Shown here in pieces: positions 1-64,000 of a stretch of DNA of 64,000 nt. Positions within the stretch are counted from its first letter, which is position 1. Every line of letters begins with the position of its first letter. Both the position numbers and the translations under genes were made by a program. The DNA is from Candidatus Latescibacterota bacterium (GTDB lineage Bacteria > Latescibacterota > UBA2968 > UBA8231): positions 362,077 through 426,076 of the forward strand of contig CBDCXV010000010.1 of the NCBI GenBank assembly GCA_965223905.1, in the 5' to 3' direction. Below the pieces are notes generated by a model. It did not search any database. It was not told the origin of the DNA and was given only the letters and a program-made list of their open reading frames with translations.

Positions 1-2
1 TC

Positions 3-308
3 GGCGGTGCCATTCACATCGACGATTGGCGTGAACCCACCCGCAGCTGGGCGGACCGAGCCTTGCCCGGTGAGGGGGCGATGGACTTGCCGGCACTCCT
101 TGGCGCACTGGAGGCCGCCGGCTTTGACGGGTGGTACGATCTGGAGATCTTCTCCGACGACGGTACCTTCGGAGCAGATTATCCCGACTCACTCTGGAAG
201 CTCGATCCGCTGGAGATGCTGCGGCGGGCCAAGGGTGGGTTCCTGCGTGCGTGGCAGGCACGCAAAAAGCTTGGTTCCGTTCTTCCCACGCGGGAGAATA
301 TGCAGTGA
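3..308 (+). CDS. sugar phosphate isomerase/epimerase (xylose-isomerase-like TIM barrel), C-terminal part; 5' end lies outside the window
   Basis: Frame 3 is open from the window edge (GGAIHIDDW...[32 protein letters not shown]). This is a typical C-terminal block of this TIM-barrel family. Confidence 0.6.
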
Positions 309-898
309 CACTGAACACGAAAAATGTCATCTGGATCCTGGCTGGAATCCTCTTTGCGCTCGCAAGCATCTGGATTCACTACCTCGTCAAGGTCGAGATG
401 GCGCCGGGTGGTCATGCCTCCACAGGCGAACTCGGGGACCTCCAGGTAGGCGGCGAGTCGCCGGACTTTTCCGGAACCGATCTGCAAGGACGACAGGTAG
501 CGCTCTCGGAATTTCGCGATCGCAAGGTGGTCGTGCTGGATTTCTGGGCGACCTGGTGTGGCCCTTGCCTGATGGCGATGCCGGCTCTTCAAGAACTGTC
601 CGATGAATTCGGGGCGCATGACGTGGAGGTTCTCGCTGTAAACATCCGGGAGAACCCCGAGCGCGTCCGGGATTTTATTGAACGGAAGGGCTATACCTTC
701 CGGGTGGTGATGGATCGGGATGGCGCTATCGGCGATCGATTCGGGGTAACTGCCATTCCCGTGCTTGTGGTGGTGGGTGCCGATGGCCGCGTCGAGTGGA
801 TCAAGCTTGGTTACAGCCCGAAAAACGATGATGGGCTGCGGGAGTTGCTGGTGCGTCTGAGGGCGGAGAGTCAGTCCGTCGGGTCGGCTACAATGTGA
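305..898 (+). CDS. TlpA-family thiol:disulfide oxidoreductase (thioredoxin-like, membrane anchored)
   Basis: GTG start overlaps the upstream stop. N-terminal TM helix ([20 protein letters not shown]), WCGPC active site, and a redoxin-like region (VLAVNIRE...AIPVLVVV). Confidence 0.85.
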
Positions 899-908
899 GA
901 GTGGGGGT

Positions 909-1820
909 ATGAGCGTCATTCGCACCGAGAATCTGGGAAAGACCTACAAGGGGGGCACGGCCGCTCTGCGGGGGCTCGATCTCGAGGTGAACGCCGGCGA
1001 GGTGTTTGGCTTTCTCGGGCCCAACGGCGCCGGTAAGTCTACGACCATTCAGCTGCTACTGAATTTCATCCGGCCCAGCTCGGGGACGGCCTATCTGTTT
1101 GATCAACCCGTTGCCTGCACGCGGACCCGGCAAAGGCTCGGTTACCTGCCCGAGTCTGTAAACCTGCACAGCTACTACAGCGGCCAGCGCCTGCTCGAAT
1201 TCTACGGCGGGCTGCTGGGGATCCAACGGGCAGACCGTTCACGGCGGGCCGCGGAGCTGCTCGAACGCGTGGGGCTGGTGGAGGCGGCTGGTCAGACGAT
1301 TTCGAACTACTCCCAGGGTATGACGCAGCGTCTGGGGCTGGCGCAGGCGCTGCTCAACGATCCCGAGCTGCTGATTCTCGATGAGCCCACCTCCAATCTC
1401 GACCCGGTCGCGCGACGGGATTTCCGCGATATTCTGCTGGAGCACAAGTCGAGTGGAAAAACGGTGTTCATTTGTTCGCACATCCTCTCCGAAGTCGAAT
1501 CGGTGTGCGACCGGGTGGCAATTCTGCAACAGGGCGAGCTGAAAAAGGTAGGGACCTTGGAGGAGTTGTCTGCCGCCAAGGGGTCGAGGATCGTGGTCAG
1601 GGATCTGCCGACGCGGGCCATAGAGGCGTTGTCCGCCACGGCTGCGCGAATGACGATAGAAGGGGGAGTAACCACCATCGAGTGTGACGACGAGGCGGTG
1701 CGTCGCGACGTGGATCGCGTGTTGGCACAGGGCGGCGTAGGTGTCGAACGCGTCGAAACCGAGACGCAGTCGCTGGAGGAGATCTTCTTCGGCGTCATCG
1801 GCCGGGAGGGGGCGTCATGA
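909..1820 (+). CDS. ABC transporter ATP-binding protein (ABC-2 type)
   Basis: Walker A GPNGAGKST, signature-like YSQGMTQRL, Walker B LLILDEPTSNLD. Its stop overlaps the permease start. Confidence 0.9.
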   Translation: MSVIRTENLGKTYKGGTAALRGLDLEVNAGEVFGFLGPNGAGKSTTIQLLLNFIRPSSGTAYLFDQPVACTRTRQRLGYLPESVNLHSYYSGQRLLEFYGGLLGIQRADRSRRAAELLERVGLVEAAGQTISNYSQGMTQRLGLAQALLNDPELLILDEPTSNLDPVARRDFRDILLEHKSSGKTVFICSHILSEVESVCDRVAILQQGELKKVGTLEELSAAKGSRIVVRDLPTRAIEALSATAARMTIEGGVTTIECDDEAVRRDVDRVLAQGGVGVERVETETQSLEEIFFGVIGREGAS

Positions 1821-2620
1821 GAGCCGTGCTCCTGATCGCTGCCGACAGCATCCGAGCTCTGCTGCATCAGCGTCTGCTGGTGGCGCTCATGCTGGTCACG
1901 CTGGGTTTGACCGTCGTGTTCTCGGTGCTGTTCACCGAAGCGAAGGACTTTTGGCTCCAGATGGGCGACGCCGCCGCCGCCGCGCAGGAGAGCGGCGAAA
2001 AGGAGGAAGCCCTGGGGCAGATGCGTCAGGGCATGGACATGATGGGATCCGTGTTCCTGTCGGGGTTCTACTGGTTCACCGCCCTTGGAGGTACACTGGT
2101 GGCGCTATTCATCTGCTCCACCGCGGTGACGACCGACCTCCGTCGTGGGACCATCCGCATCACCCTCTCAAAACCGGTGTCTCGAGCGCAGTTTCTCTTG
2201 GGCAAATACTGCGGTGCGGTCGCGGTCATGTTGTGCTACTCGATATTGATCGGCGTTGCCCTGGTGATCTTCGCCCACGCCAATCACCTGGACCTGAACC
2301 TGGCAACCCGCTACGCCCCCTGGCTCATGCTCTGCCACAATCTCATGGCCGGATCGGTGGCCATGCTCCTGTCGCTCCTGGTGCACCCCCTCATCGCCGC
2401 TGTTGTGGCCTACTTCGCCAGCGCCAGTTTCCTGTCGTCGCCCAATCCTCTCTATTTCATCCTGCCGAGCTACGATCGCTACAACGTCTTCATGCTCATC
2501 CTCGGGGGAAAGCTGATCGCCCTGGAGGACATCGTAATGCTCACGCTCTACGCCTTCGATGTTTCGGCGATCTTCCTGCTGCTGGCGCTGTGGCGGTTTC
2601 GTTCCAAGGAGCTGTTGTAG
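1817..2620 (+). CDS. ABC-2 family transporter permease
   Basis: Overlaps the ATPase stop by 4 nt. Multi-TM hydrophobic protein with an ABC-2-like RRGTIRITLSKPVSR motif. Confidence 0.75.
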   Translation: MRAVLLIAADSIRALLHQRLLVALMLVTLGLTVVFSVLFTEAKDFWLQMGDAAAAAQESGEKEEALGQMRQGMDMMGSVFLSGFYWFTALGGTLVALFICSTAVTTDLRRGTIRITLSKPVSRAQFLLGKYCGAVAVMLCYSILIGVALVIFAHANHLDLNLATRYAPWLMLCHNLMAGSVAMLLSLLVHPLIAAVVAYFASASFLSSPNPLYFILPSYDRYNVFMLILGGKLIALEDIVMLTLYAFDVSAIFLLLALWRFRSKELL

Positions 2621-2639
2621 GCGGGCCCGGGGCCCTCGC

Positions 2640-2828
2640 ATGAACGTCAGACCTATACCTTCCCGCCTGACCCTACCGCTGCTAACTGCGGCTCTCGCGA
2701 CCATCTACTATGGGTCGGCGCGACTCGGCCTGTTGCTGGCATTTGAGAACACGAACGCGTCTCCGGTGTGGCCGCCCTCGGGCATCGCATTCGCAACCCT
2801 TCTGCTCTTCGGATATCGAAAAGTATAG
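2640..2828 (+). pseudogene. MASE1-type membrane sensor, N-terminal 62 codons only, truncated by the IS91-family remnant
   Basis: LPLLTAALATIYYGSARLGLLLAFENTNASPVWPPSGIAFATLLLFG is a typical MASE1 N-terminus. The ORF stops 8 nt into the repeat end that starts at 2821. Confidence 0.6.
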
Positions 2829-3797
2829 GTAAAATGAGGCACCTTTTTTGGACTCTCGGTCAAAGGCGGACAGCGCACCGCCAGGGTCAGGCAGCTCCCG
2901 GAGGATCGTTTGCCAATCCTTCGACCGAGCTCGCAGTCCGGTCTGGTTGCCTGTAGGCCCGTATCCGCATCAATTCGGGGCCTGAGGGACCGTTGAGGGC
3001 ACACCCGTCGCCGTACGCCCGGCGACGGCGACGGGTCGAGAAGGCAGGTCAGGCGGCGAACTCGAACAGCGGCTCAGGCGGGGCCCTCGGCGGGGGCATC
3101 GCCGGCAGCCCTACCCCCTCCAGACAGGTCCGGATCGAAGCCGGATCGGTCCGGGCGGCGATGATTCTCAGGCGACCGCCACAGGCCGCGCATTCGCTGA
3201 GGTCGGAGGAAAACACCCGCGCCAGCAGGGTCGCCCACCGCAGCCGATGGCCGCAGGACGCAGCGCTCGCCGAGCCGTCCGCCGCCGCCGACGGCTCGGC
3301 AACCGGCTGGGCCGGCACGATGCGCTCGCGGGCCCGGGCCCAGGGCGCCAGGACCCCGTGGTAGCGCAGGAGATGAAACCGGGGCGGGGGAACCAGAGCC
3401 GCCCGCTTCTCCAGCAGTTCCATCGGAGAGAGCAGAAGAGGGCGGGTCCCATCCGACCACGGCGTTTTGAGCGCGAAGGAAAGATGGTCGGCATCGAGAA
3501 TGCGCAGACGCCCCCCCGCCAGGGCCCGGCCGGGCCACGTAGCGGCACAAGCGTTCGAGCCCGCGCCGGTCAGGGCCTGCGATCCGCGTTGCCGCAGGCA
3601 GGGAAAAGCCGCGCGAAGCAAAGCACAAGGGCGCCGTACGCACCCCGGTGGCCGGATCTTTCAGGACCCGGCGCAGGCGTTGGCCGGCGCCTGCCCCGGT
3701 GGCGGTGAGCCCTCGCACCGAAGCCGCGGTGAGAGCCGCCAGCACCGGCTCCTCGTCGGCGAGCGGATCGGCTGCGGTGTCGTCGAGCAGGGCACCC
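2821..3797 (-). mobile_element. IS91-family (HUH/Y2 rolling-circle) element remnant, copy 1: about 230 bp of 3' non-coding end plus the frameshifted C-terminal half of the transposase
   Basis: Translated pieces: ...LAALTAASVRGLTATGAGAGQRLRRV..GFSLPAA..ERLCRYVARP / LAGGRLRILDADHLSFALKTPWSDGTRPLLLSPMELLEKRAALVPPPRFHLLRYHGVLAP...CAACGGRLRIIAARTDPASIRTCLEGVGLP. The terminus AAGTATAGGTAAAATGAGGCACC is shared with the copies at 8988, 12136 and 18031. Confidence 0.8.
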
Positions 3798-4450
3798 ACA
3801 TAGACTATGGGATGCGTCCCCTGGCTCAATTTAATGTTTTCCCGCGGATTAAATACGAGACTGGTGGTTAGATCGGGCATACTTTCCGTTATGGTCGTGC
3901 CCCCTCCTCCTACACCAGGAGGTATTTCAAATGTCATTACGTAATCATCGTAATATGGCAAATGCGCCCCATGCAATAGATATTCCACGCCTAGTACTTC
4001 TATATCGTCAATATTGTCATGGAGATGCCTCGTATTGACAATTACATGAATTCTCTGCCAGTCGCCCTCATGTCTGTTCCACCAGTGATTGTAGGGATAG
4101 AAGTAGAGATATTGAATTACAGTGATGTCTCCCAACATATCGTGATTGCTGATATCGTATACATACACGTAGGCTGTATTCGGGAAGTTATCGCCCGCGT
4201 GAGGTCCGTCGCCAAAGTACGTGCCATTCCATCCGGGGGTTATGAGGTAATCTGGTCCATCCGGAAAAGGATTCGGGACCTTTTTCCCTTCTGGTTTCAC
4301 ACCGGGATAATCAAAGTAAGGAACTACTTTGTAAAAGCCATTTTTAAAACCAGGGGGAGCACCGATGTATTCGAAGGGAGAGATCTCGGCGAAGGAGTTC
4401 CTGGCGAGAATGTCGAATACGGTTAACGCTATCGACCTCGTTTTGATCAT
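3798..4450 (-). pseudogene. Vps62/DUF946-like protein, 3'-truncated by IS91 remnant copy 1 (low-GC gene)
   Basis: The motif block VIQYLYFYPYNHWWNRHEGDWQRIHVIV resembles the Vps62 family HxGDWE signature. The ORF runs in frame into transposase-derived sequence near 3797. GC drops sharply here. Confidence 0.45.
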
Positions 4451-4691
4451 GATCCGTGAAACGCTTAAACAAAAAGAAGGAGGTGAACGAGAAGGCTGTC
4501 AGCGGCTGGATGAGAAAGCCGGTACGGGCTTACCAGAAGATCAAGGTGTGTGGGTGTCAGCTCAGCGAAGTCGCAATCGGCCGCGCGACGTCGCTACGGC
4601 AGCCCTGGCGAAATGTTCGTTCAGGATGTCTGGAAGGCTCTCGATAATGGCGAGATCATCGACGCGAAAAGTCGGATCGCGTTGCGGTGGC

Positions 4692-6848
4692 TCAGGAATC
4701 GGAACTCCCAATGCTGACCGGCTGTGTCGTCGGCCGAAGGGCCGTTGGAGTCATCTCCTTGTCCCAGCTGGCCAGCTGGGACATCATCTCGAACAGGTTT
4801 ATCAGCGCCGCGAGCGATTCCACGCTCGCAGTCTCTTCCTTCTTCGACAACGGCACGGTGAAATCCCTGCACACCCTGATGAACTTCAGTTTTTTCGCTC
4901 TGGCGAACTCGCCATCTTTCTTAGAGTCTCCCACGAACACCACCTCTTCGGGTTTCAGCCCGTGGTCTTGTAGGATGGCGGTGATCTGTCTCCCTTTGTC
5001 AAACCCGGCTTTATAGCCAAACACTCCATCTATCTGGTCCTGGAGTCCCGTCCGTGCCGCGTACTCCTCGACCAGCTCGACCCGAGTGCTGCTGCACACA
5101 AATGTGTTGAGCCCTTTTTGTTTCAAGTATGACAGGGTTGGGATGGCATCGCGGAACAGAGGCAGAGCAAAAATCCCATTACTCTTGCGCGCCTCGAACT
5201 GCTCCGCCACCTCTGCGTTCCTTTTGTGCTTTGGGAACATCTCCTCCACTTGGTCCGCAAACGGAAGCCCCGAGGTCTCCAAATACTGACTTCGGACTCT
5301 GGCCGCTGTGATGGAGTAATTCCGCGTGATCAATTCGGTAGCCAACTCGGTGAGGAAGGGCATCGTGTCGGCCAGAGTCCCGTCAAAGTCGAACACGACT
5401 GCCTTGACTCCCATGCCTGTAGCTGGGGTCACGGGTTGATAAGCTGAATCCTGGCGTTGGGACACGCCGTGACCCTTCGTCTGTCTCCACGAAAACAGCA
5501 TCCGCCAGATAACGATGAGGTTCGTGTGCACCGCTGTGAGCGCCACTCCCAGCATCGCAAAGCCGGGGTGGAACCACGTCGCCAGCCCACAGCAGAAGAG
5601 CAAGAAGAGACGCACATCACGTCCTCGCCCTGCTGCGATCCATTTTCCCGTGTACTTGTGATTCAAGTTGACGACAGACTTAGCCGATGTATAGCTCACC
5701 ATCAAATGGCCGACAATCGCCATCACTGCGATGGCGAAGATCGCCACTGGATTCCACACGAGCCCGATGACCTCCCGGCCTCCGAGCTCCGACAGGGCAT
5801 AGAAGGTGAGCCCGGCAAACATCAGACTATCTGCGTACCGATCGAGGACAGCGTCAAAGTAGTCCCCCATTTTGGATTGCAGATGCTTGAGCCGCGCAAC
5901 TTCCCCATCACACCCGTCCAGAATACTGGAAAGCTGCATCACCACGGCGCCAGCGATCGCCTCGCCAGCGAAGAAGCACGCACTGCTCAAGGCGGCGACG
6001 ACAAAGCTCACCACCGAAACTTGATTAGGCGTAATAGCCGGGCAGAGCTTTAGAAGCAGAGGTGTGAGCAATCGGCTCGAAAGGGGCCGGTTTATGTAAC
6101 GGGAAACCCAACCGTCAGCTGCTTTGGTCGACAGGTTCGACAACAGCTCGTGCTCGGCCTTGAAGAGCGCGGCCTCGTCGTCGACGTCCATCCAGAACCG
6201 CCCCTGTATGTCGAATGCCGCTACCTTACCGCGATCAGCCAGGAGCTGGACAGCCCCCGACAGAGAGGTGTCGTCGCAGGCACGAATACAGGTCTTGATC
6301 GCCTTGAAAAGAGCGGGGGAGCACAGGAAAATGCCTGCGTCGTACGCGTTGTACCGAGAAATTTGTTTGCCGATTTTGAGGATTCTTCCACCGTTGGCGA
6401 GTACGTTCGTCACATCATCCGGATCCGCTCGGCCATTCGTGGCCAGGTCGTAATCTACTGCCAAGCGTACGTCGGCATTTCCCAGCGGCTCGCAGAGGAG
6501 TCTTTTGAGGATCTCCTCATCGAAGACGTGGTCTGCCATGAGCAAGACGAAATCGCCTTCCAGCAGATGGGCAGCCTTTAAAACCGACAGACCGTTTCCC
6601 TCTTGCCAGTCTTCGTTGATGACCGGCGTGATCCGCACGTTCATCTTCTGGCTCAGCTCGTCCAGAAAGGACCGAACCATCTCTCCTTGGTAACCCGTTA
6701 CCACGTAGAGATCGGTCAGTCCACTTCTGACTGCCGTACGAATTGTCCGTTCGACGAGCGGCATGCCCAGCAGGGGCACGAGCGGCTTTGAGGGCCCTCT
6801 GCGGGATAACCGGCTCCCCCTGCCGGCGGCGATAATGAGGCATTTCAT
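4692..6848 (-). CDS. three-domain fusion: sugar/inositol-phosphate nucleotidyltransferase + CDP-alcohol phosphatidyltransferase (IPCT/DIPPS-like) + HAD-family phosphatase
   Basis: N-terminus MKCLIIAAGRGSRL...KPLVPLLGMPLV (NTP transferase). Exact CDP-alcohol motif DGCDGEVAR-x8-G-x3-D-x3-D with multiple TM helices. C-terminal HAD motifs VVFDFDGTLADT, CSST and VGDSKKD. Start chosen at the ATG at 6848, preceded by GAGGAG; the ORF is open up to 6941. Confidence 0.8.
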   Translation of the reverse strand: MKCLIIAAGRGSRLSRRGPSKPLVPLLGMPLVERTIRTAVRSGLTDLYVVTGYQGEMVRSFLDELSQKMNVRITPVINEDWQEGNGLSVLKAAHLLEGDFVLLMADHVFDEEILKRLLCEPLGNADVRLAVDYDLATNGRADPDDVTNVLANGGRILKIGKQISRYNAYDAGIFLCSPALFKAIKTCIRACDDTSLSGAVQLLADRGKVAAFDIQGRFWMDVDDEAALFKAEHELLSNLSTKAADGWVSRYINRPLSSRLLTPLLLKLCPAITPNQVSVVSFVVAALSSACFFAGEAIAGAVVMQLSSILDGCDGEVARLKHLQSKMGDYFDAVLDRYADSLMFAGLTFYALSELGGREVIGLVWNPVAIFAIAVMAIVGHLMVSYTSAKSVVNLNHKYTGKWIAAGRGRDVRLFLLFCCGLATWFHPGFAMLGVALTAVHTNLIVIWRMLFSWRQTKGHGVSQRQDSAYQPVTPATGMGVKAVVFDFDGTLADTMPFLTELATELITRNYSITAARVRSQYLETSGLPFADQVEEMFPKHKRNAEVAEQFEARKSNGIFALPLFRDAIPTLSYLKQKGLNTFVCSSTRVELVEEYAARTGLQDQIDGVFGYKAGFDKGRQITAILQDHGLKPEEVVFVGDSKKDGEFARAKKLKFIRVCRDFTVPLSKKEETASVESLAALINLFEMMSQLASWDKEMTPTALRPTTQPVSIGSSDS

Positions 6849-7498
6849 GTGTGGGACGAACTCCTCGCGTGCGGTCATTTTTCCTTTGACAGTTGAGGAC
6901 AGAAGGGGCAATCTTGGGGGCGGAGACATGAAAGGGCGCAAAAACCCCCTTCACTAGCCTCCACCCGGTCGTTAGTCCGCGCCCCTCCCCGGTCAGCGAC
7001 TAACGGCCGTTTTGTTTAGATTTCCGCGACGACCGAGACCACGGAGGCTCTCCTCGATCAAGAGCCCTCTCTCGGCGACGGCTGATCGCCCGAATAAAAA
7101 CAAAATCCGCACGGGCCTTCCTCGGCAGCGCGGGCGTTTGGGTAGGCTAGGTGGTCTCGCTTATGACCGCGACCGGTCCTCTCGGTCGCTTAGCGAAGGC
7201 CCCCAGATATCAGATCCGGCAGCTATTAGCCGGAACGCCTCGTTTCGAATACGCACCCTCTGGTGACGAAAACCGCCACAACCTGAGCCGAAGAAGCCAC
7301 AGCTGTCTCCTCCGTTATCTGTCACCTGGATAGCGGAGGAGGTAGCGTACTCTGTATCGGCTTTTGAGTTTACCAGACACTGCGCCCAGTCGAACGCTGG
7401 ATGCCGTTGAAGGTTGAAATTAGAAAACACGCTCGGAGGCGTCAAGGGGGTCGTTTCGGTCCTGGGCTGAGACGCCAATCCCGCCCGTCAATATCAAC

Positions 7499-7609
7499 AT
7501 AACTATCGAATATTATCTAACGTCAATTCGGATGGGTCTCCCCCTTCTTATCATGACTATCGAATATTATCTAACTTATCATGCGTCAATTCGGATGGGT
7601 CTCCCCCTT
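7499..7609. repeat. scrambled imperfect direct repeat in an AT-rich noncoding patch (modules A-B-C-A-C-B)
   Basis: Module A, ACTATCGAATATTATCTAAC, occurs twice. Module B, GTCAATTCGGATGGGTCTCCCCCTT, occurs twice. Module C, (C)TTATCATG(C), lies once between the units and once inside unit 2. Confidence 0.85.
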
Positions 7610-7896
7610 GGTGCGACCGCAAGCTCAGCCGCCTAGCTGTTCGGGTTCGTCGCGTCCGTGAGCACGGAGCCTCTCGAAGCTGATGTCGCTCAGCAACTTT
7701 CAGAGGCTGACGAAATCTTCTGAGTGGCAGCTTGCAGGAACGATTCGACCTGAAGTTCAACGTCTATGATCCTTAAGGAATGGTCGTCGTTGGTGTTCAC
7801 ATCTTCCTCTCGTCCGTACGCCAAATCACCCCGACCAGGAAGTACGGCAGGATCACAGCCTGAAACACTGGGCCGTCACGCCATCCCTGGATCCGT

Positions 7897-8964
7897 ATGA
7901 ATAAGCCCAATGCAGTTGTCGTGGGTTACGGCTTCGCCGGCCGCTGCTTTCACGCCTACCTGGTTGGTATCACAGCAGATCTCAACCTGTACGGCGTCGT
8001 CTCCGGCCGTCCCGAGGCTCGCGAAGAAGTCCGCTCTCAGCTTGGCGTGAAAGCGTTCGAGCGTTTTGAAGAGGCTCTCGCCGATTCAAATGTCGACCTG
8101 GTTGTCCTCGCCACGCCCAACGATATCCACGCTCCGCAGGCCATAGCCGCCATGGAGGCTGGCAAGCACGTGGTCACGGACAAACCGATGTGTCTGAATC
8201 TACGAGAGGCAGACGATATGATCGCCGCCAGCCGCAGGACCGGACGTCTGCTCAGCATCTTTCAGAACCGGCGCTGGGATGGGGACTACCTCACTGTCCG
8301 GAAAGTGCTCGAGGAAGGCTTGATCGGTGACCCGTACTACATCGAGATGGCATGGCAGCAGTACGGCCCTCCCCGGACCTGGCGCGGAGAAAGGCGGCGC
8401 GGCGGCGGCAAATTCGTGGATCTGGGAGCGCACATGATCGATCAAGCCCTCCAACTGATTCGCGCGTCCCTCGATCGGGTCTACGCCCGCTTTTTCTCGG
8501 AGGGGTGGCCGACCGAGGTGGAGGACCACGCCCACTGTATTCTGAGTTTCGACAGCGGCGTCGATGTGCACGTTGTGACTTCGTCACTCACCACACACTC
8601 AAAGCCGAGATGGTACATATTGGGGACAAAGGGCGGACTCGTGAAGACGGGTCTGGATCCCCAGGAGAAGGCCATGGTCGCTGGAGATATCGACGCGGCC
8701 CGTGAGGATCCGGCCCACTATCCACGGCTGTGGACGGCAGTCGCCGGGCAGCCGGCTGAGACCGTGATCGAACCCGTACCCGGACGGTGGCGGTCCTATT
8801 ACGAGAATATCGCTGCAGCCATCCGAGGTACAGAGGAGCTGGCAGTCACCCCGGAAAGTGTCCGTGCCGTCATGGCTGTGTTGGAGGCGGCGCGCACATC
8901 AGTTGAGCGCGGTGAAGCAGTTTCGTTGGACGAAACAGCAGGCAGTAGCAGATCTGGCGCATAG
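7897..8964 (+). CDS. Gfo/Idh/MocA family oxidoreductase
   Basis: N-terminal Rossmann motif VVGYGFAGRCFH, followed by EKP-type VVTDKPMCL and a C-terminal alpha/beta domain. Confidence 0.85.
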   Translation: MNKPNAVVVGYGFAGRCFHAYLVGITADLNLYGVVSGRPEAREEVRSQLGVKAFERFEEALADSNVDLVVLATPNDIHAPQAIAAMEAGKHVVTDKPMCLNLREADDMIAASRRTGRLLSIFQNRRWDGDYLTVRKVLEEGLIGDPYYIEMAWQQYGPPRTWRGERRRGGGKFVDLGAHMIDQALQLIRASLDRVYARFFSEGWPTEVEDHAHCILSFDSGVDVHVVTSSLTTHSKPRWYILGTKGGLVKTGLDPQEKAMVAGDIDAAREDPAHYPRLWTAVAGQPAETVIEPVPGRWRSYYENIAAAIRGTEELAVTPESVRAVMAVLEAARTSVERGEAVSLDETAGSSRSGA

Positions 8965-8987
8965 CGCCACATTCCCGCATCACCATC

Positions 8988-9576
8988 AAGTATAGGTAAA
9001 ATGAGGCACCTTTTTTGGACTCTCGGTCAAGGCGGACAGCGCACCGCCAGGGTCAGGCAGCTCCCGGAGGATCGTTTGCCAGTCCTTCGACCGAGCTCGC
9101 AGTACAGTTTGGTTGCCTGTCGGCCCGTATCCGGATCAATTCGGGGCCTGAGGGACCGTTGAGGGCACACCCCGCCGTACGCCCGGCGACGGCCACGGGT
9201 CGAGAAGGCAGGTCAGGCGGCGAACTCGAACAGCGGCTCAGGCGGGGCCCTCGGCGGGGGCATCGCCGGCAGCCCTACCCCCTCCAGACAGGTCCGGATC
9301 GAAGCCGGATCGGTCCGGGCGGCGAGGATTCTCAGGCGACCGCCACAGGCCGCACATTCGCTGAGGTCGGAGGAAAACACCCGCGCCAGCAGGGTCGCCC
9401 ACCGCAGCCGATGGCCGCAGGACGCAGGGCTCGCCGAGCCGTCCGCCGCCGACGGCTCGGCAACCGGCTTGGCCGGCACGATGCGCTCGCGGGCCCGGGG
9501 CCGGGGCGCCAGGACCCCGTGGTAGCGCAGGAGATGAAACCGGGGCGGGGGAACCAGAGCCGCCCGCTTCTCCAGC
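8988..9576 (-). mobile_element. mini IS91-family element (3' end of tnpA plus the presumed oriIS-side terminus), copy 2
   Basis: Same terminus AAGTATAGGTAAAATGAGG as the other copies. Encodes LEKRAALVPPPRFHLLRYHGVLAP...CAACGGRLRILAARTDPASIRTCLEGVGLP. Homology to copy 1 stops at ...CTTCTCCAGC (9576). Confidence 0.8.
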
Positions 9577-9968
9577 GTCTCGATGCGGATGTACGCCATC
9601 CCCTCCCCCTTCAGATGCTCGATGGCCGTCTCCACCAGTTTCAGCCCGATCCCCTTTCTCTGATGCCGCGGTAGCACAGCGTAGTTTGGAATCCCGCCTA
9701 TTTTGGCTTCTTCGTCTACGCGGGTAGTGATGTAGCCCACCACCTCGCCGTCGACCTCAGCGACGAACATTCCGTCAGCATGCGCATCCACGTCCGCGTC
9801 GATATGCCGCTTCTTGCGCCAGCGCCAGCCGTGACCGGCGATCGGGCCGAACTCCTTCTCGATGTTCTGATCGATGGAGACACCGTCGAAGCAGATGGCG
9901 GTGATTTCTTTGACGATGTCGAGATCGGCGTCGGTGCACTTCCTGTCGGTGCACTTCCTTATGTTCAT
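9213..9968 (-). pseudogene. chimeric ORF: GNAT N-acetyltransferase lacking its C-terminus, fused in frame to the IS91 transposase C-terminal remnant
   Basis: The GNAT part retains the acetyl-CoA motif LPRHQRKGIGLKLVETAIEHL. Its sequence ends at ...AYIRIET and continues as LEKRAALVPPPRF... from the IS remnant. Confidence 0.75.
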
Positions 9969-9986
9969 GTCGTTTTCCGCTCGCGC

Positions 9987-10341
9987 CTACTGCCTCTGCA
10001 CCAGTTCGATCAGCAACCCGTCCGGATCCCTCGCGCATACGACGCCGCCGTTTTCGTACATGAACGGGTCCGACACGAATTCCACACCTCGTCCCTGCAG
10101 TTGCGCCACCGTATCTTTCAGATCGGCCACGAAGAAAGTGATCCAGCGAACGCCGGCAGAGAAATCCCCGGAGCCCGAGGCCGGCGGCGACTCGATCTGC
10201 ATCAGCTTGAGCAGGGTGTCACCCGCTTGGAGCCGCACCTGGCGGAAACCGCTGGGCGCCAGCCCCACCTGTGTGGCCAGTTCCGCGGAGATCTCCAGCT
10301 CCACGGCGATCTCGAATCCAAGCTGATCGCGATAAAACTCC
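9987..10341 (-). pseudogene. VOC/glyoxalase-family gene, 5'-truncated copy (ends at the duplication boundary)
   Basis: Identical to residues 23-139 of the intact copy at 13135-13554. Homology ends at 10341. Confidence 0.8.
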
Positions 10342-10848
10342 GCGTCCTGAGAAGAAGGGACGATCGACAACGGCCCTGAGCTTGGATACCTTTCGCCGGC
10401 GCTACCTGCGCGTGCCCTCGCGTAGTACGTTCCACGGTCGGGCGGTCGGAGTGACCATCGCGCAAGCGATCGCCGCCCGCTGGTACCGTCTCTGGAGATT
10501 CCTTGCCACGCTCAAACCCGTCGACATGATTACCGCATGACGCTTGGCCCGGGTCGGTCCATGTGATCGGCTCGCAACGCAGCGTCATCGAGGGCGCGTA
10601 CAATTTCAAGAAAGGTCAGTAGGGTCAGGAGAGGACGGGTTTGCCTAAGAAGGAGACTATAGCAGACACTCTGCCTATGTGCTTATGCGAAATCGATCTT
10701 CGTAGCGGCGAGCTTCGCTTCATGGCACGTTGAATGAATAACAAGGGCTCAGGGGACAACCAACCCCCCGCAGAGTCCACCTTAACCCCGCTACCAGCTG
10801 TCCAAAGGATGGGGACCACCTCGTAGCAAACAGACAAGGGAGGCAATT

Positions 10849-11670
10849 GTGCAGATCAAATTCACTTTAAAGTTCACGGGTGCGGTATGGAGTGCAATTT
10901 TACTCCTACCAGTTGCGTGCACCAACTCGAACGCTCCTGGCTCTCCGGTTTCCGACGGCAATGACGCTGATGAAAACCTCTCTCGGGTGTCCATTGAGAA
11001 CCATGAAGTTGTGTTCAGCCTCGACCGGGAGGATCTCACCATCGGGTCTGCGGTTTTTAGTGTGATTTGTTTTCAGAAAGCTCAAAATCGCGCGAATGAA
11101 CAGACATTTACAGATTGCGATATCTTCAGAGTTAACGGTGTAGATCAACCAAGATTGTCTCACCCTATGCAACCAATCGACTTGAATACATTTCTGCTTA
11201 CCGCTAAAGACATTGAATTCTCCTTGGACGGTGAAGCCTATCTCTGCTTGACAGTCAAACCCTGGTTTAATGAGATACCAAATGAGTCTGATTGGCATTA
11301 CTATGCTGAGGGCAACGACCGCTATTCCATGCTTTCATATTGTAGCGTGGATGAGATTCCAGATTGGGGCCGGGACAATGTCCGGGTCACGCAAAATCGG
11401 GTTCAATCCCTGGAGGAGTTCAAGCGAAGACTCTCGGCGCCAATTGAAATCTACACATCTGATAGAGCGCTACCGCCAAGGTTTGGGTCAACAGAATTCA
11501 AAGGAGGAGATTTGCGCAATGATGAGCTCAGGCAATGCGGGCACGCGATCCCCATGCCAGCGGGTAGAATTCCAGAGAATCCATCATCAGAGCCAATCAG
11601 AATTCCGGTTGGTATCTACGCGGGATGGCTTTTTGATGACAATACAACCTACCAGTGCCTGGAGGAGTAG
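10849..11670 (+). CDS. hypothetical lipoprotein (low-GC cargo between the two 1354-bp repeats)
   Basis: GTG start preceded by GGGAGG. Signal peptide with lipobox LLLPVAC. No recognisable domain. GC is well below the flanks. Confidence 0.55.
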   Translation: MQIKFTLKFTGAVWSAILLLPVACTNSNAPGSPVSDGNDADENLSRVSIENHEVVFSLDREDLTIGSAVFSVICFQKAQNRANEQTFTDCDIFRVNGVDQPRLSHPMQPIDLNTFLLTAKDIEFSLDGEAYLCLTVKPWFNEIPNESDWHYYAEGNDRYSMLSYCSVDEIPDWGRDNVRVTQNRVQSLEEFKRRLSAPIEIYTSDRALPPRFGSTEFKGGDLRNDELRQCGHAIPMPAGRIPENPSSEPIRIPVGIYAGWLFDDNTTYQCLEE

Positions 11671-11871
11671 GGGACCGGGAGTGCTTGATCGACGGGTGAG
11701 CGCGTACTCAAATGGCTGCGAGACTTCTCAGAATATACGTAAGTTCCACTTTCGCTACCACCCAGGTCCCGCTGCGGCGACTTCGCCGCCTTGGCCTCCG
11801 GAAACCTGGCTGCGCCAGGTTCCCAAACCGTGAGACGTTATGCGGAATTTTCAGGATAGAGACGAGGTGCA

Positions 11872-12069
11872 TTGGAGTTGAGCCTAATTGACAAACTGCC
11901 AAGCCCCGAATGGGTCAGGAAGGAATATGGGATTCTCTGGGATGGACAGTACTGCGACATGACCGGCAGTATCGCCCATGTTGTCAGGATCGAGCCAAAG
12001 AATGTTGGGGGATCCTATGTGGTTCGAATCTCCGATCCCAAGCGGATCTGCAGCGGCGGCTGTCGCTAG
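11872..12069 (+). CDS. hypothetical small protein
   Basis: The ORF has non-shadow amino-acid composition in a low-GC region. No homology recognised. Confidence 0.3.
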   Translation: MELSLIDKLPSPEWVRKEYGILWDGQYCDMTGSIAHVVRIEPKNVGGSYVVRISDPKRICSGGCR

Positions 12070-12135
12070 TTCACCGGTTCCAGACTCACCTGACCACTAG
12101 AGGTGTGCGGACCGTTCTGCCGCTGAAGGCCCTTA

Positions 12136-12724
12136 AAGTATAGGTAAAATGAGGCACCTTTTTTGGACTCTCGGTCAAGGCGGACAGCGCACCGCCAGGG
12201 TCAGGCAGCTCCCGGAGGATCGTTTGCCAGTCCTTCGACCGAGCTCGCAGTACAGTTTGGTTGCCTGTCGGCCCGTATCCGGATCAATTCGGGGCCTGAG
12301 GGACCGTTGAGGGCACACCCCGCCGTACGCCCGGCGACGGCCACGGGTCGAGAAGGCAGGTCAGGCGGCGAACTCGAACAGCGGCTCAGGCGGGGCCCTC
12401 GGCGGGGGCATCGCCGGCAGCCCTACCCCCTCCAGACAGGTCCGGATCGAAGCCGGATCGGTCCGGGCGGCGAGGATTCTCAGGCGACCGCCACAGGCCG
12501 CACATTCGCTGAGGTCGGAGGAAAACACCCGCGCCAGCAGGGTCGCCCACCGCAGCCGATGGCCGCAGGACGCAGGGCTCGCCGAGCCGTCCGCCGCCGA
12601 CGGCTCGGCAACCGGCTTGGCCGGCACGATGCGCTCGCGGGCCCGGGGCCGGGGCGCCAGGACCCCGTGGTAGCGCAGGAGATGAAACCGGGGCGGGGGA
12701 ACCAGAGCCGCCCGCTTCTCCAGC
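12136..12724 (-). mobile_element. mini IS91-family element, copy 3 (identical to copy 2)
   Basis: Identical sequence to 8988-9576. Confidence 0.8.
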
Positions 12725-13116
12725 GTCTCGATGCGGATGTACGCCATCCCCTCCCCCTTCAGATGCTCGATGGCCGTCTCCACCAGTTTCAGCCCGATCC
12801 CCTTTCTCTGATGCCGCGGTAGCACAGCGTAGTTTGGAATCCCGCCTATTTTGGCTTCTTCGTCTACGCGGGTAGTGATGTAGCCCACCACCTCGCCGTC
12901 GACCTCAGCGACGAACATTCCGTCAGCATGCGCATCCACGTCCGCGTCGATATGCCGCTTCTTGCGCCAGCGCCAGCCGTGACCGGCGATCGGGCCGAAC
13001 TCCTTCTCGATGTTCTGATCGATGGAGACACCGTCGAAGCAGATGGCGGTGATTTCTTTGACGATGTCGAGATCGGCGTCGGTGCACTTCCTGTCGGTGC
13101 ACTTCCTTATGTTCAT
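12361..13116 (-). pseudogene. chimeric GNAT-IS91 remnant ORF (identical to 9213-9968)
   Basis: The 251-aa translation is identical to the copy at 9213-9968. Confidence 0.75.
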
Positions 13117-13134
13117 GTCGTTTTCCGCTCGCGC

Positions 13135-13554
13135 CTACTGCCTCTGCACCAGTTCGATCAGCAACCCGTCCGGATCCCTCGCGCATACGACGCCGCCGTT
13201 TTCGTACATGAACGGGTCCGACACGAATTCCACACCTCGTCCCTGCAGTTGCGCCACCGTATCTTTCAGATCGGCCACGAAGAAAGTGATCCAGCGAACG
13301 CCGGCAGAGAAATCCCCGGAGCCCGAGGCCGGCGGCGACTCGATCTGCATCAGCTTGAGCAGGGTGTCACCCGCTTGGAGCCGCACCTGGCGGAAACCGC
13401 TGGGCGCCAGCCCCACCTGTGTGGCCAGTTCCGCGGAGATCTCCAGCTCCACGGCGATCTCGAATCCAAGCTGATCGCGATAAAACTCCAGCGATTTGTC
13501 GAAGTCGCTGCAGACGATGGCGATGTCGACGACGGTGTGAGTTTGTTTGATCAT
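13135..13554 (-). CDS. VOC family protein (glyoxalase/bleomycin-resistance/dioxygenase fold)
   Basis: VVDIAIVCSDFDKSLEFYRDQLGF...ITFFVADLKDTVAQLQGRGVEF...DPDGLLIELVQ is a typical VOC beta-alpha-beta module. Confidence 0.8.
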   Translation of the reverse strand: MIKQTHTVVDIAIVCSDFDKSLEFYRDQLGFEIAVELEISAELATQVGLAPSGFRQVRLQAGDTLLKLMQIESPPASGSGDFSAGVRWITFFVADLKDTVAQLQGRGVEFVSDPFMYENGGVVCARDPDGLLIELVQRQ

Positions 13555-13609
13555 GTTCGCCTACCTCCTCTTTGGTCGAACGAGCCCCGAGGCGCTGGCG
13601 CAGCCCGGC

Positions 13610-14599
13610 TCATCGCATCCGGGAGTCGGACATCCACATGTCAGGGTTCCGGCCGATGGCGTCTTTGACAGGTTGTGTCAGGCGCTCTAACTCGGCCATC
13701 GTAGCTGCGTCGAGCTCCAACGAAAGCGTCGGCAGGTTGGTCTCCAGTTCGTCCGCATCCCGGGCGCCGACCAGGAAGGATGTCACTCCCCTCTGCTGTC
13801 TCACCCAGGCGAGTGCCACGCTCGCCATCGGGGCGCCAACCTGGCGGCTCAACTCGCGAATGCCGGAGATGGCGCTGAAAACAGCTGCCTCGCATCCCGG
13901 CTCGCCGTGTCCGGCCTGCGCGCGGGAGCTCGCATACCATCGCGTCCGGGCCAGCCCCTCCGGAACCTCGTCAGCCGTCGCATACCTTCCCGTCAGCAGC
14001 CCCTGCGCCAGCGGACTGTAGCATATCAACCCGATCGCGCTCTCGCGGCAGAGCGGCAGGATTTCAAACTCGATTGCCCGCCACAGAAGGCTGAAGGGCA
14101 GCTGGTTCGTCTCCGGCCGGCCAACCTCGATCAGATCGGACAGGTCGCCGACGGCGAAGTTCGCGACACCGAGCGCGCGCACCTTGCCCTCCCTCACCAG
14201 ATCCTCGAGCGCGCGCCAGGACGTGTCGATCGGGATGTCGTGATTTGGCCAGTGGATCTGGTACAGGTCGATGTAGTCCGTATTCAGATTTTTGAGGCTC
14301 TCCTCGCAGGCGGACGCGATCCCTTCCGCAGTCAGGTGGTTCGGGGCTACCTTGGTTGCGATCACCGCCTGCTGGCGCCTCCCTTCCAGACCACGTGCGA
14401 GAACACGCTCGGACTCACCCTTCTCGTATGCCTCTGCCGTGTCGAAGAGGTTGATGCCCGCGTCCAGTGCGGCGCGCACCGTCGCAATCGATTGATCGTC
14501 GTCCTGATCGCCCCAGATCGAGCCGCCCGCGAAGGGCCAGCAACCCAGACCCATCACCGAGACTTCGATACCCAAATTGCCCAGCCTCCGGTATTCCAC
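13610..14599 (-). CDS. aldo/keto reductase
   Basis: MEYRRLGNLGIEVSVMGLGCW...FDTAEAYEKGESE...IDLYQIHWP contains the canonical AKR motifs. Confidence 0.9.
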   Translation of the reverse strand: MEYRRLGNLGIEVSVMGLGCWPFAGGSIWGDQDDDQSIATVRAALDAGINLFDTAEAYEKGESERVLARGLEGRRQQAVIATKVAPNHLTAEGIASACEESLKNLNTDYIDLYQIHWPNHDIPIDTSWRALEDLVREGKVRALGVANFAVGDLSDLIEVGRPETNQLPFSLLWRAIEFEILPLCRESAIGLICYSPLAQGLLTGRYATADEVPEGLARTRWYASSRAQAGHGEPGCEAAVFSAISGIRELSRQVGAPMASVALAWVRQQRGVTSFLVGARDADELETNLPTLSLELDAATMAELERLTQPVKDAIGRNPDMWMSDSRMR

Positions 14600-14731
14600 T
14601 TCACTCCTTCATGTGATCAAAGCTCGTTGAGGCCTGTCAGGCTGTCAGTCCTGAGTGCCACAGCCTGTGAAAACGCCCCGACCTCAGCAGAAGATCTAAG
14701 ACGCACAAATCGTATGTGGTTCCAAGACGAT

Positions 14732-15306
14732 TCAGTAGTATATGCCAGCATACTGCGACGCGTGCGCCGGTGCTGCGTGACAATCCACCATAGCAGCGAA
14801 TCCTCCTTGCGCCAGACCATGAGCTGGGGCCAGAAACGCTCGTAGTTTGTCCCCCAAAGCGGCTCCTGCGACCGCCAGCGACGCCACGAATCGAATCAGC
14901 ATTCGCCAGATGAGTGGAACCATGGGCAAATCCAGCCAGCGATCGTCTCCAGGCGTGGCCAGAAAATGCGTTGTGAAAATTGCATGTAGGAGCCGGCCAC
15001 AACCCATCCATCACCACGGGTTGCTTCGCCTATTCTCCGTTCGAGTTCCTCGGGGTTTGTGTCGCTCAGAGCAACCCAGCCAGGTTGCCAATTGAGCGCG
15101 TCCAACTCCACCAAGGGGACGCCGAGGGCGGCCGACAGCTGCGCTCCCAAGGTGCTTTTTCCAGCGCAGCTATTCCCAACTATTACGGGGAGCGGTAAAT
15201 AGGTGACATAGATGGCACCATTTCCCCTTCGAGAGTGTTGTAAACTTTCAATTACTCCCCGTAGTATGTGAATCCTGTGGCCGGTCCGTAAGCCAGTGTG
15301 CGTCAC
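14732..15306 (-). pseudogene. P-loop NTPase (adenylate-kinase/topology-modulation-like), apparently frameshifted
   Basis: Walker A GNSCAGKSTLG lies in ORF 14896-15306. The family-typical continuation (WLDLPMVPLIWRMLIRF...) is in a different frame, in ORF 14732-15007. Confidence 0.5.
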
Positions 15307-15743
15307 TCGAACTGCCGTTCGCTCTGGCGGACCGCCTTGCCTTTGCCTCGAATGATATCCCGGCGCTTCCAGGTCTGGACGGCGCGACAGATCCAGTCGC
15401 TCTCACCGAGGAGTCGCCGTAGCTGGTCTTTCGTGAACCACTCATGCCGATCGCGGGCCAGTTGGTCAGGAGGCAATGTTTCATCGGAGTAGCCGTACAG
15501 TCGGCAGACACCGTCTTTCGTTTCAACATCCTCGATGTAGGACATCCACGGGATGTCCAGTCCGAGCTGTGTCTTTGTATAGAGCCTTATCGCCGCATCG
15601 ATATTCCCGAGCCGTGACTCCTCGCTGGCCAAGCCCCGCGACCGGGCAAGCGCCTCCTGCGAAACTGTGCCATCGTCGGCTGCGGATACAGTTGGGCAGT
15701 CAGCTGACCTGCTCTGCCAGTGTCGAGGCACCGCAGAAGTCAT
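15303..15743 (-). CDS. hypothetical protein
   Basis: Protein-like composition, and the stop overlaps the downstream start. No domain recognised. Confidence 0.4.
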   Translation of the reverse strand: MTSAVPRHWQSRSADCPTVSAADDGTVSQEALARSRGLASEESRLGNIDAAIRLYTKTQLGLDIPWMSYIEDVETKDGVCRLYGYSDETLPPDQLARDRHEWFTKDQLRRLLGESDWICRAVQTWKRRDIIRGKGKAVRQSERQFE

Positions 15744-15880
15744 TGCTGATTGCCACTGATTGTCACGCTTCCCGTGAACCCACTTGCCACCAATCTATCT
15801 GCGACAGCCTGAGCTGACGAATCGGTCAGCGCGTGCGCGAGCTCTCGGTCCCCAAACCGAATGCTACGCGACGGTCGTTC

Positions 15881-17848
15881 TTAGTACATCATGCTCAGTC
15901 CGTTACCCAGCATCCCGGTAAAGTAGTCGACGATCAGCCAGAATCCCCCGGCCACGAACTGACCCAGAATCAACCCGTAGAACACGGGGATGAGCGACTG
16001 ATAGGCTTTGAGGCCGCCGTACTTCAAGAGGACCGTCTTGATCAACCAGGCCAGAAAGACCGGAAACCAGGCGGTGTCCATCACCCGGTCCATGCTGACC
16101 ACGAATCCCAGAGGATGCAGCGGCCACCACAGGAATCGGCGCTGCATGAGCAGCAGACCCGTCATCACCCCGGCCCCGATCAGCCGAATGAGCCAACCCA
16201 GCCCGTTCGGTCCCGCGTTCTCCTCGACCCGGCTCGCCACGTACGCCCAGGTGAAGTCGGGGAGGTAACTGACGGAACGCGCTACGTTGATGCCTCCCTC
16301 GCGATAGGCTACCGACAGCGACATCCAGAAGGTGCTGACAGCGGAGACCAAAATGGCAATTGCCAGCGCCAGCAGCAGCCAGCGCTTGCGAGAGGCGATC
16401 TCGCCGGTCAGCTTCAACCCGGTGGCAGTGTGCGCCATCATCGTGCTCGCCAGGGACTCCGTCCATATCACCGTGGGGCCCAGCGCCGCCATCCCCGCAG
16501 GCCCTATGTAGCGCACCCCGATCCCCGAGACCACGAAGTCCAAGGGGATGTTGCGGGGAAACACCATGGGCAGTCCCGCCTCGGCGATGATGCGCGTCAG
16601 GCTGACGAAGGTTACCAGCGCCCCGAACAGAAACAGCAGACCCGCCCACAGGGGCAAACCCGCCCGCCACAGCCACACGCTCATTCCGATCACCCCGAGA
16701 ATCACCCCCCATACGGCGGTGCGGTAGGACATGATTTCATCGGAATCGTCCACGGACGCGTCGCCTCTGAACGCCTTGCGGAACACCTCCCGCAGGTGCC
16801 CCCGGGCCATCCACAGCCCGAAGAGGACGAGCGCTAACATCGCGCCGATGCTCTGATGAGCCAGCAAGCCCCTCACACCGCCGCCGCCGCCATAATTGGA
16901 CAGCGCTTCTCCTATGCCGAGCCCCGTCATGTGCAGCACACCCTCCTCCAGGCGCCTCAGGGCATAGAACACCCACATCCCGAACATGACGTCCGCCTTG
17001 AGGAAATACGCGAACCCCAGAATCATCAGATTCAGCGAAAAGCCTACATTCGCGAATCGCGGCAGCAGTGTGAGTGAGCCGAAGTGGGTCGGAACCACGG
17101 GAACGATGGGGAAGTAGTGGTGCAGGGCGTTGAGACTCTCGCGACCGAACGACAGCGACAAACCCACCCACATCAGACCGCTCTTGAAGAAAGGCGCCAC
17201 CAGCGAACCGCCCGGTGGCGGCTGCACCATGGCCAGCGGCACTTTGGTGATGGGATAGATGAGATGTTCGTGCTCCACCCACTGGCGGCGAAGGATAACC
17301 ATCGCGCAGATGCTCGCCATCCACAACGCCACCATGAACAGCAACCACCACAACAGCGGCGACAACCACATGCCCCAGGGAATGGACTCGCCCTCCGGTA
17401 TGCCCTCGAAAAACCACCGGATCCCCAGCTCATCCTGAGGGACCATCCACTTCGCCACGTAGGGATGAACACGCTCCGCCCAGTTGTTCTCCGGAGTCGC
17501 CAGGTAGGATACCCCGGCCGCGGACCCCAACAGCATCATGCAGAAGCCGTTGCGCTCGCCACCCGAGAACGCCGTGGCTACGACCATCATGATGTAGATG
17601 GTCAGCAGCTCTCCCTTGCCCAGGACCAGCCTCCGGTGAATGAGCCCCAACACCACCTGGACGACACCCACCCACAGAAAGAACAGGAAGAATGCGGCGG
17701 GACCATTCAACCCGCTCATGCGGGTGCCCATGATGACGAACGCACCGTAGGGCTCTCCCACGCCGATCGCCAGACTGAGTGCGGCGCCGATGACGAGCGA
17801 GCGCAGCGTCACCCCCGACGCCGACCGGTCCTCTAGCCCCCCTGACAA
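15881..17848 (-). CDS. large polytopic membrane protein of unknown function (possibly the DUF6785/DUF6784 type)
   Basis: 655 aa with more than 12 predicted TM helices throughout. The family name is from memory only. Confidence 0.7.
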   Translation of the reverse strand: MSGGLEDRSASGVTLRSLVIGAALSLAIGVGEPYGAFVIMGTRMSGLNGPAAFFLFFLWVGVVQVVLGLIHRRLVLGKGELLTIYIMMVVATAFSGGERNGFCMMLLGSAAGVSYLATPENNWAERVHPYVAKWMVPQDELGIRWFFEGIPEGESIPWGMWLSPLLWWLLFMVALWMASICAMVILRRQWVEHEHLIYPITKVPLAMVQPPPGGSLVAPFFKSGLMWVGLSLSFGRESLNALHHYFPIVPVVPTHFGSLTLLPRFANVGFSLNLMILGFAYFLKADVMFGMWVFYALRRLEEGVLHMTGLGIGEALSNYGGGGGVRGLLAHQSIGAMLALVLFGLWMARGHLREVFRKAFRGDASVDDSDEIMSYRTAVWGVILGVIGMSVWLWRAGLPLWAGLLFLFGALVTFVSLTRIIAEAGLPMVFPRNIPLDFVVSGIGVRYIGPAGMAALGPTVIWTESLASTMMAHTATGLKLTGEIASRKRWLLLALAIAILVSAVSTFWMSLSVAYREGGINVARSVSYLPDFTWAYVASRVEENAGPNGLGWLIRLIGAGVMTGLLLMQRRFLWWPLHPLGFVVSMDRVMDTAWFPVFLAWLIKTVLLKYGGLKAYQSLIPVFYGLILGQFVAGGFWLIVDYFTGMLGNGLSMMY

Positions 17849-18030
17849 ACCCAGTAGTCCCTCTCTCGAGTGTCGCCAGGAAACCTCGACGACCTACTCA
17901 ATTCCAATGGTCACAAGATGAAACGGTAGCGGAGGAATGGAAAGAAAAGATGGATATGGAGATGCGGATGGGGATGGAGAAATGGAGATGGGCACCAGTG
18001 GAGACGTGGGAGGAGTACTACTCGATCTCC

Positions 18031-18622
18031 AAGTATAGGTGAAATGAGGCACCCTTTTGGACTCTCGGTCAAGGCGGACAGCGCACCGCAAGGGTCCGGC
18101 AACTCCCCTGAGTGTGGATCGTTTGCCAGTCCTTCGACCGAGCTCGCAGTACAGTTTGGTTGCCTGTCGGCCCGTATCCGCATCAATCCGGGGCCTGAGG
18201 GACCGTTGAGGGCACCCCCCGCCGTACGCCCGGCGACGGCGACGGGTCGAGAAGGCAGGGCCGGCGGCGAACTCGAACAGCGGCTCAGGCGGGGCCCTCG
18301 GCGGGGGCATCGCCGGCAGCCCTACCCCCTCCAGACAGGTCCGGATCGAGGCCGGATCGGTCCGGGCGGCGATGATTCTCAGGCGACCGCCACAGGCCGC
18401 GCATTCGCTGAGGTCGGAGGAAAACACCCGCGCCAGCAGGGTCGCCCAGCGCAGCCGATGGCCGCAGGACGCAGCGCTCGCCGAGCCGTCCGCCGCCGCC
18501 GACGGCTCGGCAACCGGCTTGGCCGGCACGATGCGCTCGCGGGCCCGGGCCCGGGGCGCCAGGACCCCGTGGTAGCGCAGGAGATGAAACCGGGGCGGGG
18601 GAACCAGAGCCGCCAGCTTCTC
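18031..18622 (-). mobile_element. mini IS91-family element, copy 4 (diverged, transposase stop codon lost)
   Basis: Terminus AAGTATAGGTGAAATGAGG. The same C-terminal transposase peptide is encoded. Homology ends at ...AGCTTCTC, within about 4 bp of the inner boundary of copies 2 and 3. Confidence 0.8.
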
Positions 18623-18740
18623 GCTAAGGGAGAAACTGGTTGCTCGGCATGAGTAACCATACGGCGTATAACATTCCGTGCGAGGTAGGTGCGAATCGTC
18701 CGATGATACGCATCTATGGACCGTCTACCGCGAGGAACTC

Positions 18741-19808
18741 ATGAATCCGACGAAAGTCGCCGTGATCGGGTGCGGCCAGATCGCAACCTCACAACATCTG
18801 CCGGCCTACCGGGAGGCAGCAGAGGCCGGGGTCTGCTGCCTCGTGGGCGTATGCGATCTGGACCCCGAACGGGTGGCGCAGGCCGGAAAGCAGTTTGCAG
18901 TCGCCGGATTTCAGGACGCGGCAGAGATGCTCGAAAAGACCAAGCCCGATGTCGTGAGCATCGCCACGCTGCCCTCGAGTCATCGCAACCTCGCGGTGAT
19001 GTGCCTGGAGGCGGGATGTCACGTCCTGTGCGAGAAGCCCGTGGCGCTGGATGCGGGCGAGGCCCGGGACATGGTCCGCGCCGCCGAAGCGAACAATCGA
19101 CTGCTGAGCATCTGCTTCGAATACCGAACCTGGGACGAATCCCGGTACCTGAGAGACCGCATCGCAGACGGCGTCCTCGGTCGCGTACACGCCGTTCGAA
19201 CGTGGGGCGGGTGTGCCTACGGACTGCCGGCGAGAGCGCACCGGTCGCATGGCTCGAACGGCGGCGGCGTTCTCGCGCACTGGACGATCCACAACCTCGA
19301 CCTCGTGCTCTGGCTGCTTGGCAACCCCGAACCGCTGACCGCCAGCGCATTCTGCCATCAGCGGGTCTCCGCTTACCCGGCGGCGGCTGGATCCATGCGA
19401 GACGACATCGATCCGGCGTCGCTCGATCCAGATTTCGAGGACTTCGGCACCGGCTTCGTCCGGCTGTCCGGCAACACCATCCTGACGGTGGAAGCGGATT
19501 TCCTTCAGGCGCCCTCTGACCGACGCGAAGGCTTGGCCTTTCTCGGAGACCGGGGTGCCGCGTCCATCTCACCACTCAGAATCTGGACCGACGACGGACG
19601 ATCGTGGCGCGAGGAGACCCCCGCCAAGGGCACGTTGAAGCCTTGCGACTACGATATGAGGAGACTGATCAACGATTTTCTGCGCGCCGTCCGCGAGGGT
19701 GAGGCGTCCCCCGTTGCGGGCGAGGAAATCGTGCGAATTCAGCGGCTCATGGACGCGCTCTATGCCTCGGCAGCGTCCGGGCAAGAGGTCGCTGTGGCAG
19801 GAGCCTGA
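18741..19808 (+). CDS. Gfo/Idh/MocA family oxidoreductase
   Basis: MNPTKVAVIGCGQIATSQHLPAY...VLCEKPVAL. Start taken at the internal ATG that gives the family-typical N-terminus. Confidence 0.85.
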   Translation: MNPTKVAVIGCGQIATSQHLPAYREAAEAGVCCLVGVCDLDPERVAQAGKQFAVAGFQDAAEMLEKTKPDVVSIATLPSSHRNLAVMCLEAGCHVLCEKPVALDAGEARDMVRAAEANNRLLSICFEYRTWDESRYLRDRIADGVLGRVHAVRTWGGCAYGLPARAHRSHGSNGGGVLAHWTIHNLDLVLWLLGNPEPLTASAFCHQRVSAYPAAAGSMRDDIDPASLDPDFEDFGTGFVRLSGNTILTVEADFLQAPSDRREGLAFLGDRGAASISPLRIWTDDGRSWREETPAKGTLKPCDYDMRRLINDFLRAVREGEASPVAGEEIVRIQRLMDALYASAASGQEVAVAGA

Positions 19809-19813
19809 GCGCT

Positions 19814-20420
19814 ATGGGACTTGTGTACATCGAGTACATCAGCCGTCTGCCGGGCATCGATCTGGAGACGTTTCGCGCGCAGGCTGCACAAGGCCAGGAG
19901 GGATGGGACAGCGGGTATGAGGACGAGTTGGTTCTGTCCGTCGGTCGCACGTGGCGATTGGGTCCCGACCCGGGCTACATGACGGTCTGGCACGCGCGGA
20001 ACGCCAGCCTTGACCGGATCGACGCGTGGGACCGGATCTTTCGCAGCGGCGAGGCGGACGACCTGGAACAGCCGTTCTTTCAGGTCGCGCGGATCGACGT
20101 GGCCGGCTGCTACGATCCGCTGCTCGAACCGGTCCCGGCCCGCAACGGTACCTACTACGCCGAGTTTTTCGCTGCCCGCGACACCGCGGATACCATCAGG
20201 GGCTTCTACGAGAGCCGGGCAAAACAGCATCCTGAGTTCACCCTCAATCTCCTCGTCCAGAGAATCGGGAAGCTGGCTCCCGAACCCGGCGGCCTAGCCG
20301 TCTGGACCATCCCCCTTCGCAGCGCTGGATTCCGTGGCAACCGAGCTGGACGGAGCCAACGCCCCGATCAGGCTTTCCGCCGCAGGGACCTATGCCGACT
20401 TCGGCAGGGAGATCCTGTGA
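19814..20420 (+). CDS. hypothetical protein, apparent frameshift near 20310 (C5 run)
   Basis: After ...GGLAVWTIP the annotated frame becomes R/G-rich junk. The adjacent frame reads a natural FAALDSVATELDGANAPIRLSAAGTYADFGREIL-stop. Confidence 0.5.
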
Positions 20421-20508
20421 GAGGCGGGCGGTGGCAAACCTTCGGATAAGTTCCGCGGTATCGTCACGAGCGAAGAATTTGTCTGGCTACTTCCACGCAA
20501 CCTTCCTG

Positions 20509-20830
20509 CCGGGGCGGGGGAACCAGAGCCGCCCGCTTCTCCAGCAGTTCCATCGGAGACAGCAGGAGAGGGCGGGTCCCATCCGACCACGGCGTTTTGA
20601 GCGCGAAGGAAAAATGGTCGGCATCGAGAATGCGCAGACGCCCCCCCGCCAGGGCCGGCCGGGCCACGTAGCGGCACAAGCGTTCGAGCCCCCGTCGAGC
20701 ATGAGCAGTGCATGTGGGGATTGAGGTTCAGGGAGGAGCCGAACCGCTGGACGAAGGTCACCGAGCCCCAGCGCGCGCGGTCATGGCCCATGGCCTGCGC
20801 CTGACGTCGATACCAACGGCCCACCACACC
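20509..20830 (-). mobile_element. IS91-family transposase fragment containing the HUH region, with an internal deletion
   Basis: GSVTFVQRFGSSLNLNPHMH (HUH motif) is joined directly to ERLCRYVARPALAGGRLRILDADHFSFALKTPWSDGTRPLLLSPMELLEKRAALVPPPR. Confidence 0.75.
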
Positions 20831-20956
20831 TCGAGTTCATTCAGGGCGTGATCGCCCCCCTCGCCGGTAACTCCTTCCACCTGAAGAGCTGGGCCGTCCT
20901 CCTGGTTTCGGCGCTGCTGGTCTTCCTGACTTGGAAAGGGAGGGTCGAGTTGGCCC

Positions 20957-21136
20957 CCGCAGCCGATGGCCGCAGGACGCAGCGCTCGCAGCGCAGTCCG
21001 CCGCCGACGGCTCGGCAACCGGCTGGGCCGGCACGATGCGCTCGCGGGCCCGGGCCCGGGGCGCCAGGACCCCGTGGTAGCGCAGGAGATGAAACCGGGG
21101 CGGGGGGACCAGAGCCGCCCGCTTCTCCAGCAGTTC
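20957..21136 (-). mobile_element. IS91-family transposase fragment (C-terminal segment only)
   Basis: Encodes LLEKRAALVPPPRFHLLRYHGVLAPRARARERIVPAQPVAEPSAA...CGHRL. Nucleotide homology to copy 1 runs from CCGCAGCCGATGG to CAGCAGTTC. Confidence 0.75.
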
Positions 21137-21419
21137 GCGGCGGCTGGCGGGGAGCGGCGCGATGATTGCGGGCGGGCTACGCCGCGCAGAAGAAAGTGTA
21201 TTTGAAGCAGACCGAGGCGGCGGGCCTGGAGCGCATGCACGGGCTGCGCCACGGCTACTCTCTCGATGCGCTAACGGGAACCTGACGCATGGAAGGCGCC
21301 AGTGCGGAGAGTCCCCCGACACCCGCGGCGGCCGGAACGGCCGAACGAAGACGGCCCCGAATGGGTCGAGGCCCAAGGCCAGGGCCAGCGGGTCGGACCC
21401 GTGCTCGAACCTCGGTAAT

Positions 21420-21435
21420 GTGTATATTTATACAC
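21420..21435. promoter_or_regulatory. perfect palindrome GTGTATA-TT-TATACAC immediately upstream of hicA; candidate HicB operator/promoter
   Basis: AT-rich inverted repeat 9 nt upstream of the hicA ATG, overlapping the Shine-Dalgarno region. HicB here carries a C-terminal RHH DNA-binding domain. Confidence 0.5.
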
Positions 21436-21443
21436 AATAAGGA

Positions 21444-21641
21444 ATGGTTGTGGAACGCAACAGCGGCAGGCTCATCCGGATGCTCCAACAGGACGGCTGG
21501 GTGCATGTCGCCACCAAGGGCAGCCACTGGCAGTTCACGCATCCCGCCAAGCCGGGGCGCGTCACCGTGCCGCACCCGAACAAGGACATCCCGCGCGGAA
21601 CGGTGGCGTCGATCTACCGGCAGGCAGGCTGGAAGGCGTAA
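21444..21641 (+). CDS. hicA: HicA family mRNA-interferase toxin
   Basis: LIRMLQQDGWVHVATKGSHWQFTHPAKPGRVTVPHPNKDIPRGTVASIYRQAGW is a full-length HicA signature. Confidence 0.9.
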   Translation: MVVERNSGRLIRMLQQDGWVHVATKGSHWQFTHPAKPGRVTVPHPNKDIPRGTVASIYRQAGWKA

Positions 21642-21653
21642 GGAGGACGACTG

Positions 21654-22055
21654 ATGCGCTACGTATCCTTCATCCACCGGGACGACGCCGGCTACGGGGT
21701 CAGCTTCCCGGACTTCCCGGGTTGCGTCTCGGTCGGCGACACGGTTGACGACGCCGTCAGGCAAGGCGGCGAAGCCCTCGCGTTCCACGTTGAGGGGCTC
21801 CGCGACGACGGCGAGCCGATTCCCGCGCCCCGCTCGATCGACGCCATCAAGGCCGACCCGGACCTCGCCGAGTGGCGGCGCGGCGCCGACTTCGTGCTGA
21901 TCCCGCTCCTCCTGGACCGCGGATCCTCGCGGCGGGTCAATATCTCCCTTGACCGCGGCCTGCTCGACGCCATCGACGACGAGGCCAGGCAGCGCCGCAT
22001 GACCCGGTCGGCCTTCCTGGCGACGGCCGCCCGGCACGAGATCGAGGGCACGTGA
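21654..22055 (+). CDS. hicB: HicB family antitoxin with C-terminal ribbon-helix-helix domain
   Basis: YGVSFPDFPGCVSVGDTVDDAVRQGGEALAFHVEGLRDDGEPIP (HicB fold), followed by RVNISLDRGLLDAIDDEARQRRMTRSAFL (RHH). Confidence 0.9.
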   Translation: MRYVSFIHRDDAGYGVSFPDFPGCVSVGDTVDDAVRQGGEALAFHVEGLRDDGEPIPAPRSIDAIKADPDLAEWRRGADFVLIPLLLDRGSSRRVNISLDRGLLDAIDDEARQRRMTRSAFLATAARHEIEGT

Positions 22056-22491
22056 CCGGAGGCGACGGAGAAGGCACGAACGCAGACCAAGAGCGGGACC
22101 CGGGACGGGTGTTCGGGTGAGCCGGTGAAGGACCCGTACTGGTGATGGTTGTGCGCCCAGAGGAAACTGAGGCGAGATACGGCGTGCCGGTTCTCGAGAG
22201 AGAACGGTCCTGGCGCGAAGAACGATGAAGGAGGCGTGGCATCTGTACGAGGCGGTGATCGGCAACACCCGCCTGTGGTTCAAGCTACAGGCTTCGTGTT
22301 CTTCTAGGACGCCGGCGGCGTTCTTCGAGTACCGGTTCACGGGGGCCGAGTACACTCCGGTGAATGGAGACCGTCCGGTGACCCCTTTCAGGTTGTCGGA
22401 ACGTTGCCAGCACATTGCCAACCGGTCGGCAATTGTCGACCAGCTCCCCCATCAAGACGCGAAACGTTAGGTACGAGAATTACATCCGCGA

Positions 22492-23777
22492 GATGGAGGA
22501 GCGGATCGCCGAGCGCGACGAGCAGGTGCGGGAGGAGAGACGCCGGAGAGCGCAACGACCCGCGACTGGGGGCTCGATTCCGGCGGGGTCCAACGGACCG
22601 CGGGCTAGGCAGCCGGACCCAGCCAAGACGCTGGCCCGAGCGCTCCGTCGGGTCAACGGGCTGATCGGCCAGGGCTTCTACTGCTCGATCCACGGTCGTC
22701 ACCACCGCTACGGCGAGCAGGCCAAGCGGAAGACCGTGGCGAGCCTTACCGAGACGATGGCGCAGATCTCGAGTTGGTGGCCGGCGGATCGCGAGTTGGC
22801 GATGTCGCGGATGGACGACATCGCGGCACACTGGTTGCAGGTGAATCAGTCACAAGAGTGCGCGCAGCGGTCGGTGTGGGGCGATGGGGACATCCCTGAC
22901 GTCCTTTACAAGTACATCCCCAGGGAACGGATAGGCGGACGGGGCGCCGGATACCCTGCGTGCGACACAGCTGCTGGCCCTGAACGACGACATGGAATGC
23001 AACGTCGTCGCGATGAAGGGCGGCGAGGAAGCCGCCCTCGAGTTCCTGCGGTCGGTGCAATCCAAGGTGAAGGAGCATCTGGGCGTCGACGTGCCGTGGG
23101 AGGACCTCCTGGTGCGGTGGCAGTTGTACGCCGATGTCAGGCTATCCACATACGTGCAGGAGTACTTGAACACCCGGTTGGGCGTTGTCTCGTTCAGCAC
23201 CGACATACTGGTCCCGACGATGTGGGCGCACTACGCCCGGAACACGGGGATAGTGGTGGGTTACGACAGGGACGCGTTGAAGGCACTCGGGTTCGAGTTG
23301 AGGCCCGTGCTCTATTCGGAAATAGCCCCCGTCTGGGAACCGAGGGAAGGGGAGGACATCCGGCTCGATTTCGTCAACCGCGAGGACGTGGAACGGGAGC
23401 TGCGGTCGGGCCGGGATCGGGAAGGCTGGCCCATCCTCACGCGCACACAGCTCGCCACGTTCGGGGGGTATTGGAAGCTGCTGTCCCGACTACTGTTCGT
23501 GAAAGGCATGAGCTGGGCGTACGAGAAGGAAGTCAGGTTGCTGGTGGACCTCGAGCAGGCGCGCGACACCGGCAAGGTCCGCGATGGCTGGCCCGTCAAG
23601 GTGATCCAACCTCCGCGGGAGGCGATAAGGGAAGTCTACGGCAGTACCAACACAAGGGAGGAGGACCTCGAACAGGCCGTTCAGGTGGCCCGCGGCGAAC
23701 GCAAGGATGGGCTATTCGTCGGGCATGTGTCGGGCCACGCTTTTCGCATGCAGAAAACCGGCGGGACTCGCTATTGA
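22492..23777 (+). CDS. DUF2971-family protein, apparent frameshift near 22940
   Basis: The N-terminal frame ends ...DIPDVLYKYIPRERIGG. The next frame continues ...LRATQLLALNDDMECNV...LGVVSFSTDILVPTMWAHYA. Together these form the DUF2971 hallmark (YKY..., ...NDxxE). Confidence 0.55.
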
Positions 23778-24098
23778 GTGGTGTGTCACGTTGGATTATC
23801 TGAACGGGCTTGGTGGCGAGGCAGGTCTGATCCGTACCCATTCACGGGGGCCGGAGAGTGGGAGTCGATGCGCGACGCTCACGTTGTGGGAGGCATTTCG
23901 GGTTCGCGGCGACGGTACCCGCGTGGGCGGACAGGTGTGGCCGGCATGGTGCCGGTCCAACAGCAATGGGCGGACCACCCGTGCTCACGTCCCTTGTATT
24001 CCGGGACTTGCTCTATGACTGGGGGGGGGTCAGCGCACGGGAGTGTGAAGATTTTCACCCGCCTCAGGTACGCCCCGCCACGGCTGGGCGCCGCATCC

Positions 24099-25148
24099 TT
24101 ACCCTTTGCGTCCCGTAATGAAGAGGCTGGATGACCGCTCCTCCCCCGGATGCGGGGGAGGCAGGGATTCGTCCCTTATCCGCCGCCAGATCCAGCCGAG
24201 GGTCATGACGTCGGGGCCGCCCCCGACGCGGCGGTTCGGCACAGCCTTGACCCGGCCGTCCCGCAGCTCCCCGACCACGAAGCGGAACACGTACGCCGGC
24301 TCGAACCCCATGCGCAGGTCGGCCATCTGGATTTCGCTGCCGATCAGGCGCACCCCGTAGAATCCCTTGGTGACTCGCTTCAGGTCGGCTACCGGCTCCT
24401 CCTCGGCCATGGCCTCGAGCAGTCTCCGGTCGTCCGGGTAGCGGGTGAAGCGGACGCGCTCCGAATCGTCGAGGAGGGAGTAGTAGCCGATGCGATAGCC
24501 GTCGCTGTCCATCGCCACGACGCGCCAGAGCAGGATGTTGAAGGGAGTGGCCCCGGAGGTGAAGGCCCCCGCTTCGGGATCCCCACGCAGGGTTTCGCGC
24601 ACGGCCCCGTCGACGTGAAGCTTGGCGGCAATGCTGAGGAGGAGGTAGCCGGAGCTGAGCAACAGACCCATGCGGTTCCAGCGCGCCCCTCTCTCTCCTC
24701 CCGACGCAATCGCCGCGATCACACCGGCGAGCAGCGGCAGGCTGTAGAGGGGATCGAGGATGAACAGGGTCGACCAGGCGGTCGGCGCCACCGGCAGCGG
24801 CCAGAGCAGCTGCGTGCTGTACGCGGTGAAACCGTCGAGCAGGGCGTGCGTCGCCAGGCAGAGGAAGGCCAGCAGCCAGCGGCGGAGGCGGAAGGGCAGG
24901 ATCGCCGACTGCACCCGCCCCATTACCCAGGCGATGGCCGGGGTCGCCGCGGCGTGCAGGAGCAGCGAGTGAGTGGGGCCGCGATGGTGGGTGAAATCGG
25001 CGACGTCGTCCCCGAGGGGCACGAACACGTCGAGGTCCGGGATCGTGCCGAGAACGGCGCCCCATACCAGGGCCTTGCGGCCCGCCTGCCGCCCCAGAAC
25101 CCCGTACCCGACCGCGGCGCCGAGGGCCGCCTGGGTCAGCGAATCCAC
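24099..25148 (-). CDS. membrane-bound metal-dependent hydrolase (YdjM/DUF457-like)
   Basis: MDSLTQAALGAAVG...GTIPDLDVF...HRGPTHSLL is the typical family N-terminus, and TM helices are present. Confidence 0.75.
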   Translation of the reverse strand: MDSLTQAALGAAVGYGVLGRQAGRKALVWGAVLGTIPDLDVFVPLGDDVADFTHHRGPTHSLLLHAAATPAIAWVMGRVQSAILPFRLRRWLLAFLCLATHALLDGFTAYSTQLLWPLPVAPTAWSTLFILDPLYSLPLLAGVIAAIASGGERGARWNRMGLLLSSGYLLLSIAAKLHVDGAVRETLRGDPEAGAFTSGATPFNILLWRVVAMDSDGYRIGYYSLLDDSERVRFTRYPDDRRLLEAMAEEEPVADLKRVTKGFYGVRLIGSEIQMADLRMGFEPAYVFRFVVGELRDGRVKAVPNRRVGGGPDVMTLGWIWRRIRDESLPPPHPGEERSSSLFITGRKG

Positions 25149-25163
25149 CTGGATTCTCCTGTG

Positions 25164-26273
25164 CTACGCCGAGATGTCCGGGGGACCGCTGTAGCCGATG
25201 CTCTCCCAGCCGGCCTGGTCGCCGCCGTAGAGCCGGTAGGGGTGCGGGTAGAGCTTGAGCGAGCGGTCCTCGAGAGGCAGCTCGATGCGCTCCCCCCCGC
25301 GGGCCGCCGAGTGGGTCAGGGCGATGGCTATTTCGAAGGCGCGCAGGTAGTCGGCGCCGCTGCAGGGAAACTCGCTGCTCCCCGCATCGCAGGCGGCGAC
25401 GAGCCGGTCGACGGCGTGGCGGATCATGTGCATGGCCCCGGGAGACTGCGGCGGTCCGTCGAGAAACCCGGGAAAGACCGGGCTCGCTTCGGCCCCGGTT
25501 CCCAGCACCATCACCGGCCGCGGCCGCGAGATCCAGACGCGGCCGTTCTCGCCGCTGACCGAGAGGATGCAACCGCCGCGCCCGAGCTGGGGGTCGAGCA
25601 CCTCGCAGACGGCGCCCCCGGCAAGTCCGAGCCTGCCGTACGCGGGCCGGTCGATCTCGGTGTCGCTCTCGGCCTCGGCGGCGACAAAGGTCGGCTCCGG
25701 GGGATGGGTGGCCCCTTCGACCCACTCCACCGACAGGCCGGTGACGAAGCGCATCATGGCCAGGGTGTGGCAGCCGCCGCCGGAGACCTCGGTGGGCAAC
25801 CCGCCCGGGATGGCGGCCGCTGTCACCTTTCCGAGGTGGCCCTCCCGCAGCCAGGCGACGGTCTCGGGCAGAAACGGCTCCCCCCAGTGGGCGGTGCCGC
25901 AGCCGAAAGCGGTGCCGCGCTCTCGGCAGATCCTCACGGTCTCGTCGGCGCGGGACAGCTGGTAATCGATCGGCTTCTCGCAGGACACCGCCCTGACCCC
26001 GGCCTCGGCGCAGGCGACGACGGTGTCGTGTATCCAGGCGACGGGGATGCTGGCGGTGACGATGTCGGGTACCTCGTCGGCCAGCAGCTCCTCGATGGAG
26101 TCGCAGGTGCGGGGGATTCCGTAATGCTCTGCGAACCGCTGCCGTCTCTCCCGGGCCCTGTCGACGAGGGCGACGATCTCGCACTGCGGATGCTCGGCGC
26201 AGGCCCGGGTGTAGTAGCGGCCCCAGGTGCCGGCGCCGCCGACCACGGCGACGCGGTACTTCTTCGCTTCCAT
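25164..26273 (-). CDS. Gfo/Idh/MocA family oxidoreductase
   Basis: YRVAVVGGAGTWGRYY...AVSCEKPI. Confidence 0.8.
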   Translation of the reverse strand: MEAKKYRVAVVGGAGTWGRYYTRACAEHPQCEIVALVDRARERRQRFAEHYGIPRTCDSIEELLADEVPDIVTASIPVAWIHDTVVACAEAGVRAVSCEKPIDYQLSRADETVRICRERGTAFGCGTAHWGEPFLPETVAWLREGHLGKVTAAAIPGGLPTEVSGGGCHTLAMMRFVTGLSVEWVEGATHPPEPTFVAAEAESDTEIDRPAYGRLGLAGGAVCEVLDPQLGRGGCILSVSGENGRVWISRPRPVMVLGTGAEASPVFPGFLDGPPQSPGAMHMIRHAVDRLVAACDAGSSEFPCSGADYLRAFEIAIALTHSAARGGERIELPLEDRSLKLYPHPYRLYGGDQAGWESIGYSGPPDISA

Positions 26274-26438
26274 GCCGCTTCTTCCCGTCTCAGGTCGAAC
26301 TGCTTATCCTCGCGGCTGCATTGTACGGCACGGCTCGCTGCGATCAACCCCGGTGTGGCGGTGCCGGAAAACCCGGCGGCCACCGCCTCCGAGCCTGCCG
26401 GCCGCCCGTTGCCTTTGCATGGCCAGGAGACCGAAAGC

Positions 26439-27520
26439 ATGAGAGCTGTCAGGGTGGGATTCATCGGCATCGGCCACATCGCCTCGCGGGCCCACCTTCC
26501 GGCGCTCGCGCCGCTGGTCGAGAGCGGGGAGGTCGTTCTGCAGGCGTTCTGCGACATCGACCCCGAGGCCCTGCAGAAACGCGCCGCAGAGTACGGCCCC
26601 GCGGCGACCTACGGAGACTACCGGCATATGCTCGACCGCGAGGAGCTCGACGCTGTCTACGTCTGCCCGGCCCCTACCCGGCACACCGGCGAGGTGAGGG
26701 AGGCCGCCGAAAGGGGGATTCACCTGTTCGTCGAGAAACCGGTCAGCTTCGACGCCGCCGAGGCGGTGGAGACCGCCGCGGTCATCGCGCGCGCCGGCAT
26801 CGTCAGCCAGGTCGGCTTCCAGTTCCGCTACCACCCCTCGTCGGAGGCGGCCCGGCAGCTCCTGCGGCAGCGAACCTCCCGGCACGCCTCGATCCAGATG
26901 TTCTACTCCGGAAAGCCGCTGCGCTGGTGGACGAGCCGCTACGAGGAGTGCGGCGGCTCTTTCGTCGAGAACACCATCCACATGGTCGACCTGCTGCGCT
27001 ACCTGCTCGGCGACATCACCGACGTCTCCGCCTTCTACCAGTGGCGCCGGCCCGGCGAGGGTCCCGAGCCGATGAACCTGCCGCACGTGTACACCGCCAA
27101 CTTCCGCTTCGCTTCCGGCCTGCTCGCCAACGCCTCGACGGCGAGGTGCTGTACGACGGCGACTCCGGCCCCGGCCGCCGCGCCCTGACAGTCGTCGGCG
27201 ACGACTCGATCGTCGAGTGGAGCAGCGACAGGGTGGTCGAGAACGGAACCGCGGTCTTCGAGGACGAGGAGGCGGCCAGGGGCGGCCGGAACTGCCAGGC
27301 GCTGCAGGCGCGCGCCTTCATCGCCGCGGTCAGGGCCGAAGACCCGACGGCGACGCGGTCGCCCTACCCGGCCAGCGTCAACAGCCTCGCCGCGGTGCTG
27401 GGGGCGAACTGCTCGGCCGAGCGGGACGGAGAGAGGTTGAGCCTCGACGACGTCGCCGCCGGCAGGGTCTCATGGAACCGGCGCGCCGCCGCGGGTCAGG
27501 GGATACCGCCCCTGGAATGA
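26439..27520 (+). CDS. Gfo/Idh/MocA family oxidoreductase, apparent frameshift near 27135
   Basis: MRAVRVGFIGIGHIASRAHLPAL...LFVEKPVSF occupies one frame. The C-terminal domain (GEVLYDGDSGPGRRALTVVGDDSIVEW...) continues in another. Confidence 0.7.
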
Positions 27521-27619
27521 TCCGGCCCCGGCGCATGGCACTCGTTGTTTTTCCACCGCTGAACGCCGTATTGTTTCGATCGCGTCACGCCCCCAGACCT
27601 TGAGCAAAAAGGAGCACCC

Positions 27620-28495
27620 ATGCTGACACAGGAACAGGTCGAAGCCTACCACGCCCGGGGCTACATCAGCGTGGAAGGGGTTTTCCCGGACACGGAGATC
27701 GAGGAGCTCAGGCGGGTAACCGAGGAATTCGTCGAGCGCTCCCGGCAGGTTACGGAGAACGACGAGGACTTCGACCTCGAGCCCGGGCACAGCGCCGCGT
27801 CCCCGCGCCTGCGGCGGCTCAAGCATCCCGAGGAGCTGCACCCGGCGTACGACCGCATCTTCCGCGACAGCCGCATTCTCGACAAGGTCGCGCAGCTGAT
27901 CGGCCCGGACATCCGTCACTTCAGCGGCAAGCTCAACATGAAGTCGGCCGGGTTCGGCAGCCCGGTCGAGTGGCACCAGGACTACGCCTTCTGCGCGCGC
28001 ACCAACGAGGACATCCTGGCCGTGGGAGTGGCCATCGACGACATGAGCCTGGAGAACGGCTGCCTGCTGGTCGTCCCCGGATCGCACCGGGGGCCGATCT
28101 ACAACCACTACCAGGAGGAGTTCTTCGTCGGGGCCGTCACCGATCGCGACTTCGGCGCGGAAAACGCGGTTCCGGTCGAGGTGAAGGCGGGCGGGATCAC
28201 CATCCACCACGGCACCATGCTGCACGCCTCGGCACCCAACACCTCCCAGACCCGGCCGCGCCGTCTCTACCTGCTGCAGTACTGCGCCGCCGATGCCTGG
28301 CCCATCAAGAACCCGCCTGAGGACATGGCCGCGTTCGACGCCTGCATCATCAGGGGGAAGCCGGTCGCCAAGCCGCGGCGCACCGACGTTCCCGCGGTTC
28401 CCGCGCCGGCTGTCATCCGCCCGGGACGCAGCGGCTCCATCTACGAGAGCCAGACCCAGCTGAACCGCCCGATGGTGGTCGCCGGGGACCGCTGA
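27620..28495 (+). CDS. phytanoyl-CoA dioxygenase (PhyH) family Fe(II)/2OG oxygenase
   Basis: LTQEQVEAYHARGYISVEGVF...VEWHQDYAF...NGCLLVVPGSHRGP...IHHGTMLHAS. Confidence 0.85.
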   Translation: MLTQEQVEAYHARGYISVEGVFPDTEIEELRRVTEEFVERSRQVTENDEDFDLEPGHSAASPRLRRLKHPEELHPAYDRIFRDSRILDKVAQLIGPDIRHFSGKLNMKSAGFGSPVEWHQDYAFCARTNEDILAVGVAIDDMSLENGCLLVVPGSHRGPIYNHYQEEFFVGAVTDRDFGAENAVPVEVKAGGITIHHGTMLHASAPNTSQTRPRRLYLLQYCAADAWPIKNPPEDMAAFDACIIRGKPVAKPRRTDVPAVPAPAVIRPGRSGSIYESQTQLNRPMVVAGDR

Positions 28496-28880
28496 CAGCG
28501 GGGGATCCAGGACCAGAGCTGCGCGCAGTTCCGAGTGAATTCCGTCGACTCCGCAGAACCAACAACGAAAAAGAGAAGAAAAAACACTCAATCAAATCGT
28601 TGAACCCCCGGGTGCACCCGGGGATGTTGACAGGCGCTTCCCAAGGAGGCTATCCTTTCTCAAAATTGCGCTCTTTTGCACGGGAGAACGGGCGCTCTTT
28701 TACTTGCGCGTCTCCAACCTATAAGCTGTCCGGGAGATCCCGGCAGCGTGTCGCCTAAAATCGCATTACAAGACGATGCGCCAATCGAGGAGATATCCGA
28801 CGGTATTGGGATATCCTGAACCTGCCTGAACGGACAAAGGGGAGTTGAACGGATCACAGAAAAGTTGGAGGAATGGCATC

Positions 28881-29921
28881 ATGAAAATATTGAAAGCACT
28901 TGTACTAGCCCTGATGGCACTTCTTATACTTACACGATCGGAAGGCTTTGCCAGCGCGGAGTGGATTGAAGTTGACGCATCTGGCAACATACCGGAGGGA
29001 AGTATAGTGGTAGGGTGTGATGACGGATCGAGCAGGGACATGTGCGCGACCCCTGTGTACGTGTGTCGTGGTATGATTGAGGGCACATCATTCACAGGAA
29101 AAACAGGGCAAGGATGGGGATTCTGTAATATTGAACGGGACGGCCAGGAGCACCAAGTCACTCCACATTTCGTTTTGCATGGCAGGGTGAATGGTTATGC
29201 GCAGGCAGAAGCAGGCGGGACTATCACTGCAGACAAGCAAGGTTTGTTCACTCAGGAACAACTGGAGGCGGCCGTCGCTGCGGGCAAGCAAGGCTTGTTC
29301 ACTCAGGAACAACTGGAGGCGGCCGTCGCTGCGGGTAAGCAAGGCTTGGGTACTCATGCCCTACTTCACGAGACGCGTGCAGAGCGTCCTCCAGGTGGGC
29401 AATTTTGTAGTAGAAATTGCCGCGAAGCCGGTAGATTACTGTGCCCCCAACCCCATCTATCTGACATCTGTCACGGGGTTTCGGCAATTATTATGTATTC
29501 TCGTCAGGGCTCTGAGAACGCAGAGGATATTGTGCAGGCCTGGAGCTTAAAGGAGCCCTCCAAGCGCCGTAGATTGGAATCGACCTGTAAAGATGCAGGC
29601 GTGCCGTTACCGGAGAGCGGGGCTACCACTGCAGGCAAGCAAGGTTTGGGTACTCATGCACTACTTCACGAGACGCGTGCCGAGCGTCCTCCAGGGCAAT
29701 TTTGTAGTAGAAATTGCCGGGAAGCCGGCAGATTACAGTGCCCCCAACACCATCTATCTGACATCTGTCACGGGGTTTCGGCTATTATTACGTATTCTCG
29801 TCAGGGCTCTGAGAACGCAGAGGATATTGTGCAGGCCTGGAGCTTAAAGGAGCCCTCCAAGCGCCGTAGATTGGAATCGACCTGTAAAGACGCAGGTGTG
29901 CCGTTACCGGAGATCCGCTGA
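28881..29921 (+). CDS. secreted DM9/DUF3421-like domain protein with novel Cys/His-rich tandem repeats
   Basis: GGAGG lies 8 nt upstream of the ATG. Signal peptide MKILKALVLALMALLILTRSEGFASA. DM9-like block WIEVDASGNIPEGSIVVGCDD...PVYVCRG...GKTGQGWGFCNI. Repeats: two copies of a 17-aa unit (KQGLFTQEQLEAAVAAG) and two copies of a roughly 95-aa unit. Confidence 0.75.
   Translation: MKILKALVLALMALLILTRSEGFASAEWIEVDASGNIPEGSIVVGCDDGSSRDMCATPVYVCRGMIEGTSFTGKTGQGWGFCNIERDGQEHQVTPHFVLHGRVNGYAQAEAGGTITADKQGLFTQEQLEAAVAAGKQGLFTQEQLEAAVAAGKQGLGTHALLHETRAERPPGGQFCSRNCREAGRLLCPQPHLSDICHGVSAIIMYSRQGSENAEDIVQAWSLKEPSKRRRLESTCKDAGVPLPESGATTAGKQGLGTHALLHETRAERPPGQFCSRNCREAGRLQCPQHHLSDICHGVSAIITYSRQGSENAEDIVQAWSLKEPSKRRRLESTCKDAGVPLPEIR
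29235..29912 (+). repeat. in-gene tandem repeats: 51 bp x2 (29235-29336), then 285/282 bp x2 (29331-29615 and 29631-29912)
   Basis: Hand alignment of the two long units gives 13 substitutions plus one 3-bp indel. Ten substitutions are synonymous third-position changes in the annotated frame. Confidence 0.9.
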
Positions 29922-30186
29922 CAATTAAAGTGACACCCAGCACGTAGAAGGGCGCACGCGTTGTGGCGAAGCGGTGTTCCTCCGGTTCTTGACCTTGGCC
30001 CGTTATATACGGCCCAGTCCATCCAGCCTGGCCCTTTGCCATCGGCATCATCGCTGGGCTTACCCCCAAAGCCGCATGCTGGGGGCTTCTTGCTCGTACC
30101 GGCGGAATTCAGTGCCTCCAAATTCCGTTCATGAAAAATACGGCGCGCCTCACCGCCCCTTCAGCGCGACATGGCTCTTTCCGCGG

Positions 30187-30954
30187 CTAGGCTTCGTAGA
30201 TCACCGGGCTCATCCGAGGATCCTCCAGATGCGCGCTGTAAAAGCTCTGGTCGCCGGCTTTCGGTACGGCCCGTTCGTCGCGCATATGCACCGCCAGGCT
30301 GCAGCGCGGCGCCTCCGAGACGTTGGCGTTGGAGCCGTGGTAGGTCAGGCAGTGGTGGACGCTGAACCCTCCCGAGGGCATCAGGGCCGGGACTTCTTCC
30401 CAGGCCGCGCCCGCCGGCACCGCGATGCCCTCCCGCAGCTTGCCCTGGTCCTTGTCGTAGAAATCCCCCTGATCCAGAAAGCCCCACCGATGCGATCCGC
30501 GCACGAATAGCATCGGCCCCGACTCCTCCTTCACCTCGCTCAGCGCGATCCAGGCCGTAAAAAGCCCCTCGTCATGCTGCCACACGTGCCAGTACTGGCG
30601 GTCTTGATGCCAGCCCACGTGACCCGCGGCCGCCGACCCCGGCGGCTTGATCAACAACTGGCTCGCCCACACCTGCACTCTCCGTGCGCCGGTGATCTCG
30701 GCCACCTTGCGGCCCACCTGCGGGCAAGTTGCCAGTCCACGCAGCCCGGTATCCGACCGATGAGGATTGTCGATCTTGCATAGCACGGCCGAATCATACC
30801 CGGGATGTTTGGTCGGCGGCAGCCCCGTATCGAACACCCCGTCGCGCACCGCCACCATCCTCTGCAAGGCCCTTTCCAGCACCTCGTCGGGGGCTATCCG
30901 TTCGTCCGCGATCCAATACCCGTCGCGCTCGTACTGCTCGATGGCTTGTCCCAT
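30187..30954 (-). CDS. PhyH family Fe(II)/2OG oxygenase
   Basis: QYERDGYWI...VGWHQDRQYW...GPMLFVRGSHRWG...VHHCLTYHGS. Confidence 0.8.
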   Translation of the reverse strand: MGQAIEQYERDGYWIADERIAPDEVLERALQRMVAVRDGVFDTGLPPTKHPGYDSAVLCKIDNPHRSDTGLRGLATCPQVGRKVAEITGARRVQVWASQLLIKPPGSAAAGHVGWHQDRQYWHVWQHDEGLFTAWIALSEVKEESGPMLFVRGSHRWGFLDQGDFYDKDQGKLREGIAVPAGAAWEEVPALMPSGGFSVHHCLTYHGSNANVSEAPRCSLAVHMRDERAVPKAGDQSFYSAHLEDPRMSPVIYEA

Positions 30955-31023
30955 GTGGATTCTCCCGAATTATCGCTGAAGGAACAGCAAGGCATTGACG
31001 CGATCATGCCCGGCGAGATGCCG

Positions 31024-31200
31024 TCAACGCAGCAACACGAGGCGGCGGGTCTGCCTGTCCTGCCCGGTGCTCAGGCGATAGAAGTACACCCCGCTGGACA
31101 GCGGCCGTCCCCGGTCGTCTGCTCCATCCCAGACCGCGTTGCGCGCCGCCGCCTGCCCACTGCGAGGGGTTGCGTGCAGCCCATTACCCTCGCCTGCGGA
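31024..31200 (-). pseudogene. orphan C-terminal fragment of a FlgD-Ig-like / T9SS-type sorting domain protein
   Basis: ...AVWDGADDRGRPLSSGVYFYRLSTGQDRQTRRLVLLR-stop is the characteristic C-terminal tail. No upstream body exists because the next gene ends at 31209. Confidence 0.45.
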
Positions 31201-31208
31201 GGGGCATG

Positions 31209-32087
31209 TCAACCGGCTTCGATGCTCTCCTGAATCGCCGCCATCTCCTCGAGCCTCTTCATGAACGGCAGGGCCTGGCGGACCTGGGTCCGCCAGTCCG
31301 GTAGCGCCGGGACGCAGTCGAGGGAGAGGTACCCCGAAAAGGAGATGTCGTTCAAGGCGCGGATCACCTGCAGGAAGTCGATGTGGCCGGTGCCGGGAAG
31401 CTGCCGGTTGCTGTCGGCGAGGTGGACGTGCATCAGGCGATGGCCGGCGAGCCGCAGGGCGTCGGTCAGGGCTCTGTCCTCGATGTTGACGTGGAAGAAG
31501 TCGGCGAGCACCCCGAGGTTGTCCATCGCCAGCTCGTCGGCGATGCCGACCGCTTCGGCCAGGCTGTTGAGAAAGCCGGCGTACCCCTCGAAGCGGTTGA
31601 TCGGCTCGATGGCGACCGCCACCCCGGCCTGCGCCCCGTGCTCGGCGATAGCGCGCGCCGACTCGACGAAACGGGCCCGCAGCTCGCTGCGCGGGATCTT
31701 CGTCTGCGGGTAGTCGTTCTCCGCGGGACAGGCGACGATCTCGAAGGTCGGCGGCTTCTCGAAGGTAGCGGCGAGGTCGATGCACTTCCTGGCGTAGTCG
31801 ACGCCGTGCTGGCGCACCCTGCCGTCCCCGGAAGCCAGGTCCCGCTCCTCGCCGGCGTGCCACAGGGCCCAGGCCCCTATCAAGGCCGGCACCTCGAGCC
31901 CCAGCGAGCCGGCGATATCCCTGACTTCGTCGAAGCGGGCCGCGGGGATGCGGTCCGGCTCCGCATCGAGGTCGACGCCGTCGAAGCCGGCCCCGGCGAC
32001 CGTTTCGAGCACGCCTCGCGGATCCTCCCAGACGTCGCCGCCGCCTGCCGCCAGGGTGCAGAGGATTACGGAGTATTTGTGCGCCAT
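31209..32087 (-). CDS. sugar phosphate isomerase/epimerase (xylose-isomerase-like TIM barrel)
   Basis: AGFDGVDL...IEPINRFE...FFHVNIED...HVHLADSNR are the family motifs. Confidence 0.85.
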   Translation of the reverse strand: MAHKYSVILCTLAAGGGDVWEDPRGVLETVAGAGFDGVDLDAEPDRIPAARFDEVRDIAGSLGLEVPALIGAWALWHAGEERDLASGDGRVRQHGVDYARKCIDLAATFEKPPTFEIVACPAENDYPQTKIPRSELRARFVESARAIAEHGAQAGVAVAIEPINRFEGYAGFLNSLAEAVGIADELAMDNLGVLADFFHVNIEDRALTDALRLAGHRLMHVHLADSNRQLPGTGHIDFLQVIRALNDISFSGYLSLDCVPALPDWRTQVRQALPFMKRLEEMAAIQESIEAG

Positions 32088-32154
32088 TGGGTTTCCCCTT
32101 TACCTCAGGACGCGAACGATGGAAGAGCTTCCGCTTTCAAGGAGATGATGAGCA

Positions 32155-33065
32155 ATGCCTGAGCTGGTTGGTTACAAGAACGGGGAATGGCCGCCGATGA
32201 ACCAGATACTCCCCGACCCGAACGACCGCGGCACCCTGCTGGGTGACCAGGTGCTCGACGTCGAGCGGACCTTCGGCGGCACAAGGGGTTCCGGCTGGAA
32301 GAGCATGTCGAGCGGCTCTACAAGTCGCTCAAGTACGTGCGCATCGACCTCGAGCTTACCCCCGCGGACATGCTCTCCCTGACCGAGGAGGGGATCCGGC
32401 GCAATCTCGAGCGGGCCCCCGGCGCCGATTTCATCATAACGCAGCTGGTTACGCGGGGATCCGGCGGACAGCGGGCGTGGATGGCGGGGCCGCCGAACCT
32501 CTACATCAAGTACGCCCCGGTCGCCAACGAATGGGTCGCCCGCTACTTCCGGGAAGGCCTGCGCGCGGTGATCACCAAAACGCGCAGCTACGATCCCCTC
32601 GCCCTCGACCCCAAGATCAAGCACCTCAGCCGCATGAACATGGCTCTGGCGGAAATCGAGGCCAACGACCTCGACCCCGGAGCGTGGCCGATCCTGACCG
32701 ATGCCGCGGGCAACCTCACCGAGGGGTCGGGGTACAACGTCTTCATCGTCTCCGGGGGCGTCCTCCGCACCCCGGACGACCGCGCCATCCTCGCCGGGGT
32801 TTCCAGGCAGACGGTGCTCGACCTCGCGGCGCAGACCGGAATCCCCGCGGCGGAGGAAGACCTGCAGCCGTACGACATCCACACCGCGGACGAGGCCTTC
32901 TTCGCCAGCACCCCGTGGTCGATTCTGCCGGTCACCCACGTCGACAGGCAAGCGATCGCCGACGGCAGGCCGGGCAAGGTTACCGGCCGGCTCCTCGACG
33001 CCTGGACCGAATTGGTCGGAGTCGACGTCGCCGCGGAGGCGGAGAAGCTCGCGGCCGGAGGCTGA
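32155..33065 (+). CDS. class IV (branched-chain/D-amino-acid) aminotransferase, apparent frameshift near 32283
   Basis: The N-terminal frame reads YKNGEW...DRGTLLGDQVLDVERTFGG. The next frame continues KGFRLEEHVERLYKSLKYVRIDL...ITQLVTRG...NLTEGSGYNVFIV. Confidence 0.7.
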
Positions 33066-33228
33066 ACCAAGCGGTTTCCCCGACCCCGCCTGGACCCTTC
33101 CCGGGGGCCGGCTACTCGACTTCCCTGCGCGGGTTCGGCTGCAGGAGACGACATTCCAGCCATTATTGCCTGGTGTAGGGGTTCAGCATAAATCGGCGAG
33201 CTTATCCGAGCTTTTTTGTGACTATTGA

Positions 33229-33496
33229 TTGTTTGGGATGACCATGCAACTGGTTTTCAGCGAACATGAAGAGATGATTATGAAACAAAGAAGCATCAAG
33301 TCCGAGTGGTGCCGCAGAGTGGTAGACAACCCGGTTTCCTCCGTTGCCCAGAAAAACCGTTTCCGTCAGTACTGGGGTTACATCCAGGAAGCCAATCAGT
33401 ACATTCGAGTCGTCGTTAAGGGCCGATGGAAAAACCGTCCATACGACCTTCCTCGACCGCAATTTCAAGCGAAGGATGGAGCGCGGTGAGCATTGA
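33229..33496 (+). CDS. DUF4258-family toxin, apparent frameshift near 33422
   Basis: VFSEHEEMIMKQRSI...YIRVVVKG, then in the +1 frame DGKTVHTTFLDRNFKRRMERGEH-stop. Overlaps the DUF2283 start by 11 nt. Confidence 0.6.
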
Positions 33497-33761
33497 CGTA
33501 ACAGTCGACGAAGAAACCGGAGCTGCCTACATCTACCTGCAGGGTCGCGATGCCAAGAGCGCCCGAACGGACGAGATTGAAGAGGGCTTCCTGATCGACT
33601 TCGACGACAACGGCCATATCATTGGATTCGAAATCCTGGAGATCGAGGGGGAGAACCGCCAGAAACAGGCGGTGGCGCGAGTCCTCGCCTATCTCACGGG
33701 ACAACTCCGAACTCACGCTCTTGCCCTCGACGAGTTGCGTGAGTATGCCACGGCCGTTTAG
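33486..33761 (+). CDS. DUF2283-family antitoxin partner
   Basis: GTG start. VTVDEETGAAYIYLQGRD...EGFLIDFDDNGHIIGFEILE is the DUF2283 signature. Confidence 0.7.
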   Translation: MSIDVTVDEETGAAYIYLQGRDAKSARTDEIEEGFLIDFDDNGHIIGFEILEIEGENRQKQAVARVLAYLTGQLRTHALALDELREYATAV

Positions 33762-33953
33762 GCAGAGCTATTCCTGGAACGGCTAGCGCCCGCGAGATAC
33801 CCTACCCATCAATCCTTGGGCCGCCGGTTTCCACCGTGGTGGCCAGGAAACATCCAAATCGCAGTCGCCTTTCCTGGCGATTTCCCTCGGGGTCAACACA
33901 CCCTCCTGTAAGGACGAGCGCTTCTTTCCGCCCGGACTCCGCCTTCCCGCCGG

Positions 33954-34919
33954 TTACCCGGCCTCCCGCCGCGGGTCCGGCTGCAGGGGCGGCTTTTCCC
34001 GCGCCGCCGAGTAGTCCCGCTCGTCGACAGGCGGGTGCCCCATCGGACCGTAGGCGTCGAATTCCTCGCACTGAACCTCCCCGGGCACGAAGGTGACCTC
34101 GATGCCGTCGCCGCCGACGTCGCAGCGGTGGAACCCCTGGCGCACCTCGGCCTCCTCCCAGCGCTCCTCGAGCTGAGGGGTGTTCCCCCCGGCCGAGGTC
34201 CGGTAGAGGCGCATCCCCGCGGCCTCCTGCATCGGCCGCCCGGTGTGGACGTGGCCGCAGAACAGGATCTCGACCCCGGCGGCCTCCAGCAGATCCAATA
34301 GCCGCCGCCGGTGCGGCGGATCGATCGAGAAGTACCAGTTGTCATACTCCTCTTTACAGGTGATGTCCCAGGCGGGCTCGTCCGGCTGTTCCATGAAGGG
34401 CCAGTAGTGCATCACGGCGACGTGGTGCCGTCCCCGCGGCAGCCCCGGGAGCTTCTCCAGCAGGCGCCACATCCGCTCCTCGTGGCTGAACCCGGTCCCG
34501 GCGACCGCGGCGAACAGGCCGGTGAAGCGGACCTCGCGGTGCATGAAGCTCCAGCTCACGGGACCGAAGTAGCGTGAGAACAGGTCGACCCGGGCAGAGG
34601 TCATGTTGAGCTCGCGGTCGTCCCGGTAGCGCGGGCCGCTGCGCTCGGTGTGCTTGTTGCCGACGTCCATGTTCCCCGGGATGATCCAGGTCGGAAAGGG
34701 CAGGCGGTCGAGGTCGTCGCGTGCCTGGACGTACTCGAACTCGTGGGTCTCGCCGTCCCTCGTCAGGTCGCCGCCGTGCAGGAGGAAGTCGGCGTCGATC
34801 GCCGACATCTGGCGGGTGATCGCCTCCCATCGGCGGTTGATCGCCGGCCGGAAGCGGTACGACCGCGGCGTGCCGAGGTGGCTGTCGTTGGCGTGCAGGA
34901 AGGTCCAGGTGTCCGTCAT
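33954..34919 (-). CDS. metallophosphoesterase
   Basis: FLHANDSHLG, GGDLTRDGE, IPGNMDVG and CGHVHTG motifs. Confidence 0.85.
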   Translation of the reverse strand: MTDTWTFLHANDSHLGTPRSYRFRPAINRRWEAITRQMSAIDADFLLHGGDLTRDGETHEFEYVQARDDLDRLPFPTWIIPGNMDVGNKHTERSGPRYRDDRELNMTSARVDLFSRYFGPVSWSFMHREVRFTGLFAAVAGTGFSHEERMWRLLEKLPGLPRGRHHVAVMHYWPFMEQPDEPAWDITCKEEYDNWYFSIDPPHRRRLLDLLEAAGVEILFCGHVHTGRPMQEAAGMRLYRTSAGGNTPQLEERWEEAEVRQGFHRCDVGGDGIEVTFVPGEVQCEEFDAYGPMGHPPVDERDYSAAREKPPLQPDPRREAG

Positions 34920-35088
34920 CGGCTGTTCCTTTCCATCACTTTCCCATCAATCTTCTTGCTCTTGCAATCCCGCCGCACCCCGGCTCGCGGTCCAGTTCTG
35001 ACAATCTCCCGTGTCATGGCCCGGGTCATTGGCCTTGCAGGCGAGTCCGGGAATTGCCGAAGCCTGCCCTGGCTGTTGCCGGACAGGC

Positions 35089-35913
35089 TCAGGACCAGAC
35101 GTAGATCTCGTCGTCCTCCGGGGACATCGCGAAGAAGCTGGCCAGGACGATGCGGGGCCGGTCCCCTTTCGGCGGCGGCACCTCGTGGATGGTTTCCGAG
35201 CAGAAGACGTAAAAGTCCCCCGGCTGCAGATCGATCCGAACCCGCTCGATCCCCTTCCCGGCGGCGTACTCCCGGAACCGGGGCAGCTCTTCGGTCAACT
35301 CCTCCGACCACTGGCGCCGGTAGAGGAAGGCGTGGCCGCCCTCCTCGTCCTCGAGGGCGTTCTGGAAGCACAGCACCGCGGCGAACTGCTTCTCGAACCG
35401 CGACACCTGCAGGTCGAACAGCTTCGACCTTTTGCGGGCCGAGTCGAAGTGCGGGGTGTGCCCCACCCCCTCGTAGTAGGTGCGGAAGATCGCCGGGCCG
35501 TACTGGCGGCCGTCCGGCTCGCGGGCGACCATGGCCCGCTTACCGGGAGCGAGCGCCGACAGGGTGTCGTAGATGAGGGCGACCGGGTCGCCGTACCCCT
35601 CGAACAGGGTCTCGAACAGGTCGCGGGTCTGCCGCGCGTGCGCGAAGAACCCCTCGGGGTCGCCGCGGTGGCGCCCGAGGCTGGTGCCGATGTCGACGCG
35701 GGAGGCCGGCTCCCCGGCGACCCGAGGGTCGTAGAGAAGGCCGCGCTCGTAGAAGCGCTCGACGAGGGCGGCGCAGTGGGCCGGATCGTAGGCCCGGCGC
35801 ATCACCAGGGCCGGGACCTCCCCGCGCCCCAGCAGCTCCAGCGGGCGTTCATGAGCTTGGAGAATCTCTCCGGGGCCGGCTTCCACCGGCGCCCAATGTG
35901 AGGTATCCGGCAT
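35089..35913 (-). CDS. putative Fe(II)/2-oxoglutarate-dependent oxygenase
   Basis: Candidate HxD...H facial triad (GHTPHFD ... ETIHEV) in a cupin-like context. The family was not identified precisely. Confidence 0.5.
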   Translation of the reverse strand: MPDTSHWAPVEAGPGEILQAHERPLELLGRGEVPALVMRRAYDPAHCAALVERFYERGLLYDPRVAGEPASRVDIGTSLGRHRGDPEGFFAHARQTRDLFETLFEGYGDPVALIYDTLSALAPGKRAMVAREPDGRQYGPAIFRTYYEGVGHTPHFDSARKRSKLFDLQVSRFEKQFAAVLCFQNALEDEEGGHAFLYRRQWSEELTEELPRFREYAAGKGIERVRIDLQPGDFYVFCSETIHEVPPPKGDRPRIVLASFFAMSPEDDEIYVWS

Positions 35914-35918
35914 CTGTC

Positions 35919-36731
35919 TCAGTGGTGGTCGACGCGGTCGGCGATCGGGAGGCGGCGGAACTCCCGGATGATTTCCGACAGCTGCGCCGCGGCCTCCTCA
36001 AACACGCGCTCCCCCTTTTCCCTCGTTGCCAGAGTCGCGTCTCCGATCACCCCGGTATCCGAGACCCGCGACCAGTGGTCCATCATCTTGAGCGGCGAGG
36101 CCCCCTTCCCCTTCAGCGACCCGCGCCAGTAGTAGCGCCCTACCGGCATCTTCTCGTCGCGGGCGGCCTTGTCCATCTGCACCGCCTCTTCGTTGAGATG
36201 CAGGTACACCGAGGTTTCGATCTCGTCGGCGTGCGACAGCACCTCGGACTCCTGCACCTTCTCGACTTCGGCCGAGCCCCCCATCAGCAGCCCGCAGTGC
36301 GCTTCGGTCTCGATCACGGTGCGCCGCGCCGCCAGCTCGAGGATCGGGCTGTTGGAGCCGTGGCCGTTGACGATCAGGATCTTGCGGAAGCCGTGGTGGG
36401 CGACGCTGCGGGTGATGTCGAGGACGAAATGCAGCAGGTGCTCGTCCTTGACGGTGATGGTGCCGGGGAAATCCATGTGGTGGTCCTCGAAGCCGTAGGG
36501 CAGGGCCGGCAGCAGCAGCACTTCGTCGGGGATGCGTTTGGCCGCGGCCTCGCAGACCTCGCTGACGACGAAGGTGTCGACGTCGAGCGGCAGGTGATGC
36601 CCGTGGTCCTCGGTCGAGCCGACCGGCAGCAGCACCGCCGGCTGCCGCGGCACGAGGTCGCGCAGCTCCGGCCAGGTGTAGTGGTCGTACCGGTACGGGA
36701 TGTGGCCGGTGTTGTATTCTTTCAGCTGCAA
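35919..36731 (-). CDS. creatininase-family amidohydrolase
   Basis: LLPVGSTEDHGHHLPLDVD...ILIVNGHGSN...HADEIETS. The start is a TTG only 26 nt downstream of the preceding stop. Confidence 0.85.
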   Translation of the reverse strand: MQLKEYNTGHIPYRYDHYTWPELRDLVPRQPAVLLPVGSTEDHGHHLPLDVDTFVVSEVCEAAAKRIPDEVLLLPALPYGFEDHHMDFPGTITVKDEHLLHFVLDITRSVAHHGFRKILIVNGHGSNSPILELAARRTVIETEAHCGLLMGGSAEVEKVQESEVLSHADEIETSVYLHLNEEAVQMDKAARDEKMPVGRYYWRGSLKGKGASPLKMMDHWSRVSDTGVIGDATLATREKGERVFEEAAAQLSEIIREFRRLPIADRVDHH

Positions 36732-36757
36732 CGGAGCGTTTCAAAATTTCTCACTGA

Positions 36758-37208
36758 CTATACCCAGCGGGCGGATGGATCAGGAGGGCGAATCGGCAAA
36801 GGAGGGGGTGTCTGATCCGGACAGTCGGCTGGAAGGGTGTAGTCTCCCAGTTCGGGTTCGAGGTAGGTAAGGCCATATGCAACAGCCATTCGGGAGAATG
36901 GCCCTCTACCATCGAGGGAGTCGTAGTCATCGGGTTCCGGTAATGCTGCCACCGGGTAGCGTACGTACTGCTGAGTAAGCTGTCTCCACCAAGGTCTCGC
37001 GAAGGCCTCCTGTGCCCCAACAACCTCGGCTCCACCACCAGTGAGAAATACCTCCACTCGATGCCAAGGACCTTCCTTATGCAGATGTTTGTATGCCTCC
37101 GTCCAGACGGGTCGAGCTTCCTTGTGAATCATTGACAGAATCTTCTTTACACCATCTACCAAGTCCAGCTGCGTCCCCCGCCGCAGCCCGTTGATCTTCT
37201 CACTGATC
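36758..37208 (-). pseudogene. Hsp70/actin-fold ATPase, C-terminal part (gene split by IS insertion)
   Basis: Contains the adenosine-motif-like VFLTGGGAEV. The upstream reading frame continues to the IS boundary as ISEKINGLRRGTQLDLVDGVKK. Confidence 0.75.
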
Positions 37209-38783
37209 GGGTGTCTTAGCTGATTGTTACGGTTTCGGTGGTTGTTTTTAGGTTTTCTCGGTACTGCTGAAAGACCCGGTCAAGCGTTCCATTGTACAAG
37301 GCGCAGCGCAGGGCCAGAATGGCGTTGCTGTTTTCCTTATACCACCAAGCGCCCGACCGTTTCAGACGAACGTGGCCGATGAAGCGATGCGCCGATTCGA
37401 TCGCCCCCGACCCGATCGGGTATCCGCCCTTGCGATGGCTGCCGAAATCGACCTGGTGCAGTCGCTTTTGCAGGTAGGTCAAGGCCGTGCCGATGGCCTC
37501 TCCGGCCTCTTCCGAGAGCGGCTGCATGCGCTGCAGACCCCAGACCACGCCGCTGCCCTCGCCGCAGAACAGGCGCGCCAGGGTCGCTTCCAGCCAATGG
37601 GCAGCACGCGCCGCATCGGCGCCGTATTGGGCCTCGGCCACCGCGTGCAGGTAGCTGCTGCAATGGTAGTAGTCGAGGATCTGACGGGCGCTCGGGAACA
37701 GCTCTTCCACCCACTTCCAGATCCACGGAGCGCCATCTCCGATGGCACACAAGCGCACCTGATCCTCCGGGATCAGCCCCGCCTCCTTGACCTGGCGCAA
37801 GGCCGCGCCGAAGGCCTGTTCGTTGCCCATCTGGTGCCAGGAGATCAGCTGCTCGATGCGCTCATCGTCTATCAGGTAGAAGCGAAAGCCCTTGGCTTCG
37901 TGGTATTCCCCCTGCCAACGCCTTCGCCGAGCCCGGCTCTTCTTGCGTCCGGGACGGGTGCCTTTGGCGGTCTGGGGACGACTGGGCACGTCGGCCGCGT
38001 CGATGGCCAACACCACGATCGGCCGCCACTTGCGACCGGCGGCGGCTTGCGCAATGCGATCCTGGATATCGGCCGCGTCCGGACACACCTGCAGCACGTC
38101 CAACGACCCGGTCTGTTGCAGCACCTCGTGAATCACACAATCGCTCATCGACGCGTCGGTGAGCTCGTCCAACAGTTCGGCGGCGCGCCGGTGGGGCATC
38201 TCCAGCCCCAGCTTGACCCCGGCCTGCTGCACGTCCCACTGCTTGCGCTGCGCCGACAGGCCCAGGGCCTCGTCCAGCGGATAGAACCCGTGGTGACAGC
38301 CAACGCAGTAGAAATAGGGACGCTCCAAGGTCACCGGCCCGAGCAGCGTCTCCACCGTGCGCGAGCGAGACGGGCGCGCTCGCAGCAGGCCTTTGCACTT
38401 GGGGCAGGCCGCCTCTTCCTGGGCCAGGAAATGGCCGTGGCGGCGTTCGACGAAGGCTTCCACCAAGGCCGCGGTGAGCCCGGAGCGCTCTTGAGACATC
38501 GCCGCGGTGATCTCCATCAACGTCGGCGCACAAGATCCGCGCTCGCTCATTTGCGTCTCCACCCGATCCAGCCATTGGTCCAAGGCTTCATGCGCCCGGC
38601 TTCGAAAGCGGTCCTGACTCTGCCGCTCCTGAAAAACTTCCAGAGAGAGAATCGCACTCATCGCTCCCCTTCTTTCTGAAATCAGGGGAGCGCGCCGCAG
38701 GGGATGCGGAAAAAGAAAGCAACTTACTGTAAAATATACACATACGCACCTGAATTGCGCTATAACAATTACTTAAGACGCCC
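37209..38783 (-). mobile_element. complete 1575-bp DDE insertion sequence (ISKra4-like by recollection) with 8-bp target-site duplication
   Basis: Imperfect terminal inverted repeats GGGTGTCTTAGCTGATTGTTACGG and GGGCGTCTTAAGTAATTGTTATAG. Direct repeats CACTGATC at 37201-37208 and 38784-38791. Confidence 0.85.
37216..38661 (-). CDS. IS transposase (DDE type with N-terminal zinc ribbon; ISKra4-family-like)
   Basis: 481-aa intact ORF filling the IS, with CPKCKG...CVGCHHG. The family name is from memory and was not searched. Confidence 0.8.
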   Translation of the reverse strand: MSAILSLEVFQERQSQDRFRSRAHEALDQWLDRVETQMSERGSCAPTLMEITAAMSQERSGLTAALVEAFVERRHGHFLAQEEAACPKCKGLLRARPSRSRTVETLLGPVTLERPYFYCVGCHHGFYPLDEALGLSAQRKQWDVQQAGVKLGLEMPHRRAAELLDELTDASMSDCVIHEVLQQTGSLDVLQVCPDAADIQDRIAQAAAGRKWRPIVVLAIDAADVPSRPQTAKGTRPGRKKSRARRRRWQGEYHEAKGFRFYLIDDERIEQLISWHQMGNEQAFGAALRQVKEAGLIPEDQVRLCAIGDGAPWIWKWVEELFPSARQILDYYHCSSYLHAVAEAQYGADAARAAHWLEATLARLFCGEGSGVVWGLQRMQPLSEEAGEAIGTALTYLQKRLHQVDFGSHRKGGYPIGSGAIESAHRFIGHVRLKRSGAWWYKENSNAILALRCALYNGTLDRVFQQYRENLKTTTETVTIS

Positions 38784-39921
38784 CACTGATCTGCCCGGCC
38801 GTAAGGCCGCCTGCTCCATTCATTCCAACAAGCCGCTCGATGGCCAGCCCACCGATCGGCAGATTTCCGGACGAATACCAGTAACAGTGCTCTCCGGTTG
38901 GTTCATCAGCAAGATTAAAGAAGGAAACATCGGTCGTGCCCGCACCGATATCGATGAGGGCATGAAGTCCGGGCCTACGTCGAAGCGACGAAACATAGGA
39001 GGCGGCTTCCGCCACGGACTCGGGTATCACAAAGACTCTTTCAGGTTCAGGCTCCAAGGAGGGTGCTTCCTCCAAGGGGGGTGCTTCATAGGAACTGTAA
39101 TTTCCAGCCAACCACTCCGTTCTTGACCCGTATGGCCAGTCCCTTTCTACTGCCTCGGCCTTTGCCAGGATCTGTCTGAAGGCGTTCAGCACAGGATTGG
39201 ATTCTACGTGCTGCATGGGAAGACAGACGTTGTACAGGAACTCCAGCCTGCTGTTCACATATTCTGGCAGCTCGCTGATGCGTCGCCGAGCTTCTCGCAT
39301 CGCATATGCGAGATAAACGAAGGAAACTGTCCCTGGCGTCAGGACTCCCCCATTGATGGGATGCATCCGGGCATAGCGTTCGAATCCATCACTCAATTCC
39401 CCGGTTTCAAGGCCCGAATCACGCGATGCAACAAGCACCTTGAAGGCTCGCAGGGCCTCATCCCATGACCGGTCCCTCATCTGGCTGGCTGCTTCCTCTC
39501 CAACCAGCATTCTGCCATCGCCGTCGACCATCGCCAAGGTTGGCAGACCAAATGCGGGAACCCCTGGAAGACAATGATCGAAGATCAAAGGCTTTACTTC
39601 CCCTCGAGGACTCACTTGCCGGTAGGCGATCTTCGTGGTGCTCGTGCCGAAATCGATCCCGACCTGGATGATCGCGGCTCGTCTGGGCACTTCCTTTCTT
39701 GCCCTCGCTTGCGGAGATTGCGACCTCTTCGCCCCAGGGCTCCCTGCCGATGGGGAGTCCTGGCCGATGCCTGAAGGTGACGTGGAACCCCCTTGGTTCC
39801 GGAGACATGAACGTTCTTCGTTTTCCTGGGCAGGTTCCTTCCGACCCTTGCCTTTCCCTTGTCTCTCGCGCCGGACGTTACCGGCTATGGACTTCCAAAA
39901 TGCCCGCAGCAATTTCATCAT
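38784..39921 (-). pseudogene. Hsp70/actin-fold ATPase, N-terminal part (gene split by IS insertion)
   Basis: Phosphate-1 motif VGIDFGTSTTKIAY and phosphate-2 motif LIDIGAGTTDVSFF. Has an N-terminal basic, disordered stretch of about 90 aa. The start overlaps the SNF2 gene end by 44 nt. Confidence 0.75.
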
Positions 39922-42900
39922 AGGTGACTCCTACCCGGCGTTGCTGCTCCAGTGAATCGGCGTCCGCACCAAGCTTGCGCTCGATGTTATCGATGCTTCC
40001 GCGAAGCATCCTGAGATACCGCTCCTCTCGCCCCAATACCTCTCCTTTTTTTAGGAGTGCCTGCTGTCCTGCCAACTTCCTGCCCGCAAAGGCCCGTACG
40101 CTGGCAAGACGTCGATCGATAAACGCGTCATTCGTTCGCTCTGCTTCCAATCTAAGCCCTTTGATTCTCCCCAGGAGCAGTTGCTCGGCTTCATTGAAGG
40201 CATGCATTGCGCGATCCTCATCCACTGGCATGTGCCCTCCTTTGGGCTCCTGGCCGTTTTCGACTATCTCCCCAAGAATTGCCTCGGAATTTTCCGCAGA
40301 ACATGCTTCCTTCAAGTCTTCGTTCAGCACAACTATCTCAAGAACGCTGCTCTGCCGGAGCGCCTCAATTCTCAGCTTGAAAATGAAAAAATAGTAAGTA
40401 CCTGGATCGAGCAGACCCACTTCCCGTAGACTCACGCGCGTGGCTGGGGCGATCCGGGCTTCTTCGTAATGGCGCGCAATGGCCCGCACGAGGGGGTGTA
40501 CGACGTTGATGAATTCGATCCTCGGCTTGCGGAAGGCAAGGTCAGAATCGAAGGTCACTGAGATGCCAGTTCTTTCGGACCTAGCCAGGAGCTGTGTATC
40601 CCTGACGCTGACGTTCTCGCGGACAAGGAACTGTCTGAGCTGATCGCAGACATGGATAACACCATCACCTTCGGAACCGGTCAGGAATCTAGTCCGAGGG
40701 CAGTGTGAACGGAGAAAGTCACAGACAAATCTCTCAAGTTGAACGGAGGTCACATAACGACGCCGATCACGAATCCGTGCCACTTCTGCTTCAAAGTACT
40801 CGTCGACGCCCACCAGCTGGGCGGCTTTCTCCTCTAGCCTCTGCAGCTCTTGCAGCCGCTCTTCGAGAACAAGGACAGCGTGGTCTACACGTTGTTCGAT
40901 CTCCTCCGGGGTCAGACTCGTGCTCAGGAGCTCCCTTTCGAGATTGTGTACGATGTCCCCTAGAATATCCTCTAAATCCCCGATGGAACGCTCGAAAATC
41001 CCTATGCGGTTGTACAGCCGGTCCAGGATCTTCTTCTCGATCGTCCCTTCCACGGAGAAGTTGTAGATCCGAATAACCTCGGATTCCTGCCCAATACGAT
41101 CCAGCCGGCCGATTCGCTGTTCAACCTCCATAGGATTCCAGGGGAGGTCGTAGTTGAACATTGTGTTGCAGAACTGAAAGTCGAGACCTTCACCGCCGAT
41201 GCGGGAGGAGAGAAGGATGGGGATCTCTCGATCGTCCCGGAAACTGTCGATAACCCCTGTGCGTTCCTTCACGTGGACGTCACCGCTTAGGACGAGATTG
41301 GGGAATCCATCCGCGGAAAGTTTTTTACTCAGATAGTTCAGCGTTCCCTTGTAGAAAGCGAAAATCAGGCACTTGCACCCATTCTCCTCCTCCTGGATGC
41401 CACGAAGGGCTTGCGAGAGATGGGCGTATTTTGTGTCGATCCCATCGTCCCTCCACTCCCGCAATACATCTCGAAGCCGATGGGTAACTGATCCAAAGAC
41501 AGGCGGGGATTCTCCGTCCCCATTACTCGACGTAACCGTCTCATCCTCTGAAAGGTCTTCGATGCTAAGGTCACTGCATTCACGATAGTGCTCAACCATA
41601 GCCGGAATACAGGAAGCCATGCGTCTCTGGGGAGTCTGAAGGATCCAGCTCTGAACGACCGGATCGCCCGTTCTCTTGATGCTATTCTCTCGGACAAACT
41701 CGGTCACCGTGTCGTAAAATACCCGCTCCTGTTCGCTGAGCTGGACTTGCAAGACAAAGGCATGGCGTTCGACAACGTGCTCGTGGACTTCTCTCTTCCG
41801 TGTCCTCGAGAAGATATGACCGATCAGGTTGAGGTCTGCAAGATCCCCCTGAAGTCCAAGTTGCAGGCGTCTGCTATCATTTTCCCTCGGTTCCAGTTTC
41901 TCAAGCTTCTTCAGCTTAAGCATCGCCTCCATCATGGCGGGATTCTGGGCAATCTCTGTGCTCTTGGCGGCCCTATGCAAAAACTCTGTGGCTTGTTTCA
42001 CGTTCGGTGGAACACCTGCAATACATGCCTGAGCCTGAACGATTGGCGCATTCTGCTCAAATCGCGCCTGTGACGTTCGAAGTTCGGGGAAGCTTTCCTC
42101 ATCAAGGATATTGAGAAGGCTGAAAAGGTTTTCGTTTCCCAAGTGAACTGGGGTTGCGGTCAACATTATCATGGCGCTGGATCCACTTCCAAGAAGTTCG
42201 CCTGCTCTCCGGTTCCGGGTTCCGAAGTTTCGCATGTGATGTGCTTCGTCAACAATTACCAAGTCGAAAGTCGGCGCTTGGGCTTCCAGCACTTCGATGA
42301 TCTTGCGAGTACGAAGGCTTTCGATGGAAATGATTCCTGAGAGCTCCGACCGGTCGGGAGCCTCTTGGTACATACGCAAAAACGCCCCAAATCTTTCGGC
42401 GTCTAGTATCTCAAATCGTTCCCCAAAGCGGGTAAGCATCTCGGTTAACCACTTCTCTCTGAGATTGGAGGGGCAAACGACCAGCACTCTCTGCAGAGAC
42501 TCTCGTGCCCGCAATTCGGTCAGAATCAGCCCCGCCTCAATCGTCTTCCCGAGACCCACTTCATCGGCAATCAGAAGTCTGTGATTCGCTGAAGCCAGGA
42601 ATTTCAAGAGCGGCTTGAACTGGTACGGATAGAAGCGTGTTCTAGACGCATTGATTGCGTGGATGTTGTTTGTGAGTGGTCTGTCCCGGTTGAGTCTCTC
42701 ATAGGTTATCGCACGCTGGAATTCCCTGTAACCTCCGAGTTCTCCAGACGCCAGGACTTCATGTGGAGCTCTGTCTTCGAAGTACGATTGCAGATCATGT
42801 TCGGCAACCAGGGACTTATTTCCATCGTTCCAACTCACCCTGTAAAACTGAATCAAGCCACCATGATTCGGTCCGATTTCCAGGACCACCCCAATTATGC

Positions 42901-43144
42901 CGGTGTCTGCAATGAATTGTACTTGATCACCGGGTTTGAACTTTGGCCCCTTCGGGATTTTCTGTTTGCCACGGATACGTCGATAACGCTCGACAATATG
43001 GGGGACTACCTCACTTGCCGGGCGCATACGCGCAATTTCTTCGCCGGTAAGTTCCCGTGTGTCCGGATCGGCGGCGATGGCAGCACGGATTTCGATGTCC
43101 TCCTCTTTTGTTGGGAGAACCATTCTATTTTTGTCTTTTGGCAT
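39878..43144 (-). CDS. fusion protein: BrnA(DUF4415)-like N-terminus + Tudor/SH3-like domain + SNF2-family helicase + C-terminal region of about 370 aa with unknown function
   Basis: Start taken at the ATG at 43144 (MPKDKN...). DPDTRELTGEEIARMRPASEVVPHIVERYRRIRGKQKIPKG matches the BrnA pattern. SNF2 motifs present: ADEVGLGKTIEAG, VVCPSNL, VIVDEAHHMRN, LTATPV and GGEGLDFQFCNTMFNYDLPWNPMEVEQRIGRLDRIGQ. Confidence 0.8.
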   Translation of the reverse strand: MPKDKNRMVLPTKEEDIEIRAAIAADPDTRELTGEEIARMRPASEVVPHIVERYRRIRGKQKIPKGPKFKPGDQVQFIADTGIIGVVLEIGPNHGGLIQFYRVSWNDGNKSLVAEHDLQSYFEDRAPHEVLASGELGGYREFQRAITYERLNRDRPLTNNIHAINASRTRFYPYQFKPLLKFLASANHRLLIADEVGLGKTIEAGLILTELRARESLQRVLVVCPSNLREKWLTEMLTRFGERFEILDAERFGAFLRMYQEAPDRSELSGIISIESLRTRKIIEVLEAQAPTFDLVIVDEAHHMRNFGTRNRRAGELLGSGSSAMIMLTATPVHLGNENLFSLLNILDEESFPELRTSQARFEQNAPIVQAQACIAGVPPNVKQATEFLHRAAKSTEIAQNPAMMEAMLKLKKLEKLEPRENDSRRLQLGLQGDLADLNLIGHIFSRTRKREVHEHVVERHAFVLQVQLSEQERVFYDTVTEFVRENSIKRTGDPVVQSWILQTPQRRMASCIPAMVEHYRECSDLSIEDLSEDETVTSSNGDGESPPVFGSVTHRLRDVLREWRDDGIDTKYAHLSQALRGIQEEENGCKCLIFAFYKGTLNYLSKKLSADGFPNLVLSGDVHVKERTGVIDSFRDDREIPILLSSRIGGEGLDFQFCNTMFNYDLPWNPMEVEQRIGRLDRIGQESEVIRIYNFSVEGTIEKKILDRLYNRIGIFERSIGDLEDILGDIVHNLERELLSTSLTPEEIEQRVDHAVLVLEERLQELQRLEEKAAQLVGVDEYFEAEVARIRDRRRYVTSVQLERFVCDFLRSHCPRTRFLTGSEGDGVIHVCDQLRQFLVRENVSVRDTQLLARSERTGISVTFDSDLAFRKPRIEFINVVHPLVRAIARHYEEARIAPATRVSLREVGLLDPGTYYFFIFKLRIEALRQSSVLEIVVLNEDLKEACSAENSEAILGEIVENGQEPKGGHMPVDEDRAMHAFNEAEQLLLGRIKGLRLEAERTNDAFIDRRLASVRAFAGRKLAGQQALLKKGEVLGREERYLRMLRGSIDNIERKLGADADSLEQQRRVGVTYDEIAAGILEVHSR

Positions 43145-43388
43145 ATTCGCGGGCCTCGCTTCTGGTGGCCTTGCGCAGGCTGATAATTCGGGTGTCCCTG
43201 CTCTGGTCTGCGAAGACAACAACGTGAAGATTTGCGCCGATAAAACCCGTGGCGATCCAGCGGGATTCGGCGTGATCTCCATCCATATCAACTACAGCGT
43301 TTTCCCACTCAAATGCCTCCATGTCGACAAAGTCCACGCCATGTTTCGTCAAATTGCCTCGCCGTTTGTCTTCGTCCCATTGGTACAT
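43125..43388 (-). CDS. brnT: BrnT-family (DUF497) ribonuclease toxin
   Basis: YQWDEDKRRGNLTKHGVDFVDMEAF...RWIATGFIGANLHVVVFA...RIISLRKATRSEAREY is a full-length BrnT signature. The stop overlaps the downstream ATG by 20 nt. Confidence 0.85.
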   Translation of the reverse strand: MYQWDEDKRRGNLTKHGVDFVDMEAFEWENAVVDMDGDHAESRWIATGFIGANLHVVVFADQSRDTRIISLRKATRSEAREYAKRQK

Positions 43389-43517
43389 TGCATTTGCGTG
43401 CCATGATCCATTTCAATTTGGAATAAACTCTCGTCTGGTAGCTGTCAATTCATGAGAGCCGATTCATCCGACCTGATCCGAGTTCAGCAAATCCCATTCG
43501 CCAGCTATAACATCTTA

Positions 43518-44003
43518 CCTGCCTGACAATTGCCAAGAGTTTCCTTTCCTGCCGGCCACCGTATCCTGCAGCATGGGTAAAAAACGTGGGGGAACGCCGG
43601 AAACGAATTGACTGCTGACTTCCCCACCTCCGTCAGGCGCCCCGGCGGTTGTCCCGGGAGCGCGGCGCCAGGTCGAACCAGGTCTCGTGGCCTCCGAGAA
43701 GCGCTTGAGCTCGTCGACCATCAGGGTGAAATACTGCTGCCTCACCGCGGGACCGTACCAGCCGATATGCGGACTCAGGAACACGTTCGGCAGCTCGAGG
43801 ATCTCGCAGTCGGGGGAGATCGGCTCCGGATCGAAGACGTCGAGCCCAGCGGTGATGTCCCCTCTCTTCAGCCGTTCAATGAGGGCCTGCGGATCGACGA
43901 TCGGCCCGCGCGACACGTTGACGAAAGTGCACCCCGGCCGGATCAGGTCGAGCTCGGCGCGGCCGACCATGCGCCGCGTCTTCGGGGTGAGAGAGGCCAG
44001 GTC
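43518..44003 (-). pseudogene. D-isomer-specific 2-hydroxyacid dehydrogenase, C-terminal fragment only
   Basis: LTPKTRRMVGRAELDLIRPGCTFVNVSRGPIVDPQALIERLKRGDITAGLDVFDPEPI...NVFLSPHIG. The N-terminal and Rossmann start is absent because the upstream gene ends at 44012. The 3' tail looks non-native. Confidence 0.6.
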
Positions 44004-44011
44004 CGGACGGC

Positions 44012-44887
44012 TCACTGTTCCCAGCGTTCCGGGGCGATCGCCGGTGCGTCCGACCTCATCCCCACCGGCTTGTGGGGCTGCTCCCAGTCGACCCCCGAGG
44101 TGTTGAGGCTCTGCAGGAAGCGCCGGGCCACGGCCGGGGCCGCGGCGACCAGCTCGGGGTCCCAATCCTCCATCGGCTGGATGGGGCCGGCCCAGGCGGG
44201 ACGGTAGCCCAGCTGCACCAGGGTGCGCAGCGAATCCGACCGGTTGGGGTGGGTGCCGTGAAAGATGTTGACCGGAAATACCGCGGCGGTCCCCGCCTTT
44301 GCGCAGATGGTCACCTCTCCCGGGTGCGACTTGTAGCGCACGTACGGGTTGGCGTCGACGTGAAAGGAGAGGTGCGAGCGCGGCAGTACGCGCAGGGGGG
44401 CCCGCTCGGGGGTGAGGTCGTCGAGGTAGTAGAGCACCCGCAGCAGCTTCGGGGAGCTGCCCTCGTACCCGAAGATCGAGGAGCCGAACGGCTGCCCGTC
44501 GGTGTGCAGGGAGATCGGTGGGGACCCGGACAGGGTGCGCGTGAACAGCCCGCGGGTGAAGACGATCTCCTCGCCGCACAGCGCCTCGAGGAACTCGACC
44601 ACCGGCGGGTTGGCGATCACTTCCGCCAACGCCGGGCTGTACCACTGCGGCTCGCGGTGGTAGGTCTGGCAGTCGCTGTAATCTTTCGTCCCCATCGGCG
44701 CGTCCGCCATCTCCTGCTTGATGCGGCCCATGTGATCGGCGTCGAGCACGCCGGGAAGGACGACGTACCCCTCGACCTCGAGGTGGCGCATCTTCTCCCC
44801 CAGGGTCATGGCGCCGTAGTCGGTCTCGTCGATGTTCATGAAGTCGATCCTCTCTTCGGGATCGAAGTTCAGGTCGCGTTTGGCCAT
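44012..44887 (-). CDS. PhyH family Fe(II)/2OG oxygenase
   Basis: Start at MAKRDL, preceded by GGAGA. EVEGYVVLPGVL...SLHTDGQP...PLRVLPRSH...IFHGTHPN. Confidence 0.8.
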   Translation of the reverse strand: MAKRDLNFDPEERIDFMNIDETDYGAMTLGEKMRHLEVEGYVVLPGVLDADHMGRIKQEMADAPMGTKDYSDCQTYHREPQWYSPALAEVIANPPVVEFLEALCGEEIVFTRGLFTRTLSGSPPISLHTDGQPFGSSIFGYEGSSPKLLRVLYYLDDLTPERAPLRVLPRSHLSFHVDANPYVRYKSHPGEVTICAKAGTAAVFPVNIFHGTHPNRSDSLRTLVQLGYRPAWAGPIQPMEDWDPELVAAAPAVARRFLQSLNTSGVDWEQPHKPVGMRSDAPAIAPERWEQ

Positions 44888-45019
44888 CGGTATTCTCCGC
44901 GTGTCTCCCGAGTCTCGGCCCCGCCGCGGCGAGGCATTACCGAGGCGAGGCATTACCGAAAAGTAAATAGGCAAACAGGTGGCCCGGAACAAGCGGCGGA
45001 TGCCCCCGGCCTGCTGCAC

Positions 45020-45385
45020 TCGATCTCCGGGTGGTCAGTGGAGCAGGCGGCATCGAGGTGGAAATACTGCCATGTCCGCACGCGGAGGACTTTGCAATGG
45101 ACTTCGAGGAGATGGGACGATCCGCGCCGCGGCCACCGCGGTCGATTCTCCGGGTGCCTCAGAGGAGCAAGCGACATCGAGGTGGCAGTACTGACATGCC
45201 CGCATGGCAGGAGTTCTCAATGGGCTTCGAGCAGATGGGACGATTCCGATGCCGCGGCCACCGCGCTTGATATCCGGGGTGCCTCAGTGGAGCAATCGTC
45301 ACCGAAGTGGCCGCGCAGCCATTGTCTGCACCCCAGGACTTCGAATGGACTTCCTGCGCCCGCACCATGCAGGGGATTTTTGGTT
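45020..45385. repeat. three degenerate tandem copies of a noncoding unit of about 122 bp
   Basis: Units start at 45020, 45142 and 45267. The shared core is TCGAT(T)CTCCGGGTGCCTCAG.GGAGCA.GCG.CATCGAGGTGG...CAATGG.CTTCGAG.AGATGGGACGAT.CCG..GCCGCGGCCACCGCG. Unit lengths (122 and 125) are not multiples of 3. Confidence 0.8.
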
Positions 45386-45414
45386 GGTCTTGCGAATCGG
45401 GGCGCCTGGGAACC

Positions 45415-47103
45415 CTATCCACCCCCGACTTCGCTGGCGCCGCGCGCCCTCAGAAGGGCCGCGAGCTCCTCGTCGCCGCGCCCCAGCGCCGCGGAGAGCG
45501 GGGTCGTGCCGTCGTCGGCAGCGGCGGCGATATCGGCGCCGTGGGCGAGCAGCAGGTCGAGCACCTGTTCCCCTTCCGGGCTTGCGGTGACGCCGTGAAC
45601 GGGGGTGTGGCCTGCCGCGAGGCGGGCCTTCGCCAGGGCCGGATCGGATTCCAGGACCGCGGCGAGCTGCTCAACCCTGCCCCAAGCCGTCAGGTCGAAC
45701 ACGTCCCTGCTGTGATCGAGCAGCAGGTCGCGAAGCTCGAAGTGGCCGGCGTGATTGGCGAAGCCTACCGGGGTGGCGTCGTGGTCCCTCTCCCGGATCT
45801 CGCAGTTCGCCCCGCGAGCCAGCAGCAGGCGGACGACCTCGCCGCTGTTCTCCCAGGCGGCCCAGTGCAGGGAGACGCGGCCCCTCTCGTTCGGCGCGTC
45901 GGGGTCGGCCCCGAGATCGAGGAGCAGGCGGGTCGCCGCGGCATTGGTCACCGCTTCCTGGAGCAGCTCGGGGTTCTCTATCAGGCCGGGTGCTTCCGCG
46001 AGCAGCTGATTCGCCCTGCCCTCGTCGCCGCTCATCACTGCCGCGGTGAAGCGGTCTTCCAGGGACAGCTCCACGACTTCGGCGCCGTGTCGAGCCAGCA
46101 TTTCCGCAATCTCCGGAAAGCCCCCGAGAACGGCGTTCTCGTAGTTCGAGCGGCCCTTGTAGAGATCGGGGGCCGTCACGTCGGCGCCGTGCTCCAGCAG
46201 CAGGGACACCCTTTCGGGGAATCCCCTCTTGACCGCCTGGGACAACTGGTAGTCGAGGGTCCTCAGCGGCGGGTCGTGGGAGGGATAGACCACTGCGGCT
46301 GCCTCAAGCCCGCGCGACAGGAACAGCTCCAGCCACTGGTTGTCCGGGGTGAACATCGTGTTGTAGAGCCCCTGCGCGTCGTTCGGGTCGGCCCCGGCGT
46401 CGAGCAGGATCGCCGCCAGCTCGCGGGCCCGCGGGTGGGGCGGCTGCTGCAGGAGGCCATGCTCCCCCTCCCCCATGACCCCGGTCAGGGCAGACCAGCT
46501 CCAGCCGCCCCGCTCCTCCGGTCCCACGCAGGTGTCGCCCGGGGCGCCGGCGGCGAGCAGCAGCTCAGCCGCGGCCACGGCGTCGCGCCGTGGCGTATCC
46601 TCCGGCACCCGGCTGAAACAGAGGTAGAGGAGCGGCGGCCAGTCGCGCGGCCCTCCGGGGGCGACTGCGCTGTCCGCATCCCGGGTCAGATGCCGCAGGG
46701 CTTCGACATCGGAAGCGGCCGCGGCGGCCCAGGGGTGCACCCAGGAGATCCCGGGAGTTTCGCCCAGCATGCGGGCGGCGCGCTCGCGGCGGCTGACGTG
46801 GTCGTCGCCGCGATACGACAGGCAGGCGAGCTCGGCGAACAGATCGGCCAGATCCTCAAGAGTTCCCGAAACCCCGGCCTCCTCCTCGAAGGCCCGCTGC
46901 AACTCCCACCAGCCAGGATGCCCGTATTTCCGGGCAACCACCAACAGGGCGTCGCGACAGGTGCTGAACTCTCCCGGGTCCGGATGGTGCTCGCGGATGA
47001 GCTCGAGCGCTTCATGCGGTTTGCGCCGGGCCCGGTCGAGAAGGGATTTCGCCTCCCTGCGGAGACTGGACAGGCTGGGACGGCTGGATCTATCGACGGA
47101 CAT
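45415..47103 (-). CDS. ankyrin-repeat protein
   Basis: Multiple ANK units (e.g. GRVSLHWAAWENSGEVVRLLLARGAN and DGTTPLSAALGRGDEELAALLRARGA). Start taken at MSVDRSS; the ORF is open to 47196. Confidence 0.8.
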   Translation of the reverse strand: MSVDRSSRPSLSSLRREAKSLLDRARRKPHEALELIREHHPDPGEFSTCRDALLVVARKYGHPGWWELQRAFEEEAGVSGTLEDLADLFAELACLSYRGDDHVSRRERAARMLGETPGISWVHPWAAAAASDVEALRHLTRDADSAVAPGGPRDWPPLLYLCFSRVPEDTPRRDAVAAAELLLAAGAPGDTCVGPEERGGWSWSALTGVMGEGEHGLLQQPPHPRARELAAILLDAGADPNDAQGLYNTMFTPDNQWLELFLSRGLEAAAVVYPSHDPPLRTLDYQLSQAVKRGFPERVSLLLEHGADVTAPDLYKGRSNYENAVLGGFPEIAEMLARHGAEVVELSLEDRFTAAVMSGDEGRANQLLAEAPGLIENPELLQEAVTNAAATRLLLDLGADPDAPNERGRVSLHWAAWENSGEVVRLLLARGANCEIRERDHDATPVGFANHAGHFELRDLLLDHSRDVFDLTAWGRVEQLAAVLESDPALAKARLAAGHTPVHGVTASPEGEQVLDLLLAHGADIAAAADDGTTPLSAALGRGDEELAALLRARGASEVGGG

Positions 47104-47672
47104 GGAGGTCCCTTTCGCGAAATAGTCCGGACCCGTTGTGACAGGCAGAATAGAAGGGTTTGTCGGAGGTTTGCCGGCTGCGGGATCGGCACCCAAGGGG
47201 ACCCATTACCTGCCGCGACCTGAGGAGCTTCCGGGCAGCCCATTCGGGGTGCGGCCGGTCCCTGCGCCCCGCGTTGCAGCATTGGGCTCGCGCGCCGCGT
47301 TTCCTCCCGCGACTCGGCTCGAAAACCCTGCCATCGGCCGAGCGAGTTAGCAGCCCGTTGATAAAGTTGCTCTGTAGGCGAGGCCGAGTCATGACGGTCG
47401 AAGACAAGGCGCGCGACCGAGTCGAATCGAGGGGATTCGGGGAGGGAGCGCAACGCCGTATTCGGACGCTCTTTCGAGCGTTTCAGGGAACGGCAAAGCC
47501 GTTCCCAACACGAACCCCAAGGGTTCGCGACCGTCAGGGCCGCCCGCAGCCCAGATGGACTTTTTCCACGGGCTGTTAGTCCCGATTCGAAGCCGCCTCC
47601 CCGCCAGAGGGAATGCTCGAACCCTCCGGTGGCACCCTGGCGGCTGGCTTTCGGCGATAATAGGTTCGGGCC

Positions 47673-48059
47673 ATGGGGTCGTCAAAACGAAATCAGCGGG
47701 CCAAAGAACGGCCCTCCCCCTCCGTCGAGGCCGAGTTGCTCGACGAAGCTGCCGCGGCGTCGATTTCCAGCCTGATCGGCATCGGCTGCCAGTCCGGGGA
47801 CACGGTGATGGGCCTGTCCGCGGTGCGGCGCATCCGCGAGCTCGCCTACCTGTTCGCTTCCGCGGAGCTGGCAAAAGGTACCTGGAGAGAGCTCGGGCGG
47901 CGGCGGCGGACGGGAACGCGGCTCTTCCGGGTAGCGGATCTCTCCCGCCTCACCGCTGCCGCGGGCCGCGGCGACCTGTCGGTCGTCGGCGTGAAACCGG
48001 GAGGGTTGGCCGCCGGCATCGCCGCCCGCCTCGAGGCCCATGCAAAGGCAGACGCGTAA
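47673..48059 (+). CDS. L7Ae/YlxQ-like RNA-binding family protein
   Basis: LIGIGCQSGDTVMGLSAVRRIRELAYLFASAE...LSVVGVKPGGLAAGIA resembles the YlxQ/L7Ae fold pattern. Confidence 0.45.
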   Translation: MGSSKRNQRAKERPSPSVEAELLDEAAAASISSLIGIGCQSGDTVMGLSAVRRIRELAYLFASAELAKGTWRELGRRRRTGTRLFRVADLSRLTAAAGRGDLSVVGVKPGGLAAGIAARLEAHAKADA

Positions 48060-48095
48060 ACCGGACGGCCGCCACCCTTCACTAAGGAGAATTCC

Positions 48096-49526
48096 ATGCT
48101 CCAGCCGAAGCGGTTCCACCAGCTCTTTCTCGACGACGGCGCCATTCACTCGAGCGAGCGCATAACCCGGCGCCTGCACCAGCCGAAGAAGTGCGGCCCG
48201 CTGATAACCGGCGGGGTGCAGAGCCGCAACTCCCCGCAGTGGAACCCCGGCAAGCAGGTGTGGGAGTGGTGGTACTCCGGCGGCCTCCGCTACGCGACCT
48301 CCGCGGACGGGGAACACTGGGACCTTCCCCACCTCGGCCTCTACGAGTGGGAGGGGTCGCGGCAGAACAACCTCGCCGCGGACCCGGCCAGCGACGGCAG
48401 CGAGCGGGCCTACCACCTCGTGCGGGACGATGCCGATCCCGACCTGCAGCGGCGCTACAAGGGTCTGCTGGCGACCTGGGGCCGGCTGCCGGCGCTGTCG
48501 CCGGACGGCTTCCAATGGACGCCGACCGGCGCCCCGGCGATCCCCAGCAGCGACGAGTCGCAGTTTACCTGGGATCCTTACAGCAGCCAGTACCTGGCGA
48601 TGGTCAAGCAGGGAACCGAATGGGGGCGCTCGGTATTCCTTTCGACGAGCGGCCCCGACTTCGAGGAGTTCAGCGAGCCGAGGCTGATCTTCCACTCCGA
48701 CGAGATCGACCACGAGAACTGCCGGCAGCGGGTGCGCAAAATCATCGAGGACCCGGCCTACGTGACCCCGGCCGCGGTCGACGGCGAAGACTACATCGCC
48801 GAGGTCTACAACATGGCCGTCTTCCCCTACCAGGGGCTCTACGTCGGCTTCCCTGTGCTGTTCAATCCCTTCGGCGCCAATCCCCCGCCGGCAACCAACT
48901 TCGACCGCATCAACCAGGTGGAGCTCAGCGTCTCCCGCGACCTCTATCACTGGGAGCGAGTCGCCGACCGCGCCGTCTTCCTCGGGGTCGAACCCTACGA
49001 CGGGGAGACCTACGATACCGGGCAGCTGTTGATGGCCGGACAGCCGGTCGTCCGCGACGACGGCGAGATCTGGTGCTACTACAACGGCCTCAGGTGGGGT
49101 ACGTCCATGCAGAACTACGAGCGCCGCGGCAAGCTGGACGAGCTGCATCGCATGGGGGTCGATCCCCACCACTTCGACGACAGCGGGGCCCTGTCGCTGG
49201 CCAGGCTGCGGCCCGACGGCTTCGTGTCGCTCGAGGGCAGCGACAACGGCGTCGTCACGACGCGGCCGTTCGAGCTGAATGGGGAGGAGGTCTTCATCAA
49301 CGCCGATGCCCGCTGGGGGGAGATCTACACCGAGATCCTCGACGCCGAGTCGGGCCGGCCGATTCCCGGTTTCTGGGTGCCGTCCGAGCGCCCGCCCCCC
49401 TTCACCGGCGACTCGACCCGCGCCCGGGTAGCCTGGAAGAATGGGCACGGATTCCTGTTCGACAGGCCGGTGCAGCTTCGGTTCTACCTGCACCGGGCGA
49501 GCCTGTTCTCCTTCTGGATCGAGTGA
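48096..49526 (+). CDS. putative glycoside-hydrolase-like beta-propeller protein
   Basis: 476-aa ORF with native composition, W/D/G-rich blade-like segments, and a C-terminal beta-sandwich-like tail. The family is not identified. Confidence 0.4.
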   Translation: MLQPKRFHQLFLDDGAIHSSERITRRLHQPKKCGPLITGGVQSRNSPQWNPGKQVWEWWYSGGLRYATSADGEHWDLPHLGLYEWEGSRQNNLAADPASDGSERAYHLVRDDADPDLQRRYKGLLATWGRLPALSPDGFQWTPTGAPAIPSSDESQFTWDPYSSQYLAMVKQGTEWGRSVFLSTSGPDFEEFSEPRLIFHSDEIDHENCRQRVRKIIEDPAYVTPAAVDGEDYIAEVYNMAVFPYQGLYVGFPVLFNPFGANPPPATNFDRINQVELSVSRDLYHWERVADRAVFLGVEPYDGETYDTGQLLMAGQPVVRDDGEIWCYYNGLRWGTSMQNYERRGKLDELHRMGVDPHHFDDSGALSLARLRPDGFVSLEGSDNGVVTTRPFELNGEEVFINADARWGEIYTEILDAESGRPIPGFWVPSERPPPFTGDSTRARVAWKNGHGFLFDRPVQLRFYLHRASLFSFWIE

Positions 49527-49885
49527 GCCGCTGTCCCTGAGGCCGGCAGGGACCGTATGGCGAAACGCTGGCTCTCGTGGGCAGGGCAGATGCTGCGGCC
49601 GGGGGTTGCATCCATCATGCGATTACCGGAGGTATTGCTGCCCGGAGTGGACAACCCTCCGGTGGCCAGCGCGCGATTTGCCGGGATCCCGCCTCGAAGG
49701 AAGGGCTTGGTATCCGCCGCCCCTGCCGCCGGCCCGGGAACGGGCAGGTGGCCGCAGCGGGATGATCGCCCGGGATTCCGCCGCCGGGTGAAGGGGAGGC
49801 TATCCCCCGCCACTGCCGGTGCGCCGGCCCGGAACACCGGAGGCTTCCCGAAGTAAGCCGAGGCCGGGATTTCCTCCGCGGACAG

Positions 49886-50827
49886 CTACGGGGTCTGCGC
49901 CCCGTTCGTCTCGAGATAGACGGAGAACAGCGACTGCGAGCAGGTCATGAACAGCCGGTTCTTCCTGCGGCCGCCGAAGCAGAGATTGGAGCAGGGAGCC
50001 GGCAGGTGGATCTTGCCGATCAGGGCGCCGTCCGGGGCGAAGCAGTGGACGCCGTCGAACCCCTCTCCCCCCCAGCAGGCCCCCGACCACAGGTTGCCGT
50101 CCAGGTCCGTGCGGATGCCGTCCGAGGCGCCCGGCTCCATGTCGGCGAAGACGCGGCCGTTGGCGAGGCGCTCCCCCTCGACGTCGAAGACGCGGATGTG
50201 GGTCGGGTGCTCCGGACCGTCGGAGCGCCCGGTGTCGACGACGTAGAGCAGCGACTCGTCCGGGCTGAAGCAGATGCCGTTCGGGCGCCGGAAGTCCCCT
50301 GCCGCCACTGTCGCTTCTCCGGTTTCCGGGTCGAGGCGGTAGACGTTGGCGGCGTTCTCGAAGGGGGCCCGGGCGCCCTCGTAATCCATCAGGATGCCGT
50401 ACCCCGGGTCGGTGAACCAGATCGATCCGTCCGACTTGACCACGATATCGTTCGGTGCGTTCAGCGGCCGCCCCTGGAAGCGGTCCATGAGCACGGTGAT
50501 CGTGCCGTCGTGCCCGGTGCGGGTGACCCGGCGGGTGCGGTGCTCGCAGGTGACGAGGCGGCCCTGGCGGTCACGGGTGTTGCCGTTGCTGTTGTTGGAG
50601 GGCTTGCGGAAGACGGACACCTCCCCGGTCTCCTCCTCCCACTTGAGGATGCGGTCGTTGGGGATGTCGCTGAACAGCAGGTAGCGGCCGTCGCCGAACC
50701 AGACCGGCCCCTCGAGCCAGCGCCCCCCGGTCCACAGCATCTCGAGGGCGGCGTTGGCGAGCTTGTAGCGGGCGAAGCGGTCGTCGAGCACTTCGATGCG
50801 GCTGTCTGGATATCTCACGAGCTCCAT
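49886..50827 (-). CDS. SMP-30/gluconolactonase/LRE family protein
   Basis: EGPVWFGDGRYLLFSDIPNDRILKW...NAPNDIVVKSDGSIWFTDPGYG...PNGICFSPDE. Confidence 0.85.
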   Translation of the reverse strand: MELVRYPDSRIEVLDDRFARYKLANAALEMLWTGGRWLEGPVWFGDGRYLLFSDIPNDRILKWEEETGEVSVFRKPSNNSNGNTRDRQGRLVTCEHRTRRVTRTGHDGTITVLMDRFQGRPLNAPNDIVVKSDGSIWFTDPGYGILMDYEGARAPFENAANVYRLDPETGEATVAAGDFRRPNGICFSPDESLLYVVDTGRSDGPEHPTHIRVFDVEGERLANGRVFADMEPGASDGIRTDLDGNLWSGACWGGEGFDGVHCFAPDGALIGKIHLPAPCSNLCFGGRRKNRLFMTCSQSLFSVYLETNGAQTP

Positions 50828-50875
50828 ATCTATCTTCCCCGGGCTTTCAATTCCACCACAACGGAGGGACTGCGA

Positions 50876-51520
50876 ATGAAGGTTCTGGTATTGTCGGGCG
50901 AGAATCACGGCTTCGGGCAGAGCGCCGAGGTGATCTGCGGATTCCTAAATACGGCCGGGGACCTCGAAGCGCAACTCGACGGCGACAAGGGCATTCTCGC
51001 CTCCGCGGCGCTGCGCGAGTTCGACGTCTGCGTCTTCGGCACCGGGTTCACCCGCACTTTCCAGGGGCCGGACGGCGACATCCGGCGGGAGCCAGATCTC
51101 ACGCCGGAACAGGAGGACGGGCTTTTCGATTTCGTCGCCGGCGGCAAGGGCCTGGTCGGAGTCCACGGCACCGGCTGGTGGGTCGGGGCGCGGGCGGTCG
51201 ATCTCCTGGGCGGGCACGCCAACTGGCATCCTCCCGGGCTGACCTTCACCGTCAACATCGAGGACGGCACCCACCCGGTGACCCGGGGCATCTCCGACTT
51301 CGAGGTCGAGGACGAGATCTACATGTCGGCCTGGGACCCCGCCATCCACATCCTCGCCACGGCCGATTGGAGCGACAAGCAGCACCCGATGGCCTGGGTC
51401 AAGCCGTACAAGGCGGGGCGGGTCTTCTACACCGCCCTCGGGCATACCGCCGGCACCTTCCAGCGCCCGGCCATGCAGGCGCTGATGACCCAGGGGGTGC
51501 GCTGGGCGGGGTCGAACTGA
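50876..51520 (+). CDS. ThuA-domain protein
   Basis: MKVLVLSGENHGF...GLVGVHG...HPVTRGISDFEVEDEIY...RVFYTALGH. GGAGGG lies upstream of the start. Confidence 0.8.
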   Translation: MKVLVLSGENHGFGQSAEVICGFLNTAGDLEAQLDGDKGILASAALREFDVCVFGTGFTRTFQGPDGDIRREPDLTPEQEDGLFDFVAGGKGLVGVHGTGWWVGARAVDLLGGHANWHPPGLTFTVNIEDGTHPVTRGISDFEVEDEIYMSAWDPAIHILATADWSDKQHPMAWVKPYKAGRVFYTALGHTAGTFQRPAMQALMTQGVRWAGSN

Positions 51521-51546
51521 GCCCCCGGCGCGGCGGGAGCTGAGCC

Positions 51547-52479
51547 ATGGCCATCGCCATGACCGGAGAGCAGCGGCGGGACTTCGAGGAGAAGGGGTAC
51601 GTCATCCTCGACGACTTCCTCGAACCGCTCGAAGTAGGCCGCCTGCTCGAAGCAGTCGACGAGGTGGCGGCCCGCCTCAGGGAATCGACCGGCCTCGGTC
51701 CCGAGGAACCCTTCGCCGTCCGCAATGCCCTCGCCCAGCACGACGCCTTCCTCGACCTGATCGATCACCCGAAGGCCTTGCCGCTGGTCGTCGACGCCAT
51801 CGGCTGGAACATCCAGATCCGCACCTCCCACCTCGACTACCGGCCCCCCTATCCCGGCCGGATGCAAGCCGGGGGGGTCGGCCGCGGCGACGGGGAGGAT
51901 CACCAGGCCGGGTACCGCAACATCAACTGGCACCCGGATCTCGCCGGCAGCTACCTGTTCGAGGCCCCCTCCCTCGACGGGAGGCTGCCGTTCATGGAGG
52001 TCAAGATCTTCTACGCCCTGTCCGATCTCAGCGAGTCGAACTCGGGTAACCTCTGGGTGATGCCCGGCAGCCACCTGCGGCCGCCGCAGGAGCTGCGGGA
52101 CGGGTCCGCAGTCGACCTCGACGCCGCGGTCGAGCTGAGGATTCCCCCGGGCACCGCGGTGCTGTGGCGCACCGCGACCTGGCACTGCGTCGGCCCCAAC
52201 CTGTCGGCGAGGACGCGCATGATCATGCACGTAGGCTATCACTACCGCTGGCTGCGCCCGACCGACTACATCGAGCAGGACCCCGGGCTTATCGCGCGCT
52301 GCTCCCCGATCCGCCGCCAGCTTCTGGGAGCGCTGGCCACCGGGTCGCCTCCCCTCGGGGAGACCCCGGAGTTCCACCCCGCCTCCCAGTACTGGATCAC
52401 CTCGAACTGGGACGACGTCCCGCTCAAGGCGTGGGCGGAAGAGCGGGCCGGAGCCGCGGCGACCACCAGCCCTCTGTAG
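51547..52479 (+). CDS. PhyH family Fe(II)/2OG oxygenase
   Basis: RRDFEEKGYVILDDFL...NWHPD...GNLWVMPGSH...WHCVGPN. Confidence 0.8.
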   Translation: MAIAMTGEQRRDFEEKGYVILDDFLEPLEVGRLLEAVDEVAARLRESTGLGPEEPFAVRNALAQHDAFLDLIDHPKALPLVVDAIGWNIQIRTSHLDYRPPYPGRMQAGGVGRGDGEDHQAGYRNINWHPDLAGSYLFEAPSLDGRLPFMEVKIFYALSDLSESNSGNLWVMPGSHLRPPQELRDGSAVDLDAAVELRIPPGTAVLWRTATWHCVGPNLSARTRMIMHVGYHYRWLRPTDYIEQDPGLIARCSPIRRQLLGALATGSPPLGETPEFHPASQYWITSNWDDVPLKAWAEERAGAAATTSPL

Positions 52480-52669
52480 GCGGGGCCGCGGCCGGAGGGA
52501 CCTGGAAGCGGTCGACCCGTCCGAGAACGGAAATTGGCGTTCGCAATCCCAGGAGCTGACGGCGAGGAGTTCCGTGAGGTCTACAAGGCACGCAGAATCA
52601 GAATCCGCTCTCTCAGGCCCGGCGGCGATTGCCGAAAGCCCTTTCACCAGCCCGACCAGGAGACCTCCC

Positions 52670-53484
52670 ATGTCTGAAATCGCCGCCTCGGCCAAGGGCC
52701 TGCGCCTGAGCCCGGCCCGGATCGAACAGTTCCACGAGACCGGTTACTTGAAGAACCTGCCCCTGCTCGACCAGGAGGGCATCGCGACGCTGCAGCGGGA
52801 GTTCATGGAGCTGGTCGACAGGGTGCCGGACACGGTCGACATCTACCGCGTGAACAACTGGCACAAGGCGAACCGCTGGTTCTACGAGCTTGGCCGCATC
52901 CCCGCCGTTCTCGACTACGTGGAGGATCTGCTCGGCCCCGACCCCACGACGAATCGACGGTTCCCTGGCACCAGGATGCCAGGTACTGGCCCCTCGAACC
53001 GCGGGAAACCGTCACCGTCTGGCTCGCCGTCTTCGACGCCGATGCGGAAAACGGCTGCATGCGCGTCGTCCCGGGCAGCCATCGCTGGGGCGACCTCGAG
53101 CATGTGGATCTGCCGGGACTGAACTGGACCACCGGCTCGGCCGAGGAGATGAGGAAGAGCAAGTACGTCCTCTGGAAGCAGGTCGACCTCGAAAGCTTCG
53201 ACCCTGAGGACGCCGTCGACATCGATCTCGCGCCAGGAGAGATCTCGCTTCACGACGACGACCTCATCCACGGCTCCGCGGGCAACCCCTCCTCCCGCAT
53301 GCGCGCCGGCATCACCCTGCGCTATTCCCCGACCCGGGTGAAATGCGATTCAGGGGTGTGGCCGACGTTCGAAGCCTATCCCGCCCGCGGCACCGACCGC
53401 TTCGGACACAACCCGGTCGGCAAGGTGCCCTCGGGGAACGGCTGGCCGACGCAGTTCAACCAGAGCTCGTCCGACTTCGAGTGA
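52670..53484 (+). pseudogene. PhyH family oxygenase with an internal deletion/frameshift near 52945
   Basis: The N-terminal frame ends ...VLDYVEDLLGPD. The catalytic part (HDESTVPWHQDARYWPL...ENGCMRVVPGSHRWG) is in another frame. About 15 residues normally found between these parts are missing. Confidence 0.65.
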
Positions 53485-53765
53485 TCGTCCCCGGCTTGTC
53501 TCTGTCGGCGGTGTCGGCCGCTCGGGAACAACCCGGCCGGAAAGGGGAGGAACGGCTGACGGACCGGGTTCAACAAGGGTTCCCGGGGGAAGGGGGGAGC
53601 AGTCCTTTCAGCCGAAATCCCCTGACCCGAAGCGACTGCTCCCGGAACTCGCTTCAGTCGCGGGGGCCGGAGAACAAGCACTCGACCGGCATCGGGGGGA
53701 TGGGGCGAAGCGGTCGATTCAAGTGGTGCTTCCCTGCGGGGAAGCGGCTGTTTTTCGGGGATCTC

Positions 53766-54581
53766 TCAGTCGTCGAGCCCCGTAAACAGGCAGTCGACCG
53801 GCATCGGCGGGAAGCTCCCCCTCAGGCCCCCGAGAGCGAAATGCTCCACAGCCATCATCTGCGGCCTCTTCTCGACCTCGGCGCGCGCGCGCTCCCCGGT
53901 GCCGAACTGCGAGGCATGGGCGCAGATCGCCGCCAGCTTCTGCTCCTCATGGCCGCGGATATCTATGGCGGCCGCGACCGAGTCGCCCGACACCCCGTAC
54001 AGGTCCGCGTCGACGTCGGCCATCGCGGCACCTGAATGCTTCTCCTGCGTCTCGCGCAGCGACTCCAGCGGATAGACCGGGTAGTACAGGCGCCCCGGGG
54101 CCGGCTGAGCGACGCTGCCGGCCGACCAGAAGGCCGCGGCCGCGGCGCGGTGAATGGCGACGTGGTCGGCGTGGGGATAGAGTCCGTGGGGATCGAAGGT
54201 GATCATCACCTGCGGCTGCAGTTCCGCGATGATCGGCAGGAGCTGCCGCTCCAGAGCCACGGTTTCCTGGTTCATCAGCGCCCGCGGGTTGCCGCGCCCG
54301 ACCTCGACGGGGAACCCGGAGTCGAAGTGGCCGAGCCAGGTCGGGGGGCTGACCCCCATGACCGCGCAGGCGCCTTCCAGCTCCGCGGCCCGAAATCTTC
54401 CCCGTTCCTCCCCCTTGGGGTAGCGGTCCGGGTCGATCCCGGGGTGGACGATCTCTCCCTCCTCCCCGCGGGTGGCGCATACCAGGTGGACGTCGCGCCC
54501 CTCGGAGGCTGCCTTTGACAGGGTTCCCCCGCAGATGAACGATTCGTCGTCCGGGTGGGCAAACACCGCCAGCAACCTCAT
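53766..54581 (-). CDS. PIG-L/LmbE family deacetylase
   Basis: MRLLAVFAHPDDESFICGGTL...HADHVAIH. Start at the ATG preceded by a GGAGGG-rich Shine-Dalgarno region. Confidence 0.85.
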   Translation of the reverse strand: MRLLAVFAHPDDESFICGGTLSKAASEGRDVHLVCATRGEEGEIVHPGIDPDRYPKGEERGRFRAAELEGACAVMGVSPPTWLGHFDSGFPVEVGRGNPRALMNQETVALERQLLPIIAELQPQVMITFDPHGLYPHADHVAIHRAAAAAFWSAGSVAQPAPGRLYYPVYPLESLRETQEKHSGAAMADVDADLYGVSGDSVAAAIDIRGHEEQKLAAICAHASQFGTGERARAEVEKRPQMMAVEHFALGGLRGSFPPMPVDCLFTGLDD

Positions 54582-54749
54582 TTCCTCTTTCCCTCCCCTG
54601 CGGCTCGCATCCTCATCCGGCCGGTAAATGGCCGGTAGGTGAAAGCGAACCTCTTTCGTATTATTGGCTCGGATGCCGGGCTTCGGGCCGGGCACGGAAT
54701 ATACTGCACCTAGTGTCTCGCACCGCTTCACACACGGGAGGAATACTCA

Positions 54750-56813
54750 ATGAAGCGACTTCTTCACATCCCGCTGTTCCTCTGCCTCGGCGCTGGCCTG
54801 GCCTTCGCCGACAGCCATGAGGGAGATATCACCGAAATGGAGGAGGTCATCGTCACCGGCTCCAAGCTGCCGCAGACGCCGGGCAACGTGACCCAGAAGA
54901 TCTCCATCATCACCTCCGACGAGATCGGCTCCCTGGTCCAGGGCAACGGCAACCTCGCGGAAATCCTCTCCTACAGCCCGGGCAACTTCGCCAACGTCCT
55001 GTCCCGCAACGACGCCAACTGGGGCTCCTCCGGCGGCCTTGCCCACACCTACAAGGGGTACATGCTCGACGGCCTGCCCATCGACGCCTTCGTCGATCTC
55101 CAGAGCCTCGACCCCTGGGCCTTCGAGCGGGTCGAGGACCAGCGCGGCTCCGCCTCCGTCCTCTACCCGACCTACCTGGCCATGGACTTCGCCGGCAACC
55201 AGTCCCCGCTGGCAGGCACCGCCAACTTCATCCTCCGGGAACGGGTGAGGAACACCCGCACCAGCGCCTCGGTGTACGGCGGCTCCTACAAGACGATGGG
55301 CGGCCGCTTCTTTCACCAGCGCGCCGCCGGCAACCTGCACCTGTTCTTCGGCGGCCACCACGAGGCCTCCGACTACACCTACTACGGCACCTTCGACGAG
55401 GAGGGCAATAGAAACTCCTGGCTGAACATGCTCGAGGACGATTCCCCGAACTACGAGAAGACCAAGATGTACATGCGGGGAACCTACTTCCTCAACGACA
55501 GCGGTCAGCGGGTCTCCCTCTACGCCCACCGCACCTGGCACACGGGCGACGGCGGCCGCCCGAACCGGGACTTCGGCCACGCCTACACCACCCTGAACGC
55601 CGCCTACATCCACCCCGTCTCCGAGCGGATCACCGCCCGCGCCAAGGTCGGCTACCGCGACTACGTCCGCCGCTGGGAGGAAGACAACTTCGCTCGCGAT
55701 TCTCTTGGGGTGGTCATCCCCGAAAGCCTCGCCCTGCGCTCCGAGGACGGCGTCGACCAGTCGGTGATGCCGGCCGATCTCTCCGTCTCCGTCATCACCC
55801 GCGAGTCGGACGTGCTCACCGTGGGCGCCGACTACCAGCTCGCCTCGTACAAGAACACGTCAGAGTCGGGCGTGCTGAACACCAACAACGAGGGCACCGC
55901 CACCGGCCTGGGCCTCTACGCCCAGGAGGAGTTCCGGCTGAACAGCCTCACCCTGCGGGCCGGGGCGCGCTACAGCAGCATCTCCCACGACATCGAGCTG
56001 TTGAGTGGCGCTCCTCCGGGAGAAGAGAGCAACTCCTGGAACAAGCTCCTCTCCAGCGCCGGGGCGCGCTACAACCACAGCGACGAGCTGGCCGTGTACA
56101 CCAATTTTGGCACCAGCTTCAAGGCTCCTTCCCAGAAGTCGGTGGGCGGCACCGTCCCCGTGGGTAGCACGGACAGCGGCCACCTGCCCAACCCGGACAT
56201 CCTGCCGGAGTCGGGCACCAGCATCGACCTGGGGGTGAACTACCGGCCCATGGAGGACCTGCAGGTAGGCCTGCGGGGCTTCAACATCGTCATCGACGAC
56301 CAGATCGTGCAGATAGAGGTAGAAGGCGCCCCCCAGTCGCAGGACATCAACGCCGGCAACACCGCCACGAACGGCGCCGAGTTGGAGGTCACCCACCGCC
56401 TTAGCGAGATGGTGGAGTGGTTCGCCAACTACACCTACACCAACGCCGAGGTGAAAGAGCACGAGAACGAGGATCTGATCGGCGCCAAGATCAACTTCGT
56501 TCCCGAGAGGGTTATCGGCCTCGGCGTCCACCTGACCCTGGCCAAGGGCCTGCGGGCGACGATCACGGCCCAGTCCTACAGCGGCATCTACTCGGATATC
56601 AAGAAGGATGATCCAAACAAGGACGATGACGACCCCCTCCCCGGGTACAACCTGGTGAACGCCCGGATCCAGTACGGCGTCAGCACCCGGGACGGGTACG
56701 ATCTGACCCTCTTTCTCGAGCCGTACAACCTCACCAACCAGACCTTCGAGATGCCGTGGGGATTTCAGGATCCCGGCTTCTCGACCAACGGCGGCCTGAT
56801 GGTCAGCTTCTAG
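54750..56813 (+). CDS. TonB-dependent receptor
   Basis: Signal peptide. Plug-domain EEVIVTGSK motif. Beta-barrel body with a terminal aromatic residue (...GGLMVSF). Confidence 0.9.
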   Translation: MKRLLHIPLFLCLGAGLAFADSHEGDITEMEEVIVTGSKLPQTPGNVTQKISIITSDEIGSLVQGNGNLAEILSYSPGNFANVLSRNDANWGSSGGLAHTYKGYMLDGLPIDAFVDLQSLDPWAFERVEDQRGSASVLYPTYLAMDFAGNQSPLAGTANFILRERVRNTRTSASVYGGSYKTMGGRFFHQRAAGNLHLFFGGHHEASDYTYYGTFDEEGNRNSWLNMLEDDSPNYEKTKMYMRGTYFLNDSGQRVSLYAHRTWHTGDGGRPNRDFGHAYTTLNAAYIHPVSERITARAKVGYRDYVRRWEEDNFARDSLGVVIPESLALRSEDGVDQSVMPADLSVSVITRESDVLTVGADYQLASYKNTSESGVLNTNNEGTATGLGLYAQEEFRLNSLTLRAGARYSSISHDIELLSGAPPGEESNSWNKLLSSAGARYNHSDELAVYTNFGTSFKAPSQKSVGGTVPVGSTDSGHLPNPDILPESGTSIDLGVNYRPMEDLQVGLRGFNIVIDDQIVQIEVEGAPQSQDINAGNTATNGAELEVTHRLSEMVEWFANYTYTNAEVKEHENEDLIGAKINFVPERVIGLGVHLTLAKGLRATITAQSYSGIYSDIKKDDPNKDDDDPLPGYNLVNARIQYGVSTRDGYDLTLFLEPYNLTNQTFEMPWGFQDPGFSTNGGLMVSF

Positions 56814-56817
56814 GTTC

Positions 56818-57918
56818 ATGTCCGCCGAGGTTTGCGGCCCCGCGGCGCCCTCCCGACCGGGAGCGGCCGCCGCGGGGCGTTTGTTTCTCCTCCTCCTCCT
56901 GCTTCTTCTACCGCTCTCCCTCCTCCTCCCGGGCGGCCCTGCGGCCGCCGAAGGGGTGGCGGTCACTGATTTCCGCGGCAAGCGCATCGAGCTCGAGAAG
57001 CCGGCCGAGCGCATCATCTGCCTCCTCGAGAGCGCCCTCAGCGGGCTCTACATGCTCGGGGCCGAGGACCGCCTCGTCGGCATCTCCACCAACGTCTACC
57101 AGGGGAGCGTCTTCCCGTACTACGCGGCGATGGACGAGCGCATGCGCGAGCGCACCCTGGCGACGCCGGGCAACTGGGACTTCGTCAATATCGAGAGCAT
57201 GGTGGCCCTGCAACCGGACCTGGTGATCGTCTGGTCGGGCCAGGAGGAGTCGATTGCCGCCCTCGAGGAGAAGGGGATCCCCGTCTTCGGGGTCTTCATC
57301 GAGCGCTTCGAGGATATCCACCGGGAGATCGCCGCCCTCGGCGAGCTGACCGGCACCCGGGAGCGGGCCGACGAGCTCCTCGCCATCGCCCGGGAGGAGC
57401 TGGAGGCGGTGCAGCGCAGGGTCGCCCCCCTCGAAGGAGAAGGGCCATCCGCCCTGCCGCGCGTCTACTTCATGTGGGCCCAGGGACCGCTGGGGACGGC
57501 CGGCCGCAACAGCACCGTGCAGGAGCTGATCGAGCTGGCCGGCGGGACCAACGTGGCGGCCGGCAGCGACCTGGAAGCCCTGGTGGTCAACCTCGAGAAC
57601 GTCCTCGTCTGGAACCCGGAGCTGATCGTCATGTGGTGCAACGACCGGCTCGACACCGGGGACCTGGGAGAGATGTCAGGATGGCGCACGGTCGCCGCGG
57701 TGCGCAACGGGCGGGTGCACGAGCTTCCCGATCCGTTCTCCTGCGACTTCTGGACCCTGAAGTACATCTTCACCGTCGATCTCGTCGCCCGCTGGTGCCA
57801 TCCCGACCGGTTCCCGGAAGATGACGCCGAGGTCCTGCGGGCCGACCTGCTGAACAAGCTGTACGGGGGGCGCCTGGGAGAGTTGCCGCCCCTGCCCTCG
57901 GGACCGGACCGCGGCTGA
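56818..57918 (+). CDS. ABC-transporter periplasmic binding protein (iron-siderophore/cobalamin type, cluster A-2)
   Basis: Signal peptide. ERIICLLESALSGLYMLGAEDRLVGIS...PDLVIVW...IPVF pattern. Lies immediately downstream of the TonB receptor. Confidence 0.75.
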   Translation: MSAEVCGPAAPSRPGAAAAGRLFLLLLLLLLPLSLLLPGGPAAAEGVAVTDFRGKRIELEKPAERIICLLESALSGLYMLGAEDRLVGISTNVYQGSVFPYYAAMDERMRERTLATPGNWDFVNIESMVALQPDLVIVWSGQEESIAALEEKGIPVFGVFIERFEDIHREIAALGELTGTRERADELLAIAREELEAVQRRVAPLEGEGPSALPRVYFMWAQGPLGTAGRNSTVQELIELAGGTNVAAGSDLEALVVNLENVLVWNPELIVMWCNDRLDTGDLGEMSGWRTVAAVRNGRVHELPDPFSCDFWTLKYIFTVDLVARWCHPDRFPEDDAEVLRADLLNKLYGGRLGELPPLPSGPDRG

Positions 57919-58030
57919 GCCCGCGTCCCTGGTCTCCGGCGTTTCCACCATGGTTGGTTTTTTCTGCCTTTCCTCCATTTTCTCCCATGCTATGCTTCCT
58001 GGCTGGTCCCAGTGACAGAGGAGGACATAC

Positions 58031-58303
58031 ATGAGCCTGAACATCAAGAACAAGGAGGTCGAGCAGCTGATCGTTGAGGTCACACGGCTCACGGGAGAGA
58101 GCAAGACCGAGGCAGTGCGCCGATCCCTGGAGGAGCGACGGGCCCGGCTCGCATATCAAGGCGCCGGCAGTGATCGTGGAAAACGGTTGCGCCGATTTCT
58201 GGAGACGGAAGTCTGGCCCGATGTGCCACCGCAGGAGCTGGGCAGAAAGCTGAGTCGGGATGAAGAGGAAGACATCCTGGGCTACGGCAAAGAAGGCGCA
58301 TGA
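58031..58303 (+). CDS. vapB: VapB-type antitoxin (Rv0623/PSK-like)
   Basis: MSLNIKNKEVEQLIVEVTRLTGESKTEAVRRSLEERRARL. The stop overlaps the next ATG (ATGA). Confidence 0.8.
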   Translation: MSLNIKNKEVEQLIVEVTRLTGESKTEAVRRSLEERRARLAYQGAGSDRGKRLRRFLETEVWPDVPPQELGRKLSRDEEEDILGYGKEGA

Positions 58304-58684
58304 TTCTCGATTCCTCCCGGTCGTCGCCATCCTGCTTCAAGAGCCCGAGCACGAAACCCTATCATCAAAGCTCGTCTCGGCCCCAGCCTCGGTATCGGAA
58401 CTCCAACGCTTCTTGAAACCGCAATCGTGTTGTCGGCTCGCCTTGAACGCAACACCCAGGGACTCCTCGCCAACTTCATACAAGAGACCGAAACCGTCGT
58501 AATCCCGTTCACCCAGGCCCACTACTCCGCGGCCCATCAGGCCTGGCTGAACTATGGTAAAGGACGCCATCCCGCCGCACTCAACTTCGGGGATTGCGCC
58601 GCCTACGCTACCGCCCTGCTCGCACGCGAGCCCCTGCTCTGCACGGGAGGCGACTTCGCGAAGACCGACCTTTGGCTCGCCTGA
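58300..58684 (+). CDS. vapC: VapC PIN-domain toxin, two apparent frameshifts (near 58318 and 58392)
   Basis: Three consecutive frames read MILDSS / VVAILLQEPEHETLSSKLVSAP / LGIGTPTLLETAIVLSARL...FGDCAAYATALLAREPLLCTGGDFAKTDL. Joined, these make a canonical PIN toxin. Confidence 0.65.
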
Positions 58685-59174
58685 GTTCAGGATCGGCGGT
58701 CTCCTTTTTCCAGCTCGCTCCATCTCCGGCCGAGCGCAGGCAATGCCGGCTTGTCGGGACCGGAAGCGCAGCTTCGGACTTCGGGACCGTACTAAGTCTG
58801 CACGGCGACCGACTATTTCACAGACATGTAGCAGGACACAACCCCACGGCCGGAAGCTGGCGCGACAGGGAATCGCCGGTCCCTTCCGCGGGAAACGACA
58901 GTTTCCCCAGGCAAGTGGGATCCGCTTCCCGCTGGGCTATAGGGCTGCCTGCTGAACTATGAGTAGTGGGAGTTTGCCCGGAGGCACTGGGCTGATTCCT
59001 GCACCGGCGCCCGCGCTTCCGCGCTAATGCCGAAATGCGCGCGAAAGCACCAGGTTCGATCGAGTCCGCGGCGGAAGGTGGGGATGCCGATCAGGGAGAG
59101 GGGTTGGGGGGCCGGAACCGGGCCTTGGAACCCGCCCGGCCCCACAACGGACAGCTGCTGCTGAAGGAAGGCTC

Positions 59175-59408
59175 CTAGGGAGCGTACGGATCCTCCGCAT
59201 CGAGGATCTTCTGCAGCGTCTCCTTGTCGCCGAAGCGCTGTATCTCGTCCTCGTAGCCCTGCGTCTCGGTGCGGATCTGCAGGACGTGCCAGACGATCCA
59301 CAGGGCCATTCCGACAACGAACAGCAGGACTTCCGCACCGACGAAGGGGTACAGGGGGCCGATCTCCGAGATGTTGCCCCCCCAGCTTTCGATGTTTCCC
59401 GTAGTCAT
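59175..59408 (-). CDS. small single-pass membrane protein downstream of amt
   Basis: 77 aa with one TM helix (LYPFVGAEVLLFVVGMALWIVWHVL). Lies 75 nt downstream of the amt stop on the same strand. Confidence 0.5.
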   Translation of the reverse strand: MTTGNIESWGGNISEIGPLYPFVGAEVLLFVVGMALWIVWHVLQIRTETQGYEDEIQRFGDKETLQKILDAEDPYAP

Positions 59409-59482
59409 GACTTTCTCCTGTATTCCTGCCTAAGGCTGCTATGCTCTGATCTCCACGCCCCGCAAGGAACGTGGGTGAATCA

Positions 59483-60850
59483 TCAGACCTTGCCGAGCTC
59501 CTCGCGCTCGGCGTCGATGATGCCCTGCTCCTCCTGCGCCCGGTCGTGCGCGGTGCTGTAGTCGAGACCGGCCAGCTCGACTTCCCGCGGAATGCGGAGC
59601 CCGCCCAGGGCGTTGATGATCTTGGCGGCGATCCACCCCGGGATGAAGCCCAACACCGCGAACATGATCACGGCGCCGGCGATCTGACCCAACGGATTGA
59701 TGGACGCGTAATCCCCGTTGGGGGAAGAGGGATAGCCCCAGAGCACGAATCCGCAGATGACGACACCGAAGAAGCCGGCGTAGCCGTGCACCGCCACCGC
59801 GCCAACCGCGTCGTCGACCTTGAACCGGCTTTCCACCCAGTAGTGCATCTTGTACATGAACAGGACGCCGAGGGCGGCGATGATCATCGCCTGGATCGGA
59901 TGGTACAGGTCGTTGCCTGCCGAGGCGGCGATGATGCCGGCCAGGCCGGAGGAATAGGTCCAGTAGGCGTCCCCTCTGGAAATGACGTACCCGGCGAGGA
60001 GTCCTCCGGACAGGGCCATGAGGAAGTTCACGGTGATCGCCGACAAGGTCGTGGGAGCGAGGTAGATGTTGGTGGCGGAGTAGAAAGTTCCGTCGCCGCT
60101 CTGCACGTCCCACATCGGCACGTTGCAGGCCACGTAGAACCCCCAGAACCCGGTGTAGATCAGGAACAGTCCGATGGTCACCAGCCAGGGGTTGCGGGGA
60201 TTCAGGCTCCTCGGGGAGCCGTCCGGGGCGAACTTGCCGATGCGCGGACCGAGAACCACCAGGACCCCGAGAGCGAAACCGCCCGCAATGGCGTGGATCA
60301 CCCCGGAGGCATAGGCGTCGTGATAGCCGAGCAGCTGCACCATCCATCCTTCGGCGTGCCAGCCCCAGGCCGCGTCGATGACCCAGAACACCGATCCGAT
60401 CAGGATCGCCAGGATCCAGAAGGCCGAGGAGCGGATGCGTTCGATGACCGAACCCGAGACGATGGAGGCGGCCGTCCACGAGAACAGGAGAAAGGCCGCC
60501 CAGAAGACGCCGTTGAGGCGCGCCCAACCGTCAGGGTCGCCGGCGCCCCCCATGTGGGGACCCATGAGCTGGCTCCAGGCTACTGCGTGAGGCGCCTCGA
60601 CGAGGCCGCCGGTAAAGCCGGGTCCGTTGGGGAAGGCGAAATAGATCCACCAGCCGAAGAAGAAGAAGGTGATGGTGACCAGCGGTATCAGCATCGTGTT
60701 CTTCATCAGGGTGTGCATGTGGTTCTTGTGCCGTGAGACCCCGACTTCGTACATGCAGAAGCCCACGTGGATGAAGAACATGAGCACGACCGTAATCCAG
60801 TAGTAGAACTCGGTGAAAATGACACTGAGGGAACTCAACTCGGTGGTCAT
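59483..60850 (-). CDS. amt: ammonium transporter (Amt/MEP family)
   Basis: FFIHVGFCMYEVGVSR...AVDDAVGAVAVHGYAGFFGVV, with 11-12 TM helices. Confidence 0.9.
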   Translation of the reverse strand: MTTELSSLSVIFTEFYYWITVVLMFFIHVGFCMYEVGVSRHKNHMHTLMKNTMLIPLVTITFFFFGWWIYFAFPNGPGFTGGLVEAPHAVAWSQLMGPHMGGAGDPDGWARLNGVFWAAFLLFSWTAASIVSGSVIERIRSSAFWILAILIGSVFWVIDAAWGWHAEGWMVQLLGYHDAYASGVIHAIAGGFALGVLVVLGPRIGKFAPDGSPRSLNPRNPWLVTIGLFLIYTGFWGFYVACNVPMWDVQSGDGTFYSATNIYLAPTTLSAITVNFLMALSGGLLAGYVISRGDAYWTYSSGLAGIIAASAGNDLYHPIQAMIIAALGVLFMYKMHYWVESRFKVDDAVGAVAVHGYAGFFGVVICGFVLWGYPSSPNGDYASINPLGQIAGAVIMFAVLGFIPGWIAAKIINALGGLRIPREVELAGLDYSTAHDRAQEEQGIIDAEREELGKV

Positions 60851-61137
60851 CTCTCTCCTCCCTTTTGGCTTTGTGCAGCTGCGGATGACGTGCTAAAAAA
60901 CGGCCCGGCAGGTTGCCGGATCAAGGAAAATTTCCGGCCGTTCCGCCGCGGTTGCGGAGGCCCCGGACAGGCCACCGCGCCCCCGTCGAATTCCCGCCCT
61001 GTTCATCCGGCGCGGATAATTGGTAGACTTCCGGGGCCTCCCGGGGCAGTTCCGGTTTCGCGGCCTCCCTCCTCGCGCGCTCGAAACCTGCGCCCCCTCG
61101 TCGGAGGAGGTCATTCCCGATACGCAAGGTCTGGTTC

Positions 61138-62220
61138 ATGCGGGTCCTCTTCATCACCCAGTACGGCGCGTCGTCGGCGAGCAGCCGGACGCGGGTCTTC
61201 CAGTACCTCCCCTACCTGCACCGCTGCGGCGTCGAGACGCGGGTGATCACAGTCGTTCCCGACGGCGGGACCGCGGGGTCGGGACTGCTTGCGACGGAGA
61301 GGCCCTGGCGCAAGATCCTCTATTACATGGGCACCTGGCTGCGCTCCCTGCTGTGCGGGCTTCAAGCCTGGCTATCGAGTCTCGACTGCGACCTGCTGTT
61401 CGTGCAGAAAGTCATCTTCCCCTGGCCTGTGCGGGTTTTGTTCCGGCTGCGGCGGCCCCGGGTGCTGTTCGATTTCGACGACGCCATCTTCACCACCGAG
61501 ATCCGCGGCCGGCACTGGACCGCGGCCTGGAAGGAGCGCAGGAACCGCCGCGGCCTGCCGGCGATGCTGAGGCTGGCGGAGGGGGCGGTCGTCGAGAACG
61601 ACTACACCGGCGCCTACGCCGCCCGCTACTGCCAGGTCACCAGGATCACTGGACCGGTAGACACCGAGGCCATCCGTCCCCCCTCGCGGGGGCGGCGCAC
61701 CGGGGAGACCGTCGTCGTGGGGTGGATGGGAAGCTCCTCCTCCGCACAGTACCTCGACCTTCTGCGCCCCCCCCTTGCGAGGCTCGGAAAGCGCTGCCCG
61801 GGGATAAGGCTCCGCCTGGTCGGGGTGACGTCCTGGTCCTGTGCGGGGGTTACCGTGGAGGCGAGGGAGTGGAGGCTCGACGAGGAGAGCGGCGACCTGG
61901 CGGGGTTCGACATCGGAATCATGCCGCTGACCGAGGACCCCTGGACCCTCGGGAAGGGAGGCTACAAGCTGCTCCAGTACATGGCTAGCGGGCTGCCCGT
62001 CGTCGCCAGCCCCGTCGGGATCAACAGGGAAATCGTGGTGGACGGGGTCAGCGGTTTTCTCGCCGGCACGGATGCGGAGTGGGAGGAGAAGCTGTTCCAG
62101 CTGGTCGTCGATCCGGAGCTGGGGGCCCGGATGGGCCGGATGGGAAGGGAACGGGTCGAGGCCGAGTACTCCCTCGCCAGCCAGCAGGAGAGGTTCCTCG
62201 AGCTGCTCCGGGGTCAGTGA
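61138..62220 (+). CDS. glycosyltransferase family 4 (GT-B fold)
   Basis: MRVLFITQYG...; C-terminal EGGYKLLQYMASGLPVVASPVGINREIV (E-x7-E-like region). Confidence 0.8.
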   Translation: MRVLFITQYGASSASSRTRVFQYLPYLHRCGVETRVITVVPDGGTAGSGLLATERPWRKILYYMGTWLRSLLCGLQAWLSSLDCDLLFVQKVIFPWPVRVLFRLRRPRVLFDFDDAIFTTEIRGRHWTAAWKERRNRRGLPAMLRLAEGAVVENDYTGAYAARYCQVTRITGPVDTEAIRPPSRGRRTGETVVVGWMGSSSSAQYLDLLRPPLARLGKRCPGIRLRLVGVTSWSCAGVTVEAREWRLDEESGDLAGFDIGIMPLTEDPWTLGKGGYKLLQYMASGLPVVASPVGINREIVVDGVSGFLAGTDAEWEEKLFQLVVDPELGARMGRMGRERVEAEYSLASQQERFLELLRGQ

Positions 62221-62408
62221 GCTTACCCACGCCCCGCCCCAACAAGCGCGGCCGCTTGAAAACAGCCGGCGGATCCTCCGGAAGGTAGACCGCGGCTCCG
62301 GTTGGCCGCATCTCCTCCCTCCGTCCTACCGGGGCCGGGATTCAGCTGCAGACAGGCAGGCTTTTTCGAAGCCAGACGTAAAGCCGGGGGGCCAGGACCA
62401 CCGGGCAG

Positions 62409-62447
62409 AAAAAAGCCCCCGGCGGCACGTACCGACCACCGGGGGCT
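62409..62447 (-). terminator. intrinsic terminator of the spondin_N lipoprotein gene
   Basis: On the minus strand, AGCCCCCGGTGG-loop-CCGCCGGGGGCT is followed by TTTTTT, 75 nt after the stop. Confidence 0.8.
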
Positions 62448-62521
62448 ATCTGCTGTTAAGTCAGCGGTGACTTGGCGAAACCGACCTCCTGTACCAGGCG
62501 GCCGATCCTCAAACGCCAGCC

Positions 62522-63595
62522 TTAGCTACCCGAGGAAGAATCGTCGGTACCATCGCCGCCATCACCGTCTCCATCGTCATCATCCCCCATATCCCCGTCG
62601 TCACCGCCATCACCATCGGTGCCGGAATCGCCGCCATCGTCGGTGCCGTCGTCATCACCCTCGTCGTCCATACCGTCGTCATCGGCCATACCGTCGCCGT
62701 CACCCATACCGTCATCATCCTCGCCTTCCATCCCGTCATCCTCTTCCATCCCATCGTCCTCTTCCATCCCGTCATCCATCATGTCCTTCAGGGGGGTGAT
62801 GGTGACGGTGATGACGCTGGCGGTCTCGGGGTATTCGAACTCGTCGTCCACCAAGCGAACGGTACCTCCCTCGTCCTCACCCGTGTTCGGTCCGGACTGG
62901 TTCATCGGCTGATCGGCACCCGTCCCGGGCTCCTGGTTGACCTCGGTGCCGGCGTCCCAGAGCATGACCTGGTCGGTGATGTCGCCTTTGATCGGGGAGC
63001 CGTCCTCGAACAGGGCAATACCCATCGCACCGGGAGCGAAGAACAGGTCGTTCGACTGAACGAACATGGTGGCAAACGACATGGAATTACCCGGCTCGGC
63101 CTGGAACTCGAACTCATAGGTATTTCCCGGACCCATTCCATCCCCTGGACCCAGGGGCCCAGGCGAATCGCTGCCATCAGGCGTATTGAATACAGCGGTA
63201 CCGATTGCTTCGGCCAGAGGGCCGGGGTTGCCGTCTTCCGCCAGGGCTTCCAGGCCCTCGCCGCGGTCGGCTTCACCCTCGGTGAAAAGGGGCTCTCCGT
63301 CGCTGTGGACGACGAATACTCCAGGCGCGAGATGATAAGGCGCATCTTCGGTGGTGACATTCTCTATCACCACCTTGAACGCCTGCGGGCCCATCTCTTC
63401 GTCCATCTTTTTGGGAGGCTTCGGGCGCGACTCGGACAGACCCGCTACGGGAGCACTCAGGGTAATGCTGCTGCCCGTGCGCTTGGCGGCCACCTCCGTG
63501 TCCACGTCCGGCTGTTTGGAAGAAACAGGGTCGCGGTCGGTGCAGCTGCTCAGCGTCAGGACACAAGAGAGCAGACAAAACAGAACGAACTTCAT
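62522..63595 (-). CDS. spondin_N-domain lipoprotein with a long acidic D/G-rich C-terminal tail
   Basis: GGAGG lies upstream of the start. Lipobox LTLSSC. FKVVIENVT...LAPGVFVVHSDGEPLFTEGE...GLEALAEDGNPGPLAEA...SFATMFVQSNDLFFAP...LWDAGTEVNQEPG. The tail DDGMEEDDGMEEDDGMEGEDDDGMGDGDG... is about 85 aa. Confidence 0.8.
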   Translation of the reverse strand: MKFVLFCLLSCVLTLSSCTDRDPVSSKQPDVDTEVAAKRTGSSITLSAPVAGLSESRPKPPKKMDEEMGPQAFKVVIENVTTEDAPYHLAPGVFVVHSDGEPLFTEGEADRGEGLEALAEDGNPGPLAEAIGTAVFNTPDGSDSPGPLGPGDGMGPGNTYEFEFQAEPGNSMSFATMFVQSNDLFFAPGAMGIALFEDGSPIKGDITDQVMLWDAGTEVNQEPGTGADQPMNQSGPNTGEDEGGTVRLVDDEFEYPETASVITVTITPLKDMMDDGMEEDDGMEEDDGMEGEDDDGMGDGDGMADDDGMDDEGDDDGTDDGGDSGTDGDGGDDGDMGDDDDGDGDGGDGTDDSSSGS

Positions 63596-63895
63596 GCGTA
63601 ACCTCCATTTGATGGAAGGGGGTGAAAAATGGAAATGACTGCCTTCGGGGCCCGGAGGGGCTGGAATCTGCCCTTGATGTTCCGCCGAATTGCCCCTGCA
63701 GGATCGTACCCCAAAAAAAGGAACGCCTGAGAAGACCGTGTGAGGACTTGGGGGACCTCGGCTCCCAGGTACCAGTTTCGAGGTGGGCTTACCCCCCCAC
63801 CCAGGGCAAAGTAGCGACCGCATTGCGAGTTTGCCGTCGATTGGGATGATCACATGCTCTACCCGGCGAACGCCGGACCAAACTTTGAAGTTCCC

Positions 63896-63937
63896 AAAAA
63901 AAAAGCCCCCGGCGGCCTGTACCGGCCACCGGGGGCT
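63896..63937 (-). terminator. intrinsic terminator (paralogous copy) for a minus-strand gene lying beyond the window end
   Basis: Same stem sequence family as 62409-62447, followed by a T9 run on the minus strand. Confidence 0.6.
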
Positions 63938-64000
63938 TCCTGTTCCTGATGCATTTTCTACTAAAACCGGCCTCCTGTACCAGGGGGCCGGTCCTCAAAC

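Follow-up and report, generated by a model that had tools for sequence, protein, structure and literature searches.

In the window, a stretch of 64,000 nucleotides from a Candidatus Latescibacterota genome (contig CBDCXV010000010.1), the N-terminal half of a BrnA antitoxin is joined in frame to a RapA-like Swi2/Snf2 ATPase, and the joint gene lies directly downstream of brnT. The fusion is conserved, and the BrnA stub, BrnT and the helicase are all under purifying selection. Because it has been conserved and selected, BrnT is probably docked on the motor. On balance, we favor a module of brnT, brnA(N)::RapA-like ATPase and an actin/Hsp70-like ATPase, in which BrnT would be held inactive on the helicase and freed on a trigger. 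The features of the locus, all on the minus strand, are as follows.

43125..43388, minus strand: brnT, encoding an 87-aa RelE-superfamily RNase toxin (PF04365, E=2.6e-22).
39878..43144, minus strand: fusion gene, 1088 aa (ATG 43144-43142, stop ending at 39878), with a BrnA N-terminal module, a linker, an SH3/Tudor-like barrel, a RapA-like Swi2/Snf2 ATPase and a RapA-like C-terminal region, in that order.
42953..43144, minus strand: fusion residues 1-64, the BrnA N-terminal (putative BrnT-binding) module, with 75-80% identity to 105-aa PF14384 proteins.
42932..42970, minus strand: junction and linker, residues ~59-71, where BrnA would enter its RHH strand.
42782..42931, minus strand: SH3/Tudor-like five-strand barrel, residues ~72-121, the native N-terminal domain of the helicase family.
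41060..42628, minus strand: Swi2/Snf2 ATPase core, residues ~173-695 (SNF2-rel_dom, E=1.2e-20; Helicase_C, E=2.6e-22; ResIII, E=1e-10).
38784..39921, minus strand: 5′ portion of the partner gene, which encodes an actin/Hsp70-like ASKHA ATPase and is cut short here by the IS below; 76% identity to residues 1-375 of the partner at locus L002.
37209..38783, minus strand: ISKra4-family insertion sequence (IS) within the partner gene (transposase 38661-37216; NF033572, E=4.2e-74, above cutoff).
36758..37208, minus strand: 3′ portion of the partner gene, with the reading frame kept and no other damage; 77% identity to L002 partner residues 374-524.
38784-38791 and 37201-37208: perfect 8-bp target duplication, GATCAGTG, read from the sequence.

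The sequence-only reading placed brnT directly upstream of a protein whose N terminus follows the BrnA/DUF4415 pattern, and both identifications stood. BrnT scored 79.3 bits against PF04365, above the family threshold of 34.5, and has relatives in the PDB (7vd7 and 3u97, the latter a BrnT structure). The brnT stop and the fusion-gene start overlap by 20 nt, and the first 20 nt of the BrnA segment thus lie within the 3′ end of brnT. A canonical brnT/brnA pair (L001; 9757-10020 and 10001-10318) has the same toxin-first order and the same overlap, which is retained in all six fusion loci. For the antitoxin half, direct comparison with the PF14384 (BrnA_antitoxin) model gave a match that was not significant (E=0.14; 13 bits, cutoff 26.1), since the fusion covers only half of the model; fusion residues 28-60 align with profile positions 1-34 of 68. 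The homology was established through relatives. Residues 1-64 match 44 stand-alone BrnA-type proteins at 75-80% identity, the best E value being 1e-22; most of these are ~105 aa and most carry PF14384, among them P0006, which matches the model over its residues 29-100 (E=2.2e-21). The predicted helices of the stub agree with those of a canonical BrnA model. To judge from these comparisons, the homology of residues 1-64 to the N-terminal half of BrnA is unambiguous.

The fusion lacks the C-terminal RHH DNA-binding domain. RHH folds dimerize. In BrnA, the RHH forms the C-terminal part and binds the promoter (PMC11980606). As Foldseek found no match for the BrnA monomer model, the RHH assignment rests on that report and on the strand-helix-helix pattern in the canonical BrnA model. 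BrnA sequence and profile searches of the PDB gave no real match and no structure of a BrnTA complex. A promoter scan upstream of brnT yielded nothing convincing. In the alignment, a TTGACA box is common to the window, fusion locus L053 and the canonical L001.

Residues 1-125 of the fusion ORF are encoded by 42770-43144 on the minus strand. Within this segment the alignment with BrnA ends after ‘...RGKQK(A/I)P’, directly before the canonical BrnA ‘ISIRLDADL...’ stretch. The junction and linker sequence differs among the six fusions and contains no in-frame ATG, GTG or TTG, and residues 59-65 have a pLDDT <50 in the AF2 model of the fusion protein. Unfused helicase homologues begin at the barrel with ‘M..KF.PGDQVQ’; compared with these, the BrnA stub is grafted in frame onto helicase residue two or three. 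Another N-terminal extension in this helicase family, of 160 residues, is that of P0121.

The AF2 model begins with a helical stub, followed by a disordered linker and an SH3-like barrel spanning residues 74-120 (DSSP strands 74-77, 84-94, 98-105, 110-114, and 118-120), and has an overall RapA fold. The top five Foldseek matches were all RapA (987-1086 aligned columns; E. coli RapA, E=6e-40). The full-length RapA architecture is present, with a Tudor-like N-terminal domain, the ATPase core and the C-terminal domain. The match to the RapA profile starts at fusion residue 69, which corresponds to profile position 55, and ATPase motifs I, II, and VI (GLGKT, DEAHH, and QRIGRLDRIGQ) are intact. The modeled barrel and the SNF2 and Helicase_C matches bear out the earlier proposal that the C-terminal half of BrnA is replaced by an SH3/Tudor-like domain and a SNF2 ATPase.

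The closest profile was the PADLOC DrmD model PDLC02623, matched end to end from residue ~69 (E=2e-172). The protein scored below the equivalog cutoffs of both NCBIfam DISARM_DrmD (344 bits, cutoff 610) and RapA (PRK04914; 233.6 bits, cutoff 576). We rejected membership of DISARM because of the low DrmD score and the wrong genomic context. DrmA, DrmB (DUF1998), DrmC and a methyltransferase were absent from the neighbors tested at the other fusion loci and in the window, where these were the ASKHA-like partner, the IS, a creatininase, a 2OG oxygenase, a metallophosphatase, PhyH and an ankyrin protein.

The 5′ end of the partner gene overlaps the 3′ end of the fusion gene by 44 nt in the window and at the other fusion loci. 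The intact L002 partner is 524 aa long. Weak matches of the partner to FtsA, MreB, HscA, and EutJ fall at the two phosphate-binding motifs and are motif-level only. Assignment to PADLOC PDC-M61B was rejected, the match being confined to a 43-residue nucleotide-binding motif. Since the IS splits the partner gene, the system is probably severely impaired in the window, with a broken sensing side; the toxin/tether pair stays intact. The partner halves remain in frame at 76-77% identity and the target duplication is perfect, and the insertion is therefore recent compared to the age of the fusion.

This pairing of helicase and partner extends beyond the fusions. Among unfused relatives, with identities as low as 49%, a partner of ~500-525 aa overlaps the helicase 3′ end by ~40 nt. 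One such pair (49% identity) has a type I R-M/GmrSD cluster on one side and an E1/E2-patatin cluster on the other, placing it in a defense island. A ~520-aa partner normally accompanies this helicase family, at least once within a defense island. PADLOC, NCBIfam and Pfam list no name for the helicase/ASKHA cassette. We flag this widespread gene pair as a candidate defense system.

The six fusion loci, which correspond to six 90%-identity clusters, share 74-85% identity and occupy at least four genomic contexts: the plasmid-like L002, which carries RepA, ParA/ParG and several other toxin-antitoxin (TA) pairs, and the chromosomal window, L003/L054 and L053. The operon consists of brnT, the fusion gene and the ~520-aa actin/Hsp70-like partner. 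Across the six loci, dN/dS was 0.147 for the BrnA stub (Fisher p 1e-8 to 4e-4), 0.18 for BrnT and 0.11 for the helicase, with dS >1.

Some observations count against the reading of a docked toxin. The fusion is rare: searches of 185,579 GTDB species representatives and of JGI metagenomes returned stand-alone BrnA and no further fusions. Unfused sisters are nested inside the fused clade in a neighbor-joining tree, which implies that the fusion can be lost; no brnT or brnA remnants were found upstream of these sister helicases. (The helicase alignment used excludes BrnA sequences, which misaligned when added.) An IS disrupts the partner in two of the six loci, the window and L003, which fits decay or a cost of carriage. 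There may also be a further BrnA elsewhere in the genome.

Other genes suggest that the BrnA N-terminal half can travel. A second fusion, BrnA-N::P63C (L062), likewise without an RHH, adjoins an intact brnT, as does an 83-aa RHH-less BrnA (L063/L064), and tandem BrnA-N repeats exist. Because both the P63C fusion and the RHH-less BrnA sit next to intact toxin genes, BrnA-N looks like a portable toxin-binding module. These two loci also lend indirect support to the idea that the translocase neutralizes or tethers the toxin. We tentatively extend this to a broader idea, which we hold at somewhat less than even odds: the first ~60 residues of BrnA may be a portable toxin dock that has been moved from a DNA-binding repressor to a RapA-like motor and to a P63C protein, such that the toxin becomes the releasable effector of a sensor machine.

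In the mechanism that we envisage, BrnT would be made by translational coupling with the helicase. The stub, which would be the toxin-binding part of BrnA, would keep BrnT inactive, docked via the flexible linker on the helicase N terminus. With the RHH lost, promoter autoregulation of the BrnA type would be gone. The later steps are less certain. The helicase/partner machine might be triggered by foreign nucleic acid, or by a phage protein attacking it; BrnT might then be freed by a conformational change or by degradation of the stub, and could cleave RNA and stop the growth of the infected cell.

Three other explanations deserve weight. Since the direct Pfam match is weak, and for that reason only, we considered whether a short brnA and a separate helicase gene had been run together through a missed stop, frameshift or chimeric assembly. 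We found no point in support. The ORF had been described as running without a stop from a BrnA-like start into the helicase, and the orthologous loci share this continuous frame: six contigs, drawn from at least four assemblies and differing at 15-26% of residues, all carry an uninterrupted 1088-1089-aa ORF with an identical junction. This excludes an unnoticed stop or indel at the junction. Nor does the window contain a BrnA C-terminal coding remnant, which we sought as a sign of an island inserted into brnA. Such an artefact is refuted unless all six assemblies share a systematic error, which is not credible at such divergence, and we assign it a negligible probability. A decaying relic, in which a past deletion created the brnA-helicase joint and the locus is heading for loss and already non-functional in the window, is improbable. 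It would account for the split partners in the window and L003, for the small size of the fusion clade and its unfused sisters, and for the location in a low-GC island (52-59%, compared to ~67% in the flanks). However, it agrees poorly with the selection data, as every part shows a dN/dS of 0.1-0.2 over the six loci, at which synonymous change is saturated. In addition, there are no internal stops, the ATPase motifs are all intact, and the IS arrived recently relative to the age of the fusion.

The main rival, which we regard as a serious but rather unlikely alternative, is that the link is addictive and nothing more: the stub neutralizes BrnT, the helicase works independently, there is no signaling, and the fusion persists because it makes the gene, island or plasmid hard to lose. 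Deletion or disruption of the fusion gene would free BrnT, TA modules are classic stabilizers, and L002 is plasmid-like, with partition genes and further TA pairs. Loss of the RHH removes regulation and does not require a new function. The IS insertions at two loci hit the partner and never brnT or the fusion gene, although this sample (two of six) is tiny. Yet antitoxins are usually labile, which makes a folded 1088-aa ATPase an odd choice, and a free brnTA pair beside the cassette would stabilize it equally well. Moreover, the exact in-frame graft onto helicase residue two or three has been kept for dS >1, suggesting that the physical linkage itself is selected. We continue to lean toward BrnT as a toxin docked on, and releasable from, the helicase.

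The relation of TA modules to phage defense, and the control that defense sensors exert over toxic effectors, are under active study. Here the components make for a simple, testable case: a small, well-understood RNase toxin, a 64-residue peptide that should suffice to hold it, and a large ATPase. It also suggests that the N-terminal half of BrnA, absent from solved structures so far, is the toxin-binding part. If BrnA-N is a portable dock, the locus would be a natural intermediate in the process by which TA pairs become wired into multi-component immune systems, and would name an effector for an uncharacterized, putative defense cassette of helicase and actin/Hsp70-like protein. If the link is merely addictive, the locus would be a selfish module that makes a large gene undeletable.

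Literature searches on BrnT with a SNF2 ATPase or helicase, and on the helicase/Hsp70-like pair, turned up no account of this architecture. Like the BrnT/BrnA type II TA system of Brucella abortus (PF04365/PF14384), the locus has a BrnT toxin encoded first, a 20-nt overlap and a BrnA N-terminal half at 75-80% identity. It differs in that a 1020-aa RapA-like ATPase stands in place of the C-terminal RHH and in that the operon has a third gene, encoding the ASKHA-type partner. Single-chain BrnT-BrnA fusions and domain-swapped BrnA proteins, with the RHH replaced by an HTH, have been surveyed (PMC11980606). These show that brnTA modules are fusion-prone and that BrnA can swap out its DNA-binding half. 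In contrast to our case, they are toxin-antitoxin joins or swaps of DNA-binding domains; a BrnA-ATPase join is not among them, and the word “helicase” does not appear in that report.

The fusion protein resembles the RapA/HepA-like Swi2/Snf2 ATPases of defense systems (DISARM DrmD, BREX BrxHII, and ARMADA ArmA) in its full-length RapA fold, its match to the PADLOC DrmD model and the presence of an unfused relative in a defense island. Unlike in those systems, no DrmA, DrmB, DrmC, PglX-type methyltransferase or YprA helicase was found near the fusion, and its constant neighbor is an actin/Hsp70-like protein. An antitoxin-derived N terminus occurs in none of the described members. The proposed logic, in which a DNA motor keeps a bound effector inactive until the motor itself is engaged or comes under attack, is that of the PrrC anticodon nuclease, which the type Ic enzyme EcoprrI holds in check, and of Hachiman, in which the HamB helicase does so for the HamA nuclease. 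In our case the proteins are unrelated to these, and the masking element is recycled from a type II antitoxin.

Helicases have also been linked to RelE-type RNases in defense, in ArmD (PMC12458937) and, through CnuH and the BrnT-like genes upstream of CoCoNuT operons, in a second setting (PMC11090510). As in these cases, a RelE-superfamily RNase is coupled physically or genetically to an NTP-driven nucleic-acid motor in a defense, or putative defense, context. Here, however, the RNase is a separate protein and the motor bears an antitoxin docking module rather than the toxin. With a putative dock on the motor and a separate RNase, this arrangement implies a releasable, non-covalent link. The fusion is thus a fresh variant of the known pairing of a helicase with a RelE-type RNase in defense systems.

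Downstream of brnT, and translationally coupled to it, lies a gene in which the N-terminal module of the BrnA antitoxin (BrnA-N) is grafted in frame to a RapA-like ATPase; the graft is conserved and under selection, and an ASKHA-type partner belongs to the same operon. The relevant genes of the window are all on the minus strand, and the interval 42770-43144 encodes residues 1-125 of the 1088-aa ORF.

Features of the fusion locus and its flanks (window coordinates)
43388-43125, minus strand: brnT toxin gene, 87 aa (PF04365, E=2.6e-22)
43144 (ATG)-39878, minus strand: fusion ORF, 1088 aa, its 5′ end overlapped by the last 20 nt of brnT
37209-38783, minus strand: ISKra4-family element inserted into the partner gene (transposase NF033572, E=4e-74)
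37208-36758, minus strand: 3′ part of the partner gene, in frame, 77% identical to the intact homologue in fusion locus L002
44012-45019: PhyH-type dioxygenase, flanking the island
45415-47196: ankyrin-repeat protein, 593 aa, flanking the island

The 20-nt overlap is also found in a canonical brnT/brnA pair (L001), and the toxin's relatives in the PDB are 7vd7 and 3u97, the structure of Brucella BrnT. Some 60-70 nt upstream of brnT (window 43420-43470) is a TTGACA box with nCnACCAGA after it. This box, which is common to the window, fusion locus L053, and L001 and is not clear in the other fusion loci, may be the ancestral brnTA promoter.

The sequence-only reading had assigned the first residues of the fusion to BrnA/DUF4415. 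Compared directly with Pfam PF14384, this N terminus matched weakly, scoring 13 bits (E=0.14; cutoff 26.1) across profile positions 1-34 of 68 only; homology was instead established through 44 short BrnA-type proteins that a database query with residues 1-70 retrieved at E values as low as 1e-22. Most of these are ~105 aa and annotated PF14384, and one of them, P0006, matches the profile with E=2.2e-21 over its own residues 29-100. The short proteins are 75-80% identical to fusion residues 1-64 and align with the window protein through ...VVPHIVERYRRxRGKQK(A/I)P. Divergence occurs exactly where canonical BrnAs run on into 'KKHISIRLDADLAEHFRNSGPGWQTRLNDALRRAV'. Thus, as the earlier reading had held, the fusion retains the N-terminal half of BrnA and lacks its DNA-binding half (RHH). 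In an AF2 model of canonical BrnA, the region beyond the junction forms an extended segment and then two helices, which fits an RHH; a Foldseek search of the PDB with this monomer model gave no match. The 64-kb window contains no coding trace of the lost half. The alignment revealed that all invariant BrnA-N positions (P11, E15, I19, I23, D26, P27, R41, A43, E45, V46, P48, and H49) are retained in the fusion.

From approximately residue 69, the protein aligns over the full length of the PADLOC DrmD model PDLC02623 (E=2e-172), and its match to the NCBIfam RapA profile begins at profile position 55. Since unfused homologues start right at the junction ('MAKFRPGDQVQ...', 'MTRVPDFEPGNQVQ...'), the BrnA linker is joined to a full helicase from roughly its second or third residue onward. 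In the full-length AF2 model (mean pLDDT 80.5), four short helices within residues 13-57, matching those of the canonical BrnA model, precede a low-confidence linker (residues 59-65, pLDDT below 50); residues 74-120 then form a five-strand barrel, and the ATPase follows, with motifs I, II, and VI intact. The five best Foldseek matches were all E. coli RapA (E 6e-40 to 5e-27, 987-1086 aligned columns), supporting the proposed Tudor/SH3-like domain as in RapA. We rejected a DISARM identity: the NCBIfam DrmD score was under the cutoff, and DrmA, DrmB, DrmC, and the methyltransferase were missing. Another member of the helicase family, P0121 (1185 aa), has an unrelated N-terminal extension of ~160 residues; in this family, the N terminus may serve more generally as a site where accessory modules are attached.

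A whole-protein search identified five further clusters of 1088-1089 aa with the same N terminus (100% query coverage, 74-85% identity), all found on contigs (L002, L003, L053, L054, and L055). On each contig, brnT with its 20-nt overlap precedes the fusion gene, and a third gene overlaps the helicase 3′ end by 44 nt. L003 and L054 share a chromosomal site, L053 and the window each lie in another context, and L002, which encodes RepA, ParA/ParG, and several toxin-antitoxin pairs, is plasmid-like. Using the Nei-Gojobori method across the six fusion loci (mean dS ~1), we obtained separate dN/dS values for the stub (0.147, codons 8-64), barrel (0.22), ATPase (0.11), and BrnT (0.18); for the stub, p ranged from 1e-8 to 4e-4 in Fisher tests. 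All six fusion ORFs lack internal stops, and their shared reading frame in independent assemblies excludes a missed stop or frameshift at the fusion. Both an artefact and decay of the locus fit poorly with the selection data and the six independent assemblies. As no in-frame ATG, GTG, or TTG occurs at the junction in any of the six loci, production of the helicase as a separate protein is unlikely.

Scanning JGI metagenomes and one genome for each GTDB species yielded stand-alone BrnA only and no fusions. The closest stand-alone BrnAs come from MAGs of Latescibacterota, Gemmatimonadota, and Dehalococcoidia. Two unfused helicases (P0049 and P0051; 80-82% identical) have neither brnT nor a brnT remnant upstream. 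A simple NJ tree places them within the clade of fused proteins, which reflects either a single loss of the fusion or an unreliable topology. Assembly MKWU01 contains both an unfused helicase-partner pair (L004), whose helicase P0051 shares 80% identity with the window protein, and a canonical brnA (L066) with 80% identity to the stub, placing both parents of the fusion in one community.

The intact partner (520-525 aa) gave motif-level matches only, to FtsA, MreB, HscA, EutJ, EutA, and MamK at 'GIDFGTSTTK' and 'DIGAGTTDVS', and it is a probable ATPase of the actin/Hsp70 type (ASKHA). Unfused relatives with as little as 49% identity still have the helicase and partner side by side, their reading frames overlapping. 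In L057-L060 the pair is flanked by a type I R-M/GmrSD cluster on one side and an E1/E2-patatin cluster on the other, and in L061 its neighbours are IS elements and a DNA methylase; these surroundings point to a possible defence role. The PADLOC, NCBIfam, and Pfam libraries searched held no named entry for this two-gene cassette.

In the window, the partner ORF ends at 382 aa because of the ISKra4-family insertion, which is bordered by a clean 8-bp target duplication (GATCAGTG). In L003 (11224-13610), a second, independent IS insertion, with a DDE_3 (IS630-like) transposase gene, cuts the partner short at 447 aa; the partner gene of the syntenic L054 is intact (522 aa). The module is a low-GC stretch (52-59% versus ~67% in the flanks). 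The entire 64-kb window lacks tRNA genes. A direct repeat of 99% identity (8983-9282 and 12131-12430, spacing 3148 bp) may represent two copies of a mobile element; tblastn noise suggests a longer duplicated stretch, roughly 8.8-9.8 kb versus 12.0-13.0 kb. Loci related to the window contain many sulfatases. The isolate names of the MAGs from which relatives come resemble sponge-metagenome bins, pointing to a possible sponge-associated bacterium as the source.

PDB searches with BrnA turned up no solved BrnTA complex. Indirect evidence, including the retention of the invariant BrnA-N positions in the fusion, is consistent with BrnA-N being the toxin-binding part of BrnA. An exhaustive search identified P0173 (391 aa; L062, 1291-2707), in which BrnA-N (residues 1-58) is joined to a P63C domain (PF10546, E=1e-25) and an uncalled brnT overlaps the gene start; a brnT fragment lies at L062:3547-3642. 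P0027, an 83-aa BrnA variant, keeps the N-terminal module with an unrelated short tail in place of the RHH, and its gene adjoins an intact brnT with the usual overlap in two data sets (L063:3754-4252 and L064:2220-2718), in a core chromosomal region between the NADH dehydrogenase operon and matE/tatC/nusB. Clusters P0028 and P0020 have the same tail. The small proteins P0165 and P0196 carry two tandem copies of BrnA-N and no RHH.

We infer that the stub binds and silences BrnT, such that the toxin would ride on the helicase, and that RHH-type autoregulation would be lost. More tentatively, the helicase/partner machine may sense infection and release BrnT, resulting in RNA cleavage. The main rival is addiction only, in which the link merely makes the helicase gene undeletable; in its favor, IS insertions occur only in the partner, in two of six loci, a very small sample.

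Helicases paired with RelE-type RNases are a well-established theme among defence systems. In CoCoNuT systems, CnuH includes a RelE-like domain, and some operons have BrnT-like genes upstream (PMC11090510). A survey of single-chain BrnT-BrnA fusions and RHH-to-HTH swaps does not mention helicases (PMC11980606), and we found no description of a BrnA-N::helicase architecture in the searchable literature. What is new is the direction of the link: in contrast to known helicase/RelE-type RNase defence systems, the motor here bears the docking module of the antitoxin and not the toxin itself, implying a releasable effector.
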